The translations under genes were made by a program, and so were the position numbers. The notes beneath the pieces are model-generated. The model saw only the letters and a list, made by a program, of their open reading frames with translations, made no database searches and was not told the DNA's origin. This document shows positions 1-64,000 of a stretch of DNA of 64,000 bases, piece by piece (position 1 is the stretch's first letter; every line of letters starts with the position of its first letter). Source of the DNA: an uncultured delta proteobacterium (GTDB lineage Bacteria; Myxococcota_A; UBA9160; SZUA-336); contig CAVPHD010000001.1 in the NCBI GenBank assembly GCA_963704165.1, forward strand, positions 320,001 through 384,000, in the 5' to 3' direction.

Positions 1-186
1 GAGCACTTCCCAGACCTGGACGGGCTCGAGGTCGAAGAGCGCGGCGAGTTCTCGCGCACCCTCCGCGTCGATGTGGCCCTTCTCCCGCTGCAAGACATAG
101 ATCGGCGGGCAGGAGCGCGCCTCGCTTCTGCGGGTAGCGCTCGAAGAGCGACTCGATCTCGCTGCGGGTCTCGGACTTCAAGCCAC
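1..186 (-). CDS. nuoE: NADH-quinone oxidoreductase subunit E, N-terminal part (runs off the window; frameshifted)
   Basis: Manual translation LKSETRSEIESLFERYPQKRGALLPA / IYVLQREKGHIDAEGARELAALFDLEPVQVWEVL resembles a NuoE N-terminus. One extra base near 104-105. A possible GTG start overlaps the nuoA stop. Confidence 0.8.
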
Positions 187-539
187 TACTCCCAATCCAA
201 CCCGCCGCGCAGCCACTCGTACGCGAGCCCGACCGCGAGAACGGCCAGGAAGGGAGTCATCACGGCCAGCCCGTACCAGCCGAGATCCTTGAAGACGACC
301 GCCCACGGAAAGAGGAAGACCAGCTCGACGTCGAAGATGATGAACGACACGGCGACCATGTAGAACTTCACGCTGAAGCGGCGGTTCGGCGACACGAGTT
401 GGTGTTCACCGCACTCGAACGGCTCCTGCTTCTCCGCGAAGACGAGCTTCGGGCCAAGCAGGGTCGTCGCAGCGAGGAAGGTGAGCACCCCGAGGGAGCC
501 CAGCAGCGCGAAGAGCCCGAGACCGGCGTATTCCCCCAT
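186..539 (-). CDS. nuoA: NADH-quinone oxidoreductase subunit A
   Basis: KQEPFECG, FSVKFYMVAVSFIIFDVELVFLFPWA and YEWLRGGLDW motifs; 117 aa from the ATG at 539. Confidence 0.95.
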   Translation of the reverse strand: MGEYAGLGLFALLGSLGVLTFLAATTLLGPKLVFAEKQEPFECGEHQLVSPNRRFSVKFYMVAVSFIIFDVELVFLFPWAVVFKDLGWYGLAVMTPFLAVLAVGLAYEWLRGGLDWE

Positions 540-607
540 CGGACCCCTCGAAACTCCCCCGCGAATTCCCGCGAAACTGCCTGTATTTCCTGGAAAAAGG
601 CGGCGCA

Positions 608-636
608 AACGTAGAAGGCGGCCCGCGCACTGTCAA
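608..636 (-). promoter_or_regulatory. sigma70-type promoter for the nuo operon
   Basis: TTGACA-17 nt-TACGTT on the minus strand upstream of nuoA. Confidence 0.7.
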
Positions 637-665
637 CCGGCGGTAGGCGCGTCTATGCTTGCTGA

Positions 666-1685
666 ATGAGCGTCGAGAATCCGGTTCGCTGCGCGGTGCT
701 GGGTGCGGGCAGCTTCGGCACCTGCCTCGCGATCCTGCTCGCCGAGAAGGGACACCAGGTCGATCTCTGGGCCCGCGACGAACACCTGGTCGACGCGATC
801 GCGACGGGCCGACGCAACCCGCGTTACCTCACCGACTTCGCACTGCCTGATGCGATTCGCCCCACCGCGTCGCTCGAGCAGGCGCTCGACGACAAGGAGC
901 TCGTGATCTCCGTCGTGCCGAGCCACGCGGTGCGCGAGGTCTGGGGAAAGGGGTGTGAGCTCGTCCGCCCGGACGCGCTGATCGTCTCCGCGTCGAAGGG
1001 GATCGAGGTCGGATCCGGAAAGCTCGTCTCGGAGATCCTGATGGAGACGGTGCCGCGCGAGATGCACGACCGGCTCTGCTTTCTGTCGGGGCCGAGCTTC
1101 GCGAGAGAGATCGCGGAGCGAAGGCCGACGGCGGTCTCGCTGGCCGCGCGCAACGAGACCTACGCGATCGCCGCCCAGACCCTTCTCTCCTCGCCTCAGT
1201 TCCGCTGCTACACCACCAACGACGTGGTCGGAGTCGAGCTCGGGGGCGCGCTGAAGAACGTGATCGCGATCGCGGTCGGCGTCGCCGACGGTCTCGAGGC
1301 GGGACTGAACTCGCGGGCGGCGTTGATCACGCGGGGTCTGGCCGAGATCACCCGGCTCGGCGTCGAGCTCGGGGCGAATCCCGTCACCTTCCTCGGTCTC
1401 TCCGGTGTCGGCGATCTGGTGCTGACCTGCACGGGCGACCTGTCGCGAAATCGCCGCGTCGGCATCGAGATCGGGCGGGGCAAGACCGTCGACGAGGTGC
1501 TCGGCGGGCTCACCCAGGTCGCCGAGGGCGTGCGCACCGCGAAGTCCGCCTGGGAGCTCGCGCAGAAACTCGGCGTGGACATGCCGATCACGACGGGCGT
1601 CTACCTGATGCTCTTCGAGGGAAAGAACCCCGTCGAAGCGGGGATCGAGCTTCGCTCGCGCCAGCTGAAGAGCGAGTACGAGTAG
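666..1685 (+). CDS. gpsA: NAD(P)H-dependent glycerol-3-phosphate dehydrogenase
   Basis: GAGSFGT Rossmann motif, SKGIE, LSGPSFA, GGALKNVIAIA, GDLVLTCTGDLSRNR. Confidence 0.96.
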   Translation: MSVENPVRCAVLGAGSFGTCLAILLAEKGHQVDLWARDEHLVDAIATGRRNPRYLTDFALPDAIRPTASLEQALDDKELVISVVPSHAVREVWGKGCELVRPDALIVSASKGIEVGSGKLVSEILMETVPREMHDRLCFLSGPSFAREIAERRPTAVSLAARNETYAIAAQTLLSSPQFRCYTTNDVVGVELGGALKNVIAIAVGVADGLEAGLNSRAALITRGLAEITRLGVELGANPVTFLGLSGVGDLVLTCTGDLSRNRRVGIEIGRGKTVDEVLGGLTQVAEGVRTAKSAWELAQKLGVDMPITTGVYLMLFEGKNPVEAGIELRSRQLKSEYE

Positions 1686-1690
1686 CTCGG

Positions 1691-2560
1691 ATGAGGACCT
1701 TGCCGCTGCGGATCTGCCTCGGTCTTCTCGTCGTCTGCGCGCTCGCCGGCTGCGGCCCGAAGCTCGTGCGCGAGCGCGTCTACGACAAGCCGACGGTGCG
1801 CGTCGAGCTGCGTCATCAGAAGGTCGATGGAGCGCCCGTCACGCGGGGATACTCCCACCCCGCGACGATCGCGGACGTGCGCATCGCCCACATCCTGGCG
1901 AGCCTCTCCTATCAGGACAAGGACGGAGAGCGGCAGCCGTCGATCCGGTCGCAGTTCGTCTACGACCTGGGAGACGGCATCTCGGCCGCGCTCGCGAAGG
2001 CCGGGCCGGACGACGAGATCGCCGCCGCCGTCTTCCCCGAGGACCGCCGGCTCGGGATCTTCACCGAGTCCCGCGTCACGGCGTTTCGGCTCTTCGTGCT
2101 GGGGGACGAGATGCGGATCGAGTTCTTCTCGATCGAAGCGCCACTCGAACGCGACTCCGGGCGATCCGCCACGCGCGGCTACGAGATCCCGACGGCTCTG
2201 CCGAGCCTCGCCCCCGGGTTCAAGCTCGTCGCGGGAGAGGCGCAGCGACGAGCCGGGCCGCGAAGCCTCGAGGTCGCCTGGCGCGATGCGTACTACCGCA
2301 GACCCGTCAGCCTCAGCTTCCGGGAGGGGCACGTGCGGCGCCGCACCGTACTGATGGAAATGCCGACGGAGGAGACGGCCGCGACGCCCGGCGAGACGCC
2401 GCTCCCGCCCGGTCTTTCCGATGCGCAGATCCGCGCGCTCGACGAGCTCGACGCCAGCCGCCGGAACGGACTCGTGACGGAGTCCGAGTACCAGCGTCGC
2501 CGCAAGCTCGTGCTCGAAAACCAGCTCGACGACGCCGGCTACGGCACGGGACCGCGATGA
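1691..2560 (+). CDS. Lipoprotein with probable C-terminal SHOCT domain
   Basis: Lipobox LAGC; C-terminal LDELDASRRNGLVTESEYQRRRKLVL is SHOCT-like. Confidence 0.7.
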   Translation: MRTLPLRICLGLLVVCALAGCGPKLVRERVYDKPTVRVELRHQKVDGAPVTRGYSHPATIADVRIAHILASLSYQDKDGERQPSIRSQFVYDLGDGISAALAKAGPDDEIAAAVFPEDRRLGIFTESRVTAFRLFVLGDEMRIEFFSIEAPLERDSGRSATRGYEIPTALPSLAPGFKLVAGEAQRRAGPRSLEVAWRDAYYRRPVSLSFREGHVRRRTVLMEMPTEETAATPGETPLPPGLSDAQIRALDELDASRRNGLVTESEYQRRRKLVLENQLDDAGYGTGPR

Positions 2561-3489
2561 GCGTGCTGCGCGTGCACATCGACACCGATCCCGGGCTCGA
2601 CGACCTGCTCGCGCTCGCGTTCGCCCTCGCCTCTCCCGAGCTCTCGGTCGAGGGCATCACCACGGTGGCCGGGAACGCGTCGCTCGCAACCGTGACCGAG
2701 AACGCGCTCCGCTTCGTCACGCTCGCCGGCGCCGCGATCCCGGTCGGCATCGGCGCCGACGGTCCGCTCGCGCTCTCCCGCGTGGATGCCGCGAGCTATC
2801 ACGGCGCGGATGGGCGGCGCGGCGTGCCGATCGCGGATCCATCGACGGCTCCGTTGACCTCCGCGCGGGAGCTGATGAAGCAGAACCTCGCAGAGCACCG
2901 AGTCGAGCGCGTGATCGCGCTCGGACCACTCACGAACGTCGCGTCACTCGTCCGAGAGGAGCCCGGGCTCTTCGCGGACACGGAAGTGGTGTGGATGGGC
3001 GGGACGCTCGGCCGGGGAAACGTGACGCGCGTCGCCGAGTTCAACTCGTTCGCGGATCCCCACGCGGTCCGCGTCGTGCTCGAATCAGGGGTTCGGCTGC
3101 GCGTGATCGGTCTCGAGGTGACCGAACGCGTCGCGCTTCGCGGCAGGGACCTGCCGAGCGACGGCTTCGGATCGACGCCGCGCGCGCGCACGGTCGAGGG
3201 AGCGCTTCGCGCGCTACTCCGCGCCGAGCAGGCGTTCTCGGGCGACGAGGCCGCGTACCTGCACGACCCCTGCGCGGTCGCCGCGGCGTTCGCGCCCGAA
3301 CTCTTCGATTTCTCGGAGACACGGCTTCGCGCGTTCGATGCGGAGGGCTCCGAACGAGGGAGGATCTGCGTCGACGACTCCGCGCGGCACGAGATCCACT
3401 ACGCGCTGGGCGCGCGCGAGCCCGCGCTCGTCTCGCTCTTCCTCGAGCGCGTCACGAAGTGGGCCGGCGAATCGGCGAGCGCGTCATGA
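2557..3489 (+). CDS. Inosine/uridine-preferring nucleoside hydrolase
   Basis: DTDPGLDD, TTVAGN, LGPLTN, AEFNSFADP, LHDP motifs. Confidence 0.92.
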   Translation: MSVLRVHIDTDPGLDDLLALAFALASPELSVEGITTVAGNASLATVTENALRFVTLAGAAIPVGIGADGPLALSRVDAASYHGADGRRGVPIADPSTAPLTSARELMKQNLAEHRVERVIALGPLTNVASLVREEPGLFADTEVVWMGGTLGRGNVTRVAEFNSFADPHAVRVVLESGVRLRVIGLEVTERVALRGRDLPSDGFGSTPRARTVEGALRALLRAEQAFSGDEAAYLHDPCAVAAAFAPELFDFSETRLRAFDAEGSERGRICVDDSARHEIHYALGAREPALVSLFLERVTKWAGESASAS

Positions 3490-3505
3490 ACGAGCGGGAT
3501 CTGCG

Positions 3506-4429
3506 TTGAGCGAGCGCTTCGACTTCCACACGCACACCCGGGCCTCGGACGGAGATCTGACACCGACGGAGCTGGTGCGCGCGGCCGCAGAGAATCGCGT
3601 GACGGCCTTCGCGCTCACCGACCACGACACGACGGATGGAATTGCCGAGGCGCAGCAGGAAGGACGGCGACTCGGAATCGAGGTGATCGCCGGAATCGAG
3701 CTCTCGGTGAACGATTCGGACGGCACGCGCTCGCTGCACGTGCTCGGACTCGGCATCTCGCCCGGGAATCCCCGCCTGCGCGCGCGGCTCGAGGTCGCGC
3801 GCCACGCACGGATCGGCCGGGCCGAGCGGATGGTCGCCCGGCTGCAAGCGCTCGGCATCGAGATCGGGCTCGAACGCGTCACAGAGATTGCCGCGGGCGG
3901 CTCGGTCGGCCGGCCGCACATCGCGCGCGCGCTCGTCGAGATCGGCGCCTGCAGCGACGCCGACGACGCGTTCGTGAAGTACCTGCGGCGCGGGCGTCCC
4001 GCCTATGAACCGTACGACACGCTGTCCGCGGCCGACGCGATCGCGCTGGTGCACGACGCGGGTGGCGTCGCCGTGCTCGCGCACCCGCCGCTCTCGGGCG
4101 GCGTGGACCGACCCGGCGGAATCGAAGCCTTCGTCGAGCGTCTGCTGCCCGACGGACTCGACGGCCTCGAGATCTGGCACCCCGGACACCGGCCGAACCA
4201 GATCCGGCGCCTCCGCCGGCTGGCGCGCGAACACCACCTGATCGAGACGGGCGGGAGCGACTTCCACGGCGAAGAGCGCCCGGACATCGAGATAGGTCGG
4301 GGACGTGCCGGCGGTCTGCGCATCGGTCGCCCCATTTACGATGCCCTGATCGACCGACTCTCCGCTCGAAGCGGCGACGCCGAATTGACCCTCTCCGGAG
4401 CCGAGAGTAACCTCGGCCGCCCCTCATGA
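3506..4429 (+). CDS. PHP-domain metallophosphoesterase (TrpH/YciV-like)
   Basis: DFHTHTRASDG, LTDHDT, GIELS, GRPHIA, LAHP, GGSDFHG; probable TTG start at 3506. Confidence 0.9.
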   Translation: MSERFDFHTHTRASDGDLTPTELVRAAAENRVTAFALTDHDTTDGIAEAQQEGRRLGIEVIAGIELSVNDSDGTRSLHVLGLGISPGNPRLRARLEVARHARIGRAERMVARLQALGIEIGLERVTEIAAGGSVGRPHIARALVEIGACSDADDAFVKYLRRGRPAYEPYDTLSAADAIALVHDAGGVAVLAHPPLSGGVDRPGGIEAFVERLLPDGLDGLEIWHPGHRPNQIRRLRRLAREHHLIETGGSDFHGEERPDIEIGRGRAGGLRIGRPIYDALIDRLSARSGDAELTLSGAESNLGRPS

Positions 4430-5619
4430 GCAGTGAACGCGATAAGAGCGGGCAAAGCACGCGTGCGGTCCACGCAGGTGAACGGGGTGCGCGGCCGCGG
4501 ATCTCCGATTCGATCACGACGCCGATCGTGCAGAGCGCGACCTACTGGTTCCGCGACACGCAGGAAGTGATCGCGTACCAGGAGGGCCGGCACGCGAGCT
4601 TCGAGTACGGTCGCTACGGCAACCCGACGACGCGCGCGCTCGAGGAGAAGCTCACGGGACTCGAAGGTGGTGACGATTGCGTCGTCTCCGCGTCGGGGAT
4701 GAACTCGGTCACCACGCTGCTCTTCGCGCTCATGCCGCAGAACGGTCATCTGGTCACGACCCACGACTGCTATCGGCGCACGCGTCAGTTCCTGCAGACG
4801 CTTCTGCCGAAGATGGGCATCCGCACGACGGTGGTGGACCCTTCCGACCTCGAGGGCATCGAGCGCGCGCTCGACGCGGGCGCCAGTCTGTTCTTCTCCG
4901 AGTCCCCGACGAATCCGTACCTGCGCGTCGTCGACATTCCCCGGGTCGCCGAGCTGTGCCGGAAGCGCGGCGCGATCTCGGTGATCGACTCGACGTTCGC
5001 CACGCCGATCAATCAGCAGGCGCTCGCGCTGGGAGTGGACCTGGTCTTGCACTCTGCGACGAAGTACCTCGGCGGGCACAACGACGTGCTCGGAGGAGCG
5101 CTCGTCGGGCGGCGCGATCTGATCCGGTCGATCCGAGACCTGCACGGCGTGCTCGGCGGCGTGATGGACCCGCACACTGCTTATCTGATCCTGCGTGGCG
5201 TCAAGACATTGGCGCTTCGGGTCGAGCGTGCGAATCGCACCGCCGAGACGATCGCGCGCTATCTCGAACAACACCGTCGGATCGAGCGCGTCCACTACCC
5301 GGGTCTCGAGAGTCACCGCGATCACGAAGTCGCGAAGCGCCTGATGAAGGGCTTCGGGGGTGTGGTCAGCTTCGAGGTTCGCGGATCGCTCGAGACCGCG
5401 TCGAAGTTCATCGACGCGCTCCGCATCCCGTACATCGCGCCGAGCCTCGGCGGAGTCGAGTCGCTCGTCGAGCAGCCGACGGTGGTGTCGTACTGGGACA
5501 AGACCCCGGACGAGCGCGCGGCGCTCGGCATCCGCGACAACCTCGTGCGTTACTCCTGCGGCGTCGAAGACACCGACGACCTGGTCCGGGACATCGAGCA
5601 AGCGCTCGATCGGGCGTAG
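4426..5619 (+). CDS. metB: Cystathionine gamma-synthase (Cys/Met PLP-dependent family)
   Basis: YGRYGNPT, ESPTNP, DSTFATP, SATKYLGGHNDV, SLGGVESL. Confidence 0.85.
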   Translation: MSSERDKSGQSTRAVHAGERGARPRISDSITTPIVQSATYWFRDTQEVIAYQEGRHASFEYGRYGNPTTRALEEKLTGLEGGDDCVVSASGMNSVTTLLFALMPQNGHLVTTHDCYRRTRQFLQTLLPKMGIRTTVVDPSDLEGIERALDAGASLFFSESPTNPYLRVVDIPRVAELCRKRGAISVIDSTFATPINQQALALGVDLVLHSATKYLGGHNDVLGGALVGRRDLIRSIRDLHGVLGGVMDPHTAYLILRGVKTLALRVERANRTAETIARYLEQHRRIERVHYPGLESHRDHEVAKRLMKGFGGVVSFEVRGSLETASKFIDALRIPYIAPSLGGVESLVEQPTVVSYWDKTPDERAALGIRDNLVRYSCGVEDTDDLVRDIEQALDRA

Positions 5620-5623
5620 CCAG

Positions 5624-6145
5624 CTAGATCAGCAATCCGGTCGAAGCGCGCTCGAGCGCGAGCAGCCGACGTTTCGCGTCGAGGCCGCCCGAGAATCCAC
5701 CGAGCCGTCCCTGAGCGGCGATGACGCGGTGACAAGGGATCACGATCGGCACCGGGTTGTTGCCCGTCGCCGTTCCCGCGGCACGGACCGCGCGCGGTCG
5801 GCCGGCTCCGTTCGCGATCCCTCCGTAGGTGCGCGTCTCGCCGTAGGGGATCGCCGCGATCTCGCGCCAGACCGCGAGCTGGAAGTCGGTGCCGCGCAGT
5901 TCGAGCGGGACCGAGAACTCGCGACGTCGTCCGGCGAAGTACTCGGCGAGTTCCTGCGAGAGCTTGTCGACGAGGGGAAGCCAGGGAACACGCTCGCAAT
6001 CGGAGAACGTGTTCCGCAGCCAACCGGCGAAGCCGGGTCCGCTCGAGCGCGGCAATCCGATCCGCGCGACGCCGCTCTCGGTTACGGCGAGACGCAGGCT
6101 GCCGATCGGCGTCTCGACCACGGCGGTCGCGAGCTTCACCCCCAT
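5624..6145 (-). CDS. ogt: Methylated-DNA-protein-cysteine methyltransferase
   Basis: GTDFQLAVW, IPYGETRTY, active-site IPCHRV. Confidence 0.93.
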   Translation of the reverse strand: MGVKLATAVVETPIGSLRLAVTESGVARIGLPRSSGPGFAGWLRNTFSDCERVPWLPLVDKLSQELAEYFAGRRREFSVPLELRGTDFQLAVWREIAAIPYGETRTYGGIANGAGRPRAVRAAGTATGNNPVPIVIPCHRVIAAQGRLGGFSGGLDAKRRLLALERASTGLLI

Positions 6146-6208
6146 CGTCGTCGAGCCTACCACCATCCACTCGCGTCGGGCACGAAGTTTCAGCGCCCAG
6201 AAACAGGC

Positions 6209-6236
6209 CTGGGGGGCAGCGCGAGCTGCCCCCCAG
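6209..6236 (-). terminator. GC-rich hairpin, probable terminator of the basic-protein gene
   Basis: Perfect 12-bp stem CTGGGGGGCAGC/GCTGCCCCCCAG with a 4-nt loop, 37 nt after the stop at 6274; weak U-tract. Confidence 0.6.
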
Positions 6237-6273
6237 CCATTACGTCCAACCTCTGAACCGAGAATCGAGAACG

Positions 6274-6654
6274 CTAGCCGCGGCGGCGCGTCGTGCGACC
6301 CGTCTTCTTGCGGGCCGTTGCCCCGCGACGTGTCGCCTTCTTCGCGCGTGCCGTCGTCTTGCGCGCCGTGCTCCGTCGCCGAGGAGCGGCGCGTCGCGCG
6401 GTCTTCTTGCGGCGACCGGCTCCGCCTCGCCGCGCCATCTTCGTGCGGCAGACGTCGCCCTTCTTGTCGATGAAGTAGAGGAAGCCGTCCTCTCGCTTCA
6501 CTCCGGCCTTGGCGACCTTCTGCGGCTTGTTGCGCGCCTGACGTCCGCCGCCACGTGCCATCGCAACACGAGAAACATCGCCCTGCTTGTCGAGATAGTA
6601 GAGATAGCCGGATTCACGCTTGACTCCGACCGTTGCCACTTTACTTGCTGCCAT
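6274..6654 (-). CDS. Small, very basic protein with two tandem ~30-aa repeats and a Lys/Arg-rich tail (putative nucleoid-associated protein)
   Basis: KVATVGVKRESGYLYYLDKQGDVSRVAMARGG / KVAKAGVKREDGFLYFIDKKGDVCRTKMARRGG, then a histone H1-like tail; GGGGGA RBS. Confidence 0.8.
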   Translation of the reverse strand: MAASKVATVGVKRESGYLYYLDKQGDVSRVAMARGGGRQARNKPQKVAKAGVKREDGFLYFIDKKGDVCRTKMARRGGAGRRKKTARRAAPRRRSTARKTTARAKKATRRGATARKKTGRTTRRRG

Positions 6655-6690
6655 CGTTCCCCCCACACGTTCCGGTTACGGAACTGCGAG

Positions 6691-6720
6691 AGGTTATGGA
6701 ACGAAATCCGAGCTTGTAAA
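6691..6720 (-). promoter_or_regulatory. sigma70-like promoter of the basic-protein gene
   Basis: TTTACA-18 nt-TAACCT; the -35 lies inside an imperfect inverted repeat (6704-6739). Confidence 0.45.
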
Positions 6721-6764
6721 GGCCTGAGGCTCGGAATTTGCACATTTTCTCGTCGCTGACCGGC

Positions 6765-7739
6765 CTACACCAATCGGAGGTTCCGCCGAATTCGAGCGAG
6801 CGGCTCGTCGGTGGACGGCTGGAATTCGCGACCGGTGATGCGCTCGAACGTCTCGATGTATCGACGTGCGGCTTCGCAGCGAACATCGTCGGGCAGCGTC
6901 GGTGGCGGACCGTCTCCGCGATAGCCCTGATCGACGAGCCAGCGTCGCACGTACTCCTTGTCGAGCGACTTCGGATCCTCTCCGCGCGAGAACGCGTCGG
7001 CATAGCCGTCGGCGTACCAGTATCGGGACGAATCGGGAGTGTGGATCTCGTCGATCACGACGATCCGACCGTCGGCGTCGAGACCCATCTCGTACTTCGT
7101 ATCGACGAGGATCAGGCCGCGCGTCGATGCCCACGTCTGGCCGGCGGTGAACAGCCGCGCCGCAATGCCCGCCGCCTCGTCGTAGTGCGCGGCCGAGATC
7201 ACCCCGGAGGCGATCAGCTCCTCGCGCGACGTGAGCGCGTCGTGCTCGCCCTGTTCGGCCTTCGTCGTCGGCGTGAGAAGTGGCTCGGGCAGGCGTTGGT
7301 GCTTGCGGAGGCCGTCCGGAAGTCGATGTCCGCAGTAGAGTCGTTCCCCGGCCTCGTACGCGCGCCAGATCGACGTGCTCGAGACGCCGGTCAGGTAGCC
7401 GCGGTAGACGAACTCGACCGGCAGCGGCCGACACTCGCGAGCGATGGTGACGCACGGATCGGGCACCGAGAGGACGTGGTTGGGTGCGATCGACGCGGTC
7501 TTCTCGAACCAGAACGCCGCGATCTGATTCAGCACCTGACCCTTGAAGGGGATCGTCCCGACGACGACGTCGAAGCAGCTGATCCGATCGCTCGCGACCA
7601 GCGTCCGCCGGTCGTCGGCGACGTAGCAGTCGCGGACCTTGCCCTCGATGCGTCGCCCGAGCTCGATGAAGTCCGTACGCCCGAGGGTACGCTCACACTG
7701 ACGGCCCAGAACGATCGGGTCGATCCCCATGCGTCTCAT
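6765..7739 (-). CDS. purC: Phosphoribosylaminoimidazole-succinocarboxamide synthase
   Basis: [48 protein letters not shown]. Confidence 0.95.
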
Positions 7740-8686
7740 CCCCCCGGAGCGCGAACGCGCCGCTCCACCGCGTCGAGCACCAACCTCTCCAGCACCACGC
7801 CGTCGAGGCGGTTGATCTCCTGAATTCCCGTCGGGCTCGTGACGTTGACCTCGGTGAGCCAGCTTCCGATCACGTCGATGCCCGCGAAGACGATCCCGAA
7901 CTCGCGCAGCGTCGGCCCGATGCGCGCGCAGATCTCGCGGTCGCGCGCCGTCAGCGCCGACTTCACCGCCGTCCCGCCGACGTGGAAGTTCGCGCGGGTC
8001 TCCCAGTGCAAGGGTGTGCGCAGGACCGCGCCGACGGGCTCCCCTTCGACCACGATGATGCGCTTGTCGCCGTCGCGGATCTCGGGCACGTAGCGCTGCG
8101 CGATCTGGAACGTGGTTCCGTGCCGGGTGCCGAGCTCGAGAATGGCCGAGACGTTCCGATCCTCTGGAGTCAGGTGGAAGACACCCTCGCCTCCGCACCC
8201 GTCGAGCGGCTTGATCACCATCTCGCCGCCGAGCTTGCGGCGGAACTCGAGCAGCTCGGGGATGCTCCGGCTCACCAGGCTCTCGGGGCAGAGCTCGGGA
8301 AAGCGCAGGATGAAGAGCTTTTCGGTCACCTCGCGCAGGCCGCGCGGCGCGTTCACGACCCGGGTCGTCGGCGGAACGAGATCGAGCAGGTGCGTGACGA
8401 AGAAGTAGTTCAGGTCGTACGGCGGGTCCTTGCGCATCCAGACCACGTCGAACTCGCCGAGCTCACCCGAGCTCGCCGCGCCGAGCTCGAACCAGTCGCG
8501 TCCCTCGCGCACGTGGGTCTCGACCCAGCGGGCACGTGCGGCGCCACCCGGCCCGATCGACAGCTCCGCCACGCCGCAGGTGGCCACGCGATGTCCACGG
8601 CGCGAGGCCTCGCGCATGAAGGCGATGCTGGTGTCTGCATCGGGGTTCAAACCGGGCACCGGATCGACGATAAAGAGGTGCCGCAT
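7736..8686 (-). CDS. gshB: Glutathione synthetase
   Basis: [41 protein letters not shown]. Confidence 0.95.
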
Positions 8687-8693
8687 GTGGCGG

Positions 8694-8723
8694 ATGCTAG
8701 GGTGGTCCGTCGCGCACTGTCAA
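8694..8723 (-). promoter_or_regulatory. sigma70 promoter of gshB-purC (leaderless arrangement)
   Basis: TTGACA-18 nt-TAGCAT with the ATG 7 nt downstream. Confidence 0.65.
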
Positions 8724-8785
8724 AGGTACGAGCCCTGCGGTAGGTTCGGCCGCCGGCGCCACGGCCTGCCTGTTCGAATCGAGGA

Positions 8786-11275
8786 GTGCGCTTGAGACGC
8801 CTCGCAAAGCTCGTCCTCGCTCTCTGCATTCTCGCCGCGCTCGGAGCTGCCGGCGGTGCGGTCGCGTTCTGGGTCCTGATCCTGAAGGATCTGCCCGAGA
8901 TCAAGAGCCTGCGCGACTACCGCCCGAATCTGATCACGCGCGTGCTCGACGTCGATGGCAACGAGGTCGCGAGCTTCGCCACCGAGCGGCGCATCATCAT
9001 CCCGATCGAGGAGGTTCCGCGGACGGTCGTCGATGCCTTCGTCGCCGCCGAGGACGGGGAGTTCTACGAACACCAGGGCCTCGACTACGCGGGCATCCTG
9101 CGCGCCGCCTTCACGAACCTGGTCGAGGGACGCAAGGCGCAGGGCGCGAGCACGATCACGCAACAGGTCGCGAAGACCTTCCTGCTCAGCTCCGAGCGCA
9201 GCTATACCCGCAAGCTCAAGGACATGGTGCTCGCGCGACGCATCGAGCAGTCGCTCTCGAAGAACGACATCCTCTATCTGTACCTGAACCAGATCTACAT
9301 GGGTTCGGGCGCGTACGGCCTCGAGGCCGCGGCGCAGACGTACTTCGGGAAGTCCGCACGCGATCTCCAGATCCACGAAGCGGCGGTGATTGCCGGACTC
9401 GTGCCGCGACCGGCCGAGTGGAATCCACACGCCAACGCCGAGATCGCTCGGCGCAAGCAGCTGCTCGTACTGAATCGCATGGTCGAGAAGAACTTCCTCG
9501 ACTCCGCGGCCGCCGAGTCCTGGGCGGCCCAGCCGCTCGTCTACGCGCGCGCGACCTGGCAGGAGCGCGAGTCCGCATCCGCGTTCTTCGTCGAGGAGGT
9601 GCGCCGGTACCTGATGAGCCGATTCGGGGGCGAGCAGGTGCTGACGGGCGGACTGACGGTGCACACGTCCCTCGACGTCGAAGATCAGATCGACGCCTGG
9701 CGCGCGGTTCGCAAAGGGCTGCGCGACCACGATCGGCGAATGGGGTATCGCGGACCGATCCGAAACGTGCCGAAGACGGATTGGCCCGCGGTCATGGACG
9801 AGATCGGCGCGACCAATGCCGCGATCGTTCCCGGCGAGGACTCGCTCCACCGCGGGCTCGTGATCTCGGTCGACGACACGGCACAGAGAATCGAGCTCGC
9901 TCTCGGACCCGAGGAGCGGACCTCGCTCGGGCTTGCCGATGTCGCGTGGGCCGGACCGGTGAACCCCGCGCGGGACGGCGTCGTCGCGCGGGTGTCTCGT
10001 GTCGGACAGGCGCTGCACGCGGGCGACCTGGTCGACCTCGAAGCCCTGAAGTCAGACGGTGAGGAAGCACGCTTCGCGCTGTATCAGCGCCCGCTCGCCG
10101 AAGGCGCACTGATCTCAGTCGATCTCGAGAAGGCGCAGCTCCGGGCGGTCGTCGGTGGCTACAGCTTCGCGCAGAGCGAGTTCAACCGCGCGCTGCAGTC
10201 GCGCCGTCAGCCCGGCTCCGCGTTCAAGCCGATCGTGTACGCCGCTGCGCTCGCGCGCGGGTACACGCCCGCGACGATCGTCCAGGACACCGCGATCGTG
10301 TACGAGGACTACTCGCGCGGGTTCTCCTGGAAGCCCGAGAACTACTCCGAGGATTTCCTCGGCCCGATCACGCTCCGCACGGCGCTCGCGAAGTCCCGGA
10401 ATGCCGCGACGATACGCATTCTCTCCGACATCGGGATCGCCCCGGTGCGCGACATGACGCGCACGCTCGGCATCGCTTCGAAGATGGAGATGAATCTCGG
10501 ACTCGCGCTCGGCAACAGCGAGGTGACGCTGGCCGAGATCGTGCGGGCGTATACCGCGTTCGCAGCCGGCGGGAAGCTGATCGACCCCGTGTTCATCCTC
10601 GAGGTTCGCGACCGCAGCGGACGCGTGATCGCGCGGGACGTTCCGCTTCTCGCGAGTCTCACGTCGACGGACGTGCCGGGTGTCGGACAGGGACTCGACG
10701 ACGTCGAGCGCGCCGAGAAGACGAGCGACGAGGTCGAGCGCGTCATGGAGAAGCTCCGGCGCGAGGCCGAGGCGAAGCAAGGCGAGGAGCTTCCCGCCGA
10801 CTACCAGCTCGATCCCGTCACCGCGTACCTGATGACGGAGATGCTTCGCGCGGTCGTGCAGGAGGGCACCGGATCGCGAGTGAAGGCGCTCGGGCGACCC
10901 GTCGCGGGAAAGACCGGCACCACGAACAATCTTCACGACGCCTGGTTCATCGGCTACTCGCCCGAGATCGCCGCGGGGGTCTGGGTCGGCTACGACACCG
11001 CGCACAGCCTCGGGACGAACGAGACGGGCGGCCGCGCATCGGCACCGATCTTCATCGACTACATGCAACACGCGCTGCGAGATCGGCCAATCCAGGACTT
11101 CGCGGTGCCCGAAGGAGTGGTCTTCGCGCGCGTCGACCGTGCGACCGGACTGCTGGCGCGGCCCGGCAACGGCAACTCCCTCTTCATGCCGTTCCGCGAG
11201 GGCACGGCACCGCTCGAATTGAGCCCCGAAGCCGACGCGCCGGGCAGCGCGCTGCGCCCGTTGCGAGTGGACTGA
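8786..11275 (+). CDS. mrcA: Penicillin-binding protein 1A (class A PBP)
   Basis: N-terminal TM; transglycosylase motifs AEDGEFYEHQG and GASTITQQVAK; transpeptidase motifs SAFK, SRN, KTGT. Confidence 0.93.
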   Translation: MRLRRLAKLVLALCILAALGAAGGAVAFWVLILKDLPEIKSLRDYRPNLITRVLDVDGNEVASFATERRIIIPIEEVPRTVVDAFVAAEDGEFYEHQGLDYAGILRAAFTNLVEGRKAQGASTITQQVAKTFLLSSERSYTRKLKDMVLARRIEQSLSKNDILYLYLNQIYMGSGAYGLEAAAQTYFGKSARDLQIHEAAVIAGLVPRPAEWNPHANAEIARRKQLLVLNRMVEKNFLDSAAAESWAAQPLVYARATWQERESASAFFVEEVRRYLMSRFGGEQVLTGGLTVHTSLDVEDQIDAWRAVRKGLRDHDRRMGYRGPIRNVPKTDWPAVMDEIGATNAAIVPGEDSLHRGLVISVDDTAQRIELALGPEERTSLGLADVAWAGPVNPARDGVVARVSRVGQALHAGDLVDLEALKSDGEEARFALYQRPLAEGALISVDLEKAQLRAVVGGYSFAQSEFNRALQSRRQPGSAFKPIVYAAALARGYTPATIVQDTAIVYEDYSRGFSWKPENYSEDFLGPITLRTALAKSRNAATIRILSDIGIAPVRDMTRTLGIASKMEMNLGLALGNSEVTLAEIVRAYTAFAAGGKLIDPVFILEVRDRSGRVIARDVPLLASLTSTDVPGVGQGLDDVERAEKTSDEVERVMEKLRREAEAKQGEELPADYQLDPVTAYLMTEMLRAVVQEGTGSRVKALGRPVAGKTGTTNNLHDAWFIGYSPEIAAGVWVGYDTAHSLGTNETGGRASAPIFIDYMQHALRDRPIQDFAVPEGVVFARVDRATGLLARPGNGNSLFMPFREGTAPLELSPEADAPGSALRPLRVD

Positions 11276-11276
11276 T

Positions 11277-12848
11277 CTGTCCGACCGGGTCCTGATCATC
11301 GGAGGCGGACACAACGGGCTGGTCTGCGCGGCCTATCTCGCACGCGCGGGAATTCCCGTCACGCTCGTCGAACGCCGCGAGCTGTTCGGAGGAGCGTGCG
11401 TCACCGAGTCGCTCTGGCCCGGGTACCGCGTCTCGCGCGCCGCCTACGTGCTCTCGCTCTTCCGGCCCGCGATCGCTCGCGAGTTGGCGCTCGAACGCCA
11501 TGGGCTTCGGCTCCTGCCCAGGTCGCCGGCGTCGGTCACTCCGCTTCCGGACGGTCGCGCGCTCGTTCTCGGCGCGGGTACGGCAAGCGACGTCGAGGAG
11601 ATCGCGCGCTTCTCGACGCGCGATGCCGCACGCTGGCCCGAATTCGAGCGCTGGCTCGAACGCGTCGCGTCGGTCGTCGAGCCGCTTCTCGACGACGCAC
11701 CCCCGTCGTTCTCCGGGCTGGGACCACGGAACCTCGTGCGCTGGGGACGACTCGGCCGCGCGGCGCTCCGACTCGGCGGTCGCATTCCCGAGGCTTTGCG
11801 ACTTCTGCTCGGACCGGCGCGCGCGATCCTCGAGGACCACTTCGAATCCGAACCGCTGCGCTCGACGCTCGCGACCGATGCGATCATCGGCGCGTTCGCA
11901 TCGCCCTCGATGCCGGGCACCGGGTACGTCCTCTTTCACCACGTGATGGGAACGCTCGGCGGCCGGCGCGGCGTGTGGGCGTACGTGCAGGGAGGAATGG
12001 GCGCGCTCTCCGACGCGCTCGCGGATTCCGCGCGTGCGGCGGGAGCCGAGCTGCGTGCGAACTCCGAGGTCGTCGCGATCCGCTGCCGCGACGGACGGGT
12101 GCGCGGCGTCGCGCTCGCGAGTGGCGAGACGATCGACGCCGATCTCGTGGTCTCGGGGATGGACCTGCCGCGCACCGCCTCCCTCGTGGACGACGCCGAT
12201 CTCGCCCGGGAGTTCCCGCGCGCAGACTCGCGAAGCCCGGTCGTGAAGCTCAACCTCGCCCTCGGCTCGCTGCCGCGCTTCCGCGTGCGCGATCGCGAGT
12301 CGCTGCCGCTCTCCGGCACGATCCACATCGGCCCGACCGATCTCGACGGCATCGAGCGCGCGTTCGGTGACGCGGCGGCGGGCCGCGTCTCGGAGCTGCC
12401 CGTGGTGGAGCTGACGCTGCCCTCCACGCTCGACCGCACGCTCGCGCCACCCGGCAAGCACGTCGCGTCGATCTTCGCGCAGTACGCGCCGGTCCTTCCG
12501 GCGAACGACCCGCGTTGGCCGGAGCTGCGCGACGCGATGCGCGACCGCGCGATCGCGGCGATCGAGACACTCGCGCCCGGCTTCGCGGCCTCGATCGAGC
12601 AGATCGAGGTCCTCGCCGCGCCCGACCTCGAAGGCGTATTCGGCCTCACCGGCGGGAACATCTTCCACGGCGCGATGACACCCGATCGCCTGCTCTTCAT
12701 GCGGCCGAGCGGGTCGCTGGCGCCGTACCACACGCCGATCGACGGTCTCTGGCTCTGCGGCTCGGCTACACACCCCGGTGGCGGCGTCATGGGCGCACCC
12801 GGGCGCAATGCCGCACGCGAGATCCTGCGGGCGCGGGGCCGCTCCTAG
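11277..12848 (+). CDS. Phytoene desaturase-family FAD-dependent oxidoreductase
   Basis: In-frame IIGGGHNGLVCAAYLA upstream of the ORF-track start; GGMGALS, GNIFHG, CGSATHPGGGVMGAPG; start codon uncertain (CTG at 11277). Confidence 0.88.
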   Translation: MSDRVLIIGGGHNGLVCAAYLARAGIPVTLVERRELFGGACVTESLWPGYRVSRAAYVLSLFRPAIARELALERHGLRLLPRSPASVTPLPDGRALVLGAGTASDVEEIARFSTRDAARWPEFERWLERVASVVEPLLDDAPPSFSGLGPRNLVRWGRLGRAALRLGGRIPEALRLLLGPARAILEDHFESEPLRSTLATDAIIGAFASPSMPGTGYVLFHHVMGTLGGRRGVWAYVQGGMGALSDALADSARAAGAELRANSEVVAIRCRDGRVRGVALASGETIDADLVVSGMDLPRTASLVDDADLAREFPRADSRSPVVKLNLALGSLPRFRVRDRESLPLSGTIHIGPTDLDGIERAFGDAAAGRVSELPVVELTLPSTLDRTLAPPGKHVASIFAQYAPVLPANDPRWPELRDAMRDRAIAAIETLAPGFAASIEQIEVLAAPDLEGVFGLTGGNIFHGAMTPDRLLFMRPSGSLAPYHTPIDGLWLCGSATHPGGGVMGAPGRNAAREILRARGRS

Positions 12849-14032
12849 CGGAGCCCCGTGCCACTCGCCGCGAAGGCGCGCGCGACCTCGGCTCGCAGCT
12901 CCGCGTCGCAGAAGAAATCGAGCGCGGTCATCGCCAGCGCCTTCGCGCCGTCGAGCACGGCGCGATCTCCGGATTCCGAACCCGAGTACTTGGTGAACTC
13001 CGCGTTGTGGATGGTCACGTGCGGCGGCGAGACGGCGATCATCGGGTGGATCGACGGCACGCGATGACTGACGTTTCCCATGTCGGTGCTGCCCTGGACG
13101 CCGGGCGGCAGCTTCTCGTACGGAAAGAACTGAAGCCCCAGAGCCTCGGCATTCGCCTGGTAGCTCCGCGCGAGCGGCCACGAGGTGTTCAGATCGAGGT
13201 AATCGACATCGCCCCAGACGAGCTCGAGCGAGGCGCCGGTCGCTTCCGCGCCCGCGCGAAAGCAACCTTCGACGCGCGGCTTGAGTTCTGCGAGCTGCGG
13301 CGCGTTCGCGGCACGAACGTAGAAGCACCCGGCCGCGCGCTCCGGAACGATGTTCGGCGCTTGCCCGCCGTCGGTGATGATCCCGTGGAGTCGCTCCGTC
13401 GGACGGATGTGCTGGCGGAGCGCGGCGATCGCCTGGTATGCGATCACGAGCGCGTCGAGCGCGTTCACGCCGCGCTCGGGCATCGCCGAGGAATGTGCGG
13501 CCACGCCGCGATAACGCACCTCGAGCTCGGCGATCGCGATGCACGGCATGGTTGCGAGATTCACACCCGAGGGGTGCACCATCAGCGCGGCATCCACGCC
13601 TTCGAATGCGCCGTTGCGCGCCATGATCTCCTTGCCACCGCCGCGCTCCTCGGCCGGCGTGCCGAGCCAGCGCACGCGTCCGGGAAGTCGCGCGCCGAGC
13701 GACGCGAGCCCGAGCGCAGCGCCGAGCGCGGTGGTCGCGATGATGTTGTGGCCGCACGCGTGACCGATCCCGGGCAACGCGTCGTATTCGGAGAGCAGAG
13801 CCACCGTCGGTGAAGCTGCGCCGATCTCGGCGCAGATCGCGGTCTCGAGCCCGAACACGCCGAGCTTCGCCTCGACGCCGGCCTTCTGCGCCACCTCGGT
13901 CAGCAGACGCGAGGCCCTGACCTCCTCGAACGCGAGCTCGGGATGCGCGTGGATCGCGCGCGAGGCGGACACGAGCTCAGGGGCGAGGGCGTCGATCGCG
14001 GCGAGGACGTCCGACTTCAGCCGCTCCAACAT
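12845..14032 (-). CDS. M20 family amidohydrolase (PM20D2/AbgB-like)
   Basis: HPELAFEE, EYDALPGIGHACGHN, GTPAEE, GSTDMGNVS. Confidence 0.92.
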   Translation of the reverse strand: MLERLKSDVLAAIDALAPELVSASRAIHAHPELAFEEVRASRLLTEVAQKAGVEAKLGVFGLETAICAEIGAASPTVALLSEYDALPGIGHACGHNIIATTALGAALGLASLGARLPGRVRWLGTPAEERGGGKEIMARNGAFEGVDAALMVHPSGVNLATMPCIAIAELEVRYRGVAAHSSAMPERGVNALDALVIAYQAIAALRQHIRPTERLHGIITDGGQAPNIVPERAAGCFYVRAANAPQLAELKPRVEGCFRAGAEATGASLELVWGDVDYLDLNTSWPLARSYQANAEALGLQFFPYEKLPPGVQGSTDMGNVSHRVPSIHPMIAVSPPHVTIHNAEFTKYSGSESGDRAVLDGAKALAMTALDFFCDAELRAEVARAFAASGTGLR

Positions 14033-14129
14033 CGGGCAAGTATACGCGCGGAGTTGCCGCGGCGAGCTCGAACGAAACGGGCGGCGCGAATCGCTGGAAT
14101 GAGAAAAAATAGCGAAAGTCGCCGGCCAG

Positions 14130-14149
14130 AAAAAACCCGCCGAGGCGGG
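14130..14149 (-). terminator. Intrinsic terminator
   Basis: Minus strand CCCGC-CTCG-GCGGG followed by TTTTTT. Confidence 0.75.
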
Positions 14150-14168
14150 GTATGTCTTTGAACGTGAA
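14130..14168 (-). ncRNA. Candidate very short sRNA or attenuated leader
   Basis: TTGACG-18-GAAAAT promoter (14202-14173) directly followed by about 18 nt and the terminator. Confidence 0.35.
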
Positions 14169-14296
14169 CGGGATTTTCTCACGGCGGCTTCGGCTTCGTC
14201 AAGCTCTTTCTTTGACTTCGCCGCGATCTCGGGAAATCGCCCCGCAACCGGGGAAAACCCGCGCTGAACTCGAGCGGAAGGGCTCCGAAGTGCCGC

Positions 14297-14911
14297 TCAG
14301 ACGGCGCCGGTCGGGGCGGACCGGGGCGCCTCGAGCCCGGTGAGATGCTCGCAGCAGTTCAAGAGCGCGATCTCGTGCGGCGGAAGGGCGCCGATCACGG
14401 TGACCGAGGTGTTCCCCCAGGCCTCCGGGACCGGAACTCCCGTCGGGCGCGAGGCCAATCGCTCGACCACCGACCGGCAGACGAGGCCGTGGCTGATCAC
14501 CGCGAGATCGCCCGAAAGGCGCTCCGCGCGCGCGCGGAGCTTCTCCCATGCGCGCGCGACCCGCGCGTGGAACTCCGGCCAGCTCTCGCCGCCGGGCGGG
14601 GCAAAGTCGGGTGCGAAGATGTCGACGCCGATCTCCGCGTACGACCGACCGCGAAGATCGCCGAAGTTCCGCTCACGGAGCTCGGGCCAGAGTTCGAGCT
14701 TCGCGTTCGTCGCGGCTCGCACCTGCTCCGCGGTTCCACTCGCGCGCGCGTAGTCGCTCGCGACGATCTCGGCGACGTCGAGCTTTGCCAGCCGTGCCGC
14801 CACGAGCGCGGCCTGCGCCAGACCACGCTCGGAAAGCGGCGCATCCGGGAGCTGAACGACGCGCGCCGCATTCGCGGGAGTTTCTCCGTGTCGGACGAGC
14901 AGAATCGCCAT
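14297..14911 (-). CDS. Histidine phosphatase (phosphoglycerate mutase family)
   Basis: LVRHGET, LRERNFG, GGESW, SHG. Confidence 0.92.
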
Positions 14912-14948
14912 CGCGGGGAACCTAGCAGAGGTGGTAGTTTCTGCGGCG

Positions 14949-15743
14949 ATGCAGGCCTACCTCGATCTTCTCCGCCACGTCCGCGATCACGGCGTGCGCA
15001 AGCCGGACCGCACCGGCACGGGCACGCGAAGCGTCTTCGGCTGGCAGTCGCGGTATGACCTGCGCCGTGGGTTCCCCGCCGTCACGACCAAGCGCCTGCA
15101 CCTGCGCTCGATCTTCCACGAGCTGCTCTGGTTCCTGCGTGGCGACACGAACGTGCGTTACCTGCACGAGAACGGAGTCTCGATCTGGGACGAGTGGGCG
15201 GACGCGGACGGCGAGCTCGGTCCGATCTACGGCGCGCAGTGGCGAGCGTGGCGGACGGCCGACGGGCGCGTGCTCGACCAGCTTTCCGCCGTCGAGGAGC
15301 AGATCCGCCGCGATCCGGATTCACGGCGCCTGATCGTATCGGCCTGGAACGTCGGCGAGCTCGAGCGAATGGCGCTTCCGCCCTGCCACCTGCTCTTCCA
15401 GTTCTACGTGGCCGAAGGCCGGCTCTCGTGCCAGCTCTACCAGCGCAGCGCCGACGTCTTCCTCGGAGTTCCCTTCAACATCGCTTCGTACGCGCTGTTG
15501 ACTCACATGATGGCGCAGGTGACGGGCCTCGAGCCCGGCGAATTCGTGCACACGCTCGGCGACGCGCACCTCTACCTGAACCATCTCGAGCAGACGGACC
15601 TGCAGCTCTCGCGCGCTCCCTACGAGCTACCGCGGCTCGAGTTGCGGCCCGACGTGAAGTCGATCGCGGACTTCAGCTACGAAGACATCCGGCTCGTCGA
15701 CTATCGCGCACATCCCGCGATCGCCGCGCCGATCGCGGTCTAG
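14949..15743 (+). CDS. thyA: Thymidylate synthase
   Basis: [34 protein letters not shown]; 264 aa. Confidence 0.97.
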
Positions 15744-15751
15744 CGGACCCG

Positions 15752-16255
15752 ATGATTTCGCTGATCGTCGCCGTCGCCGAGAATCGCGTGATCGGTGCGC
15801 GCGGTGCGTTGCCGTGGCGTCTCCCCGACGATCTCGCGCACTTCAAACGCACGACACTCGGCAAGCCCGTACTGATGGGCCGACGCACCTGGGAGTCGCT
15901 CGGCCGGCCCCTGCCGGGCCGAGCGAACGTCGTTCTGTCTCGCGACCCCGGCTTCAAGGCGCACGGCGTGCTCATCGCGCGCGACCTCGACGAGGCGATC
16001 GGCATGAACGCGGCCGCACCCGAGCAGTTCGTGATCGGCGGCGCCTCGCTCTATGTTGAAGCGCTGCCCCGTGCCGAGCGGATCTACCTGACACGCGTGC
16101 ACGGTCGGCCGTCGGGCGACGTGTTCTTTCCCGAGCTCGAGTCGGGCGAATGGGGTGAATCCCTGATCGCGAAGCACCCGGCCGACGCGCGGCACGAGTT
16201 CGCGTTCTCCGTGCATCTGCTCATGCGCCGGAATCGGGCTCAGAGAAGCGCGTAG
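15752..16255 (+). CDS. folA: Dihydrofolate reductase
   Basis: VIG..GALPW.LPDDLAHFK, MGRRTWES, LPGR, IGG; follows thyA. Confidence 0.95.
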   Translation: MISLIVAVAENRVIGARGALPWRLPDDLAHFKRTTLGKPVLMGRRTWESLGRPLPGRANVVLSRDPGFKAHGVLIARDLDEAIGMNAAAPEQFVIGGASLYVEALPRAERIYLTRVHGRPSGDVFFPELESGEWGESLIAKHPADARHEFAFSVHLLMRRNRAQRSA

Positions 16256-16959
16256 CTGGCGGCGGCCTCGAGCGCCTCCTGGTCGAACAAGGTGATGATC
16301 CCGCGTTCCATCCGCAGCACGCCCGCCCGGGTCCAGGCGCGCATGTGCTTGTTCACGCTCTCGCGCGTCGCACCGACGAGCTCGCCAAGCGCGTGCTGCG
16401 GGAGCCGGAGGTCGATCCGCGTGCCCTCGGGTACGGGCTTTCCGTGATCCTGAGCGAGTGAGAGCAGCTTCTTCGCGAGCCGTCCGGAAATCGAGAGCAG
16501 CATCGCGTCCTCCATCGCATCCGAGAGCGCACGCAGCCGCTGCGCGAGGGCGGTCGCGAGCTGGATGGTCACCTTCGGGTGCTCTTCGAGGAACGGCAGC
16601 AGATCCCGGCGATGCAAGGTCAGAAGCTCCACCGGTTCGACGGCGGCGATCGTGGCGGAGCGCGGTTGCGAGTCGAGCAGGGCGATCTCCCCGAAAACCT
16701 CCCCCGGCTCGAGAAACCGGAAGATGACCTCCTTCGAATCCGCACCCGAAAAGACGCGCAGCCGGCCGCGCAACACGCCGTAGAGCGTCGACCCCTCGTC
16801 GCCCTTTCGGAAGAGCACCTCGCGCGTCCGCAGCCTTCGCGTGCCGGTGATCGCGTAGAGCAGGTCGAAGTCGCGTCGGGAGAGCCCCGCGAACACGGGA
16901 ATCCGCTCGATCAGGGCACGCCCGTCGATCGCACGAGAGAGCGTCATGCGCAGAAGCAT
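16240..16959 (-). CDS. Crp/Fnr family transcriptional regulator
   Basis: cNMP domain FGEIALLDSQPRSAT; HTH GATRESVNK. Confidence 0.93.
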   Translation of the reverse strand: MLLRMTLSRAIDGRALIERIPVFAGLSRRDFDLLYAITGTRRLRTREVLFRKGDEGSTLYGVLRGRLRVFSGADSKEVIFRFLEPGEVFGEIALLDSQPRSATIAAVEPVELLTLHRRDLLPFLEEHPKVTIQLATALAQRLRALSDAMEDAMLLSISGRLAKKLLSLAQDHGKPVPEGTRIDLRLPQHALGELVGATRESVNKHMRAWTRAGVLRMERGIITLFDQEALEAAASYALL

Positions 16960-17018
16960 AGTCCAAGCTGCCGGACCGCGATCTCGCACGCTCCGTCGCC
17001 GAGAAATCCCGGGGGTAC

Positions 17019-17034
17019 AGTGAAACACTTCACA
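17019..17034. promoter_or_regulatory. CRP-like operator
   Basis: AGTGA-N6-TCACA, a 9/10 match to TGTGA-N6-TCACA, 60 bp upstream of the Crp/Fnr gene. Confidence 0.55.
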
Positions 17035-17285
17035 GCCCGCCCGACTCGTAAGAACGATGCTCTCGTCGAAGGCAGTGAACTGCGCAGTCAGGGAGGACGT
17101 GAAGTGGACATCCGATTCGGTACCGCTCGACGCCTCTCGGACCTGCCGATCCGTTCCAAGGCAAGCGCAGGCAACGAGGGCGAGCAGCCCACCCCCGCCC
17201 CGGTCGTGGCCACCGTTGGCGTAGACACGGACCCCCTCCCCGTCTACCCGCCAGCGCGTCGAGCCGCACCGTGGGCGATGGTGAG

Positions 17286-17316
17286 CGGACCTCCGCGCGG
17301 TACGCGCGGAGGTCCG
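17286..17316. repeat. Perfect 14-bp inverted repeat
   Basis: CGGACCTCCGCGCG-GTA-CGCGCGGAGGTCCG. Confidence 0.85.
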
Positions 17317-17402
17317 ATGCGGCTCGCCCTCGTGCCTGCGCACGTCTCTCCGACCGTCACGCGCTGCTGACCGACGAACGCGGTTGCGCGAGAATCGAGC
17401 CC

Positions 17403-18350
17403 ATGTCCGTACAGCTCGGCGCGCACCTCGGTCAGCAGAACCTTCCGATCGACGAGATCCGCGGGCTCTGGCGCCGCTTCGACGCTTCGGGGCTCGACTG
17501 GATCTCGATCTGGGATCACTTCTACGAAGCCCCACCGGCCGGCGGCACGCTGCCGCACTTCGAAGCGATCTCGCTGCTCGGTGCGCTGGCGGTCGAGACC
17601 ACGCGCGCGCGGATCGGTTGCCTCGTCTTCTACCCGGGCTATCGCAATCCCGCCTCGCTCGCGAAGGCCGCCACGACGCTCGACCATCTCTCCGGCGGAC
17701 GCTTCGTGCTCGGACTCGGAGGCGGCTGGCACGAGTGGGAAGCGCGCGCGTACGGCTACGAGTTCCCACCGATCGCCGCCCGGCTCTCGCAGCTCGAGGA
17801 GGCCTGCCAGATCATCCGAGGACTGCTGACGCAGCCGCGAACGTCCTTCGCCGGTAAACACTTCCGTGTCGATGACGCGTCCTGCCTGCCGGCCCCGGTT
17901 CAGCCACGCCTGCCGATCTGGATCGGTGGCATCGGTGAGAAGCGCACCTTGCAGATCGCCGCGCGCCACGCCGACGGCTGGAACGCGGCCTACACCTCAC
18001 CGGGGGAGTTCGCGCGGCTCTCGGGCGTGCTCGACGATTGGTGCACGAAGGTGGGGCGGGACCCAGCCGAGGTCACGCGTACCGTGAACCTCTCGTTCCA
18101 TCTCTCGCTCGACGAGAAGGGCGCCGCTCGTGCCGAGGCAGAGCTTCGCGCAACGTGGGGTCCGGCGGCCGATCGCATGCTCTCCGGGTCGCTGATCGGC
18201 ACGCCCGCCCGAGCCGTCGAGACGCTGGCCGCCTACGTCGACGCGGGCGCCCAGGGCATCAACATCGCACTTCGCGCGCCCTGGGATGAGGAAGCGCTCG
18301 ACGCATACCTCGACGACGTCGTCCCCGCTCTGCGTCGCCGGACGGGATGA
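17403..18350 (+). CDS. Luciferase-like monooxygenase (LLM class, probably F420-dependent)
   Basis: WDHFY, YRNPASLAKAATTLDHLSGGRFVLGLGGGW, PIWIGGIGEKRTL. Confidence 0.88.
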   Translation: MSVQLGAHLGQQNLPIDEIRGLWRRFDASGLDWISIWDHFYEAPPAGGTLPHFEAISLLGALAVETTRARIGCLVFYPGYRNPASLAKAATTLDHLSGGRFVLGLGGGWHEWEARAYGYEFPPIAARLSQLEEACQIIRGLLTQPRTSFAGKHFRVDDASCLPAPVQPRLPIWIGGIGEKRTLQIAARHADGWNAAYTSPGEFARLSGVLDDWCTKVGRDPAEVTRTVNLSFHLSLDEKGAARAEAELRATWGPAADRMLSGSLIGTPARAVETLAAYVDAGAQGINIALRAPWDEEALDAYLDDVVPALRRRTG

Positions 18351-18844
18351 CGGCGATGCGATTCCGGGTCGCGCTCTGCAACGTCGGCGCGCTGCTCCTG
18401 CTCGGAGCAGCGGAACCCGCTCGCGCGCAGGTCGCCGACGCGAAACCGCCTGCGTCGAAAATCTGCACGATTCCCGACGTTCCGCCGCTTCCGAGCCAGC
18501 CGACCGCGCGCGACGTCCAAGACCAGAGCTTGCGGCACCGCCTGCGGAGCGTGGAGTGCGAGCTCGAAGCGCGAAGACGAATCGATCCCGAGGGAATGGA
18601 GAGCTGCTACTTCGGACCGGAGTTCGTACGAATCAGCAATGAACGCTACGAGGAGATCCGGCAAGCCCACAAGGCCGATCCCGTCGAGCTCTGGCATGCG
18701 CTCCTGTCCGAGCCCGAAGATCCCAATCTGCCCGCGATCGAGATCCGCATCACCTCGAAGAGCGGACCGACCTGCAAGAGCGATCACGACCGAAAACTCG
18801 AGGACGAAATCGACGCGCTCACGAAGGAGCTGAACGTCCGCTGA
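18347..18844 (+). CDS. Hypothetical secreted protein
   Basis: Signal peptide ending ARA; four Cys in the mature part; ATGA overlap with the upstream gene. Confidence 0.6.
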   Translation: MTAMRFRVALCNVGALLLLGAAEPARAQVADAKPPASKICTIPDVPPLPSQPTARDVQDQSLRHRLRSVECELEARRRIDPEGMESCYFGPEFVRISNERYEEIRQAHKADPVELWHALLSEPEDPNLPAIEIRITSKSGPTCKSDHDRKLEDEIDALTKELNVR

Positions 18845-18853
18845 GCGGGGAGG

Positions 18854-20464
18854 TCACGCGACGCCGGTCGCCACGGCCTTCGCCCAGCGATAGTCGGGCT
18901 TGCCCGATGGCGAGCGCTCGATCTTCGCGACCGGATGGATCTCGCGCGGCAGCTTGTAGCCGGCGATCTTCGTGCGGCAGTGCGCCTGAATCGAGTCGAG
19001 CGTGAGCGTGCGACCTTCGCGCGCCTGCACCACGGCGGCGACACGCGAACCAAATCGCTCGTCGGGCACACCGACGACGACCGCGTCGTAGCAGTCGGGG
19101 TGGGACTTGATCGCGGACTCGACCTCTTCGGGGTAGATCTTCTCGCCGCCCGAGTTGATCGAGACCGATCCGCGGCCGAGCAGCGTGATCGAGCCGTCCG
19201 CCTCGACGGTCGCGAAGTCGCCGGGGATCGAGTAGCGCCGCCCGTTCTTGTCGGTGACGAATACCTGCCGGGTCTTCTCGGGGTCCTTGTAGTACTCGAC
19301 CGGGATGTTCCCGCCGCACGCGACCTTGCCGACGACGCCGGAGCCCGGCTTCACGGGCTCGAGGTTCTCGTCGAGCACCACCGACTCGGCCACCGCGCGC
19401 ACGGTCGGGCCACCGCCCTTCATCGCGGTTTCGCCCTTCTTCACCATCAGGATTCCGTTCGTGCCCGACTCGGACGCACCGATCGCGTCGCTCATGATCA
19501 GGTTCGGGAAGTGTCGGAAGAAGTCATCCTTGACCGAGGGCGAGAACACCGCCGCGCTCGACGAGAGCACGATCAGCGACGAGACGTCGTACGACGCTCC
19601 CGGTTCGTCGAGCACCTCGATCAGCGGCCGCGCCATCGCGTCGCCCGTGATCATCATCCCGTTCACCCGCTCCTGCTCGACCAGGCGCCAGACCTGCCGG
19701 GGGTCGAACTTCGCAACGAGCACGTTCTTGCGGCCGACGAAGCTTCCGCCCATCACCGCCCATTGCGTCGCGCCGTGCATGAGCGGTGCGATCGGCAGGA
19801 AGACCACTGCACCGGCCTTGCCTCGCTCGGCCATCTCCTCGGGACGCGAAGCGCGCAGTCCCGAGATCGGATCGACTCCGCCCCCGAACGCGAAGAACAC
19901 ATCCTCGTGTCGCCACACCACGCCCTTCGGCATCCCGGTCGTGCCGCCCGTGTACACGATGTACCGGTCGCTGCCCGAACGTGGACCGAAGTCGCGGTCC
20001 GGGGAGCCTGCGGCGAGGACCCGCTCGTACTCGAGAGAGCCGAGCGAGCCGTAGTCGGCGGCGCTTCCGTCGTCGATCACGAGCGAGAAGCGGAGCTTCG
20101 GCAGCGCGCCCCGAACCGCGGCGATGCGTGGAGCGAACTCGCGCGCGTAGATCACGCCGACCAGATCGGCGTTGTCGAGCAGGTAGCGGAGTTCGTCCTC
20201 GACGTAGCGGTAGTTGATGTTGATCCAGACGGCGCGCAGCTTGAAGATCGCCCAGAGCGACTCGACCCACTCCGCGGAGTTGTACGCGTAGATGCCGACG
20301 TGGTCGCCGGGCCGAACACCCTGCGCGGCGAGACCGTGCGCGAGCTGATTGGCGCGCGCCTCCATCTCTGCGTACGTGCGGCGCTGGCCTTCGGCGACCA
20401 GGTATTCGCGCTCCGGGAACGTATCGACCGCGCTCTCGAACAGGTCTGCGAGGTTGAACTCCAT
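18854..20464 (-). CDS. Acyl-CoA synthetase (FadD19-like)
   Basis: YTGGTTGMPKGVVWR, GASE, GD, GRGSVSINSGGEKIYPEEVE, SGKPDY. Confidence 0.92.
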   Translation of the reverse strand: MEFNLADLFESAVDTFPEREYLVAEGQRRTYAEMEARANQLAHGLAAQGVRPGDHVGIYAYNSAEWVESLWAIFKLRAVWININYRYVEDELRYLLDNADLVGVIYAREFAPRIAAVRGALPKLRFSLVIDDGSAADYGSLGSLEYERVLAAGSPDRDFGPRSGSDRYIVYTGGTTGMPKGVVWRHEDVFFAFGGGVDPISGLRASRPEEMAERGKAGAVVFLPIAPLMHGATQWAVMGGSFVGRKNVLVAKFDPRQVWRLVEQERVNGMMITGDAMARPLIEVLDEPGASYDVSSLIVLSSSAAVFSPSVKDDFFRHFPNLIMSDAIGASESGTNGILMVKKGETAMKGGGPTVRAVAESVVLDENLEPVKPGSGVVGKVACGGNIPVEYYKDPEKTRQVFVTDKNGRRYSIPGDFATVEADGSITLLGRGSVSINSGGEKIYPEEVESAIKSHPDCYDAVVVGVPDERFGSRVAAVVQAREGRTLTLDSIQAHCRTKIAGYKLPREIHPVAKIERSPSGKPDYRWAKAVATGVA

Positions 20465-20507
20465 GGTCAAAGCTTACACACGAGCGTGCTGTCGTGTCCT
20501 TGCTGCA

Positions 20508-20536
20508 TTGACGGCCTCTGGAGCCCGAGCCACGAT
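20508..20536 (+). promoter_or_regulatory. sigma70-type promoter
   Basis: TTGACG-17 nt-CACGAT upstream of 20611; AGGAG RBS before the ATG. Confidence 0.5.
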
Positions 20537-20610
20537 CGAAGAGCGCGAGGCATTTCGCCCGCGTGGATGCCCCGCGGGGAGCGTGTCCGCCCCCGCGAGA
20601 GGAGAAGACG

Positions 20611-21105
20611 ATGCGCAGACATCAATTTCGGGGTTCCCGACGGCACGGCCTCTGCTTCGAGCTGGATCCCGCGCTCGCTTGGGCCGGTCGCGGCCGGCGC
20701 GAGGTGTTGCGCTCCGCGGACCTGCATTTCTCGGTCGGCGGCAGCGAGGACGATGGCGGGGGCGCGGGGCTCGGTGTGCGCCGGCCGCTGCGATTCCTGG
20801 CCTGGAAGCTCGACCTCACGCCCGATCAGCTCGCGAGCGCGGCGCGAATTCTCGAGCGGCTCAAGATCGAGCGCGCGCAGGCCTCGGTCGATCAGCGTCG
20901 CTCGGCTGCGGACCTCGCCGACGCCGTCGAGGCCATCGACTTCGACCCTGCGCAGGCGGATGCGGCCACCGAGACACGCGTCTCCGCCGCGCTCGCGGTC
21001 CAGCGAGCGGTCGCGTCCGCGCTCGGCGAGCTGCACGCGATCCTCGAGCCCGATCAGCGCCGCCGACTCGCGATGCTGATCCGCACGCGGGCGATCGCAT
21101 TCTGA
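20611..21105 (+). CDS. Spy/CpxP-like (LTXXQ-repeat) helical protein
   Basis: LDLTPDQ and ILEPDQR repeats; no signal peptide. Confidence 0.6.
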   Translation: MRRHQFRGSRRHGLCFELDPALAWAGRGRREVLRSADLHFSVGGSEDDGGGAGLGVRRPLRFLAWKLDLTPDQLASAARILERLKIERAQASVDQRRSAADLADAVEAIDFDPAQADAATETRVSAALAVQRAVASALGELHAILEPDQRRRLAMLIRTRAIAF

Positions 21106-21109
21106 GCGG

Positions 21110-21937
21110 CTAGTCGAGCGCCCAGTCCGCGAATGCGGCGTCGAGCCGTTCGGCTCGGCGCCGCAGGATCTCGCGCTGCTCGGGATGGGTGAGGATGTAG
21201 AGCTCGTTGCGCTCGATCCCGCGCACGACCCGGCGCGCGAGCTCCTCGGTCGAGATCGTACTGCCGACGAGCGGCGGGCCGTCTCCGCTCGCTCGTGGAA
21301 GATCGACGTGGTCGGGGTTCCGGAGCTCGAGCGGCCGCATCCGCAGCGAGTTCTCGTTGATCGCGGTCTGCACGATCATCGGACACAGAACGGAGACACC
21401 GATCTCGTGCGGGCGCAGCTCGCGTTGCAGGGACTCGGTCAACCCGACGACGGCGAACTTCGACGCGCAGTACACGCCGAGCCAGTTCATGCCGGTGAGG
21501 CCCGCCATCGACGCGGTGTTCACGATGTGACCGCCCTGCTTCTGGGCGATCAGGCGCGGAACGAACGCCTGCACGCCGTGTACGACACCCCAGAAGTTCA
21601 CGTTCATCGTGAACTCCCAGTCCTTGCTCGTGGACGTCGCGATCGGCCCGAACGTGGCGACGCCCGCGTTGTTGCAGACGACGTGGACGGCGCCGAAATG
21701 CGAGAGCGTCGCATCGGCCAGTGCATCGACGCTCTCCCGCTCGGTCACGTCGGTCGGAACGGCGAGCACGTTCGCACCCTCGGTCTCGAGGTGCTTCGCG
21801 ACGACCTCGAGGTTCGAAGCGTCGAGATCGGCGAGCACGATCTTTGCGCCGCGCGCCGCCAGGACCCGCGCCAGCGCCGAGCCGATTCCACCCGCACCGC
21901 CGGTCACCACCGCCACGCGATTCTCGAAGGGATCCAT
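21110..21937 (-). CDS. Short-chain dehydrogenase/reductase
   Basis: TGGAGGIG, NNAG, YCASK. Confidence 0.93.
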   Translation of the reverse strand: MDPFENRVAVVTGGAGGIGSALARVLAARGAKIVLADLDASNLEVVAKHLETEGANVLAVPTDVTERESVDALADATLSHFGAVHVVCNNAGVATFGPIATSTSKDWEFTMNVNFWGVVHGVQAFVPRLIAQKQGGHIVNTASMAGLTGMNWLGVYCASKFAVVGLTESLQRELRPHEIGVSVLCPMIVQTAINENSLRMRPLELRNPDHVDLPRASGDGPPLVGSTISTEELARRVVRGIERNELYILTHPEQREILRRRAERLDAAFADWALD

Positions 21938-21944
21938 CGCTCGA

Positions 21945-22883
21945 TCATACCTCCGCGGTCGCGTCGAATCCGTCGGCGAAGACGACGTCGTCGCCGCGCA
22001 CCCGCGACCAGTCGAACTCGCGGAGCAGCTCGCGTGGGGTCGTGGGTCGCGCATCCGCGCGCAGGCCGGAGAGCGCGGCGAGGATTCCGCACGCCGCCGG
22101 CCCGTCGTGTCTCGCGCGGAGCTCCCGCCAGCCGACCGAGCCGTGCAGCTTCGCGAGCTTGCCGCCCGTCTCCTCGAGCAGCAGGAAGTGGTGGCGGTAC
22201 GCGGGCGTCGACAGGCCGAGCGCTCGCTGCAAGACGACGTGCAGGGCGGTCGAGGTCGCCAGATCGCGCCCGCGGACGATGCGGGTGACGCCCGCGGTCG
22301 CATCGTCGACGACCACGGCCAGGTGATAGGCGATCGCGGAGTCGCGCCTGCGGAGCACGGGATCCCCCATCGCGGCCCATGGATCCTGCGAAAGATCGAG
22401 GCCGGACTCGTCGCGAAGCACGATCCGGCCCGCGGGCAAGCGCAGCCGGACCGTTCCGTCGACGGCCCGCCAGCCACCGGGGGGAAGCTCGAGTTCGCGA
22501 CAGCGACCGGTGTAGCGCCAGCCGCCGTCGGCCGCGCGCACGCCCGCCCGAGCGATCTCGCTGCGCGAGCAGGAGCACGGGTAGAGCAGGCCCAAGCCCG
22601 CCAGGCGGTCGAGAGCGGCCTCGTGTGAAGCGCGGCTCTCGCTCTGCACCGACTCGCCATCCCAATCGAGTCCGAGCCAAGCCAGGGCCTCGCGCATCTC
22701 GCGCGCGTGCTCGGGCGTGCAGCGCTCCGGATCGATGTCCTCGAGGCGGAGCATGAACGTCGCGCCGCGCCCGCGCGCGTCGAGCCAGGCGAGCAAACCT
22801 GCGACGAGCGTGCCCGGGTGCGCGGGCCCGGACGTCGTCGGTGCGAATCGGCAGCGGTCCACCGGCCTCGCATCTTGACGCAT
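21945..22883 (-). CDS. gluQ: Glutamyl-Q tRNA(Asp) synthetase-like protein
   Basis: [38 protein letters not shown]; no anticodon-binding domain. Confidence 0.85.
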
Positions 22884-22928
22884 CGATCGAATTCCTCAAC
22901 CTCGGGATCGCCCCCCCGGGAGTACCGC

Positions 22929-24779
22929 ATGGCCGCGGATCAATCCGCCCGAAAGAGCTCCGAGCGAAAGCCCGTCGTCTACGACGAGAGCACGATCCAG
23001 ACCCTCGACGCGCTCGAGCACATCCGACTGCGCACCGGCATGTACATCGGCCGGATCGGAGACGGCACGCATCCGCTCGACGGCGTCTACGTGATGCTGA
23101 AGGAGGTCGTCGACAACGCCGTCGACGAGTTCATCATGGGCCACGGCAAGAAGATCGAGATCACGCGCGAGGGCGACGAGCTCTGCGTGCGCGATTTCGG
23201 CCGCGGCATCCCGCTCGGCAAGGTGGTCGAGTGCGTTTCGCAGATCAACACGGGCGGCAAGTACAACGACGACGTCTTCCAGTTCTCGGTCGGCTTGAAC
23301 GGCGTCGGCACCAAGGCCGTGAACGCGCTCTCGGCCGACTTCGAGGTCGTCTCGTTCCGCGAAGGCAAGTACCGCCGAGCCACCTTCAAGCAGGGCAAGA
23401 TCAAGAGCGACAAACAGGGGAAGGACGCGAAGGAGCCCGACGGAACGTTGGTCCGGTTCACGCCCGACCCGGTGATCTTCAGGACCTGGTCCTGGAACGA
23501 GGAGTTCATCGCCCACCGGCTCTGGTACTACGCGTACCTGAACGCGGGGTTGTCGCTCAGCTACAACGGAAAGGCGTTCCACAGCAAGGGCGGCCTCTCC
23601 GACCTGCTCGTGAAGGAGATCGGCGACGAGCCGCCGCTCTACGAGATCGTGCACGGAAAACTCGATCGGCTCGAGTTCGCGTTCACCCACACGCACCAGT
23701 ACGGCGAGACGTACTTCAGCTTCGTGAACGGCCAGTTCACGAACGACGGCGGCACGCACCAGGCGGCGTTCCGCGAAGGATTGCTGCGCGGGGTGAACGA
23801 GTTCTCGAGCAAGGACTTCGCGGGCGAGGACGTGCGCGACGGCATCGTCGGCGCGGTCGCGGTCAAGATCCAGGATCCGGTCTTCGAGAGCCAGACGAAG
23901 AACAAGCTCGGCTCCACCGACGTGAAGCCGTGGATCACCAAGGAAGTGAAGGAGCAGGTGATCCTCTGGCTGCACCGGAATCCCGAGGCCGCCGAGGCGC
24001 TGCTCGAGAAGGTGCGCACGAACGAGCGCATCCGAAAGGAGCTCGCGTCGATCAAGAAGCAGGCGCGAGAGCGCGCGAAGACGGTCGCGATCCGGATCCC
24101 GAAGCTGATCGACTGCAAGGTCCACTACGACGAGGTCGCGGACCTGCGCCGGGACGAGACGACCATCTTCCTGACCGAGGGGAACTCCGCGGGTGGCGCG
24201 ATGATCAAGTCGCGCGACGTCTTCACGCAGGCGATCTACACGCTGAAGGGCAAGCCGCTGAACTGCTACGGCCTGCAGCGCGACGCGGTGTACAAGAACG
24301 AAGAGCTCTACAACATCATGCGCGCGCTCGGGATCGAGGACGGCCTCGACGGCCTGCGCTACAGCCGCGTGGTGATCGCCACCGACGCCGACGTCGATGG
24401 CATGCACATCCGCAACCTCCTGCTCACCTACTTCCTGCGCTATTTCGAGGAACTCGTGCTGAAGGGGCACCTCTACATTCTCGAGACGCCGCTCTTCCGC
24501 GTGCGCAACAAGAAGCAGACTCATTACTGCTACAGCGAGAAGGAGCGCGACGAGGCGATCGAGGCCCTCGGCGGAAAGCCCGAGATCACGCGCTTCAAGG
24601 GGCTCGGCGAGATCTCGCCCGACGAGTTCGGCCAGTTCATCGGCGCCGACATCCGCCTCGTGCCCGTTTCACTCGGGTCGCTCGGCGAGGCGTCGGCGAG
24701 CCTCGAGTTCTGCATGGGCAAGAACACGCCCGCGCGACGCGTCTACATCGTCGACAATCTGATCTACGACGTGAGCTGA
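22929..24779 (+). CDS. parE: DNA topoisomerase IV subunit B (type IIA, GHKL + TOPRIM)
   Basis: EHIRLRTGMYIG, EVVDNAVDE, DFGRGIP, GLNGVGTKAVNALS, EGNSA, TDADVDG, RFKGLGE. Confidence 0.88.
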   Translation: MAADQSARKSSERKPVVYDESTIQTLDALEHIRLRTGMYIGRIGDGTHPLDGVYVMLKEVVDNAVDEFIMGHGKKIEITREGDELCVRDFGRGIPLGKVVECVSQINTGGKYNDDVFQFSVGLNGVGTKAVNALSADFEVVSFREGKYRRATFKQGKIKSDKQGKDAKEPDGTLVRFTPDPVIFRTWSWNEEFIAHRLWYYAYLNAGLSLSYNGKAFHSKGGLSDLLVKEIGDEPPLYEIVHGKLDRLEFAFTHTHQYGETYFSFVNGQFTNDGGTHQAAFREGLLRGVNEFSSKDFAGEDVRDGIVGAVAVKIQDPVFESQTKNKLGSTDVKPWITKEVKEQVILWLHRNPEAAEALLEKVRTNERIRKELASIKKQARERAKTVAIRIPKLIDCKVHYDEVADLRRDETTIFLTEGNSAGGAMIKSRDVFTQAIYTLKGKPLNCYGLQRDAVYKNEELYNIMRALGIEDGLDGLRYSRVVIATDADVDGMHIRNLLLTYFLRYFEELVLKGHLYILETPLFRVRNKKQTHYCYSEKERDEAIEALGGKPEITRFKGLGEISPDEFGQFIGADIRLVPVSLGSLGEASASLEFCMGKNTPARRVYIVDNLIYDVS

Positions 24780-24780
24780 C

Positions 24781-26694
24781 GTGGCGAACCTCGAGCCGCT
24801 GATGCGGCGCAATTTCCTCGAGTACGCCAGCTACACGATTCTGGATCGCGCGCTGCCGGATCTGCGCGACGGCTGCAAGCCGGTGCAGCGACGGCTTCTG
24901 CACACGCTGTTCACGATGGACGACGGCCTTTTCCACAAGGTCGCGAACGTGATCGGCGAAACGATGAAGCTGCATCCGCACGGAGACGTGTCGATCGGCG
25001 ACGCGCTCGTCGTTCTCGCGAACAAGGACTACTTCGTCGAGCGGCAGGGAAACTTCGGAAACCCCGTCACCGGCCACCCCGCGGCGGCCGCGCGTTACAT
25101 CGAGTGCCGGCTGACGCCGCTCGCACGCGAGACGCTCTTCAATCCGAACCTGACCGAGTACTCGCCGAGCTACGACGGACGCCGCGCGGAGCCGGTCTTC
25201 CTGCCCGCGAAGCTCCCGGTCACGCTTCTCCTCGGCATCGAAGGCATCGCCGTCGGCATGGCCACGCGAATCCTGCCGCACAACTTCGTCGAGCTCCTGC
25301 GTGCGCAGATCGCGATCCTTTCGGGCCAGAAATACAAGGTCGTGCCCGACTTCCCGACCGGCGGCTTGATGGACGTGTCGGAGTACGACAAGGGCCGCGG
25401 CAAGGTGAAGGTGCGCGCGAGGATCGAGGCGCACGGCGAGAAGAAGGTCGTGATCCGCGAGATCCCCTTCGGCACGACGACCGAGTCGTTGATCTCGTCG
25501 ATCGAGGACGCCTCGCAGAAGGGCCGCGTGAAGATCACCGGCATCGACGACTTCACCACCGACAAGGTCGAGATCGAGCTCTCACTCGCTCGCGGCGTCT
25601 ACGCCGACGAGGTGATTCCGCAGCTCTACGCGTACACCGAGTGCGAGGTCTCGCTCTCGTCGTCGGTGCTCGCGATCCGCGACCAGAAGCCGGTCGAGCT
25701 GACGGTGAACGAGGTGCTCGAGGATGCGACCGCGCGACTCCGCGAGCAGATCAAGGCCGAGCTCGAATGGGACGAATCCCGTCTCGTCGATCGCCAGCAC
25801 TGGATGACGCTCGAGCGCGTCTTCATCGAGAACCGCGTCTACAAGAAGATCGAGACCGCGAGGACCGAGGAGAAGGTCTTCGAAGCCGTGCACAAGGGCA
25901 TGGGCGAATTCCGCCGCCAGTTCGTACGCGACATGACGGACGACGACGTGAAGCGCCTACTCGAGATCCGCATCCGCCGGATCTCCGCCTACGACATCGA
26001 GAAGCACAAGAGCGAGCTCGAGGAAGTCCTCGCCGAGCTCGCCGGCGTGCGCAAGAAGCTGAAGCAGCTCACCAAGACCGTGATCGCCTGGATCGAGGGC
26101 CTGGTCGAGACGTACGGCGAGAAGTACACGCGCCGGACCAAGGTCACGTCGATCGACGAGATCGACAAGAAGGCGGTCGCCACCGCGAATCTGCGCGTGA
26201 CCTACGACGAAGAGACCGGATTCTTCGGATCCGACGTGCGCGCCGCCGAGTTCGCGTTGAACGTGTCGGAGTACGATCGCATCCTCGCGATCTCGAGCGA
26301 CGGCACCTATCGGATCATGCAGGCGCCCAAGAAGGTGCTCCTGCCGCGCAAGGTCCTGTACGTCGGCGTCTTCGACCCCGAACAGGGACGGGACTTCACG
26401 CTGGTCTGGCGCGACGGCAGCAAGAACGCGTTCGGAAAGCGCGTGCACATCTCGAGCTTCATCCGCGACAAGGAATACCGGTTCTTCAAGGACGAGAAGG
26501 GCAAGCTCGATCTGCTGCTCGAAGACGACGTGAAGCCCGGTCGCGTGCACCTGCAGTTCGTGGCGGCCAAACGCCAACGCCAGAAGGAATGCGACTTCGA
26601 CCTCGGTGACCTCGAGTTCGCCGGCCTGACCGCTCGCGGGCAGAGACTCGCGCCCAAGCCGGTCGCACGAGTGAAACACATTCCCTCGAAGTAG
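24781..26694 (+). CDS. parC: DNA topoisomerase IV subunit A
   Basis: RALPDLRDGCKPVQRR, HPHGD, catalytic AARY, GIAVGMAT, PDFPTGG; short C-terminal domain, no GyrA box. Confidence 0.88.
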   Translation: MANLEPLMRRNFLEYASYTILDRALPDLRDGCKPVQRRLLHTLFTMDDGLFHKVANVIGETMKLHPHGDVSIGDALVVLANKDYFVERQGNFGNPVTGHPAAAARYIECRLTPLARETLFNPNLTEYSPSYDGRRAEPVFLPAKLPVTLLLGIEGIAVGMATRILPHNFVELLRAQIAILSGQKYKVVPDFPTGGLMDVSEYDKGRGKVKVRARIEAHGEKKVVIREIPFGTTTESLISSIEDASQKGRVKITGIDDFTTDKVEIELSLARGVYADEVIPQLYAYTECEVSLSSSVLAIRDQKPVELTVNEVLEDATARLREQIKAELEWDESRLVDRQHWMTLERVFIENRVYKKIETARTEEKVFEAVHKGMGEFRRQFVRDMTDDDVKRLLEIRIRRISAYDIEKHKSELEEVLAELAGVRKKLKQLTKTVIAWIEGLVETYGEKYTRRTKVTSIDEIDKKAVATANLRVTYDEETGFFGSDVRAAEFALNVSEYDRILAISSDGTYRIMQAPKKVLLPRKVLYVGVFDPEQGRDFTLVWRDGSKNAFGKRVHISSFIRDKEYRFFKDEKGKLDLLLEDDVKPGRVHLQFVAAKRQRQKECDFDLGDLEFAGLTARGQRLAPKPVARVKHIPSK

Positions 26695-26720
26695 CTCCTG
26701 GGATTACACTGCGCCGGATC

Positions 26721-27680
26721 ATGGCGCGAAGAATCCTCATCGTTCTCGGTGCGCTCGCAGCCCTCGGCTTCGCCTTCGTCTGCCTCGGGCTGCTTCTCGC
26801 CCATCGACAGATCCGCGGGCTCGAGCCGGAGCTGCCCACGGTCGATGCGATTCTCGGTTTCGATACCGATGCGGATCTGCCTGTGAGTATCTCGTGGCTC
26901 AACACCGCGAGCCAGAAGATGCCGCGATCCGCAGTGCTCGTGCCGTCGCTCGATCCCACTCCCGAAGCACCCTATGTGATGAGTCACGCCGTCTTCGTGC
27001 TCGAATGGTCGGATGGGCGGATCTTCCTGGTCGATTCCGGGATGGAGCCCGAATCCGCGCGAGCCTTCGGCAAGCCGGTCGAGACGTTCTCCGGGGCCGA
27101 CCCGATCGTTCCGCTCGGCTCGATGGCCGAGAGGCTCGGCCTCTCGCTCCGCCGCGTGGGAGGAATCGCTTTCACCCACGAACACACCGACCACACCGAT
27201 GGCGTCGCCGCTCTGTGTCGGCTTCTCGACCGAAAGACCCGGCTGGTCCAGGGCCGACTGCAGATCGACGAGTCGAACTACACGACGCGACCGAGCCAGG
27301 CGCAGCTCACCGACGCGCGTTGTCTCGTGCGCGAGGTCGCCGAAGAGGGCCCGCTCTTCGAGGTGCACGGATTCCCGGGCCTCGCCTTCTTCGCGGCGGC
27401 CGGACACACGCCCGGTTCTCAGGTCTTCGTCGCGCACGTGCGCGGAACCGACGGCGTGCGCACGTATCTCCTCACCGGAGACATCGTGAACCAGATCGAC
27501 GGTGTGCGAGGGAACGTCCCGAAACCGCGCCTGTACAGCCTGCTCGTCGTGCCCGAGTCGCCCGCCCGCCTCGACTCGGTCCGCCGCCTGCTCGCCGAGC
27601 TCGAGCGCGACCACGGTGCCACGCTGCTCGTCTCGCACGATCAGCTCTCGCTCGAGGCGAGCGGCGTCCGCGCCCGGTAG
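26721..27680 (+). CDS. Membrane-anchored metallo-beta-lactamase-fold hydrolase
   Basis: N-terminal TM, THEHTDHTDG, GHTPGS, TGD, SHD. Confidence 0.88.
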   Translation: MARRILIVLGALAALGFAFVCLGLLLAHRQIRGLEPELPTVDAILGFDTDADLPVSISWLNTASQKMPRSAVLVPSLDPTPEAPYVMSHAVFVLEWSDGRIFLVDSGMEPESARAFGKPVETFSGADPIVPLGSMAERLGLSLRRVGGIAFTHEHTDHTDGVAALCRLLDRKTRLVQGRLQIDESNYTTRPSQAQLTDARCLVREVAEEGPLFEVHGFPGLAFFAAAGHTPGSQVFVAHVRGTDGVRTYLLTGDIVNQIDGVRGNVPKPRLYSLLVVPESPARLDSVRRLLAELERDHGATLLVSHDQLSLEASGVRAR

Positions 27681-27701
27681 CGCGCGGTATCCTGCGCGCG
27701 G

Positions 27702-28580
27702 ATGTCCCTCCAGGTTCTTCTCGTAGCCATGCTGGCGCAGACGTGCGGCGGCCTCGCGCCGATGCTGACCAAGCTCGCGCTCGCGGGCATGGGGCCGTGG
27801 ACGATGGTCGCGGCGCGCCAGATCTGCGGCGTGCTGGCGCTGCTCGCACTCGACCGCGTGACGCGCACCGAGTCCCGAAAGCGCGAGCCGTTCACGCGCC
27901 GCGACTGGGGGCTGCTCCTCCTGCTCTCGTGGGCTGGCTTCGCGCTTCCCCAGGTGCTGCTCGCGAACGGGATCGAGCTGTCGACGGCGACGAGCGGCGC
28001 CCTGCTCTCACCACTCGAGCCGATCGGCATTCTCGCGGGCGGATGGCTCTTCCTGCGCGAACGGCTGACGCCGGTTCGGATCGCTTCCGTCGCGATCGGA
28101 ACGCTCGGCGCGTTGCTCATCATCGCGCAGAGCAGCGTTCGACCCGAGCTCGGCAATCCGCTCGGCGACGGCCTGATCGCCGCCGGTCATCTGGCTTGGG
28201 CGATCTACACGCTCGCGGCCAAGCCTCTGCTCGTCCGACACGATGCGTTGCGCGTCTCGGTAGCCGCGGTGCTGCTCTCGATCCCGCCGCTCCTGCTGCT
28301 CGCGCTCGGTGAGGAGTTCTCCTGGGAACGCGCGCTGCCCGCGCTCGGCTGGGTGATCGCGCTCGCGATCCTGGGCAGCGCGATCGGCTCGTGGGCGTGG
28401 AACTGGGCGTTGCACCGCATGAGCGCGGGAACCATGGCCGCGTTCATCTTCGTGCAGCCGGTCGTCGGACTCGCGGCCGGCCATCTCGCGCTCGACGAAC
28501 CCGTTGGCGCGCTCGCGCTCGCCGGCGCGGGCGTGATCCTCGCGGGTGTCCTGCTCGAGGCCGTGCGCGGACGCTCCTGA
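27702..28580 (+). CDS. DMT/EamA family transporter
   Basis: About 10 TM segments, two EamA repeats (FLRERLT; LDEPV). Confidence 0.9.
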   Translation: MSLQVLLVAMLAQTCGGLAPMLTKLALAGMGPWTMVAARQICGVLALLALDRVTRTESRKREPFTRRDWGLLLLLSWAGFALPQVLLANGIELSTATSGALLSPLEPIGILAGGWLFLRERLTPVRIASVAIGTLGALLIIAQSSVRPELGNPLGDGLIAAGHLAWAIYTLAAKPLLVRHDALRVSVAAVLLSIPPLLLLALGEEFSWERALPALGWVIALAILGSAIGSWAWNWALHRMSAGTMAAFIFVQPVVGLAAGHLALDEPVGALALAGAGVILAGVLLEAVRGRS

Positions 28581-28598
28581 TTTCCGAACGCGCGTCGG

Positions 28599-30029
28599 TC
28601 AGTTCCAGATCACCGGCTTCCTCGCACGCCAGGGTCGGGCCGCCTCGAGCTGCGCGGCGACACGGAAGAGCGTCGTCTCGTCGCCGTAGCGGGCCGCGAA
28701 CTGCATGCCGATCGGAAGTCCGGTGCCGGACCACGCGAGCGGGACCGACATCGCCGGCTGGCCGGTGAAGTTGAACGGGGGCGTGAAGGGGAACGCGACC
28801 GACTGGCGCTTTCCGACCTCGCGCGGCGCGAGCGTCACCGGATCGATGTGCCCGATCCGGGGCGGAGGTGTGCCCATGACGGGTGTCAGGTACACGTCGC
28901 AGCTCTCGAAGAAGCGCAGGATCTCGTGCGTCATGCGGCGCAGGTCGCGAAACGCGCGCATCACGGCCTCGCCCGAGAGCTTGCGCCCGCTGCGAATTCC
29001 CGCCCAGGTGAGCGGCTCGAGCTCGTCCTCGCGCGGCTCGCGACCGAGCCGCTCGACGGTCTCCGCGAGGCCCGCGGCGGCGCCCGCCGCGCCGAGCACG
29101 CCCTGCGTGCGGTAGAGCGCGCGGTAGTCGATTCCGAGGTCCCGCTCCTCGACGTCGTGACCGAGCTCGACCAGAAGATCCGCGCTGTCCTCGAGCGCCC
29201 GGCGGATCTCGGGATCGATGGGCCGGCCGCTCGGCGTCACCGATGAGAACGCGACGCGAAGCCGCCCCGGTGGCACGCGCAGCTCTTCCAGGTACGACGC
29301 GGGTCGCGGCGGTGCGGCGAACGGCATCGCGGCCTCCGCGTGACCCGTGGCGTCGAGCATCGCCGCGCTGTCGCGCACGCTTCGCGAGACGACGTGACTC
29401 ACGCCGAATCCGAGCACGTTCGCGCCCACGTCGAGTCCGCCGGGATTCCGGTCGCGCGTGACCTTCAGACCGAAGAGACCGCAGCACGCGGCGGGAATCC
29501 GGATCGAGCCGAGACCGTCCGACGCGTGCGCGAGCGGCACGATTCCCGCGGCGACCGCCGACGCCGCGCCCCCGCTCGAACCACCGGAGATGTGATCGGG
29601 GTTCCAGGGGTTCCGGCACGGGCCGAGCCGGCGCGACTCGGTCGTGCCGGTGATGCCGAGCTCGGGCGTATTCGTCTTGCCCAGGATCACGAGCCCGGCC
29701 GCGCGGTGGCGCTTCACCAGCTCGCTGTCCTCGCTCGAGATCTCGTCACCCGCGAAGACGCTGCCATCGGTCATCGGCATGCCCGCGACCTGCATGCGCA
29801 GATCCTTGATCAGGAACGGAACGCCGCGGAATGCGCCTTCGCGGAGCGCACCGCGCGCCTCGCGTCGCGCTTCCTCGTAGCCTTTGTAGACGATCGCATT
29901 CAACACAGGATTGTGACGCTCGATGCGCGTGATCGCCTCTTCGACGAGCTCGGCCGCCGAGACTTCGCCGCGCCGCACCAGCTCCGCCAGTCCCAGACCG
30001 TCGTATTCGCAGTACTCGGTCAACGCCAC
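28599..30029 (-). CDS. Amidase (amidase-signature family)
   Basis: [33 protein letters not shown]. Confidence 0.93.
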
Positions 30030-30083
30030 GGGTCATCCTCCTTCGCGTATTCTACGCGCCTGCGGGGGAACGAAGGGAAGTCG

Positions 30084-31106
<1,023 letters not shown>

Positions 31107-31147
31107 AGACCGACGCCCTGCGGAGCGCGGGCAACGACTCGCCGATC

Positions 31148-32233
31148 TCACCCCGGCGCGGGGAGCCCGATCTCCTTCGCGAGCATCTGCGTGACCGAGT
31201 TGTGGGTCTCGAACTTCGAGTCCTCGGGCAGGACGCCGTAGTGGACCATCTGCTGCGCGATGCGGCTCATGATCACCGCGAAGCGGAAGCCCGCGAACAC
31301 GGTGTAGAACTTCTGCCAGCGGACCGCGCGACCGGTGAGCTCCTCGTAGCGCGCGATCGTCTCATCGTAGCTCGGAAATCCCGGCAGCTTCGGCACGCCG
31401 ATGCCCTCGCTGTGATGGCGGTCGAGGAAGATCGCCCACGCCAGATCCTGCTCGCCGTTTCCGTGCGCGGCCATCTCCCAGTCGAGCACGGCGAGCGGCT
31501 GCGTGCCGTCGGACGCGAAGATGATGTTCCCGATCCGTGCGTCGCCCCAGAGGAGTGAATCGGGCTCGTCGCCCGGCTTGTTCTGCTCGAGCCACGCCCA
31601 CGCCGCCTCGACCGTCGGCTGCGGCTTGCCCCGCGCGGCTAAGCGCATGTAGCGCTCGTAGTAGGTCATCTGCTGGTCGAGTCCGGTGCGTCCGAGCTCG
31701 GGTCGGTCGAGGAAGCCGAAGCCGAGCGCACGCCAGTCGAGGCCGTGGATCGTCGCCATCGACTCGATCCCGCCCCACCAGATGCGCGCCTGATCCGCGG
31801 GCGCGAGATCCCGCACCCATCCTTCCGCCGGGTACGGCGGACGATCCGACGGAACCCGGCCCTCGACGCGACCCATCACGTAGAACGGCGCGCCGAAGAC
31901 GCTCAGGTCGTCGGTCTCGAGCCAGTACATGCGCGGCACCGGCACGCCCGTCGGCGCGAGCAGCCGCATGCAGTCGTACTGGAGCCTCATGTCGTACTCG
32001 GGAAAGACCGCGAAGCCCGTCGGCTGGATGCGCACGACGAGCGACGCCTTTCGGTGTCGACCCGCCTCGGACCACCGGAGATCGAAGAGCAGCGTCTCGT
32101 TCGAGAAGCCCGAGGAGTGCGGCGCGACGAGCTCCGAGGCGTCGATCTCGGCCGCGTTCGGGAGCTTGCCGCGCAGCCAGCCGAGCAAGTTCGCGCGCGC
32201 CGAGACCAGGTCGCGCTGCCAGGCGGTCGGCAA
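31148..32233 (-). CDS. Aminoglycoside phosphotransferase-like kinase (ACAD10-N type)
   Basis: GFSNET, PFYVM, WGDARIGN, LDWEM; next to an acyl-CoA dehydrogenase. Confidence 0.88.
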   Translation of the reverse strand: MPTAWQRDLVSARANLLGWLRGKLPNAAEIDASELVAPHSSGFSNETLLFDLRWSEAGRHRKASLVVRIQPTGFAVFPEYDMRLQYDCMRLLAPTGVPVPRMYWLETDDLSVFGAPFYVMGRVEGRVPSDRPPYPAEGWVRDLAPADQARIWWGGIESMATIHGLDWRALGFGFLDRPELGRTGLDQQMTYYERYMRLAARGKPQPTVEAAWAWLEQNKPGDEPDSLLWGDARIGNIIFASDGTQPLAVLDWEMAAHGNGEQDLAWAIFLDRHHSEGIGVPKLPGFPSYDETIARYEELTGRAVRWQKFYTVFAGFRFAVIMSRIAQQMVHYGVLPEDSKFETHNSVTQMLAKEIGLPAPG

Positions 32234-32245
32234 CTTCGCTCCCGG

Positions 32246-33424
32246 CTAACGCCGCGGCAGGCCGAGCACGCGCTCGGAGATGATGTTGCGCTGGATCTCG
32301 CTCGTGCCCGCGAAGATCATCGGCCCGCGACTCTGCAGGAGCCGCTGCGCCCAGCGACCCCCCTCAGGCGAACGATGCGACTTGCGTTCGAGCTGACCGA
32401 ACGCGCCCTCGAGGTCGTTCCCGAGCCGCGCAAGGCGATGCCCCATCTCGGAGTAGTAGAGCTTCTGCAGCGAGGACTCCGAACCCGGTTTCACGCCCTG
32501 CGCGAGCGCGGTCAGCGAGCGCAGCGAATTCAGACGCAACACCTCGAGCTCGATCGCCGCCTGCGCGATGCGCTGCCGGTACACCCCGTCGCTCGCCCGT
32601 CGCGTCCTGCGCGCGTCCTCGACGAGCTGCTCGAACTCGCGCCGGTAGCCCGCGTAGCGCGAGAGCGTGCTCGCTCCGCGTTCGTAACCCAATACGGTGT
32701 TGGCGATCTGCCAGCCCTGCGTCGGCGCGCCGATCAGGTTCGAGGCGGGAACCAGGACGTCCTTGAAGAAGCACTGCGAGAAGCCGCGCCCTCCGGTCAT
32801 CTGCACGAGCGGCGCGACCTCGATGCCGGGAGTCTTCATGTCGATCAGGAGGAACCCGATGCCCTCGTGCTTCGCGGCCTTCGGGTCCGTGCGCACCAGA
32901 CAGAAGATCCAGTCCGCGCGATGCGCCATCGAAGTCCAGATCTTCTGCCCGTTCACGACGTAACGGTCGCCGCGCAGCTCCGCGGTCGTGCGCAGGTTCG
33001 CCAGGTCCGAGCCCGCGCCGGGCTCCGAGTAGCCCTGGCACCACATCTCCTCCGCGCGGAGCATCGGGCGCAGGAAGCGCTTCTTCTGCTCCTCGCTGCC
33101 GTGATGGACGATCGCCGGTCCGCACAGCCCGATCCCGAGCCCGTTCGTCGCCGGCGGCGCGCCCTGGAGCACGAGCTCTTCCTGAAGCAGCGCGTTCTCG
33201 ACGTGGCTCCGCCCCTGGCCGCCGTAGGCGACCGGCCAGGTCACACCGACGTAGCCGGCGTCGTAGAGCTCTTGGTGCCAACGGCGAATGCCGTCGAACA
33301 TCGCGTCCTCGTCGCCGAACTCTTCCGCGTCGGCGTCCTTCCACCACTGCGGCACGTGCGTCCGGATCCACGCGCGTGCCTTCTCCCGATAGGCCTGCTC
33401 GCTCTCGCTGAAGGTGAAGTCCAT
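32246..33424 (-). CDS. Acyl-CoA dehydrogenase
   Basis: WCQGYSEPGAGSDLA, NGQKIWTS, GTSEIQRNII..RVLGLPR. Confidence 0.94.
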   Translation of the reverse strand: MDFTFSESEQAYREKARAWIRTHVPQWWKDADAEEFGDEDAMFDGIRRWHQELYDAGYVGVTWPVAYGGQGRSHVENALLQEELVLQGAPPATNGLGIGLCGPAIVHHGSEEQKKRFLRPMLRAEEMWCQGYSEPGAGSDLANLRTTAELRGDRYVVNGQKIWTSMAHRADWIFCLVRTDPKAAKHEGIGFLLIDMKTPGIEVAPLVQMTGGRGFSQCFFKDVLVPASNLIGAPTQGWQIANTVLGYERGASTLSRYAGYRREFEQLVEDARRTRRASDGVYRQRIAQAAIELEVLRLNSLRSLTALAQGVKPGSESSLQKLYYSEMGHRLARLGNDLEGAFGQLERKSHRSPEGGRWAQRLLQSRGPMIFAGTSEIQRNIISERVLGLPRR

Positions 33425-33464
33425 GGATGCGAGTCTACACCCGCGCGGTCCACGAAGGCTTCGC

Positions 33465-34259
33465 TCACATCGACCGGAGATACGCCGGGCCGCCGAGCCT
33501 TGCGATCGCGCGCTCGATCTGCGCGGCGCGCGTGCGCACGTAGGTGGACGGACGGTCGGCGTGCAGGATTCGCGGCGCGGGGAGTACCGCCGCCAGCCGC
33601 GCGGCCTCCTCGCTTTCGAGCTGCGCCGGCGGCTTTCCGAAGTACCGCGTGCTCGCCGCGCCCGCACCGTAAACACCGGGGCCGAACTCCGCGACGTTCA
33701 GGTACACCTCGAGGATGCGGCGCTTGGGCCAGAGCGCCTCGATCAGCACCGTGAGGTACGCCTCGACGCCCTTGCGCGCGAAGCTACGGCCGGGCCACAG
33801 GAAGAGATTCTTCGCCACCTGCTGGCTGATCGTGCTCGCACCACGCATCGGCCCACCGCCGGCCGAATCCTCGAGCGCGTCGACGATCTCGTCGAAATCG
33901 AAGCCCGAGTGCTTGGGGAACTTCTGGTCCTCCGACGCCACGACGGCGATCGCGAGGTTCGACGAGATCCGCTCGTAGTCGACCCAGCGGTAGTCGGTGC
34001 GATATCCGCGCTCGCCGCGTGCCGCCGCGGCGATCCGCGACTCGATCATGAACGCGCTCGTCCACGGGTCGATCCAGCGCAAGAGAACGATCGCGGTGAT
34101 CGACGTCGCGACGAAGACCGCGAGCACACGCGCGGCGATTCCCAGCACGCGACGGACGAGCGGGGTCCGCACGAACGCGCCGAAGCTGCGCGTCGATCGC
34201 GACACGCGCCGATTCCCGCGCGACCTCCGTCTCTTCCTGGTCTTCGAGCGCAAGTCCAC
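33465..34259 (-). CDS. mtgA: Monofunctional peptidoglycan transglycosylase
   Basis: SEDQKFPKHSGFD, RGASTISQQVAKNLFLW, RILEVYLN; start uncertain. Confidence 0.93.
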   Translation of the reverse strand: MDLRSKTRKRRRSRGNRRVSRSTRSFGAFVRTPLVRRVLGIAARVLAVFVATSITAIVLLRWIDPWTSAFMIESRIAAAARGERGYRTDYRWVDYERISSNLAIAVVASEDQKFPKHSGFDFDEIVDALEDSAGGGPMRGASTISQQVAKNLFLWPGRSFARKGVEAYLTVLIEALWPKRRILEVYLNVAEFGPGVYGAGAASTRYFGKPPAQLESEEAARLAAVLPAPRILHADRPSTYVRTRAAQIERAIARLGGPAYLRSM

Positions 34260-34299
34260 CCCCGGCGGTGGATCGTACCGAACCGACGACGGAGGCGAG

Positions 34300-35115
34300 C
34301 TACCGCCCGGTGAACTTCGCCTTCTTCTTGGCGAGGAACGCGCCGGTGCCGGCGCGGAAGTCCTCGCTGCGACCGGTGTACATCATGGCTTCGGCTTCCA
34401 GGTCCATGACGTCGCGCAGGTTTCCGTGCTCGGCCAGGTTCAGGTGGCGCTTCATGTACCGGTAGGAGAGCGGCGGGCCCTCGGCCAGGCGATCCGCGAG
34501 AACATCGACCTCCTTGCGGAAGACGTCCTGCGCAAAGACGCGGTAGAGGAGGCCGATGCGCAGCGCCTCGGCCGCGTCGAAGCGCTCGCCGAGCAGGTAC
34601 AGCTCGCGCGCCTTCGCCGCGCCGAGCAACTTGGTCGCGAAGTACGAGCCGCCGAAGTCGCCCGAGAAGCCGATCCGCGCGAATGCCGTCGTGAACACCG
34701 CGCCGTCGACCGCGACGCGCAGATCGCAGGCCATCGACATCGACAGCGACGCACCTGCCACCGCCCCGTTGATCGCCGCGATCGTCGGCTTGGGCATCGT
34801 GTGCAGCGTGAACGACGACTCCTGCATGCGCTTCAGACCGTCGAAGGATTCCTCGAGCGTCTGCCGGCCGGACGCGTGCCGGTCGGCCGGTCCGGGTGCG
34901 TCGGGCGGAGCCAGGTCGGCGCCGGCCGAGAACGCGCGATCGCCCGCGCCGGTCAGCACGACGACGCGGACGGAGGCGTCGTCGGCGACTTCGCGGAGCG
35001 CGCTCGCGAGCGAATCGAGCAGCTCGCCCGTCAGCGAGTTCATCCGCTCGGGGCGGTTCATGGTGACGGTGGCGACGCCGTTGGATCTACGATCGACGAG
35101 GATGGAAGTGGTCAT
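34300..35115 (-). CDS. Enoyl-CoA hydratase/isomerase
   Basis: NRPERMNSL, AFSAGADL, KPTIAAINGAVAG, ACDLR. Confidence 0.93.
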   Translation of the reverse strand: MTTSILVDRRSNGVATVTMNRPERMNSLTGELLDSLASALREVADDASVRVVVLTGAGDRAFSAGADLAPPDAPGPADRHASGRQTLEESFDGLKRMQESSFTLHTMPKPTIAAINGAVAGASLSMSMACDLRVAVDGAVFTTAFARIGFSGDFGGSYFATKLLGAAKARELYLLGERFDAAEALRIGLLYRVFAQDVFRKEVDVLADRLAEGPPLSYRYMKRHLNLAEHGNLRDVMDLEAEAMMYTGRSEDFRAGTGAFLAKKKAKFTGR

Positions 35116-35157
35116 CCGCGCAGTATACGCGGGCTTCGGCTCCGCTTCGTCCGGCGC

Positions 35158-36927
35158 TCAACTCTTCCCCAGAAACGCCGCCACTTGCCGGAGTAGCTCG
35201 TCGCGGTGGATCGGCTTGGTCGCGTAGTCGTCACAGCCGAGGCCAATGCAGCGCTCGCGATCGCCGGACATGGCGTGGGCGGTGAGCGCGATGATCGGGC
35301 CGCGATAGCCGGCGCCACGGAGGCGGTGAACCGCGGTGTAGCCATCGAGGACGGGCATCTGCATGTCCATCAGGACGACGTCGTAGGGATCGCCGCTCGC
35401 TTGCGAGAAGAGCGCGAGCTCGCAGCCGATCTGGCCGTTCGCGGCGACCTCGACCTCGAGGCCGGCGCGGCGCAGGACGCTGCCGATCAAACGCTGGTTG
35501 TCGGGGCCATCCTCGACGAGCAGGATGCGGCCTTCGAGCGAGGTCGGCAGCGCCGTCGCTTCGGGCGCGCGCTCGATCACCGCGAACTCGCCGACCTCCG
35601 AGGCCGCGAGCACGCGCACGCCCGCGAGCGGACCACACGGGATCCTCAGGCTGAAGCGGCTGCCGCGACCGAGCTCGCTCTCGGCGACCACGTCGCCGTC
35701 GAGGATCCGCGCGAGCCGCCGCGACAGGCCGAGGCCGAGGCCCGTCCCCTGGTGCACACGCGTGGCCGAGCCGTGCACCTGGGTGAACATCTCGAAGACG
35801 CGGGGAAGCTGATCGGCAGCGATCCCGCAACCGGTGTCGACGATCGCGAACTCGAGCACGTACCCCGCGCTGTCAGCGATCTCGATCAGACCGACTTCGA
35901 TCCGAACGCGGCCCGTGTCGGTGAACTTGACCGCGTTGCCCACCAGATTGATCAGGATCTGGCGGAGCCGAGTGCGGTCGCACTCGATCTCCTCGGGGAT
36001 CCGGCCGGCCGCGACTGCCTCGAGCTTCAGGCCCTTCTCGTGCGCGTGCGCGCCGAGCAGGCTCACGACCTCGGCGACGATTCGGATCGGCGAGACGCGC
36101 TCACGCATGATCTCGAGCTTGCCGGCTTCGATCTTCGACAGGTCGAGAATTCCGTTGATGAGCGAGAGCAGGTGCGCGCCGTTGCGGCGAACCGTCGAGA
36201 GCGCGGCGCGGATCCGGCCGCTCACCGACAGCATCTCGAGCTCCAGCTCGACCTCTTCGGCGAAGCCCAGGATCGCGGTCATGGGCGTGCGGATCTCGTG
36301 ACTCATGTTGGTCAGGAACTCCGACTTCAGTCGCGTCGACTCGAGCGCGCGGTTTCGCGCGTCGGCCAGGTCGCTCAGAAGACGAAGGTGATCGCGCGCG
36401 TAGGTCGCGCCGAGCCACGCCATGGTGAAGCACATCAGGCCGAAGCTCAACGGATCGACCGCACGGTCGGCGGGGACGAGCCAGAGCGAGAGCGGATACA
36501 GCGCCGCCGTGCACGCCGCGAGCACGTAGGTCATCCACGGCCGCACCGGCGCCATCGACGCGAATGCGAGTGACGTCATCGGGGCCAGCAGCGCATAGGG
36601 TTTGTATCCCTGCAGGACGTGCGACGCCGAGAAGATCACGGCCGCGCTCGCGTGGAGTGTCGCCAGGAAGAGCAGGAACTCCGGGAAGCGCTCCCCCACG
36701 CGTCCACGCGCGGCCAGCCAGAGCAGGACGAACCCGGTCTCCACGACGGCAAAGTAGTAGAGCGAGGTTTCGAGAGTGGACTCACCGGTCAGGACCGAGA
36801 TCGTACAGAGCGGTGGCGCCATGATCGCGAGCATCCGGGTGACGCCGCGCGCGCTGCTCACGAGCAGATCGTGCACACTCTCGGACGAGCTCTTCGCCTC
36901 TGCCTCGCTCGACGACAACCCGTCCAT
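35158..36927 (-). CDS. Membrane-bound hybrid histidine kinase/response regulator
   Basis: TM region, SHEIRTP, NLVGNAVKFT, DTGCG, GTGLGL, receiver MDMQMP...KP. Confidence 0.94.
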   Translation of the reverse strand: MDGLSSSEAEAKSSSESVHDLLVSSARGVTRMLAIMAPPLCTISVLTGESTLETSLYYFAVVETGFVLLWLAARGRVGERFPEFLLFLATLHASAAVIFSASHVLQGYKPYALLAPMTSLAFASMAPVRPWMTYVLAACTAALYPLSLWLVPADRAVDPLSFGLMCFTMAWLGATYARDHLRLLSDLADARNRALESTRLKSEFLTNMSHEIRTPMTAILGFAEEVELELEMLSVSGRIRAALSTVRRNGAHLLSLINGILDLSKIEAGKLEIMRERVSPIRIVAEVVSLLGAHAHEKGLKLEAVAAGRIPEEIECDRTRLRQILINLVGNAVKFTDTGRVRIEVGLIEIADSAGYVLEFAIVDTGCGIAADQLPRVFEMFTQVHGSATRVHQGTGLGLGLSRRLARILDGDVVAESELGRGSRFSLRIPCGPLAGVRVLAASEVGEFAVIERAPEATALPTSLEGRILLVEDGPDNQRLIGSVLRRAGLEVEVAANGQIGCELALFSQASGDPYDVVLMDMQMPVLDGYTAVHRLRGAGYRGPIIALTAHAMSGDRERCIGLGCDDYATKPIHRDELLRQVAAFLGKS

Positions 36928-36980
36928 CCGCCTCCACGTCTGGAATCGGATTCACGGCAACGGAACTTGCGGATTCGGAG

Positions 36981-37445
36981 CTAGCCGCGCGGCATGACCC
37001 GCCAATAGCGAGTGGGTGGGGTCACCGTCCCGGGAGCGATTTCCGGGAGCGCGTATTTCGCGGCGTAAGCCGCCCGCACGCGCTCGAGTGCCGCGGCCTC
37101 GTCGAGCGGCACGAGTCGCACTTCGTAGACGTTCTCGCCGATCCCGAGCCGCACGTCGGGATCGCGATCGACCCAGGCCGGCCAGCGCTTCGTTTCCGGG
37201 TCACGCGCGCCCACGTAGAGCACACCGTCGAGTGACGCACTCCAGATGGTGACGGAGTGCGGAATCCAATACGGCGTGCGGACCTCGATGGCGATCTCTT
37301 TGTACACGTCGCTGAACGCCCAGTCCGTCGGCAGCTCCCGCACTGATTCCCCACTGAGACGGGTGCCCGGTCGGCGATCGGAGGGATCGATGCACGCAGA
37401 CAACGCAGCGATACCGATCATTGCACTCGCGAATCCCGCCTTCAT
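36981..37445 (-). CDS. Hypothetical lipoprotein (split-barrel/DUF2255-like)
   Basis: Lipobox LSAC; PHSVTIW, LYVG, AYAAKY; GGAGG RBS. Confidence 0.6.
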   Translation of the reverse strand: MKAGFASAMIGIAALSACIDPSDRRPGTRLSGESVRELPTDWAFSDVYKEIAIEVRTPYWIPHSVTIWSASLDGVLYVGARDPETKRWPAWVDRDPDVRLGIGENVYEVRLVPLDEAAALERVRAAYAAKYALPEIAPGTVTPPTRYWRVMPRG

Positions 37446-37507
37446 TCCGCCTCCGCCGTCGAGTCGCAGGAGTGTATCGTGGGATCGATCGATCGCGGGT
37501 GAAAGCC

Positions 37508-38291
37508 ATGAGTGACTTCTACCGGTACGTCGGGATCGACTATTCGGGGAGCGCAGACGCCAACGTCGAGCCTGAAGGGACTGCGGGTCTATGCCGCAGA
37601 TCGCGCGCGGGACCCGACCGAGGTCTCGCCGCCTCCGAGCCCGCGCAGGTACTGGACCCGACGTGGCGTCGCGGAGTGGCTGGCCGAGCAGCTTGCCGGC
37701 GAGTGGCCGACGCTCGTCGGGATCGACCACGCCTTCTCGTTCCCGCTCGAATACTTCGAGAAGCACGACCTGGCGCGCGACTGGCCCGAATTTCTCGAGG
37801 ACTTCGCACGCCACTGGCCCACGGATCGCGACGACACCTCCGTGGACTTCGTGCGCGAGGGCGTGGACGGCCATGGCGCCGCGCGCGGCGGAAACACCCG
37901 TTGGCGGCGGCTCACGGAGAAACGCGCCGGCGGCGCGAAGTCGGTGTTCCACTTCGACGTGCCCGGCTCGGTGGCCAAATCCACGCATTCCGGGCTCCCC
38001 TGGCTGCGCTACCTGCGGCAACACCTCGGAGCGCGGCTGCACTTCTGGCCGTACGACGGCTGGCGGGTGCCGAGCGGGCGATCGGCGATCGTCGAGGTCT
38101 ACCCGTCGCTGTGGAGCCGAAGTTTCGCGCGCGGGAGCCGCACGTCCGACCAGCACGACGCCTGGTCCGTCGCCGCGTGGATGCGTGCGGCCGATCTCGG
38201 CGGTGAGCTCGCCGGAGAGTTCACGCCCGTGCTCACGCCCCGAGACGAGGAGACGGCGAGAATCGAGGGCTGGATTCTCGGGGTCCGCTGA
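37508..38291 (+). CDS. Predicted RNase H-fold nuclease-like protein (DUF429-like); one +1 frameshift
   Basis: MSDFYRYVGIDYSG joins AQTPTSSLKGLRVY after removing one base at about 37546-37550 (260 aa); second GIDHAFSFP, VEVYP, HDA acidic motifs. Confidence 0.6.
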
Positions 38292-38449
38292 GTCAGTCGG
38301 CGAGAGGCTTCGGTGGGGAGCAACGGGGTCGCGCATTCCATGCCCGCCGTCCTTGGCCGGGGTGTACCCACGTGGCGCACCTGTCCGTCTCGGCGGACCG
38401 GGTGACCGGCACCCTCTAGATTTTCCGCGAGTCGTTCGACCTGACGACG

Positions 38450-41120
38450 GTGAGCGCGATCTCTCGATCCGTCTTCGTCGGCCGCGAGCGCGAGCTCGCC
38501 GTGCTTCGCGACGAGCTCGACGAGGCGCGGCTCGGGCGCGGCGGGGCGGTGCTCGTGAGCGGGGACGGGGGCATCGGGAAGACCGAGCTTCTGTGCGAGC
38601 TGGCTTCGCGCAACCCCTCGGTGCTCTTCGTGTGGGGACGCTGCGAGCGCGGGATCTCCGGCCGTCCGTTTCACGCCTGGCTCGAGGTGATCGAGTCGCT
38701 GCGCGCGACTTCCGAGGCGCGCGCGGAGCTCGACGGGCTTCTGGCCGAACTCACCACGCCGCTCGAGAACGGCACGCGCGAGCGGAGCGATCCCGAGACC
38801 GCGCGTTTCCTGCTGCTGCAACGCCTCGCGCGTGCGCTCGAACGCGAAGCCGAGGAGCGGGCGATCGCGATCGTACTCGACGACCTGCACCGGGCGGACC
38901 TCGCGACTTCGCGCTTCGCGGCACAGCTCGGCGACACCCCGTACGCGACGCGTGTGCTCTTGATCGGCCTGCACCGCGAGCTCGCACCCGACGCGGACCC
39001 GGCGCTCGCGGCGAACCTGCAGCGCATCGCGCGCGCGAAGCGGCGGATCGAGTTGACGGCGCTCTCGGCCGAGGAGGTCGCACGCTTCGCGGTTCTGGTG
39101 TCGAAGGAGCCGCCGTCGCCCGGCGAGCTCGACACGCTGCACCGGCGCAGCGGCGGGAGTCCTCTCTTCCTGCGCGAGCTGCTGCGCACGGAGGCCGGCG
39201 CCGACGCGGAACAGCGCGCACCTCGGACGCTTGCGCACCTGGTCGATGCGCGCTTGCAGACCCTCGGTCCGGAGGCGCGCGAGCTCGTCGAGCTCGCCTC
39301 GGTGATCGGGCACGAGCTGCCGCTCCTCTGGCTCGCGCGTGCCGCGCGGATCCACCGCCGCGCGGCGCTGGAGCAGATCGATCGTATCGCGTCGCTCGGT
39401 CTGCTCGCGCCCGTCGAAGCCGATCGCGATCGGCTCGCCTTCTCGCACGAGATCGTGCGCGAGGCGATCCTCGCGAATCTGCCGCTCGCGCGACGCGCGC
39501 GCCTGCACGGCGCCGTCGCCGTCGCGCTCGAGCGCGTATTCGAGAAGTCCGCGGATCCACCCTGGGCCGTGCTCGGGCATCACCATGGCGAATCCGACTC
39601 CGTCGACGGCGCCGCGCGTGCCGGAACCTGCGCCGAGGCGGCCGCGCACCAGGCCATGTCGCTGCTCGCGTTCGAGGACGCCGCAGCTCTGTTCGGCGCG
39701 TCGCTTCACTGGCTCGAGTTCGGCCCGCCGATCGAGCCCGCGCGCGAGGCGGAGCTTCTGCTCGAACTCGGGCGCGCGCATCTGCATGCCGGAGATCCGC
39801 GATCGCGCAGCGATCGACGTGGCGCAGGCTTCGGCCATCGCTCGGGCGGGCAACGCGATCGAACCGCTCGCGCGCGCGATCGCGCTGCTCGAGGCGATTC
39901 GGCCCGGAAATGCGGCCGAGGTTCCGCGCGATCGCATCGCGCGGCTCGAAGAGGTGCTGCTGCAGCTTCCCGCGGAGAACGCGGTGCTGCGCGCCGAGCT
40001 GCAGATCGCGCTCGCACGGGATCTGGTCGTGGCCGATCCGGTGCGCGCGCGCGCGACGAGCGACTCCGCGATCGCCACCGCACGCCAGCTCCGCGACGGC
40101 GCGCTCGAGCTGCGCGCGGTTTCGAGTCGCGCCGAGCTCCTGCTCTATCCCAACGACGCGCACGAACGCGAGTCCTTCGCGCGCGAGGCCGCCCGACTCG
40201 CGCGCAGCATCCGCGATCGCGGGGCCGAGGTGTTCGCGCACGAGCAGGTCTTCGCGAACGCGCTCGCGCGTGGCGACCGTGCCGCAGTGGACCGGGGCGC
40301 GGAGTCGTGCGAGCGCGCCGCGTCGGCCCACGGCCATCCCATGCACCGCGGTCACGCCGCGGCCGCACTCGCCGCCCGTGCGCTCTGGCTCGGCGACCTC
40401 GTCCTGGGCGAGCAGTTCTCCGACGAGGCCACGCGCCTGCTCGTAGACCACCGCTCGCGCGAACTCGCGTTCATGGTCGCAACGTCGCAGCGCTTCGTCT
40501 TGCGGCGTTTTCAGGGCCGGCTCGCCGAGCTCGAGCCGCAGCTCGACGCAGCGCTTCGCGATCAGCCCGAACGACTCGCCCCGCTCTGCGCGCTCTCGCT
40601 CGTCTACGCTTCGAGCGGCCGAAACGACGCCGCGCGTGCGAATCTGGCGCGCATTGCCGAGCGGTGCGGCGATGGCCGGATCCTCCGTCTGCCCGCGGAC
40701 CTCAACCGGTCGCTGAACGCGGCGCTGCTTGCCGAGACGTGCGCGTACCTGGGCGATGCCGAGACCGCCGCATTTCTCGAGCTCGAGCTCGAGATCGCCG
40801 GCGACGGAAACATCTGTCTCGGGTCGCTGGTCTGCGTCGGCTCGGTGCAGCGCTACCGCGGTCTGGTCGCCCACGCGCGCGGCGAGCACGACGAGGCGAT
40901 CGCATTCCTCGAGGACGCGATCGAGTGGGAGAAGCACGCCGGCGCGCGCCCGCTCGAGGCCTTCGCGGTGCTCGACTGCGCGCGCGTCGCGCTCGCTCGG
41001 GGAGAATCCGGCGACGACGAACGGGTGCGAATGCACGCGGCGCGAGCGCTGCAGCTCGCCGCCGAGCTGAATCTGCCCACGATCCTCGCGGCGGCTCGGG
41101 AGCTGGCGTACGCGCGCTAG
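38450..41120 (+). CDS. STAND-class (MalT/LuxR-type AAA) ATPase with helical repeats; one +1 frameshift
   Basis: FVGRERE, Walker A GDGGIGKT, Walker B LDDLH, GGSPLF, FSHEIVRE; two ORFs join to 889 aa after removing one base near 39797. Confidence 0.8.
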
Positions 41121-41158
41121 CTAGCGGCGCGGTCCCGAGCGTGGTCTACTGACGGCCT

Positions 41159-41632
41159 ATGCACACCCCATTCGTCATCGCATTCGTTCTCGCCGCTTCC
41201 GTCGCTCTCGCCGAACCCTACGCGGTCGAGAGCGTGCTGCCCGCCATCGAGCTGCCGGATCAGCACGGCGAGGCTAGGAAGCTCGACGAGTCCGTGCGCG
41301 CGATCGTCTTCAGCCGCGACATGAAGGCAGGGGACGTCGCGAAGGCCGCGGTCGAGAAGGCCGGCCCGGACGTCTTCGAGCGGAACGCCGCGGTGTACAT
41401 CGTCGACGTGAAGGGCATGCCGGCTCTCGTCCGGGCGCTCTTCGCCATGCCCGCCATGCGCCGCCGTCCGTACCGCGTGCTCGTCGATTACGACGGGACG
41501 AAGACCGGCGAAATCCCCGGCGGCGCCACTTACCCGACCGTTCTCGTGCTCGACAAGCTCCGCGTCACCAGCGTGTCGTATCCGACCAGCGCCGAAGAGG
41601 TGATCGCGGCGATCGAGACACCCGCGAAGTAG
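41159..41632 (+). CDS. Secreted thioredoxin-like hypothetical protein
   Basis: Signal peptide, LPDQHG motif, no CxxC. Confidence 0.6.
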   Translation: MHTPFVIAFVLAASVALAEPYAVESVLPAIELPDQHGEARKLDESVRAIVFSRDMKAGDVAKAAVEKAGPDVFERNAAVYIVDVKGMPALVRALFAMPAMRRRPYRVLVDYDGTKTGEIPGGATYPTVLVLDKLRVTSVSYPTSAEEVIAAIETPAK

Positions 41633-41705
41633 CTCTCTTGGCGCGAGTGACCTGCCGGTAGAATGGCGGCGCCCGTCCACTCCAGATCCGAATCGCGAGC
41701 TCGCA

Positions 41706-43337
41706 GTGATTCCGCCGGGTCTCCATCCACGAGAGCAACCCCGCCCGACGTCGTCGGTGGCGGAGCGTCGCGTGTACGACGCGCTCCGCGGCGGGCTTCC
41801 GGCCGGCTGGTACGCGTGGCACTCGCTTCGCGTGCGCGATCCCGGTGGCTTCGACGGGGAAGGTGACTTCGTCCTCGCGGTCCCCGGGCGCGGGCTGCTC
41901 GTGCTCGAGGTGAAGGGCGGGCAGGTGTCGGTCCGCGACGGGCGTTGGCTGCAGAACGGTCAGGCGATGAAGCAGCCGCCGCGCGATCAGGGGATCTCAT
42001 TCGCGAAGAAGCTGATCGCGCGCCTCCGGGCACGAGACTGCGCGCCGCATGCGTGGGGCGTCGCGGTCTGCTTTCCCGACGTCGGAACCGAGCGCGGTCC
42101 GACGCAGGGCGACCTGAATGGCGTCGTGCTCGGCGCGCAGGACCTCGGCTGGATCGGTGAGGCGCTCCCGGCGCTGGTCGAGCGCGCGTTGCCCGCGCCG
42201 CGGGCCGAGCGCGGGCGCTGGATCGAGGCGCTGCACGAGTTCTGGGGCGAGACGTGGGTGCCCAAGCTCTCACTGGCGATGCGCGCGCGCCGCGCGGAGA
42301 GCGACCGCATCGCCCTCGACCAGACCCAGCTCGAGGCGCTCGACGCGCTCGCCGACAACGACCGTGTGCTCGTCGAGGGCGGTGCGGGCACGGGCAAGAC
42401 GCTTCTCGCGATGGAGTGCGCGCGGCGCGCCGCCGCGTCGGGACAGCGCGTGCTGCTCACCTGCTTCACGGCAGCGCTGGCGGAGCACCTTCGCACCCGC
42501 CTCGACGGCACGGGCGTGGACGTACACACGGTGCGGAAGATCGCGAAGGACCTGATCGAGCAGGCCGGGCGACCCACCGGCGACCTCACGCAGCCGGACA
42601 CCTGGGAACAGAATTCCTGGCGGGCGAGCGAGCTGGTGACGGATTCCACCCGCTACGACGTCGTCGTCGTGGACGAGGCGCAGGATCTCGAGCTCGCCGA
42701 CTTCGCGCTGATCGAGAAGCTCGCGCTGGGCGGCCGCCTTTGGCTCTTCCGCGACGCGCGCCAGAGCTTCTGGCCCGAGCGCGACGTGCCGTCGGACCTC
42801 GTGACCACGCGCTACCGGCTGACGCGCGCCTATCGCATGCCCGCGGCGCTCGCCCGGGTCGCCGACTCGTGCCTTCTCGGCGTGGCCGACGGCGACGCGC
42901 TCGGCGCGGCGACCGCGAACTCCGAGCTCGTCGTCACGGCGTGCGCGAGCGAGGGCGCCGCGAACGCCCGGCTCGAGGTCGTGCTCGACGGCCTGCGCGG
43001 TCAGGGACTCGCGCCCGGCGAGATCGCCGTCGTCTCGCTTCGCGGCCAGTCATCGTCCGATTCCGTCGTCCACGCGGCCTCCGCCGGCCGCCACCGCCTC
43101 GCCCGCGCCGACGCGCCCGACGCCGGCGACTTCGTCGTCGCCGACACATTCCTGCGTTTCAAGGGCCTCGAACGCCCCGCGATCGTCATCGTGGACCTCG
43201 ATCAGGTCCTCGAGAAGAGCGACCTCGGCGTGCGGCTGCACATCGCGCTCACCCGCACCCTCGTCACCGCGCAGATCCTCGCATCGCGCCAGGCCCTGCA
43301 GCGCGTCGCGGCGTTGGGGGGTGTGGCGGAAGCGTGA
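41706..43337 (+). CDS. NERD-type PD-(D/E)xK nuclease fused to an SF1 (UvrD-like) helicase
   Basis: AERRVY, GEGDFVL, LEVKGG; Walker A GGAGTGKT; VVDEAQD; FKGLE; IALTR. Confidence 0.85.
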   Translation: MIPPGLHPREQPRPTSSVAERRVYDALRGGLPAGWYAWHSLRVRDPGGFDGEGDFVLAVPGRGLLVLEVKGGQVSVRDGRWLQNGQAMKQPPRDQGISFAKKLIARLRARDCAPHAWGVAVCFPDVGTERGPTQGDLNGVVLGAQDLGWIGEALPALVERALPAPRAERGRWIEALHEFWGETWVPKLSLAMRARRAESDRIALDQTQLEALDALADNDRVLVEGGAGTGKTLLAMECARRAAASGQRVLLTCFTAALAEHLRTRLDGTGVDVHTVRKIAKDLIEQAGRPTGDLTQPDTWEQNSWRASELVTDSTRYDVVVVDEAQDLELADFALIEKLALGGRLWLFRDARQSFWPERDVPSDLVTTRYRLTRAYRMPAALARVADSCLLGVADGDALGAATANSELVVTACASEGAANARLEVVLDGLRGQGLAPGEIAVVSLRGQSSSDSVVHAASAGRHRLARADAPDAGDFVVADTFLRFKGLERPAIVIVDLDQVLEKSDLGVRLHIALTRTLVTAQILASRQALQRVAALGGVAEA

Positions 43338-43388
43338 GCCGTGCAGGCTCGCAAGTCCCCCTCCACCTCGACGCGGTAACCTAAACCC

Positions 43389-44360
43389 ATGGTGCTCCGG
43401 GCGGAGGTCGATCCCTACCTGCGTCAGTGTCGCGACGATTTCGCGGCGGTGACGGCGCGGCGGTATGGGCGGCCGTTCGACCTGGCCGCGATCGAGCGGC
43501 GGGTCAGCGAGCTTCGCACCGGGGCGCGCGGGCTTCGCTACGAGGATCTGCGCTTCTTCCAGGACGAGGAGCACTGGTGGTTCCGGAATTTCTGGGTCTT
43601 CCCGCCCGAGGAACACCTGGCCGCCGAGCTCGCGGAGCGGACCTTCGATTTCTGGAATCTTCCGAAGCGCGAAGAGGCGACGATTCAGGATCTGTACGAA
43701 GTGTTCCGCTCGATCGAGCACGCGTCGATCGTGCTGCGCTTCGTCCGGCCCGACCACTACGGAATCCTGAGTCCGCCGGTCGCGCGAATGCTCGAGATCC
43801 GGCGCGGCGGATCGGCGGTTCGGACGTATCTGCACTACCTGCACGACCTGCGCGAGATCCGCGACCGCGGCGGCTACGGCCTCGACACCGCCGCCGACGT
43901 CGACATGGCGCTCTGGGTGCTTCACGAGCGCTGCTTCGGCACGTTTCGCGATCCCGAGATCGAGCGGTGCTTTCTCGCCGACCCCTTCATGGCCCAGCTT
44001 CGCGCGCGGAACCTGGTGGCGCCGCTCGCGGACCTGACGCTGCCGCAGCTCGCGCAGGCGCTGGCGCCGACGGTGCCCGCGCTCGCCGCGCTGATCGCCT
44101 GCCATCGGCTCGAGATCCAGATCCGCACCGCGGCCGAGAAGCTCGGCCTGCCGATCGCGTTCGCGAACGTCGAGCTGCACAACGTGATCGACGAGCTGAA
44201 GCCGCACTGGGCCGTCGCCGTCGAGCGGGGCCACCTGTGGCGATCCTTCGTCGAGCTCCGCAACGACCTCTTCCACAAGGACGTCCTGCGGGACTCGAAC
44301 CGGATCGATCACCTCGTCGCCGAAGTCGTGCAGCTCGAGCGGGATCTGGATGAGCTCTGA
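43389..44360 (+). CDS. Hypothetical protein: HhH/OGG glycosylase-like N-terminus plus putative HEPN C-terminus
   Basis: ASIVLRFVRPDHYGILS...YLHYLHDLREI...DVDMALW; C-terminal LEIQIR...LHNVIDEL...RNDLFH (RxxxxH). Confidence 0.6.
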   Translation: MVLRAEVDPYLRQCRDDFAAVTARRYGRPFDLAAIERRVSELRTGARGLRYEDLRFFQDEEHWWFRNFWVFPPEEHLAAELAERTFDFWNLPKREEATIQDLYEVFRSIEHASIVLRFVRPDHYGILSPPVARMLEIRRGGSAVRTYLHYLHDLREIRDRGGYGLDTAADVDMALWVLHERCFGTFRDPEIERCFLADPFMAQLRARNLVAPLADLTLPQLAQALAPTVPALAALIACHRLEIQIRTAAEKLGLPIAFANVELHNVIDELKPHWAVAVERGHLWRSFVELRNDLFHKDVLRDSNRIDHLVAEVVQLERDLDEL

Positions 44361-44369
44361 GTCACCCGC

Positions 44370-45455
44370 ATGAGCGCGATCTCGGGCGACATCGTCTCGT
44401 TCGGCGAGAAGATCCTCTCCATTCTCTCCGACGGACAGTTCACGACGACGTACAAGTATGCAGTTCTCCTCGGACTCCTCGATCTGGCGCTCGAAGAAAC
44501 CGAACGAGACGGCGCGCCACCGACCAGTGTCACCACGCGCCAGCTCGCCGAGCGGGTGATCGAGCTGTACTGGCCCCACACGCTGCCGTTCCCGAACTAC
44601 GCCGGAGGCGTGCTGAAGCAGAACAGCTCCGCCGGGGGCGTTGCAACGATCCCTCGCCTGGTCGAGGCGTTCCGCACGGCCGATGCGAGCCGAACGACCG
44701 TGTTCCGAGCGCGCTCGAAGTCGCCGCGAGACTGGATGAAGCTCGTGCGCAAAGTGGAGTGGACGCTCGTCGAGTGGCCGCTTCCTCGAGTCCAAGTGGT
44801 GGGGCGGGAGCATCTGCCCTTTCTGTACTCGATCCACTGGGACACGAGCGTGAAGAAGAGCGAGTTCGACAGCCCCGAGTTCGACAACTCGATCCGATTC
44901 GTTTCGGGGTCGGCCGAGAATCTCGTACGACTCGCGGGCCTGCTCCGACCGCTTCTCCACCGTGAGTGGGCCGCCATGATCTCGCGCTGCAATTCCCTCT
45001 TCGATACCCAGCTCGAGGACTTCCTGTTCCGTCGCGATCGAGCTGCGCTCGGCGTTCTGCGGGCGCCGCTCGTCGATCTGCAGAGCGGACTGTGTTTCTA
45101 CTGCGAGCGCCGACTGAAGGACGAAGGAATCGAGGTCGATCACTTCGTCCCCTGGGCGCGGCACCCGAACGACGCGATCGAGAACCTGGTCGCCGCGCAT
45201 TCGAGCTGTAACGGATCGAAGAGCGACCACCTGGCGGCGAGCGCCCACGTCGAGCGCTGGGTCGCGCGCGGAAACGATTCGGGCCGCGCGCTCGCGCAAA
45301 TCTCGACCGACGTCGTCTGGCCGTCGGATCCTCACGCCTCGATCGGGGCCGCGAGAGGAATCTACCTGCGCCTGCCCGACGACGCTCGGCTCTGGCGGCA
45401 GAGCAAGGAGTTCGAGGTCGCGGAGCGGGGTCGACTCGTGACGGCGTTCGGGTGA
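44370..45455 (+). CDS. HNH endonuclease with N-terminal helical DNA-recognition domain
   Basis: CFYC...EVDHFVPW...NLVAAHSSCNGSK; N-terminal TTTYKYAVLLGL. Confidence 0.88.
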   Translation: MSAISGDIVSFGEKILSILSDGQFTTTYKYAVLLGLLDLALEETERDGAPPTSVTTRQLAERVIELYWPHTLPFPNYAGGVLKQNSSAGGVATIPRLVEAFRTADASRTTVFRARSKSPRDWMKLVRKVEWTLVEWPLPRVQVVGREHLPFLYSIHWDTSVKKSEFDSPEFDNSIRFVSGSAENLVRLAGLLRPLLHREWAAMISRCNSLFDTQLEDFLFRRDRAALGVLRAPLVDLQSGLCFYCERRLKDEGIEVDHFVPWARHPNDAIENLVAAHSSCNGSKSDHLAASAHVERWVARGNDSGRALAQISTDVVWPSDPHASIGAARGIYLRLPDDARLWRQSKEFEVAERGRLVTAFG

Positions 45456-45643
45456 GGGTGGTTCGGGGACGCCGAGACGCGGGCGCGTTTCGAGCCGCTA
45501 CTGGGGGACTGAGCCGAGCTTCCTCAGCGCTTCAGGACGTCCCTTTCGGCCCGCCCTTGCGGTCGCTAATAATACTTGGGCTTGAAGTCTTACTAGTGCC
45601 TCCGCCTATTCAGCGATTCTGAGGCCAGAGGGCGATTCCTCGC

Positions 45644-46807
45644 ATGAAAAGGGGCCTGACGGGTCGGTACGAGACCTCGATTGCGGGCAGCGAAACCGTG
45701 AGCGCGTTCGTTCCGGCGCCCCTTCCGCCCGCGCCCGGGGTCGAGTTCGGGGGTGCTCTACAGAGCGCGCTCGAGCCGGCCCTGCTCTCGCTCGGCCGAT
45801 TGGACGGCGCGGCGAAGCTGCTCCCCGACATTGGCCTTCTCCTCTACGCGTACGTTCGCAAAGAGGCGGTCCTCTCGTCGCAGATCGAGGGAACCCAGTC
45901 GTCGCTCTCCGACCTCCTGCTCTTCGAGCTCGACGAAGCGCCGGGCGTGCCGCTCGACGACGTGGTCGAGGTCTCGAACTACGTCGCCGCGCTCAACCAC
46001 GGTCTGGCGCGGTTACGCGATGGGTTCCCGCTCTCGAATCGCCTGATCCGCGAGATCCACTCCGTGCTGCTGTCTCGCGGCCGCGGAAGCGGAAAGACGC
46101 CGGGTGAATTCCGCCTGTCCCAGAACTGGCTCGGCGGAACGCGGCCCGGGAATGCGGTCTTCGTTCCCCCGCCCGCGCATCGGGTTCCCGACGCGATGTC
46201 CGAGCTCGAGAGATTCCTGAACGACGACGCGCCGGGTCTTCCCGTCCTGGTGCGAGCCGGCCTGGCCCACGTGCAGTTCGAGACGATCCACCCGTTTCTC
46301 GACGGGAACGGCCGCGTCGGGCGGCTCTTGATCACGCTGCTCTTGTGCCAGTCGGGAATCCTCCAGCAACCGCTGCTCTACCTGAGTCTCTTCCTCAAGG
46401 AGCACCGCAGCCGCTACTACGAACTGCTGAACGCGGTGAGGCGCGAGGGCGACTTCGAATCGTGGCTCGTCTTCTTCCTCGACGGTGTACGCCAAACCGC
46501 AGACAGCGCCGTCTCGACCGCCCAGAGACTGAAGGCGCTCTTCGACACCGATCGCGAGCGCATCAAGACACACGGCCGAAGAGCCGACTCCGCACTCCGT
46601 GTTCACGACGCGCTCACCGCGCGGCCGCTCGCGTCGATTCCCGAGCTGACCTCGCGAACCGGCCTCTCGTTTCCCGCAGCCTCGGCCAGCGTCGATCTGC
46701 TCGGCACGCTCGGCATCGTCCGCGAGCTGACCGGAAAGCGCCGCAACCGGATCTTCGTGTACGACGAGTACCTGGCGATACTCAGCGAGGGCGGCGAGCC
46801 GCTCTGA
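45644..46807 (+). CDS. Fic family protein
   Basis: Canonical HPFLDGNGRVGR; N-terminal SSQIEG inhibitory motif; C-terminal wHTH (TGKRRNRIFVY). Confidence 0.93.
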   Translation: MKRGLTGRYETSIAGSETVSAFVPAPLPPAPGVEFGGALQSALEPALLSLGRLDGAAKLLPDIGLLLYAYVRKEAVLSSQIEGTQSSLSDLLLFELDEAPGVPLDDVVEVSNYVAALNHGLARLRDGFPLSNRLIREIHSVLLSRGRGSGKTPGEFRLSQNWLGGTRPGNAVFVPPPAHRVPDAMSELERFLNDDAPGLPVLVRAGLAHVQFETIHPFLDGNGRVGRLLITLLLCQSGILQQPLLYLSLFLKEHRSRYYELLNAVRREGDFESWLVFFLDGVRQTADSAVSTAQRLKALFDTDRERIKTHGRRADSALRVHDALTARPLASIPELTSRTGLSFPAASASVDLLGTLGIVRELTGKRRNRIFVYDEYLAILSEGGEPL

Positions 46808-46821
46808 CATAGAATGGCGCG

Positions 46822-49800
46822 ATGTCGAAGCTGGGTCGCGGCCTCTACGAGGTGCTGGTCACGGCGGCACTCGAGGCGCAGCTGGGTGAACTCGGCGAGC
46901 ACCTCGAACCCGAGCAGGAAGCGCTGCGCGCGGCGGAATCTGCCGATCGCATCGCGCTACACCTCGGCCGGATCATCCGGCGCGCGCTCGAGTCAGTGGA
47001 CGACCGGGCGCGGGTCGCGATGAGTATCTCGCTCGCTCGGAAGTTGATCGCGGAGATCGGCAACGCGATCGAGAAGTTCGATGGCGCCGGAGACGCACCG
47101 GTCGAACCGGGGACGTTGCTTCGCGCGGTCCTGTCCCGTCTGCCCGACGGCTCCGCCGAGACGATTCCATCCCCGCTCATTCCGCTGCTCGACACGACGC
47201 TTCTCACCAACGCACCGGGCGAGCCGCGAGTCGGAAGCCAGATCCGGGCGGAGATCGATTCGGCGGACCGGATCGACGTCGTCATGGCGTTCATTCGGCG
47301 CAGCGGAATCGCACCGCTGCTCGATGCGCTGCGAAAGCGGGCGGAGCGTGGAACTCCCCTGCGGGTGCTCACGACGACCTACACGGGCTCGACCGAGGCC
47401 CGCGCGCTCGACGCGCTTCGTGAGATCGGCGCCGAGGTTCGCGTCTCCTACGACACGACCGGCACACGACTTCACGCGAAGGCGTGGCTCTTCCACCGTC
47501 GATCCGGGTTCTCGACCGCGTACATCGGATCATCGAACCTGACGCACTCCGCCCAGGTCAGCGGTCTCGAGTGGAACGTCCGCGTGTCGGGAGCGCGAAA
47601 CCCGGATGTCATCGACAAGGTCGCGGCGGTCTTCGAGAGCTACTGGAACCACGGCGATTTCGTTCCGTACGAACGCGACCAGTTCCTGGAGCAGACGAAT
47701 GCGGAAGCCAGGTCCGGACCGACCCACCGTCTGAGTCCGATCGAGCTGCGCCCGGAACCGTTTCAGGAGCGACTGCTCGAGCAGATCGCGCTATCACGTC
47801 AGCGCGGGCATCACCGAAATCTGCTCGTCTCGGCTACGGGCACCGGCAAGACCGTGATGGCCGCAGTCGACTACGCGCGACTTCGCGCGGTCCTGCCGCG
47901 CACGCGACTGCTCTTCGTCGCGCATCGCGAGGAGATCCTCACACAGAGCCTCGCAACGTTTCGTCATGCGCTCCGCGACGCGGCGTTCGGCGAACTCTGG
48001 GTCGGCGGCCAACGGCCGAAGCGACTTCGAGCACGTATTCGCGTCGATCCAGAGCTTGAACGCTTCCGGACTCGGATCACCTGGAGCCGAATCACTTCGA
48101 CGTGGTGATCGTGGACGAGTTCCACCACGCGGCCGCGAGCGTCATACCGGGCATTGCTCGATCGCGTTGTGCCGGTCGAGCTACTCGGACTGACGGCGAC
48201 CCCGGAGCGAAGCGATGGGCTTCCGCTGCTCCAGTTGGTTCGACAATCGAATTGCCGCCGAGCTTCGGCTCTGGGATGCGATCGACCAGCACCACCTGTC
48301 GCCGTTCGTCTACTACGGAATCCACGACGGCCTCGACCTGCGCGAGATTCCCTGGCGGCGTGGCCGCGGATACGACGTCGACGGCCTCACGAACCTGTTC
48401 ACCGCGAACGACGTGTGGGCGAGACGGGTGATCGCGAGGCTCGCCGAGCACGTGGACGACATCGGACAGATGCGCGCGCTCGGCTTCTGCGTCAGCGTCG
48501 AGCACGCACGATTCATGGCGCAGGTCTTTAGCAAGGCGGGAATCGAAGCGACGGCGATCTGGGCGGACACCCCCGACGAGGAGCGACGCAGCGGCACTCG
48601 ACCGACCTGGCGAGCTCGGCGCGTGAACGTCGTCTTCTCGGTCGATCTCTTCAACGAGGGCATCGACGTGCCGGTCGTCGACACGCTGCTGCTGCTGCGG
48701 CCGACCGACAGCCCGACGCTCTTCCTGCAGCAGCTCGGCCGCGGCCTGCGAAGGACTCACGGAAAGATCCGTCTGCACGGTGCTCGATTTCGTGGGCCAC
48801 CACCGCAAGGAGTTCCGATTCGATCGGCGCTTCGGCGCACTGCTTGGCGGAAGTCGAAAGGAGATGGCCGAGCAGATCGCATCGGGCTTTCCGTTCCTGC
48901 CCGCTGGCTGCCACATGGAGCTCGATCCGGTCGCCGCGGAGATCGTCCTTCGGAGCATCAAGAACGCCGTACCATCCCAATGGACCGCCAAGGTCGAAGA
49001 GCTGCGAAGGATCTCCGACAGCGGAAGGGATGTGAATCTCGCGGGCTACCTCGAGGAAGCAGACCTCGATCTCGAAGACGTCTACACCGGCACACACAGC
49101 TGGTCCGACCTTCGCGCCGACGCGGGACTCCCGGTTCGCGAATCGGGACCGTCCGAAGAACCGCTTCGCCGGGCGATCGGACGCCTGCTCCACGTCGACG
49201 ATGGGCCGAGGATTTCCGCGTATCAGAGGTTGATCGCCCCCGACATCCCTCCGAATCTCGCAACGCTCTCGGAGCGTGACCGGCGCCTGCTTCGGATGCT
49301 TCTGGCATCGGTGCTCGGCAAGACAGCGACCTCTGCAACCAGACTCGAGGAAGGCTCCACGCTGCTCTGGAAGCACCCGCAGGTGCGCGCCGAGCTGCGC
49401 GACCTACTCGACGTGTTGGCGACTCGCGTCGAGCACGTCGTCCAGCCGCTCTCCACTCACTCCGAAGTTCCTCTGCAGGTCCACGCCCGCTACACGCGGC
49501 TCGAGATTCTCGCGGCATTCGGAATCGGGGACGGCGCTTCGATCCCACCGTGGCAGTCGGGCGCGTACTGGGCCGAGGACGCTCGCGCCGACCTGTTCGC
49601 ATTCACCCTCGACAAGACGAGTGGTCAATTCTCACCGACGACGCGCTATCGCGACTACGCCGTCAGTCGCGAACTGATCCACTGGGAGAGCCAGTCGACG
49701 ACGCGCGCCACGAGCCCCACCGGCCTGCGATATCAGACGCACGCAGCCGGTGGATCGAGCGTGATGCTCTTCGCTCGCCTTCGGACGAACGATCGCGCCT

Positions 49801-49925
49801 TCTGGTTCCTCGGACCGGCGACCTACGTCCGTCACGAAGGCGAGCTGCCGATGGCCGTCGTCTGGCGGCTCGAACATCCGCTGCCAGGCGATCTGTACGC
49901 GGAGTTCGCGGCGGCTGTCGCGTAG
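46822..49925 (+). CDS. PLD nuclease-SF2 helicase-DUF3427 protein (SauUSI-like type IV restriction enzyme); eight +1 frameshifts
   Basis: LHAKAW...GSSNLT, SATGTGKT, DEFHH, LTATPER, FNEGIDVP, QQLGRGLR, YRDYA...HWESQ; removing 8 bases gives 1031 aa. Confidence 0.85.
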
Positions 49926-49945
49926 CGCCTGCAGCATCCCCCGCT

Positions 49946-49960
49946 TGGCCCGGACCTTGC
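49946..49960 (+). promoter_or_regulatory. sigma-54 (-24/-12) promoter
   Basis: TGGCCC-GGACC-TTGC with exact GG-N10-GC spacing, upstream of the ABC genes. Confidence 0.6.
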
Positions 49961-49974
49961 GGGCGGAGCCGGGC

Positions 49975-50721
49975 ATGCGACGAGAGCTCGACGGGGAGCT
50001 GCGGAAGATCGGCGGCTCGGGCCTTCCGGTCCGCGCGGAGGCGCTGACGATGACGTACGGCGACGTGGAGCCGCGCGTCCGCGCGTTGCGCGCGCTCGAT
50101 CTGGCCGTTCCTGGTGGCCAGTTCTTGGTGGTGCGCGGCCGGAGCGGATCGGGCAAGTCGACGCTCTTCCACCTGCTCGCGGGGATGAAGAAGCCGACGT
50201 CGGGTCACGTCGTGGTCGGCGACGTCGAGGTCGACCGACTCAGCGAGGCCGAGGCCGCGCGCTTTCGCCGTCATCACATCGGGCTCGTGTACCAGTTCTT
50301 CAATCTGGTCCCGATGCTCGACGTGATCGAGAACATCGCGCTTCCGCTCCTGCTCGACGGGCGGCGGCTCACCGACGCGCTGCCGCGGGTCCATGCGCTC
50401 CTCGAGCGACTCGGGATCGCCGACCGCGCGGATCACGAGGTGAGCAAGCTCTCGGGCGGCGAGATGCAGCGCGTCGCGATCGCGCGCGCGCTCGCGGGTG
50501 ACCCGGGCCTGGTTCTCGCCGACGAGCCGACGGGAAATCTCGACGATCGCAACGCCGGCGAGGTGCTCGACCTGCTGACCAGCCTGTGCCGCGAGAACGG
50601 CATCACGGTCGTGATGATGACCCACGACGCGAGCGCGACCGAGCGCGCCGACCGCGTCGTGACGCTCCGCGACGGCGAGATCGAGCAGGATCTCTTGATC
50701 CGACCCGGGCGCGGGGCGTAG
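49975..50721 (+). CDS. ABC transporter ATP-binding protein (LolD/MacB type)
   Basis: GRSGSGKST, LSGGEMQR, LADEPTGNLD, THD. Confidence 0.94.
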   Translation: MRRELDGELRKIGGSGLPVRAEALTMTYGDVEPRVRALRALDLAVPGGQFLVVRGRSGSGKSTLFHLLAGMKKPTSGHVVVGDVEVDRLSEAEAARFRRHHIGLVYQFFNLVPMLDVIENIALPLLLDGRRLTDALPRVHALLERLGIADRADHEVSKLSGGEMQRVAIARALAGDPGLVLADEPTGNLDDRNAGEVLDLLTSLCRENGITVVMMTHDASATERADRVVTLRDGEIEQDLLIRPGRGA

Positions 50722-50724
50722 GCC

Positions 50725-53313
50725 TTGGCGAGACCGCCGCGCAATCTGCCGCTCTGGCTGCGGCTGCTGCTTCGCAGGCTGCGCAGCCCCGAGGGAAGGC
50801 TCGCGCCGCTCGCGGTGGTATCTATCGCGATCAGCGTCACGCTCGCGACGGGACTCGAGATGAGCTCGCGCAGCGCACGGCGGCAGCTCGAGATCACGGC
50901 GGAGGCGATCACGGGGGCGGCGAAGATCGAGATCACCGCCGGCGAGGTCGGGTTGGCCGAGGAGATCCTCGAGATTGCACGCGCGACGCCGGGCGTGCGC
51001 GCGGCGTCACCACTCGTTTCCATCCGATTGCGACTGACGGATCGGGACTTCGCGCTGAACGTTCTGGGCGTCGATCTCCTCGCCGAAGAGCAGGTGCGGA
51101 GCACCGCCATCGAGCACGGCGGCCTGGAGATTCGCGATCCGCTTCGACTGCTCGCGACTCCGAACTCCGTGGTCGCGACCGAAGCCCTGCTCGAGCGACT
51201 CGGACTGGCCGAGTTGTATCACGCGGGCGCGAGCACCGAGCTGCACGTCCGGATCGCTGGCGAGGAACGATCTCTCGTCGTTCACGGGCTCTTGCGCCCG
51301 AGCGGAATCGCCGCCGCGTTCAGCGGTCAGGTCGCACTGATGGACGTGTACGCGGCGCAGCAACTCGGCGGACGCGTCGGGCTCTTCGATCGGATCGACG
51401 TCGTGCCGGAGCGTGAAGAAGAGGTTCCGGAGCTGGTCCGCGCGCTGGGCGCGAAGCTCGCGGGTGTGGCCACGGTGCAGCTGTCCTCGGGCCGCGGGAG
51501 CACCGCGGAGGATCTTCTGCAAATGGTGAGGAGATCCTCACTCCTGCTCGCCGGCGCCGCCGCGCTCGTCGCGTGTCTGCTCACGTATGCCACTACCGCC
51601 CAGTGGATCGAGCGCCAGAAGCGCCAGCTCGCGACGCTGCGCGCGGCGGGCATGGAGGCCCGACGCGTTCGGCGAATGGTCTTCGTCGAGGTCACCGCGC
51701 TCGCCGTCCTTGGAACCGCGCTCGGCATCGGCGGCGGAATCGCGGTCTCGCCTCCCCTGCTCGCAACGCTTTCGCGTTTCCTCCAAGTCGCAAAGGTCGA
51801 AGAACTCAGCGGCGTGACGGTGGAGGTACCGACACTCTGGCTCGCGGTCGCCGTCGGTCTTCTCGCCGGGATGGCCGGGGGCGTGCTTCCCGCGTATCGC
51901 GCGAGCCGCCGCTACACGCTCGACTCGCTCGACCTCGACGTCGCCTCGCGCGACGGGAGAGGGCTCGGTCCATGGCTCGGTGGCGCGGCACTCGTGGCAT
52001 TCGCGCTCGTCTTCGCGATGGACTCGGCACGGGAAGCGACCGGCGCGATGGTCCGCGTCGGGCTCCTGTTCCTGTTGGGAGCGGCGGCAATCCTCGCGCT
52101 CGCTCCCGTGATCCTTCGGGTGACGAGGACCTCCCTTCGTCCACTCGCGCGCGCGTGGCCGCCCGTCGGTCATCTGGCCACTCGCCTCTATCGACTCAGG
52201 CCATGGACGTTTGCGGTTGCGCTCACGGCGATCTCGACGCTCGTCGCGGCGCTGGTGACCGCGTTTCTGCTCATCGCCACGATCAGCAGCGCATTCGACC
52301 GCTGGGTCGAGGCGCAGTATCCGGGTGGGGCGATCCGGATTCTCGCGACCCCCGTCACCGCGCCGCGCACCGCCGACCTGCTTTCGGATCGGACGATGCA
52401 GAGGATCCGCACGACCCCGAGCGTGCGCGCCGTGAACGAGCAGTACCGATCCAACGCATCGGTCGTGTTCCGTGGAGAGACGGTCTTCCTGCACGCGGTA
52501 TCGGCCGGTGTCCTCGGTACCCACGGCCACATTCCGAGCGTGGGACGACCGTCTTCCGAGATTGCGCTCGACCTCGTTCGCGGCGCGATCGCGATCTCGC
52601 CGGGGTTCCAGAAGACCTTCGGCCTGGAGCCAGGCGATCTGGTCGAGCTCGACACTCGCAACGGAACGAGAGCGTTCACCGTGGCGGGTGTCTTCGAGGA
52701 CTTCGGGGATGCCAGGGGATCGATTCTGATCGATCTCTCGACCTTCGACGCGTGCTGGCAGCGCTCCGGCGCATCGTCAGCCGTGGTCTGGCTCGAAGGC
52801 CCCACCGAGACCGCGATCGCGGAGATCCGGGCGCAAGTGGGCTCCGAGCAGGACCTCTACTTCGTCGATGGTGACGAGACCGCGTCTGCGACTCGCCGCT
52901 TCTCCGAGGTCTTCACGTCGACGCTTCACGTATTGGGCGCGTTCATCGCGTCGCTCGGCGGAATCGGCGTGATGATCCTTCTCGCCGGAATCGTCGCCGA
53001 GCGACGTCGGGATCTCGCCGTGCTCCGCGCAGCCGGCGCCGAGCCGCGGCAGCTCGTCGTCCTCGTGCTGATCGATGCGTTGACGCTGGGGCTGCTCGGC
53101 TCTGCGTGCGGAGTCGCCCTCGGTATCGCGTGTGCAGCACCAGCCGCGGACATCCTGCGGGAGTCGTACGGCTGGATCCTCGAACAGCGGTGGATGGCAC
53201 CACAGATCCCGTTCGTCGTCGCCGGGGCCATCGCTGCCGCCGTCGCAGGCGGGATGCTCCCGGCGCGCATGGCCTACGGTGTGGGTGCAGGGGACGTCTT
53301 CGGTCCGGAGTGA
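50725..53313 (+). CDS. FtsX/MacB-like ABC permease (duplicated)
   Basis: Two ERxRxLAxLRAAG FtsX motifs and two periplasmic domains. Confidence 0.9.
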   Translation: MARPPRNLPLWLRLLLRRLRSPEGRLAPLAVVSIAISVTLATGLEMSSRSARRQLEITAEAITGAAKIEITAGEVGLAEEILEIARATPGVRAASPLVSIRLRLTDRDFALNVLGVDLLAEEQVRSTAIEHGGLEIRDPLRLLATPNSVVATEALLERLGLAELYHAGASTELHVRIAGEERSLVVHGLLRPSGIAAAFSGQVALMDVYAAQQLGGRVGLFDRIDVVPEREEEVPELVRALGAKLAGVATVQLSSGRGSTAEDLLQMVRRSSLLLAGAAALVACLLTYATTAQWIERQKRQLATLRAAGMEARRVRRMVFVEVTALAVLGTALGIGGGIAVSPPLLATLSRFLQVAKVEELSGVTVEVPTLWLAVAVGLLAGMAGGVLPAYRASRRYTLDSLDLDVASRDGRGLGPWLGGAALVAFALVFAMDSAREATGAMVRVGLLFLLGAAAILALAPVILRVTRTSLRPLARAWPPVGHLATRLYRLRPWTFAVALTAISTLVAALVTAFLLIATISSAFDRWVEAQYPGGAIRILATPVTAPRTADLLSDRTMQRIRTTPSVRAVNEQYRSNASVVFRGETVFLHAVSAGVLGTHGHIPSVGRPSSEIALDLVRGAIAISPGFQKTFGLEPGDLVELDTRNGTRAFTVAGVFEDFGDARGSILIDLSTFDACWQRSGASSAVVWLEGPTETAIAEIRAQVGSEQDLYFVDGDETASATRRFSEVFTSTLHVLGAFIASLGGIGVMILLAGIVAERRRDLAVLRAAGAEPRQLVVLVLIDALTLGLLGSACGVALGIACAAPAADILRESYGWILEQRWMAPQIPFVVAGAIAAAVAGGMLPARMAYGVGAGDVFGPE

Positions 53314-53454
53314 GCGCGACGCCGCGGAGTCGGAGCTAGCTCCCGACCACCTCGTTGCAGCCGGATACGAACGCGAGGATCGCTCCGAGCACGAGCAGGA
53401 CTCGCACGCATGCGCGATTCGCCGCCATGTTCTCGATCGTTGCCACGTGACCCG

Positions 53455-54822
53455 CTAGTCCTTCTGCACGAGATCTTCCAACCCGTACTTGTGTATGCGA
53501 TGACGGATCGTCCCGCGAGGCATCTCCAGCCGCCGCGACGCGCGAGAGACGTTCCCACCGGTTGCGCGCAGCGCATCGGCGAGTCGAAGCGCGTCTGCCC
53601 GTTCGCTCGCGTCGAGATCCGGCGGAGATGCCGCCGTTCGGAACTCCGACGGCCGCTCGGCATCGGCCGCGATCACGGCAGGATTCACGACGGGCGGTGC
53701 GAGCAATCCCTCGAGATCCTCCGCCTCCAAGGTGACGGTGCGTCCGCGCACCAGGATTCGCTCGATGACGTTGAAGAGCTCGCGAACGTTCCCCGGCCAA
53801 TGATGCGTTCGAAGCTGCGCGAAGAACGAATCGCCAATCGAGGGTGCCGGAACACCGATGCTCTCCGAGAGGCGATCGACCGCGGCGCGCGCCAGCGCGG
53901 GTAGGTCGCCAAGGCGCTCGCGCAGTGGCGGGACGATGATCCCGATCACGTTGAGGCGGAAGTACAGGTCGGGCCGGAACTTTCCTCGGGCGACGAGCTG
54001 CCCCAAATCGTGGCAGGTCGCAGCAATCACGCGCGCGGTCATCGGCAGCGCCTGAGTCCCGCCGACACGCTCGAAGACCCGATCCTCGAGTACGCGCAGG
54101 AGCTTCGATTGGAGCGGACCATCGAGATCTCCGATCTCGTCGAGAAAGATCGTGCCGGTTCCCGCCGCCTCGAAGCGGCCCCGACGCAGCCCGCCCGCGC
54201 CGGTGAACGAGTGCTTCTCGTGACCGAAGAGCTCGCTCTCGATCAGCGTCGGCGAAAGAGCCGCGCAGTCGACGTGAACGAACGGCTCCGCGCGCCGGGC
54301 GGACAGCTCGTGCACGAGTCGGGCGACGAGGCCCTTCCCGGTTCCGGTCTCACCCTGGAGCAGCACCTTCGAGTCCACGCGCGCCGCTTCGCGCAGCTCG
54401 CGCCGGAGTGTATGCATCGTCTCGCTCTCGCCGATGAGTGACGCCACTTCCGGCGAAGCCAAGGCCGAACGCGCGTGAACGGCGATGCGGGCGACGACAT
54501 CGAGCGTCGGCGCGGGCAGGTCGATGAACTCGGAGACTCCGAGCCTGGCGAGTCGAAACCCGAGCTCGCTCTTCATGTCCCGTCCGATCACCACGATCGG
54601 TACCCCGCGATTCGCCTTGGCAACCGCACGGACCCGCTCGTACGCGGCTTCCGGATCGACGCGAAGCCCGACGACGACGAGGGCGAGCTGCATGCTGTCG
54701 AGAACCGGAGCGGTCTCGGCGCGACTCTCGATCACCCCGATCGAGTTTCGCGCGCACCAACCACCGATGGCGGCCGAGTACTCCGTCTCGACGTCCAGAA
54801 GCAGAGCGACTCGCTTCGACAC
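53455..54822 (-). CDS. Sigma-54 enhancer-binding protein (degenerate receiver-AAA+-Fis HTH)
   Basis: GETGTGKG, ESELFGHEKHSFTGA, FLDEIG, WPGNVREL, GGNVSRASRRL. Confidence 0.92.
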   Translation of the reverse strand: MSKRVALLLDVETEYSAAIGGWCARNSIGVIESRAETAPVLDSMQLALVVVGLRVDPEAAYERVRAVAKANRGVPIVVIGRDMKSELGFRLARLGVSEFIDLPAPTLDVVARIAVHARSALASPEVASLIGESETMHTLRRELREAARVDSKVLLQGETGTGKGLVARLVHELSARRAEPFVHVDCAALSPTLIESELFGHEKHSFTGAGGLRRGRFEAAGTGTIFLDEIGDLDGPLQSKLLRVLEDRVFERVGGTQALPMTARVIAATCHDLGQLVARGKFRPDLYFRLNVIGIIVPPLRERLGDLPALARAAVDRLSESIGVPAPSIGDSFFAQLRTHHWPGNVRELFNVIERILVRGRTVTLEAEDLEGLLAPPVVNPAVIAADAERPSEFRTAASPPDLDASERADALRLADALRATGGNVSRASRRLEMPRGTIRHRIHKYGLEDLVQKD

Positions 54823-54961
54823 ACACCACTCCCGCCGGACCTTCGGTATGACAGCCGACTCGACGAGATCGTGTCAAGGATATTTCCGCTCGGTGTGAGA
54901 GGCCCTCGAACGCGCGCCTTCGACCTACAATCGACGCCCACCGCGACGGAGGACTGACGAA

Positions 54962-56140
54962 ATGCCCGGCCCCCTTCACGGCTACCGCGTCATCGACGTC
55001 ACGCAGATGATCTCGGGGCCGGTGGCGACGCGGATTCTCGGCGATCAGGGCGCGGACGTGATCAAGGTCGAGCCGGCGACGGGCGACCTGACGCGGGGGA
55101 TGGGCGGCGCGAAGCGCAGGCTCTCGCCGCTCTTCGCCACCACCAACCGAAGCAAGCGCGGGGTGGTGCTCGACCTGAAGACCGCGTCGGGCGTGAAGGT
55201 GCTGCACCGGCTCGTCGCGCGCGCGGACGTCTTCGTGCAGAACTTCCGGCCGGGCGCGGCGGAGCGGATGGGGATCGGCGAGGCGGCGCTGCGCGCGCAC
55301 AATCCGAAGCTCGTCTACGTCTCGATCAGCGGCTTCGGCGAATCGGGGCCGTACGCACACAAGCGTGTGTACGATCCGGTGATCCAGGCGCTCTCGGGGC
55401 TGGCGTCGATCCAGGGCGGCTCGAGCGGGCGGCCGCGCATGTTGCGCCTGATCGTGCCCGACAAGCTGACGGCGGTGACGGCCGCGCAGGCGATCACGGC
55501 GGCGCTGCTCGCGCGCGAACGCACCGGCGCGGGCCAGCACGTCCGGCTCGCCATGCTCGACGCGGTGGTCGCGTTCCACTGGCCCGAGGCGATGGTGCGC
55601 CACACCTTCGTCGGCGACGACATCGGCAGCACGCGCCCGCCCGAGACGCGCGACCTGGTCTTCGAAACCGCCGACGGCTACATGACCGCCGGCACCGTCG
55701 CGCTCCGCGAGTGGCAGGCGTTCTGCGCGGCGGTCGAGCGCCCCGACTGGCTCGACGACGAGCGCTTCCGCAGCACCGCGGGTCTGGTCAAACACGCGGA
55801 CGCGCGGCTCGAGCTGATGGCGAGCGTGCTCCGCACGCGCCCGACCGCCGAGTGGCTCGAGCGGCTCGACCGCGCGCAGGTGCCGTGCGCGCCGATCCTG
55901 GATCGCGACGAGCTTCTCGTGCACCCGCAGGTGATCGAGAACGCGCTCGTCGTCGAGAGCGACGACCCGAGCACCGGACCGATGCGCCAGGCGCGCCCGC
56001 CCGAACGCTTCGACCGCACGCCGTCGGCCATCCGGCGCCCCGCGCCGCTTCTCGGCGAGCACACCGACGAGGTGCTCGCGGAATACGGCTACGCGCGCGA
56101 AGAGATTGCGGCGCTTCGCGAAGAGGGCGCGCTCGGCTGA
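54962..56140 (+). CDS. Family III CoA-transferase (CaiB/BaiF)
   Basis: GADVIKVE, NRSKR, NFRPG, SISGFG, APLLGEHT. Confidence 0.94.
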   Translation: MPGPLHGYRVIDVTQMISGPVATRILGDQGADVIKVEPATGDLTRGMGGAKRRLSPLFATTNRSKRGVVLDLKTASGVKVLHRLVARADVFVQNFRPGAAERMGIGEAALRAHNPKLVYVSISGFGESGPYAHKRVYDPVIQALSGLASIQGGSSGRPRMLRLIVPDKLTAVTAAQAITAALLARERTGAGQHVRLAMLDAVVAFHWPEAMVRHTFVGDDIGSTRPPETRDLVFETADGYMTAGTVALREWQAFCAAVERPDWLDDERFRSTAGLVKHADARLELMASVLRTRPTAEWLERLDRAQVPCAPILDRDELLVHPQVIENALVVESDDPSTGPMRQARPPERFDRTPSAIRRPAPLLGEHTDEVLAEYGYAREEIAALREEGALG

Positions 56141-56155
56141 GCGCGCGCGCGAACC

Positions 56156-56440
56156 TCAGCCGCCGTCCTTCGACAACCGTTCGCGGACCTCGGACTCGCA
56201 GAGGCCGACGATCTCGACGACTTTGCGCGCGGACGTCTGGCCCTTGATCACTCGCGCCGAGCCCGCGGGAAGGCCGAGCGTTTTCGCGAGCAGCTCCTCG
56301 ACGGCCGCGTTGGCCCTTCCACGCTCGGGGGGCGCGCTGACCCGGATCTTCACCGTGTCACCGAGCCATCCGGCGATGCCGCTACGCGAAGCGCCGGGAA
56401 CGACCTTGACGGACAATCGAGTGGTCGTCTCGGCACGCAT
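56156..56440 (-). CDS. DUF167/YggU family protein
   Basis: VKVVPGASR, KIRVSAPPERGRAN, GQTSARK. Confidence 0.88.
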   Translation of the reverse strand: MRAETTTRLSVKVVPGASRSGIAGWLGDTVKIRVSAPPERGRANAAVEELLAKTLGLPAGSARVIKGQTSARKVVEIVGLCESEVRERLSKDGG

Positions 56441-56451
56441 GCTCGGAGCGG

Positions 56452-56864
56452 TCACTTCTGCGGGACGACGAAGATCTTCTTGCCCGAATAGGGGTTCCCT
56501 GCGCCGTAGGGGTTGTGGATGCTCGTCGGTGAGTACGGGCTTCCGTATCGGCCGTAGGGATTCGAGGTCGATTCGGGGTGGTACGGGTTCTGGCTCAGGC
56601 GGCCCAGGTAGTTTCCGTCGCCGTCATAGAGTTTGGGCGCGTCCGTCGCATACGGGTTCGTCCACGACTTGTTGCTGTACGGGCTTCCATACGGGCTGTA
56701 GGGGTTCATCAAGCCGTCGGCCTTGTACGGACTGCCCGCCCCGTAGGGATTGGAGATGCAGTCCACATCGTAGGGACAGGCCGCGCGCGCGGCCGATCCA
56801 CCGAAGGCGACGGCGGCGACGACGAGCAGGCCGATCGAGAGCGGGCTTCGAGCGGAACGCCTCA
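56452..56864 (-). CDS. Secreted protein with NPY/SPY repeats
   Basis: Signal peptide ending ARA; repeated NPYGAGSPY, NPYGRYGSPYS. Confidence 0.75.
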
Positions 56865-57000
56865 TTCGAGCTCCTCCGGTGCTGCGCACGGCAGCTCACC
56901 CACCGTACACCAACCTGCGACGGGCCCCAACCCAGGCACAGCGCTCCCGCGGGCGCTCACGGCGCCTCGCGTGGGACCTGCCGCTCACCGACGGGGCTGA

Positions 57001-57198
57001 CTAACCTTCCCCGCCCAGGTCGCACAGGATTTCGGCCTCTTCGAAGGAGCCATCCTCGTCGCGCTGCAGGTGCAGGTGAGCGCGCGCGAAGGGCCGCTCC
57101 TTCTCGGGCACCAGCACCATCACGCGCACACCCTCTTCGAGCGGCGCGCCTTCGACGACCACCTTCCCCGAGACCACCATGCCTCGCAGGACGTGCAT
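57001..57198 (-). CDS. Small hypothetical protein, antitoxin-like beta-rich N-terminus
   Basis: GMVVSGKVVVEGAPLEEGVRVMVLV; TATCCT 6 nt before the ATG. Confidence 0.5.
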   Translation of the reverse strand: MHVLRGMVVSGKVVVEGAPLEEGVRVMVLVPEKERPFARAHLHLQRDEDGSFEEAEILCDLGGEG

Positions 57199-57266
57199 GA
57201 AAGCAGGATACGCCTGCGGGGGGCGAACCGGCGAGAGTATTATTCGGGCTCGAAATGGAGGGTCCG

Positions 57267-58520
57267 ATGGCCGCGACGCCCAGCCTCGAGGGCCTGACTC
57301 TCGAGAACCTCGACGTGATCTCGCCCGAGCACTACGAGAAGAACGGCTACCCGCACGCGGAGTGGACCTACCTGCGCAAGCACGCGCCGGTGCACTACTT
57401 CGACCGCGGGAACTACGAGCCGTTCTGGGCGATCACCAAGCACGCCGACATCGTCGAGATCGGCAAGAGCCCGGACGAGTTCATCATCGCGCCGCGCATC
57501 GCGGTCTTCGACCGGAGCTTGCCGGTCGACGCCGTGCGGCTTCGCCACCTGCTCTCGATGGACGGGCAGGAGCACCGCGACTACCGCGCCGTCACCGCCA
57601 AGCAGTTCACCCCGCGCATGACGCAGCAATGGGCCGAGAAGGTCGCGCGCATCACGCGCGAAGTGCTCGACCAGGCGGCGGAGCTCGGCGAGTGCGACTT
57701 CGTGCAGGACGTCTCGGCGCCGATCACGATCGCGGTGATCGCGCTGATGCTCGGCGTTCCGCAGTCGGACTGGCGGCTCCTGTTCCGCTGGACCAACGAG
57801 ACGATCGCGCCGGAAGATCCAGAGTTCCAAAGGGGCCGCACCACCGACGAGACACTCCAGTCCGCGCGCACCGAGCTCTTCCAGTACTTCAACGCGCTGA
57901 TGGAAGAGCGCCGCAAGCGGCCACAGGACGACATCATCTCGGTCGTCGTGCACGGAAAGGTGCAGGGAAAGCCGATCGGCGCGTTCGAGCTGCTCTCCTA
58001 CTACCTGTTGCTCGTCGTGGCGGGAAACGAAACCACGCGCAACGCCATGACCGGGGGCGTGCTCGCGTTCGACGAGCACCCCGACCAGTGGCGCGCGCTC
58101 GTCGCGAACCCGGCGCTGCTCGACCCCGCGGTCGAGGAGATCGTGCGCTGGGTGACGCCGGTGATCCAGTTCACGCGCGAGGCCACGCGCGACTACACGC
58201 TGCGCGGAACGAAGATCGCGAAGGGCCAGTCCGTCTGTCTGTTCTACGGCTCGGGCAATCGCGACGAGGAGATCTTCGCCGACCCGTTCGCCTTCCGGAT
58301 CGACCGCGCGCCGAACGACCACATCGGCTTCGGCCGCGGCGAGCACGTCTGCCTGGGCGCGCACCTGGCGCGACTCGAGCTGCGCACCGTCTTCGATCAG
58401 GTGCGCGAGCGCCTCGAATCGTTCGAGCGAACCGGCCCCGCGGAACGCGTGCGCTCCTCGTTCGTCGGCGGCATCAAGCGCGCGCCGATCCGCTGGAAGC
58501 TGCGGAAGGCGGCGGACTGA
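57267..58520 (+). CDS. Cytochrome P450 (CYP125/142-like)
   Basis: AGNETTRN, EEIVR, FGRGEHVCLG heme motif; GGAGG RBS. Confidence 0.94.
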   Translation: MAATPSLEGLTLENLDVISPEHYEKNGYPHAEWTYLRKHAPVHYFDRGNYEPFWAITKHADIVEIGKSPDEFIIAPRIAVFDRSLPVDAVRLRHLLSMDGQEHRDYRAVTAKQFTPRMTQQWAEKVARITREVLDQAAELGECDFVQDVSAPITIAVIALMLGVPQSDWRLLFRWTNETIAPEDPEFQRGRTTDETLQSARTELFQYFNALMEERRKRPQDDIISVVVHGKVQGKPIGAFELLSYYLLLVVAGNETTRNAMTGGVLAFDEHPDQWRALVANPALLDPAVEEIVRWVTPVIQFTREATRDYTLRGTKIAKGQSVCLFYGSGNRDEEIFADPFAFRIDRAPNDHIGFGRGEHVCLGAHLARLELRTVFDQVRERLESFERTGPAERVRSSFVGGIKRAPIRWKLRKAAD

Positions 58521-59496
58521 GCGGGCGCGCGCGCAGCATTCGCCCCTCGACCAGGCAGCGAGCGAGCTCCCGGTAGGTTTCGCGGATCTCGCCGCGCGCG
58601 AGAATCCTTCGCGCGAGCGGGCCCTCGCGCAGGATCACGTCGAGGCGGGCGCGCGACAAGAGGTGTTCGGCCGAGTCGCCGAGCGTCGCCTCGATCAGGT
58701 GAGTCCAGACCTCGCCCGCCTTCGGCGCGTCCGTCGTGCGGCCGGGAAATCCGAGCACGTCGAGCAGCCGCGGATCGGACACGACCGCGCGCTCACCGGA
58801 GCGGGCGACGTCGCGGAGCAGGTCCGCGAGCGGCGGCTCCGGAAGGCGACGCTGATCGGCGTAGGTCGAGAACTGCTCGTGGTAGAGCGCCTGCACCGCC
58901 GCGATCACCGCTTCGGCGATCGCGAGATCCGCCGCGGGGCACTCCGCGACGTCCTGAATGCGCAGCTCGACCGCGCGCCGGTCGCGGTGGGCGATCGGCT
59001 CGAGGTCGTCGCGCTCGATGCGCGTGTCGAGCCGGCCGGTCGGCTGGCCGGCCGCGATCGGTGAGCTCGCGGCGAGTGCGGGAACGAGCGGGAGCACGGC
59101 GCGGGCCGCGACCCGGAGTCGATCGAGCTCGGACGCGTCGCGGAACGGCAGGTCGAAGCGCGCGCCCTGCGCGTTCGGCGTCTCGGCGACCGACGCCATG
59201 AACGGGTGCATGCCGCCGGGCAGGAGCATCGCCGAGTGCGACTCGAGCCGGGCATCGATCTCGCGGACGGCGCGCTGGAAGTCGGCGGTCAGGGTCGAGC
59301 GCTCCTCGATCGATCGGCTCCCCGCAAGCACCAGCAGGTGCTTCGCGCTCGCGCTTCCGCAATTCACCGGACCGAGCTCGAGCCGCCCCGCCGCGCCGAG
59401 CACGAGATCCGCGATCGGCCGGACCTCGAGCGACTCGCGATCGACGATCGCGTAGTCGATCTCGACGCGCGCCCCCCCGAAGAGCTCGTCCGTCAC
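58474..59496 (-). CDS. Carboxylate-amine ligase (GCS2-like), apparently shortened or degenerate
   Basis: VEIDYAIVD, LLPGGMHPFM, LPLVPALAASSP, AVELRIQD. Confidence 0.65.
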   Translation of the reverse strand: MTDELFGGARVEIDYAIVDRESLEVRPIADLVLGAAGRLELGPVNCGSASAKHLLVLAGSRSIEERSTLTADFQRAVREIDARLESHSAMLLPGGMHPFMASVAETPNAQGARFDLPFRDASELDRLRVAARAVLPLVPALAASSPIAAGQPTGRLDTRIERDDLEPIAHRDRRAVELRIQDVAECPAADLAIAEAVIAAVQALYHEQFSTYADQRRLPEPPLADLLRDVARSGERAVVSDPRLLDVLGFPGRTTDAPKAGEVWTHLIEATLGDSAEHLLSRARLDVILREGPLARRILARGEIRETYRELARCLVEGRMLRARPLSPPPSAASSGSARA

Positions 59497-59573
59497 CCGG
59501 GGACCCCGGCGCCGCGCGGTCCTTCGACTACCATAGGGCCGCACCTTAGCCGACAGGCGAAGTTGGACAACCG

Positions 59574-61520
59574 GTGATGAACCAACTCACGTACTGGGTC
59601 GAGCGACTGCTCCTTCGGGGCATGCGCTACCGCCTGCTGCTCGTGGCGATGGTGATCGCGTCGCTCTCGATCGTCGCCGGCGCCGTGGTCTGGCTGCTCG
59701 AGCCCTCGATCGGGAACCCGGCGGAAGCGGTCTGGTGGGCGTTCCTGCGCATCACCGACACGGGCTACCTCGGCGACGACGAGGGCAACGTACGCCGCAC
59801 GGTGTCGGCCGTCCTGACGGTTCTCGGCGCGGTCATCTTCCTCGGCGCGTTGATCGCAATCATGGTCCAGGGTCTCAACCAGGGCATCGCGCGGCTCGAG
59901 TCCGGCACCACGCCGATCGTCGCGCGCGATCACATCGCGATCCTCGGCTGGACGAACCGCACGCCGGAAGTGATCGCCGAGCTGATCGAGTCCGAGGGGC
60001 GCGTCGCGCGATTCCTACAGCGAAGCGGTGCGCGCAGGCTGCGCATCGTCGTGCTCGCCGAAGAGGTCACGCTCGCGCTGCACCACGAGCTGCGCGAGCG
60101 ACTCGGCCGGAGCTTCAGCGAGCGGACGATCACGCTCCGGTCCGGTTCTCCGCTCAAGTACGAGCACCTGCGCCGCGTCGACATCGAGCACGCCGCCGCG
60201 ATCCTGATTCCCGGCTCGGACTACGATCCGTCCGGCCCCGAGCGGATCGACGCGAACACGGTGAAGATCCTGCTCTCGATCTCACGGCACGGCGGCGACG
60301 ACCCGAAGACGCTCCCGCTCGCCGTCGCGGAGATCTCCGATCCGCTGCGCACGTCGCTCGCCGAGGACGCGTACCGCGGACCGCTCGAGGTGATTGCCGG
60401 CGACGCGATCGTCGCGCGCATCATCGCGCAGTGCGTGCGCCATCCCGGGCTCTCCGACGTGTATTCGCAGATCCTCACCCACTCGGTCGGAAGCGAGGTG
60501 CACGTGCGCGCGTTTCCCGCACTGAACGAGCGGCGCCTGCGCGGGCTCTACGACGCGTTTCCGACCGCGATTCCACTGGGCACGGTGCGCGCGGGCGGAA
60601 AGAACCTGCACCTGAATCCACCCGAGGATTTCGCGATCGGAAACCAGGACCGGATCGTCTTCCTCGCAACGAATCACGAGGGTTGCGAGCCTTTGAAGCG
60701 CATTCCGCCCGAGGCAGCTTCTACCGGCGCGGCCGCCGAGCCGCGCGCGCTTCCGCCCATGCCGGATCGCCGCCGCGTTCTCGTGCTCGGCTGGAGCCCG
60801 CGCGTATCCGCGCTGGTCGCGGAGTTCGGCCGTTACGACGCCGAATCGTTCGACATCGACGTGGTGTCGATCACCGGCACGCGGGTGCGCGACTCGCACC
60901 TGTCGCGCTTCGAGGTGCCCGAAGGCCGCGTGAACGTGAAGCAGATCGAGCGCGACTACACGGTGCCCGCCGAGATGCGCAAGCTCGAGCCCGCTCGCTA
61001 CGACAACATCGTTCTGGTCTCGAGTCACTGGACCGGCGCGGAGGAAGAAGCCGACGCGCGCACGATCCTCGCGTATCTGCTGCTCCAGGAGATCCTGCCC
61101 GAGAGCGGCGATCGACCGGCGATCCTCGCCGAGATCATGGACTCCGAAAACGTCGCGCTCTTCACGCGCGCGAGCTGCGAGACGCTGCTGCCGATGGTGA
61201 TCCTGTCGCACCTGCTCTCGCAGGTCGTGCTGCGTCGCGAGCTCGGCGCGGTCTTCGACGAGCTCTTCGGTCCCGGCGGCGCCGAGCTCGTCTACCGCAG
61301 CGCGTCCGAGTACGGGCTGGCGGAGCGCAGCATCCGCTTCGCGGACGCGCAGAACGAGGCCGCGCGAAACGGCGAGATCGCCCTCGGGTTCCATTTCGAA
61401 ACCACCGCCACGCCCCAGGCCGGCGCGCTCCTGAACCCACCGCGCGACGCCGTCTATCGACTCGCGCCCGGAGACAGCATCGTCGTCCTCACCACCTACT
61501 CGTCGCTGCCCTGCCTGTGA
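59574..61520 (+). CDS. CASTOR/POLLUX-like cation channel with two RCK domains
   Basis: Two TMs around WWAFLRITDTGYLGDD; DHIAILGW and RVLVLGW RCK motifs. Confidence 0.8.
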   Translation: MMNQLTYWVERLLLRGMRYRLLLVAMVIASLSIVAGAVVWLLEPSIGNPAEAVWWAFLRITDTGYLGDDEGNVRRTVSAVLTVLGAVIFLGALIAIMVQGLNQGIARLESGTTPIVARDHIAILGWTNRTPEVIAELIESEGRVARFLQRSGARRLRIVVLAEEVTLALHHELRERLGRSFSERTITLRSGSPLKYEHLRRVDIEHAAAILIPGSDYDPSGPERIDANTVKILLSISRHGGDDPKTLPLAVAEISDPLRTSLAEDAYRGPLEVIAGDAIVARIIAQCVRHPGLSDVYSQILTHSVGSEVHVRAFPALNERRLRGLYDAFPTAIPLGTVRAGGKNLHLNPPEDFAIGNQDRIVFLATNHEGCEPLKRIPPEAASTGAAAEPRALPPMPDRRRVLVLGWSPRVSALVAEFGRYDAESFDIDVVSITGTRVRDSHLSRFEVPEGRVNVKQIERDYTVPAEMRKLEPARYDNIVLVSSHWTGAEEEADARTILAYLLLQEILPESGDRPAILAEIMDSENVALFTRASCETLLPMVILSHLLSQVVLRRELGAVFDELFGPGGAELVYRSASEYGLAERSIRFADAQNEAARNGEIALGFHFETTATPQAGALLNPPRDAVYRLAPGDSIVVLTTYSSLPCL

Positions 61521-61545
61521 GACACTGACGCGAGGAGGATTCGCG

Positions 61546-62049
61546 ATGGACGAGGCTGCGAAGAAGACGGCGCTGCGGATGATCCCCTACGGAATCTACG
61601 TGCTGACCGCGCGCGGCAGCGACGGATCGGTCGCGGCCGCGACCGTCAACTGGGTGACGCAGACGTCCTTCAAGCCGCCGCTCGTCGCGGTCGCCGTCAA
61701 GGCCGACTCGTCCGCGCACGCGATCGTGAAGGCGAGCCGGGCCTTCGCGCTGAACGTGCTCGGCAAAGGCCAGCAGAAGCTCGCGTTCGCGTTCTTCAAG
61801 CCCGCCGCGCTCGAGGGGAACCGGATCTCGGGCGAGGCCTTCCGCGCCGGGACGACCGGCGCGCCCGTGCTCGAGAACGCCGCGGCCTTCGTCGAGTGCC
61901 GGGTCGTGAACGCGGTCGAGGGTGGCGACCACACGGTCTTCGTCGCCGAGGTCGTCGATGCGGGTGTGGCGAAGGCGCCGAGCGGTCGTGCCGACGACGC
62001 GACGCTGTGGATGAAGGATCTGGGCGACACCGTCTTCTACGGCGGTTGA
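61546..62049 (+). CDS. Flavin reductase family protein
   Basis: PYGIYVLT, QTSFKPPLV, GDHTVF. Confidence 0.92.
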   Translation: MDEAAKKTALRMIPYGIYVLTARGSDGSVAAATVNWVTQTSFKPPLVAVAVKADSSAHAIVKASRAFALNVLGKGQQKLAFAFFKPAALEGNRISGEAFRAGTTGAPVLENAAAFVECRVVNAVEGGDHTVFVAEVVDAGVAKAPSGRADDATLWMKDLGDTVFYGG

Positions 62050-62804
62050 ATTCGAGCGAGCGCGTGGCGGATGAAGTCGCGCGTCTCTTCGAGCGCGTCC
62101 GACTGATTCCCCGTCGGCCAGGTGAGCGCGCGCGCGACGACGTCGCGCCACTTCCCGTCGAGATTCTCGAGCGCCCAGCGCGCGGCGGCCGGCTTCGAGA
62201 CCATTTCGCCGCGCTCGAGCGCGTGGAGTGCGCGGCACATCGTGAGCACCGCGAAACACTGGTACTCGCGCGGGCGCAGGAAGTCGTCCGCTACGAGCTG
62301 CCGCGCCCAGAAGCCGCGCAGGAGCGCGACGACGGCACCGCGAAGCTCGGCCGCGCCGACCGGATCGATGAAGCTTCGCGGCTCTGGGCCTGCGATCACG
62401 ACGCCGTGCTCGCGAAGGATCCAGCGGGTAATCACCCCGTCGACGTCGTGCGGCTCGATCCGGAGCCGCGCGCCGATCGGCAGGAGCGGATGCCGCGCAT
62501 CGTCCGGGTCGTAGCGGCGCATGGCGGCGAGCGGGATGTACGAACCCTCGAGGTGCTCCGCGAACGGCCAGGCACCGGTAGCGGAGAGCCGCTCGTGCAT
62601 GTCGGCGAGCGCCGCGACGACTTCGTCGGAAAGGACCTCGGAGGTCACGACCAGGAAGTCGATGTCACTGCGCTCGCGGGCGAAGTCACCCGTCGCGAGC
62701 GAGCCGTCCAGGTACAGGCCGACGAAGCGCGCGCCCAGCACCTCGCGAGCGCCCGCGAGCACCGTCGCGAGCGCGGAGGCGACGTCCGCGGGCAGCTCAC
62801 CCAA
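62037..62804 (-). CDS. Nucleotidyltransferase, AadA/ANT-like (DUF4111)
   Basis: YLDGSLATGDF...SDIDFLVV; SKPAAARWA. Confidence 0.8.
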   Translation of the reverse strand: MGELPADVASALATVLAGAREVLGARFVGLYLDGSLATGDFARERSDIDFLVVTSEVLSDEVVAALADMHERLSATGAWPFAEHLEGSYIPLAAMRRYDPDDARHPLLPIGARLRIEPHDVDGVITRWILREHGVVIAGPEPRSFIDPVGAAELRGAVVALLRGFWARQLVADDFLRPREYQCFAVLTMCRALHALERGEMVSKPAAARWALENLDGKWRDVVARALTWPTGNQSDALEETRDFIRHALARIQPP

Positions 62805-63300
62805 ACTCGGGTCCGTAGCGGACGCAGCCGCTCACGTCGGCGAGCGCGCCCTTCGCGAGCTCCATCGCCATGAACGCGTCGCTCGGCGGCCGCTCGCCGA
62901 AGCTCAGACCGAATCGCGCGGCGGGCACGAAGCCGAAGCGCGGGTAGTAGCCGGGATGACCGAGCACGACCAGGAACGGAGCGCCGCGAGCGCGACAGGC
63001 TTCGATCCCGGCGCGGCAGAGCGCGATGCCCGTGCCCGCGCGCTGAAGCGTCGGCAACACACCGACCGGACCAAGTCCCATCGGCGCGCGCGCGAAACCG
63101 TGGCCGTCCACGGAAACCGGACTGAAGCAGACGTGACCGACGATCTCGTCGCCTTCGAAGGCGGCGAGCGAGACGCAGTCGCCACCGCGCACGTGGAGTG
63201 CTCGCGCAAGCTCCGCTTCCGCATCCCGTCCGAACGCCTCGCGGTGCACGTGGACGATCGCCGCTTCGTCGTTCGCTGGAGCTACACGGATCTCTGTCAC
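62797..63300 (-). CDS. GNAT N-acetyltransferase (YhbS-like)
   Basis: GLGPVGVLP.LQRAGTG, VVLGHPGYYPRFGF. Confidence 0.9.
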   Translation of the reverse strand: MTEIRVAPANDEAAIVHVHREAFGRDAEAELARALHVRGGDCVSLAAFEGDEIVGHVCFSPVSVDGHGFARAPMGLGPVGVLPTLQRAGTGIALCRAGIEACRARGAPFLVVLGHPGYYPRFGFVPAARFGLSFGERPPSDAFMAMELAKGALADVSGCVRYGPEFG

Positions 63301-63893
63301 CCGGGAACGGCCGTGCACACGATCGTGGCGCGCGTCAGCTGGTGACGGCGCTGGAACTCCGCCCGGCCGACGTCGGCGCGCGACGCCTCCCACGCAGCCA
63401 GGCTCGCGTACCGCGTGAGGAGCAGCACGCGGGCGTCGGGCGGATGCACGTCGAGGCTGCGGAAGAAGCCGCAGATCCGCGCCTCGTATCCCCCTTCGAA
63501 GCCGGGCCAGGCGCGCGCGGAGAGATCGGCGAACTCGGGCCAGTCCCGGTCGAGAATCGAGAAGAAGCGGAACGCATACACACCTGCGCGAAGCGGCGGC
63601 ACCGGGTTCTCGGGACGAAGCGTCGCGATCATTCGCTCCGCACGCGATTCGAGCGCCGTCGAGAACGTGCCCTGAAGCGCCGCCGCGCCCTTCGCGAGCG
63701 CTTCCTCGTCGGGCCACGCGGTGAGCGCGATGCCCTCGTTCGCCTCGAGGCCGATCTGACCTCGCCATACACCGAAGAGCGACCCTCCGTTCTTCCGGGC
63801 GATGGAGTCGCCTTCCAGCCGCAGCCGCTCGGCGAAGCGCTCCCACTCGCCGGCGCCGACCTTGAAGCGGCGGTACTCGTACGTCTCGTTCAC
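63297..63893 (-). CDS. NIPSNAP-like dimeric alpha/beta barrel hypothetical protein
   Basis: Two repeats (YEYRRF...GVW; YAFRFF...GFF), TRYASLAAWEASR. Confidence 0.55.
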   Translation of the reverse strand: MNETYEYRRFKVGAGEWERFAERLRLEGDSIARKNGGSLFGVWRGQIGLEANEGIALTAWPDEEALAKGAAALQGTFSTALESRAERMIATLRPENPVPPLRAGVYAFRFFSILDRDWPEFADLSARAWPGFEGGYEARICGFFRSLDVHPPDARVLLLTRYASLAAWEASRADVGRAEFQRRHQLTRATIVCTAVPG

Positions 63894-63903
63894 GACGGTC
63901 CGC

Positions 63904-64000
63904 TCAGGGAATCGCTTCGAGAACGCGCGTCGGATCGATGCGCACCCGGTAGTTCTCGGTCAGATCGCGCCAGCGGATCGTGGAGCTCTCGATCACATAG
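63904..64000 (-). CDS. C-terminal fragment, possibly a peroxiredoxin-like (AhpC/TSA) protein
   Basis: YVIESSTIRWRDLTENYRVRIDPTRVLEAIP-stop; truncated by the window edge. Confidence 0.4.
   Translation of the reverse strand, partial: YVIESSTIRWRDLTENYRVRIDPTRVLEAIP

Follow-up and report, generated by a model that had tools for sequence, protein, structure and literature searches.

A predicted HEPN ribonuclease fused to an inactivated OGG2-like glycosylase domain: a candidate one-gene anti-phage alarm

The DNA analysed here (the window) is a stretch of 64,000 nucleotides from an uncultured delta proteobacterium, and its gene of interest, ORF1, is followed 9 bp later by a gene for an HNH endonuclease (Table 1). 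The initial annotation had presented the two as a candidate anti-phage module within a nuclease-rich island, a glycosylase-fold/HEPN fusion paired with a DNA-cutting partner. The spacing agrees with the coordinates of both ORFs and the island is real: a NERD nuclease-SF1 helicase gene lies upstream, and a Fic gene (PADLOC SoFic, E 1e-117) and a PLD-helicase-DUF3427 type IV restriction endonuclease (REase) lie downstream. Its GC content is barely below that of the flanks (0.65-0.69 versus 0.69-0.73).

Table 1. Features at and around ORF1 (positions are those of the window)
Feature	Position	Strand	Remarks
ORF1, 323 aa, inactive OGG2/HhH-like domain fused to HEPN	43389..44360	+	the actual module
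HNH endonuclease gene, 361 aa	44370..45455	+	HNH core at residues 242-289
TAACCT, likely -10 box, leaderless transcript	43377..43382	+	6 nt before ATG; genome-wide peak
ORF1 N-terminal HhH-glycosylase-like domain, residues ~5-185	43401..43943	+	
ORF1 E110, catalytic Lys position	43716-43718		
ORF1 S128, catalytic Asp position	43770-43772		
ORF1 D172-x3-W176, retained guanine-pocket motif	43902-43916		
ORF1 HEPN domain, residues 217-323	44037..44357	+	
ORF1 HEPN motif E242-x3-R246	44112-44126		
ORF1 HEPN motif R291-N-x3-H296	44259-44276		
NERD nuclease-SF1 helicase gene	41706..43337	+	upstream context; not a conserved partner
Fic (SoFic-like) gene and frameshifted type IV REase	45644..49925	+	downstream context; separate cassettes, same hotspot

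The -10 box that had been assigned to ORF1 is present, and its spacing is a genuine feature of the genome: TAnnnT stands exactly 6 nt before the first ATG of 79 of the 4749 long ORFs of the source organism, as against 4-14 at spacings of 2-5 and 11-19 nt and 22-37 at spacings of 7-10 nt. Because the motif peaks genome-wide at this one distance, a leaderless ORF1 transcript is likely. A strict sigma-70 scan returned no full promoters, and the box is not common to the homologs (1 of 50 loci). The genome-wide peak also suggests that leaderless transcripts are frequent in this organism.

The HNH protein matches Pfam HNH_4 over its core (E 7e-9), and its proposed role as the DNA-cutting partner of ORF1 was not borne out. 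In a genome of the same genus (G168) a 64% identical HNH gene occupies the same site, flanked by a conserved 157-aa gene and an ABC transporter, but the cargo upstream of it is unrelated and ORF1 is missing; another genome (G033) likewise carries the HNH gene and no ORF1, and a third (G174) carries a relative of ORF1 and no such HNH gene. At none of 118 loci of the ORF1 family, 83 of them with at least 1200 nt of downstream sequence, does a standalone copy of the HNH gene adjoin the family gene. Relatives of the HNH protein do occur nearby, in the form of an MTase-HNH fusion (25% identity) 13 bp downstream of the family gene at L003 and of genes 1.3 kb (L018) and 3.4 kb (L007) downstream, and at 10 of the 118 loci, several of these being kin, a gene of another HNH family (HNH_2) is no more than 400 nt away. 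Because the two genes travel separately, we regard the HNH gene as a neighbour rather than a partner and, on these comparisons, as an independently inherited cassette, which in the source genome is possibly co-transcribed with ORF1.

Two further observations concern HNH proteins. The N-terminal ~235 residues of the protein in the window (44370-45090) match no family and recur in MTase-HNH fusions (L003); this region may be an uncharacterised DNA-recognition domain. Separately, an array of an HNH_2 nuclease, a family gene and a small DUF6884-like gene (the last assigned by eye) recurs at L088, L089, L098, L102 and L120 (also L122 and L136), and most of the HEPN domains that have lost their His fall in the subclade with this array, which may be a true multi-gene variant.

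The other genes of the island were likewise rejected as partners. The NERD-helicase gene was found at 0 of 54 genome loci of the family, with partial matches at 2 of 64 metagenome loci, and the Fic and type IV REase genes are absent or sporadic at family loci and lie elsewhere in same-genus genomes. The variable segment, 41633-49945 (compared with G168:C10 62474-66733, L068), has the conserved 157-aa gene on one side and the ABC transporter on the other; in G168 its cargo is an apparent AAA-ATPase and vWA-like pair (judged by eye) and the HNH gene, in front of which lies a TAnnnT box of its own, again 6 nt from the ATG. This site is a hotspot at which cassettes are exchanged independently of one another. 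The type IV REase (PADLOC mREase_IV, 46822-49925) is split over three frames, an unbroken homolog with 72% identity being present in G177, and is either a pseudogene or an assembly error. Just outside the hotspot, a 259-aa ORF (37512-38291) without a Pfam match resembles, weakly, an unknown domain of a MobB fusion (NF011066, E 2e-5).

ORF1 itself has two domains. The C-terminal one shows the helical HEPN fold and carries both motifs of the HEPN definition given in PMC3710099, an Rx4-6H with a polar residue after the Arg and an Ex3[KR]: in ORF1 these are R291-N292...H296 (RNDLFH, 291-296) and E242-x3-R246 (LEIQIR, 241-246), whose R, H and E are invariant in 114 of 114 homologs. The earlier identification of RNDLFH as the HEPN RxxxxH motif is supported by this conservation and by the fold. 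With its RNase motif intact, the domain is a predicted RNA-cutting toxin domain.

For the N-terminal domain the best structural matches are OGG2 8-oxoguanine glycosylases (3KNT, 3N0U), at modest scores; DUF2419, an HhH-fold queuine salvage enzyme, is also among the fold matches. Foldseek with the whole protein was uninformative (best E 0.63), and neither a glycosylase nor a HEPN protein came up when PDB sequences were searched by profile. The S-x-x-L-R helix (within ASIVLRF..GILSPPV, 112-131) and the D-x3-W motif (within DVDMALW, 170-176) align with those of OGG2, D172/W176 falling on OGG2 D202/W206, and together with the fold matches they support the HhH/OGG-like middle region of the initial annotation, modest as the scores are. 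The annotation had also remarked on a Ser in place of the catalytic Asp; this is S128, and the catalytic Lys is gone too, its position being E110. Throughout the family, Lys occurs at the former position in 0 of 292 sequences and Asp after the HhH in 0 of 290. The pocket, by contrast with these losses, is kept (D/E in 287 of 291 and W in 277 of 289, about 96-99%). The hairpin G-x-G glycines and the C-terminal Lys, both conserved in the 28 OGG2 proteins compared, are lost from ORF1, which reads FRSIE at the hairpin and has no counterpart of the Lys because its chain runs on into the HEPN domain.

ORF1 has no match in Pfam, PADLOC, NCBIfam or PHROGs; in the PADLOC library of 2023 it hits no family at E<=1, nor do 12 homologs at E<=1e-5, and the names in 10 clusters are 'hypothetical' only. 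A homolog search identified 149 relatives among 7996 scored candidates, most of those listed being full length with 40-57% identity, and with a profile the number rose to 585 representatives, clustered at 50%. The 54 genome loci span Acidobacteriota, Nitrospirota, Methylomirabilota, Binataceae, Gammaproteobacteria, Aminicenantes and others. Presence is patchy: because only 2 of 32 genomes of the source's own order carry a member, the second a distant one (E 2e-33), the gene is accessory. No relatives were found in the viral contigs, phages or plasmids searched, and a search for long fusions, covering 733-2090 aa, came back empty, which is weak evidence.

The effector is exchanged within the family. 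The N-terminal domain is joined to RelE/ParE instead of HEPN in 5 proteins and at 9 metagenome loci (1 incomplete), and in a tree of this domain with 68 rows (all 10 of the RelE and coiled-coil proteins, ORF1 and a random sample of 57 others) the RelE forms are nested among HEPN forms. Small ORFs in the same orientation (50-130 aa, counted from ATG starts) lie beside the RelE gene at 3 of the 9 loci, and none is a recognisable antitoxin. Given that one conserved domain bears two unrelated RNase toxins without an antitoxin, we infer that it is a sensor controlling its own effector. A third form (P0227, P0240, P0244, P0255, P0267) has the N-terminal domain, a coiled coil and an unannotated domain of ~120 aa with conserved H-x7/8-D and W-x2-N and no Pfam match; a guess that this domain is DUF2103-like was not confirmed.

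The surroundings of the homologs are of defence type. We counted neighbours by hand against a strict set of Pfam families (R-M, HNH, GIY-YIG and PD-(D/E)XK types, BREX, Dnd, OLD, Schlafen, EVE, WYL, RT, DUF499 and DUF6884/YaaA). At genome loci 13 of 148 neighbours belonged to it (drawn from 196 de-duplicated ORFs, with two hand-swapped entries both within the 13) and at metagenome loci of a remote clade 26 of 96 (from 136 listed ORFs, 4 hand-added ones being left out of the count), as against 0 of 89 genes of a crude control made up of the rest of the 64-kb window, same-genus loci and OGG2 loci. By locus, 18 of the 54 genome loci had a nuclease, R-M or PADLOC-type neighbour, 8 had toxin-antitoxin or mobile genes only, and 28 had none among the genes scanned. 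These locus and neighbour counts include kin and hence are non-independent. BREX, Dnd, GmrSD, Mrr, NucS and R-M genes are among the neighbours. DUF6884/YaaA genes (some PADLOC PDC-M57A/B) and glycosylase-like genes recur beside family members (L018, L019, L020, L026, L044, L046, L049, L099, L101, L135), the latter including an AGOG-like gene in L018 and one with an EndoIII 4Fe-4S motif in L049.

There is precedent for parts of this architecture. END nucleases, as presented in bioRxiv 10.1101/2025.03.31.646159, are single-gene systems in which a dead EndoIII/OGG-like HhH domain is the proposed sensor of modified phage bases; END-Mag, with an archaeal-OGG-like sensor, restricts only G-modified phages, the effectors are interchangeable DNases or a GTPase (PLD, NucS-like, McrB), and the sensor of END-PaCF1 is C-terminal. 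The ORF1 family resembles them as described there in having one gene, an inactivated HhH domain (at a modest fold score for ORF1) and an exchangeable effector, but its sensor is N-terminal and its effectors are HEPN, RelE/ParE or the unannotated coiled-coil-linked domain, with no DNase or McrB found; neither HEPN nor RelE is mentioned in the main text of that paper. With a predicted RNase as effector and its sensor at the N-terminus, ORF1 is not classed here as an END nuclease, a separation made by description rather than sequence. The PF21790 and DUF6308 profiles give no match to ORF1, though among Atlas look-alikes PF21790 occurs in 12% and DUF6308 in 31% of members. Dag1 and Dag2, according to bioRxiv 10.1101/2025.10.29.685425, are active, mobile, defence-linked glycosylases that cut the DNA of 7-deazaguanine phages and for which Lys118 is essential; they share with ORF1 the D-x3-W pocket (D184/W188 in Dag), the link to defence genes and, tentatively for ORF1, the HhH fold, and differ in that ORF1 lacks the catalytic Lys and bears a predicted RNase domain. 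OGG2 is described as a housekeeping repair enzyme without a fusion (PMC3397491), whereas ORF1 is fused to HEPN and lacks the catalytic Lys and Asp, the G-x-G and the C-terminal Lys. Because the catalytic Lys is absent, ORF1 is neither a Dag nor an OGG2 protein. Finally, single proteins with an N-terminal sensor and a C-terminal HEPN domain bearing Rx4-6H and Ex3R have been described, namely DUF4145/AbiJ-type (PMC3710099), DS-11 CBS-HEPN (PMC13092281) and PUA-HEPN proteins, and among these descriptions and ours only ORF1 has a glycosylase-derived sensor; the word 'glycosylase' does not occur in the main text of PMC3710099. The annotation knew of no named system with this architecture. Our searches of the literature, whose supplements, possibly listing the family, fell outside their scope, found no glycosylase-HEPN or glycosylase-RelE fusion, and as far as searched the family is undescribed, but since the idea of a dead-glycosylase sensor has already been published for END nucleases only the RNase output is new.

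We favor, at a probability of roughly one half, the possibility that ORF1 is a one-gene anti-phage alarm in which a dead glycosylase domain binds abnormal guanine in phage DNA and switches on an RNase. Replacing guanine with 7-deazaguanine derivatives is a way for phages to escape restriction, and the ligand would be a guanine derivative of this type or an oxidised one, bound by the dead OGG2-like pocket in the incoming DNA. HEPN domains are known to act when brought together as an active dimer; ligand binding would bring those of ORF1 together, the activated domain would cut RNA, translation would halt, and the outcome would be dormancy or abortive infection. Of this scheme the analysis shows the architecture, the residues, the exchange of effectors and the gene context. 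The broader idea of a family of modification-dependent RNases, each using a dead 8-oxoG-glycosylase domain to recognise non-canonical guanine (in phage DNA or in nucleotides) and responding with RNA cleavage by HEPN or, in sister proteins, RelE, is tentative and falls a little short of even odds. Both the pocket that ORF1 retains and the OGG2-like sensors already published indicate G-modified phages, which would make T4 and T4gt alone the wrong test panel.

A different use of the same domain is unlikely, though it has several points in its favor: the dead glycosylase may restrain the toxin and act as bait for a phage glycosylase, END inhibitor or DNA mimic, whose binding would free the RNase. 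Our reasoning for considering this is that (i) phage anti-END proteins bind END nucleases, probably via the dead EndoIII domain (per bioRxiv 10.1101/2025.03.31.646159); (ii) the DNA-binding hairpin is lost in ORF1; (iii) the RelE fusions without a recognisable antitoxin imply that the N-terminal domain must restrain the toxin and (iv) relatives often lie beside DUF6884/YaaA, modification-type HNH and glycosylase-like genes. The near-invariance of D172/W176 is nevertheless more in keeping with a pocket for a small ligand than with a surface for a protein. The lost hairpin would equally suit a pocket that binds a modified or damaged guanine nucleotide freed in infection, rather than DNA, and thereby turns the RNase on; DUF2419 binds a free nucleotide, and PUA-Cal-HAD, as described, senses m6-dAMP with a PUA domain that also fuses to HEPN. 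We consider this quite improbable.

Slightly less probable again is a host stress toxin that has nothing to do with phages and would respond to oxidative lesions (8-oxoG) in the DNA of its own cell by bringing on dormancy. The nearest fold is an 8-oxoG glycosylase, YaaA/DUF6884 neighbours are tied to oxidative stress and DNA lesions, and 28 of the 54 genome loci look like housekeeping contexts; against this stand the patchy presence, the defence-type neighbours and the lack of an ORF1 counterpart to the C-terminal Lys with which OGG2 reads 8-oxoG (PMC3397491). It is very unlikely that ORF1 is an active, atypical monofunctional glycosylase using a conserved acid, with HEPN as backup. Some HhH glycosylases, MutY and AlkA, do lack the catalytic Lys, and E36 is kept in 272 of 282 and E110 in 211 of 292 family sequences, but the HhH-GPD Asp is missing throughout and 62 sequences carry A, G or S at position 110. 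Least credible is joint action of ORF1 with a DNA-cutting HNH protein, for which the 9-bp gap behind one promoter and the nearby HNH relatives would speak and which the separate inheritance of the two genes argues against.

The glycosylase-derived defences found in our searches, Dag and END, destroy DNA; ORF1, if our favored reading is true, would turn the same chemical signature into RNase-driven arrest, so that epigenetic recognition of non-self would lead directly to an abortive shutdown of translation. It would also put a name to a family of proteins, several hundred in number and so far hypothetical, from phyla with few cultured members, and would provide a compact modified-base-activated RNase of potential use in reporting DNA modification. 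With HEPN exchanged for RelE in nature, the sensor hypothesis can be tested directly.
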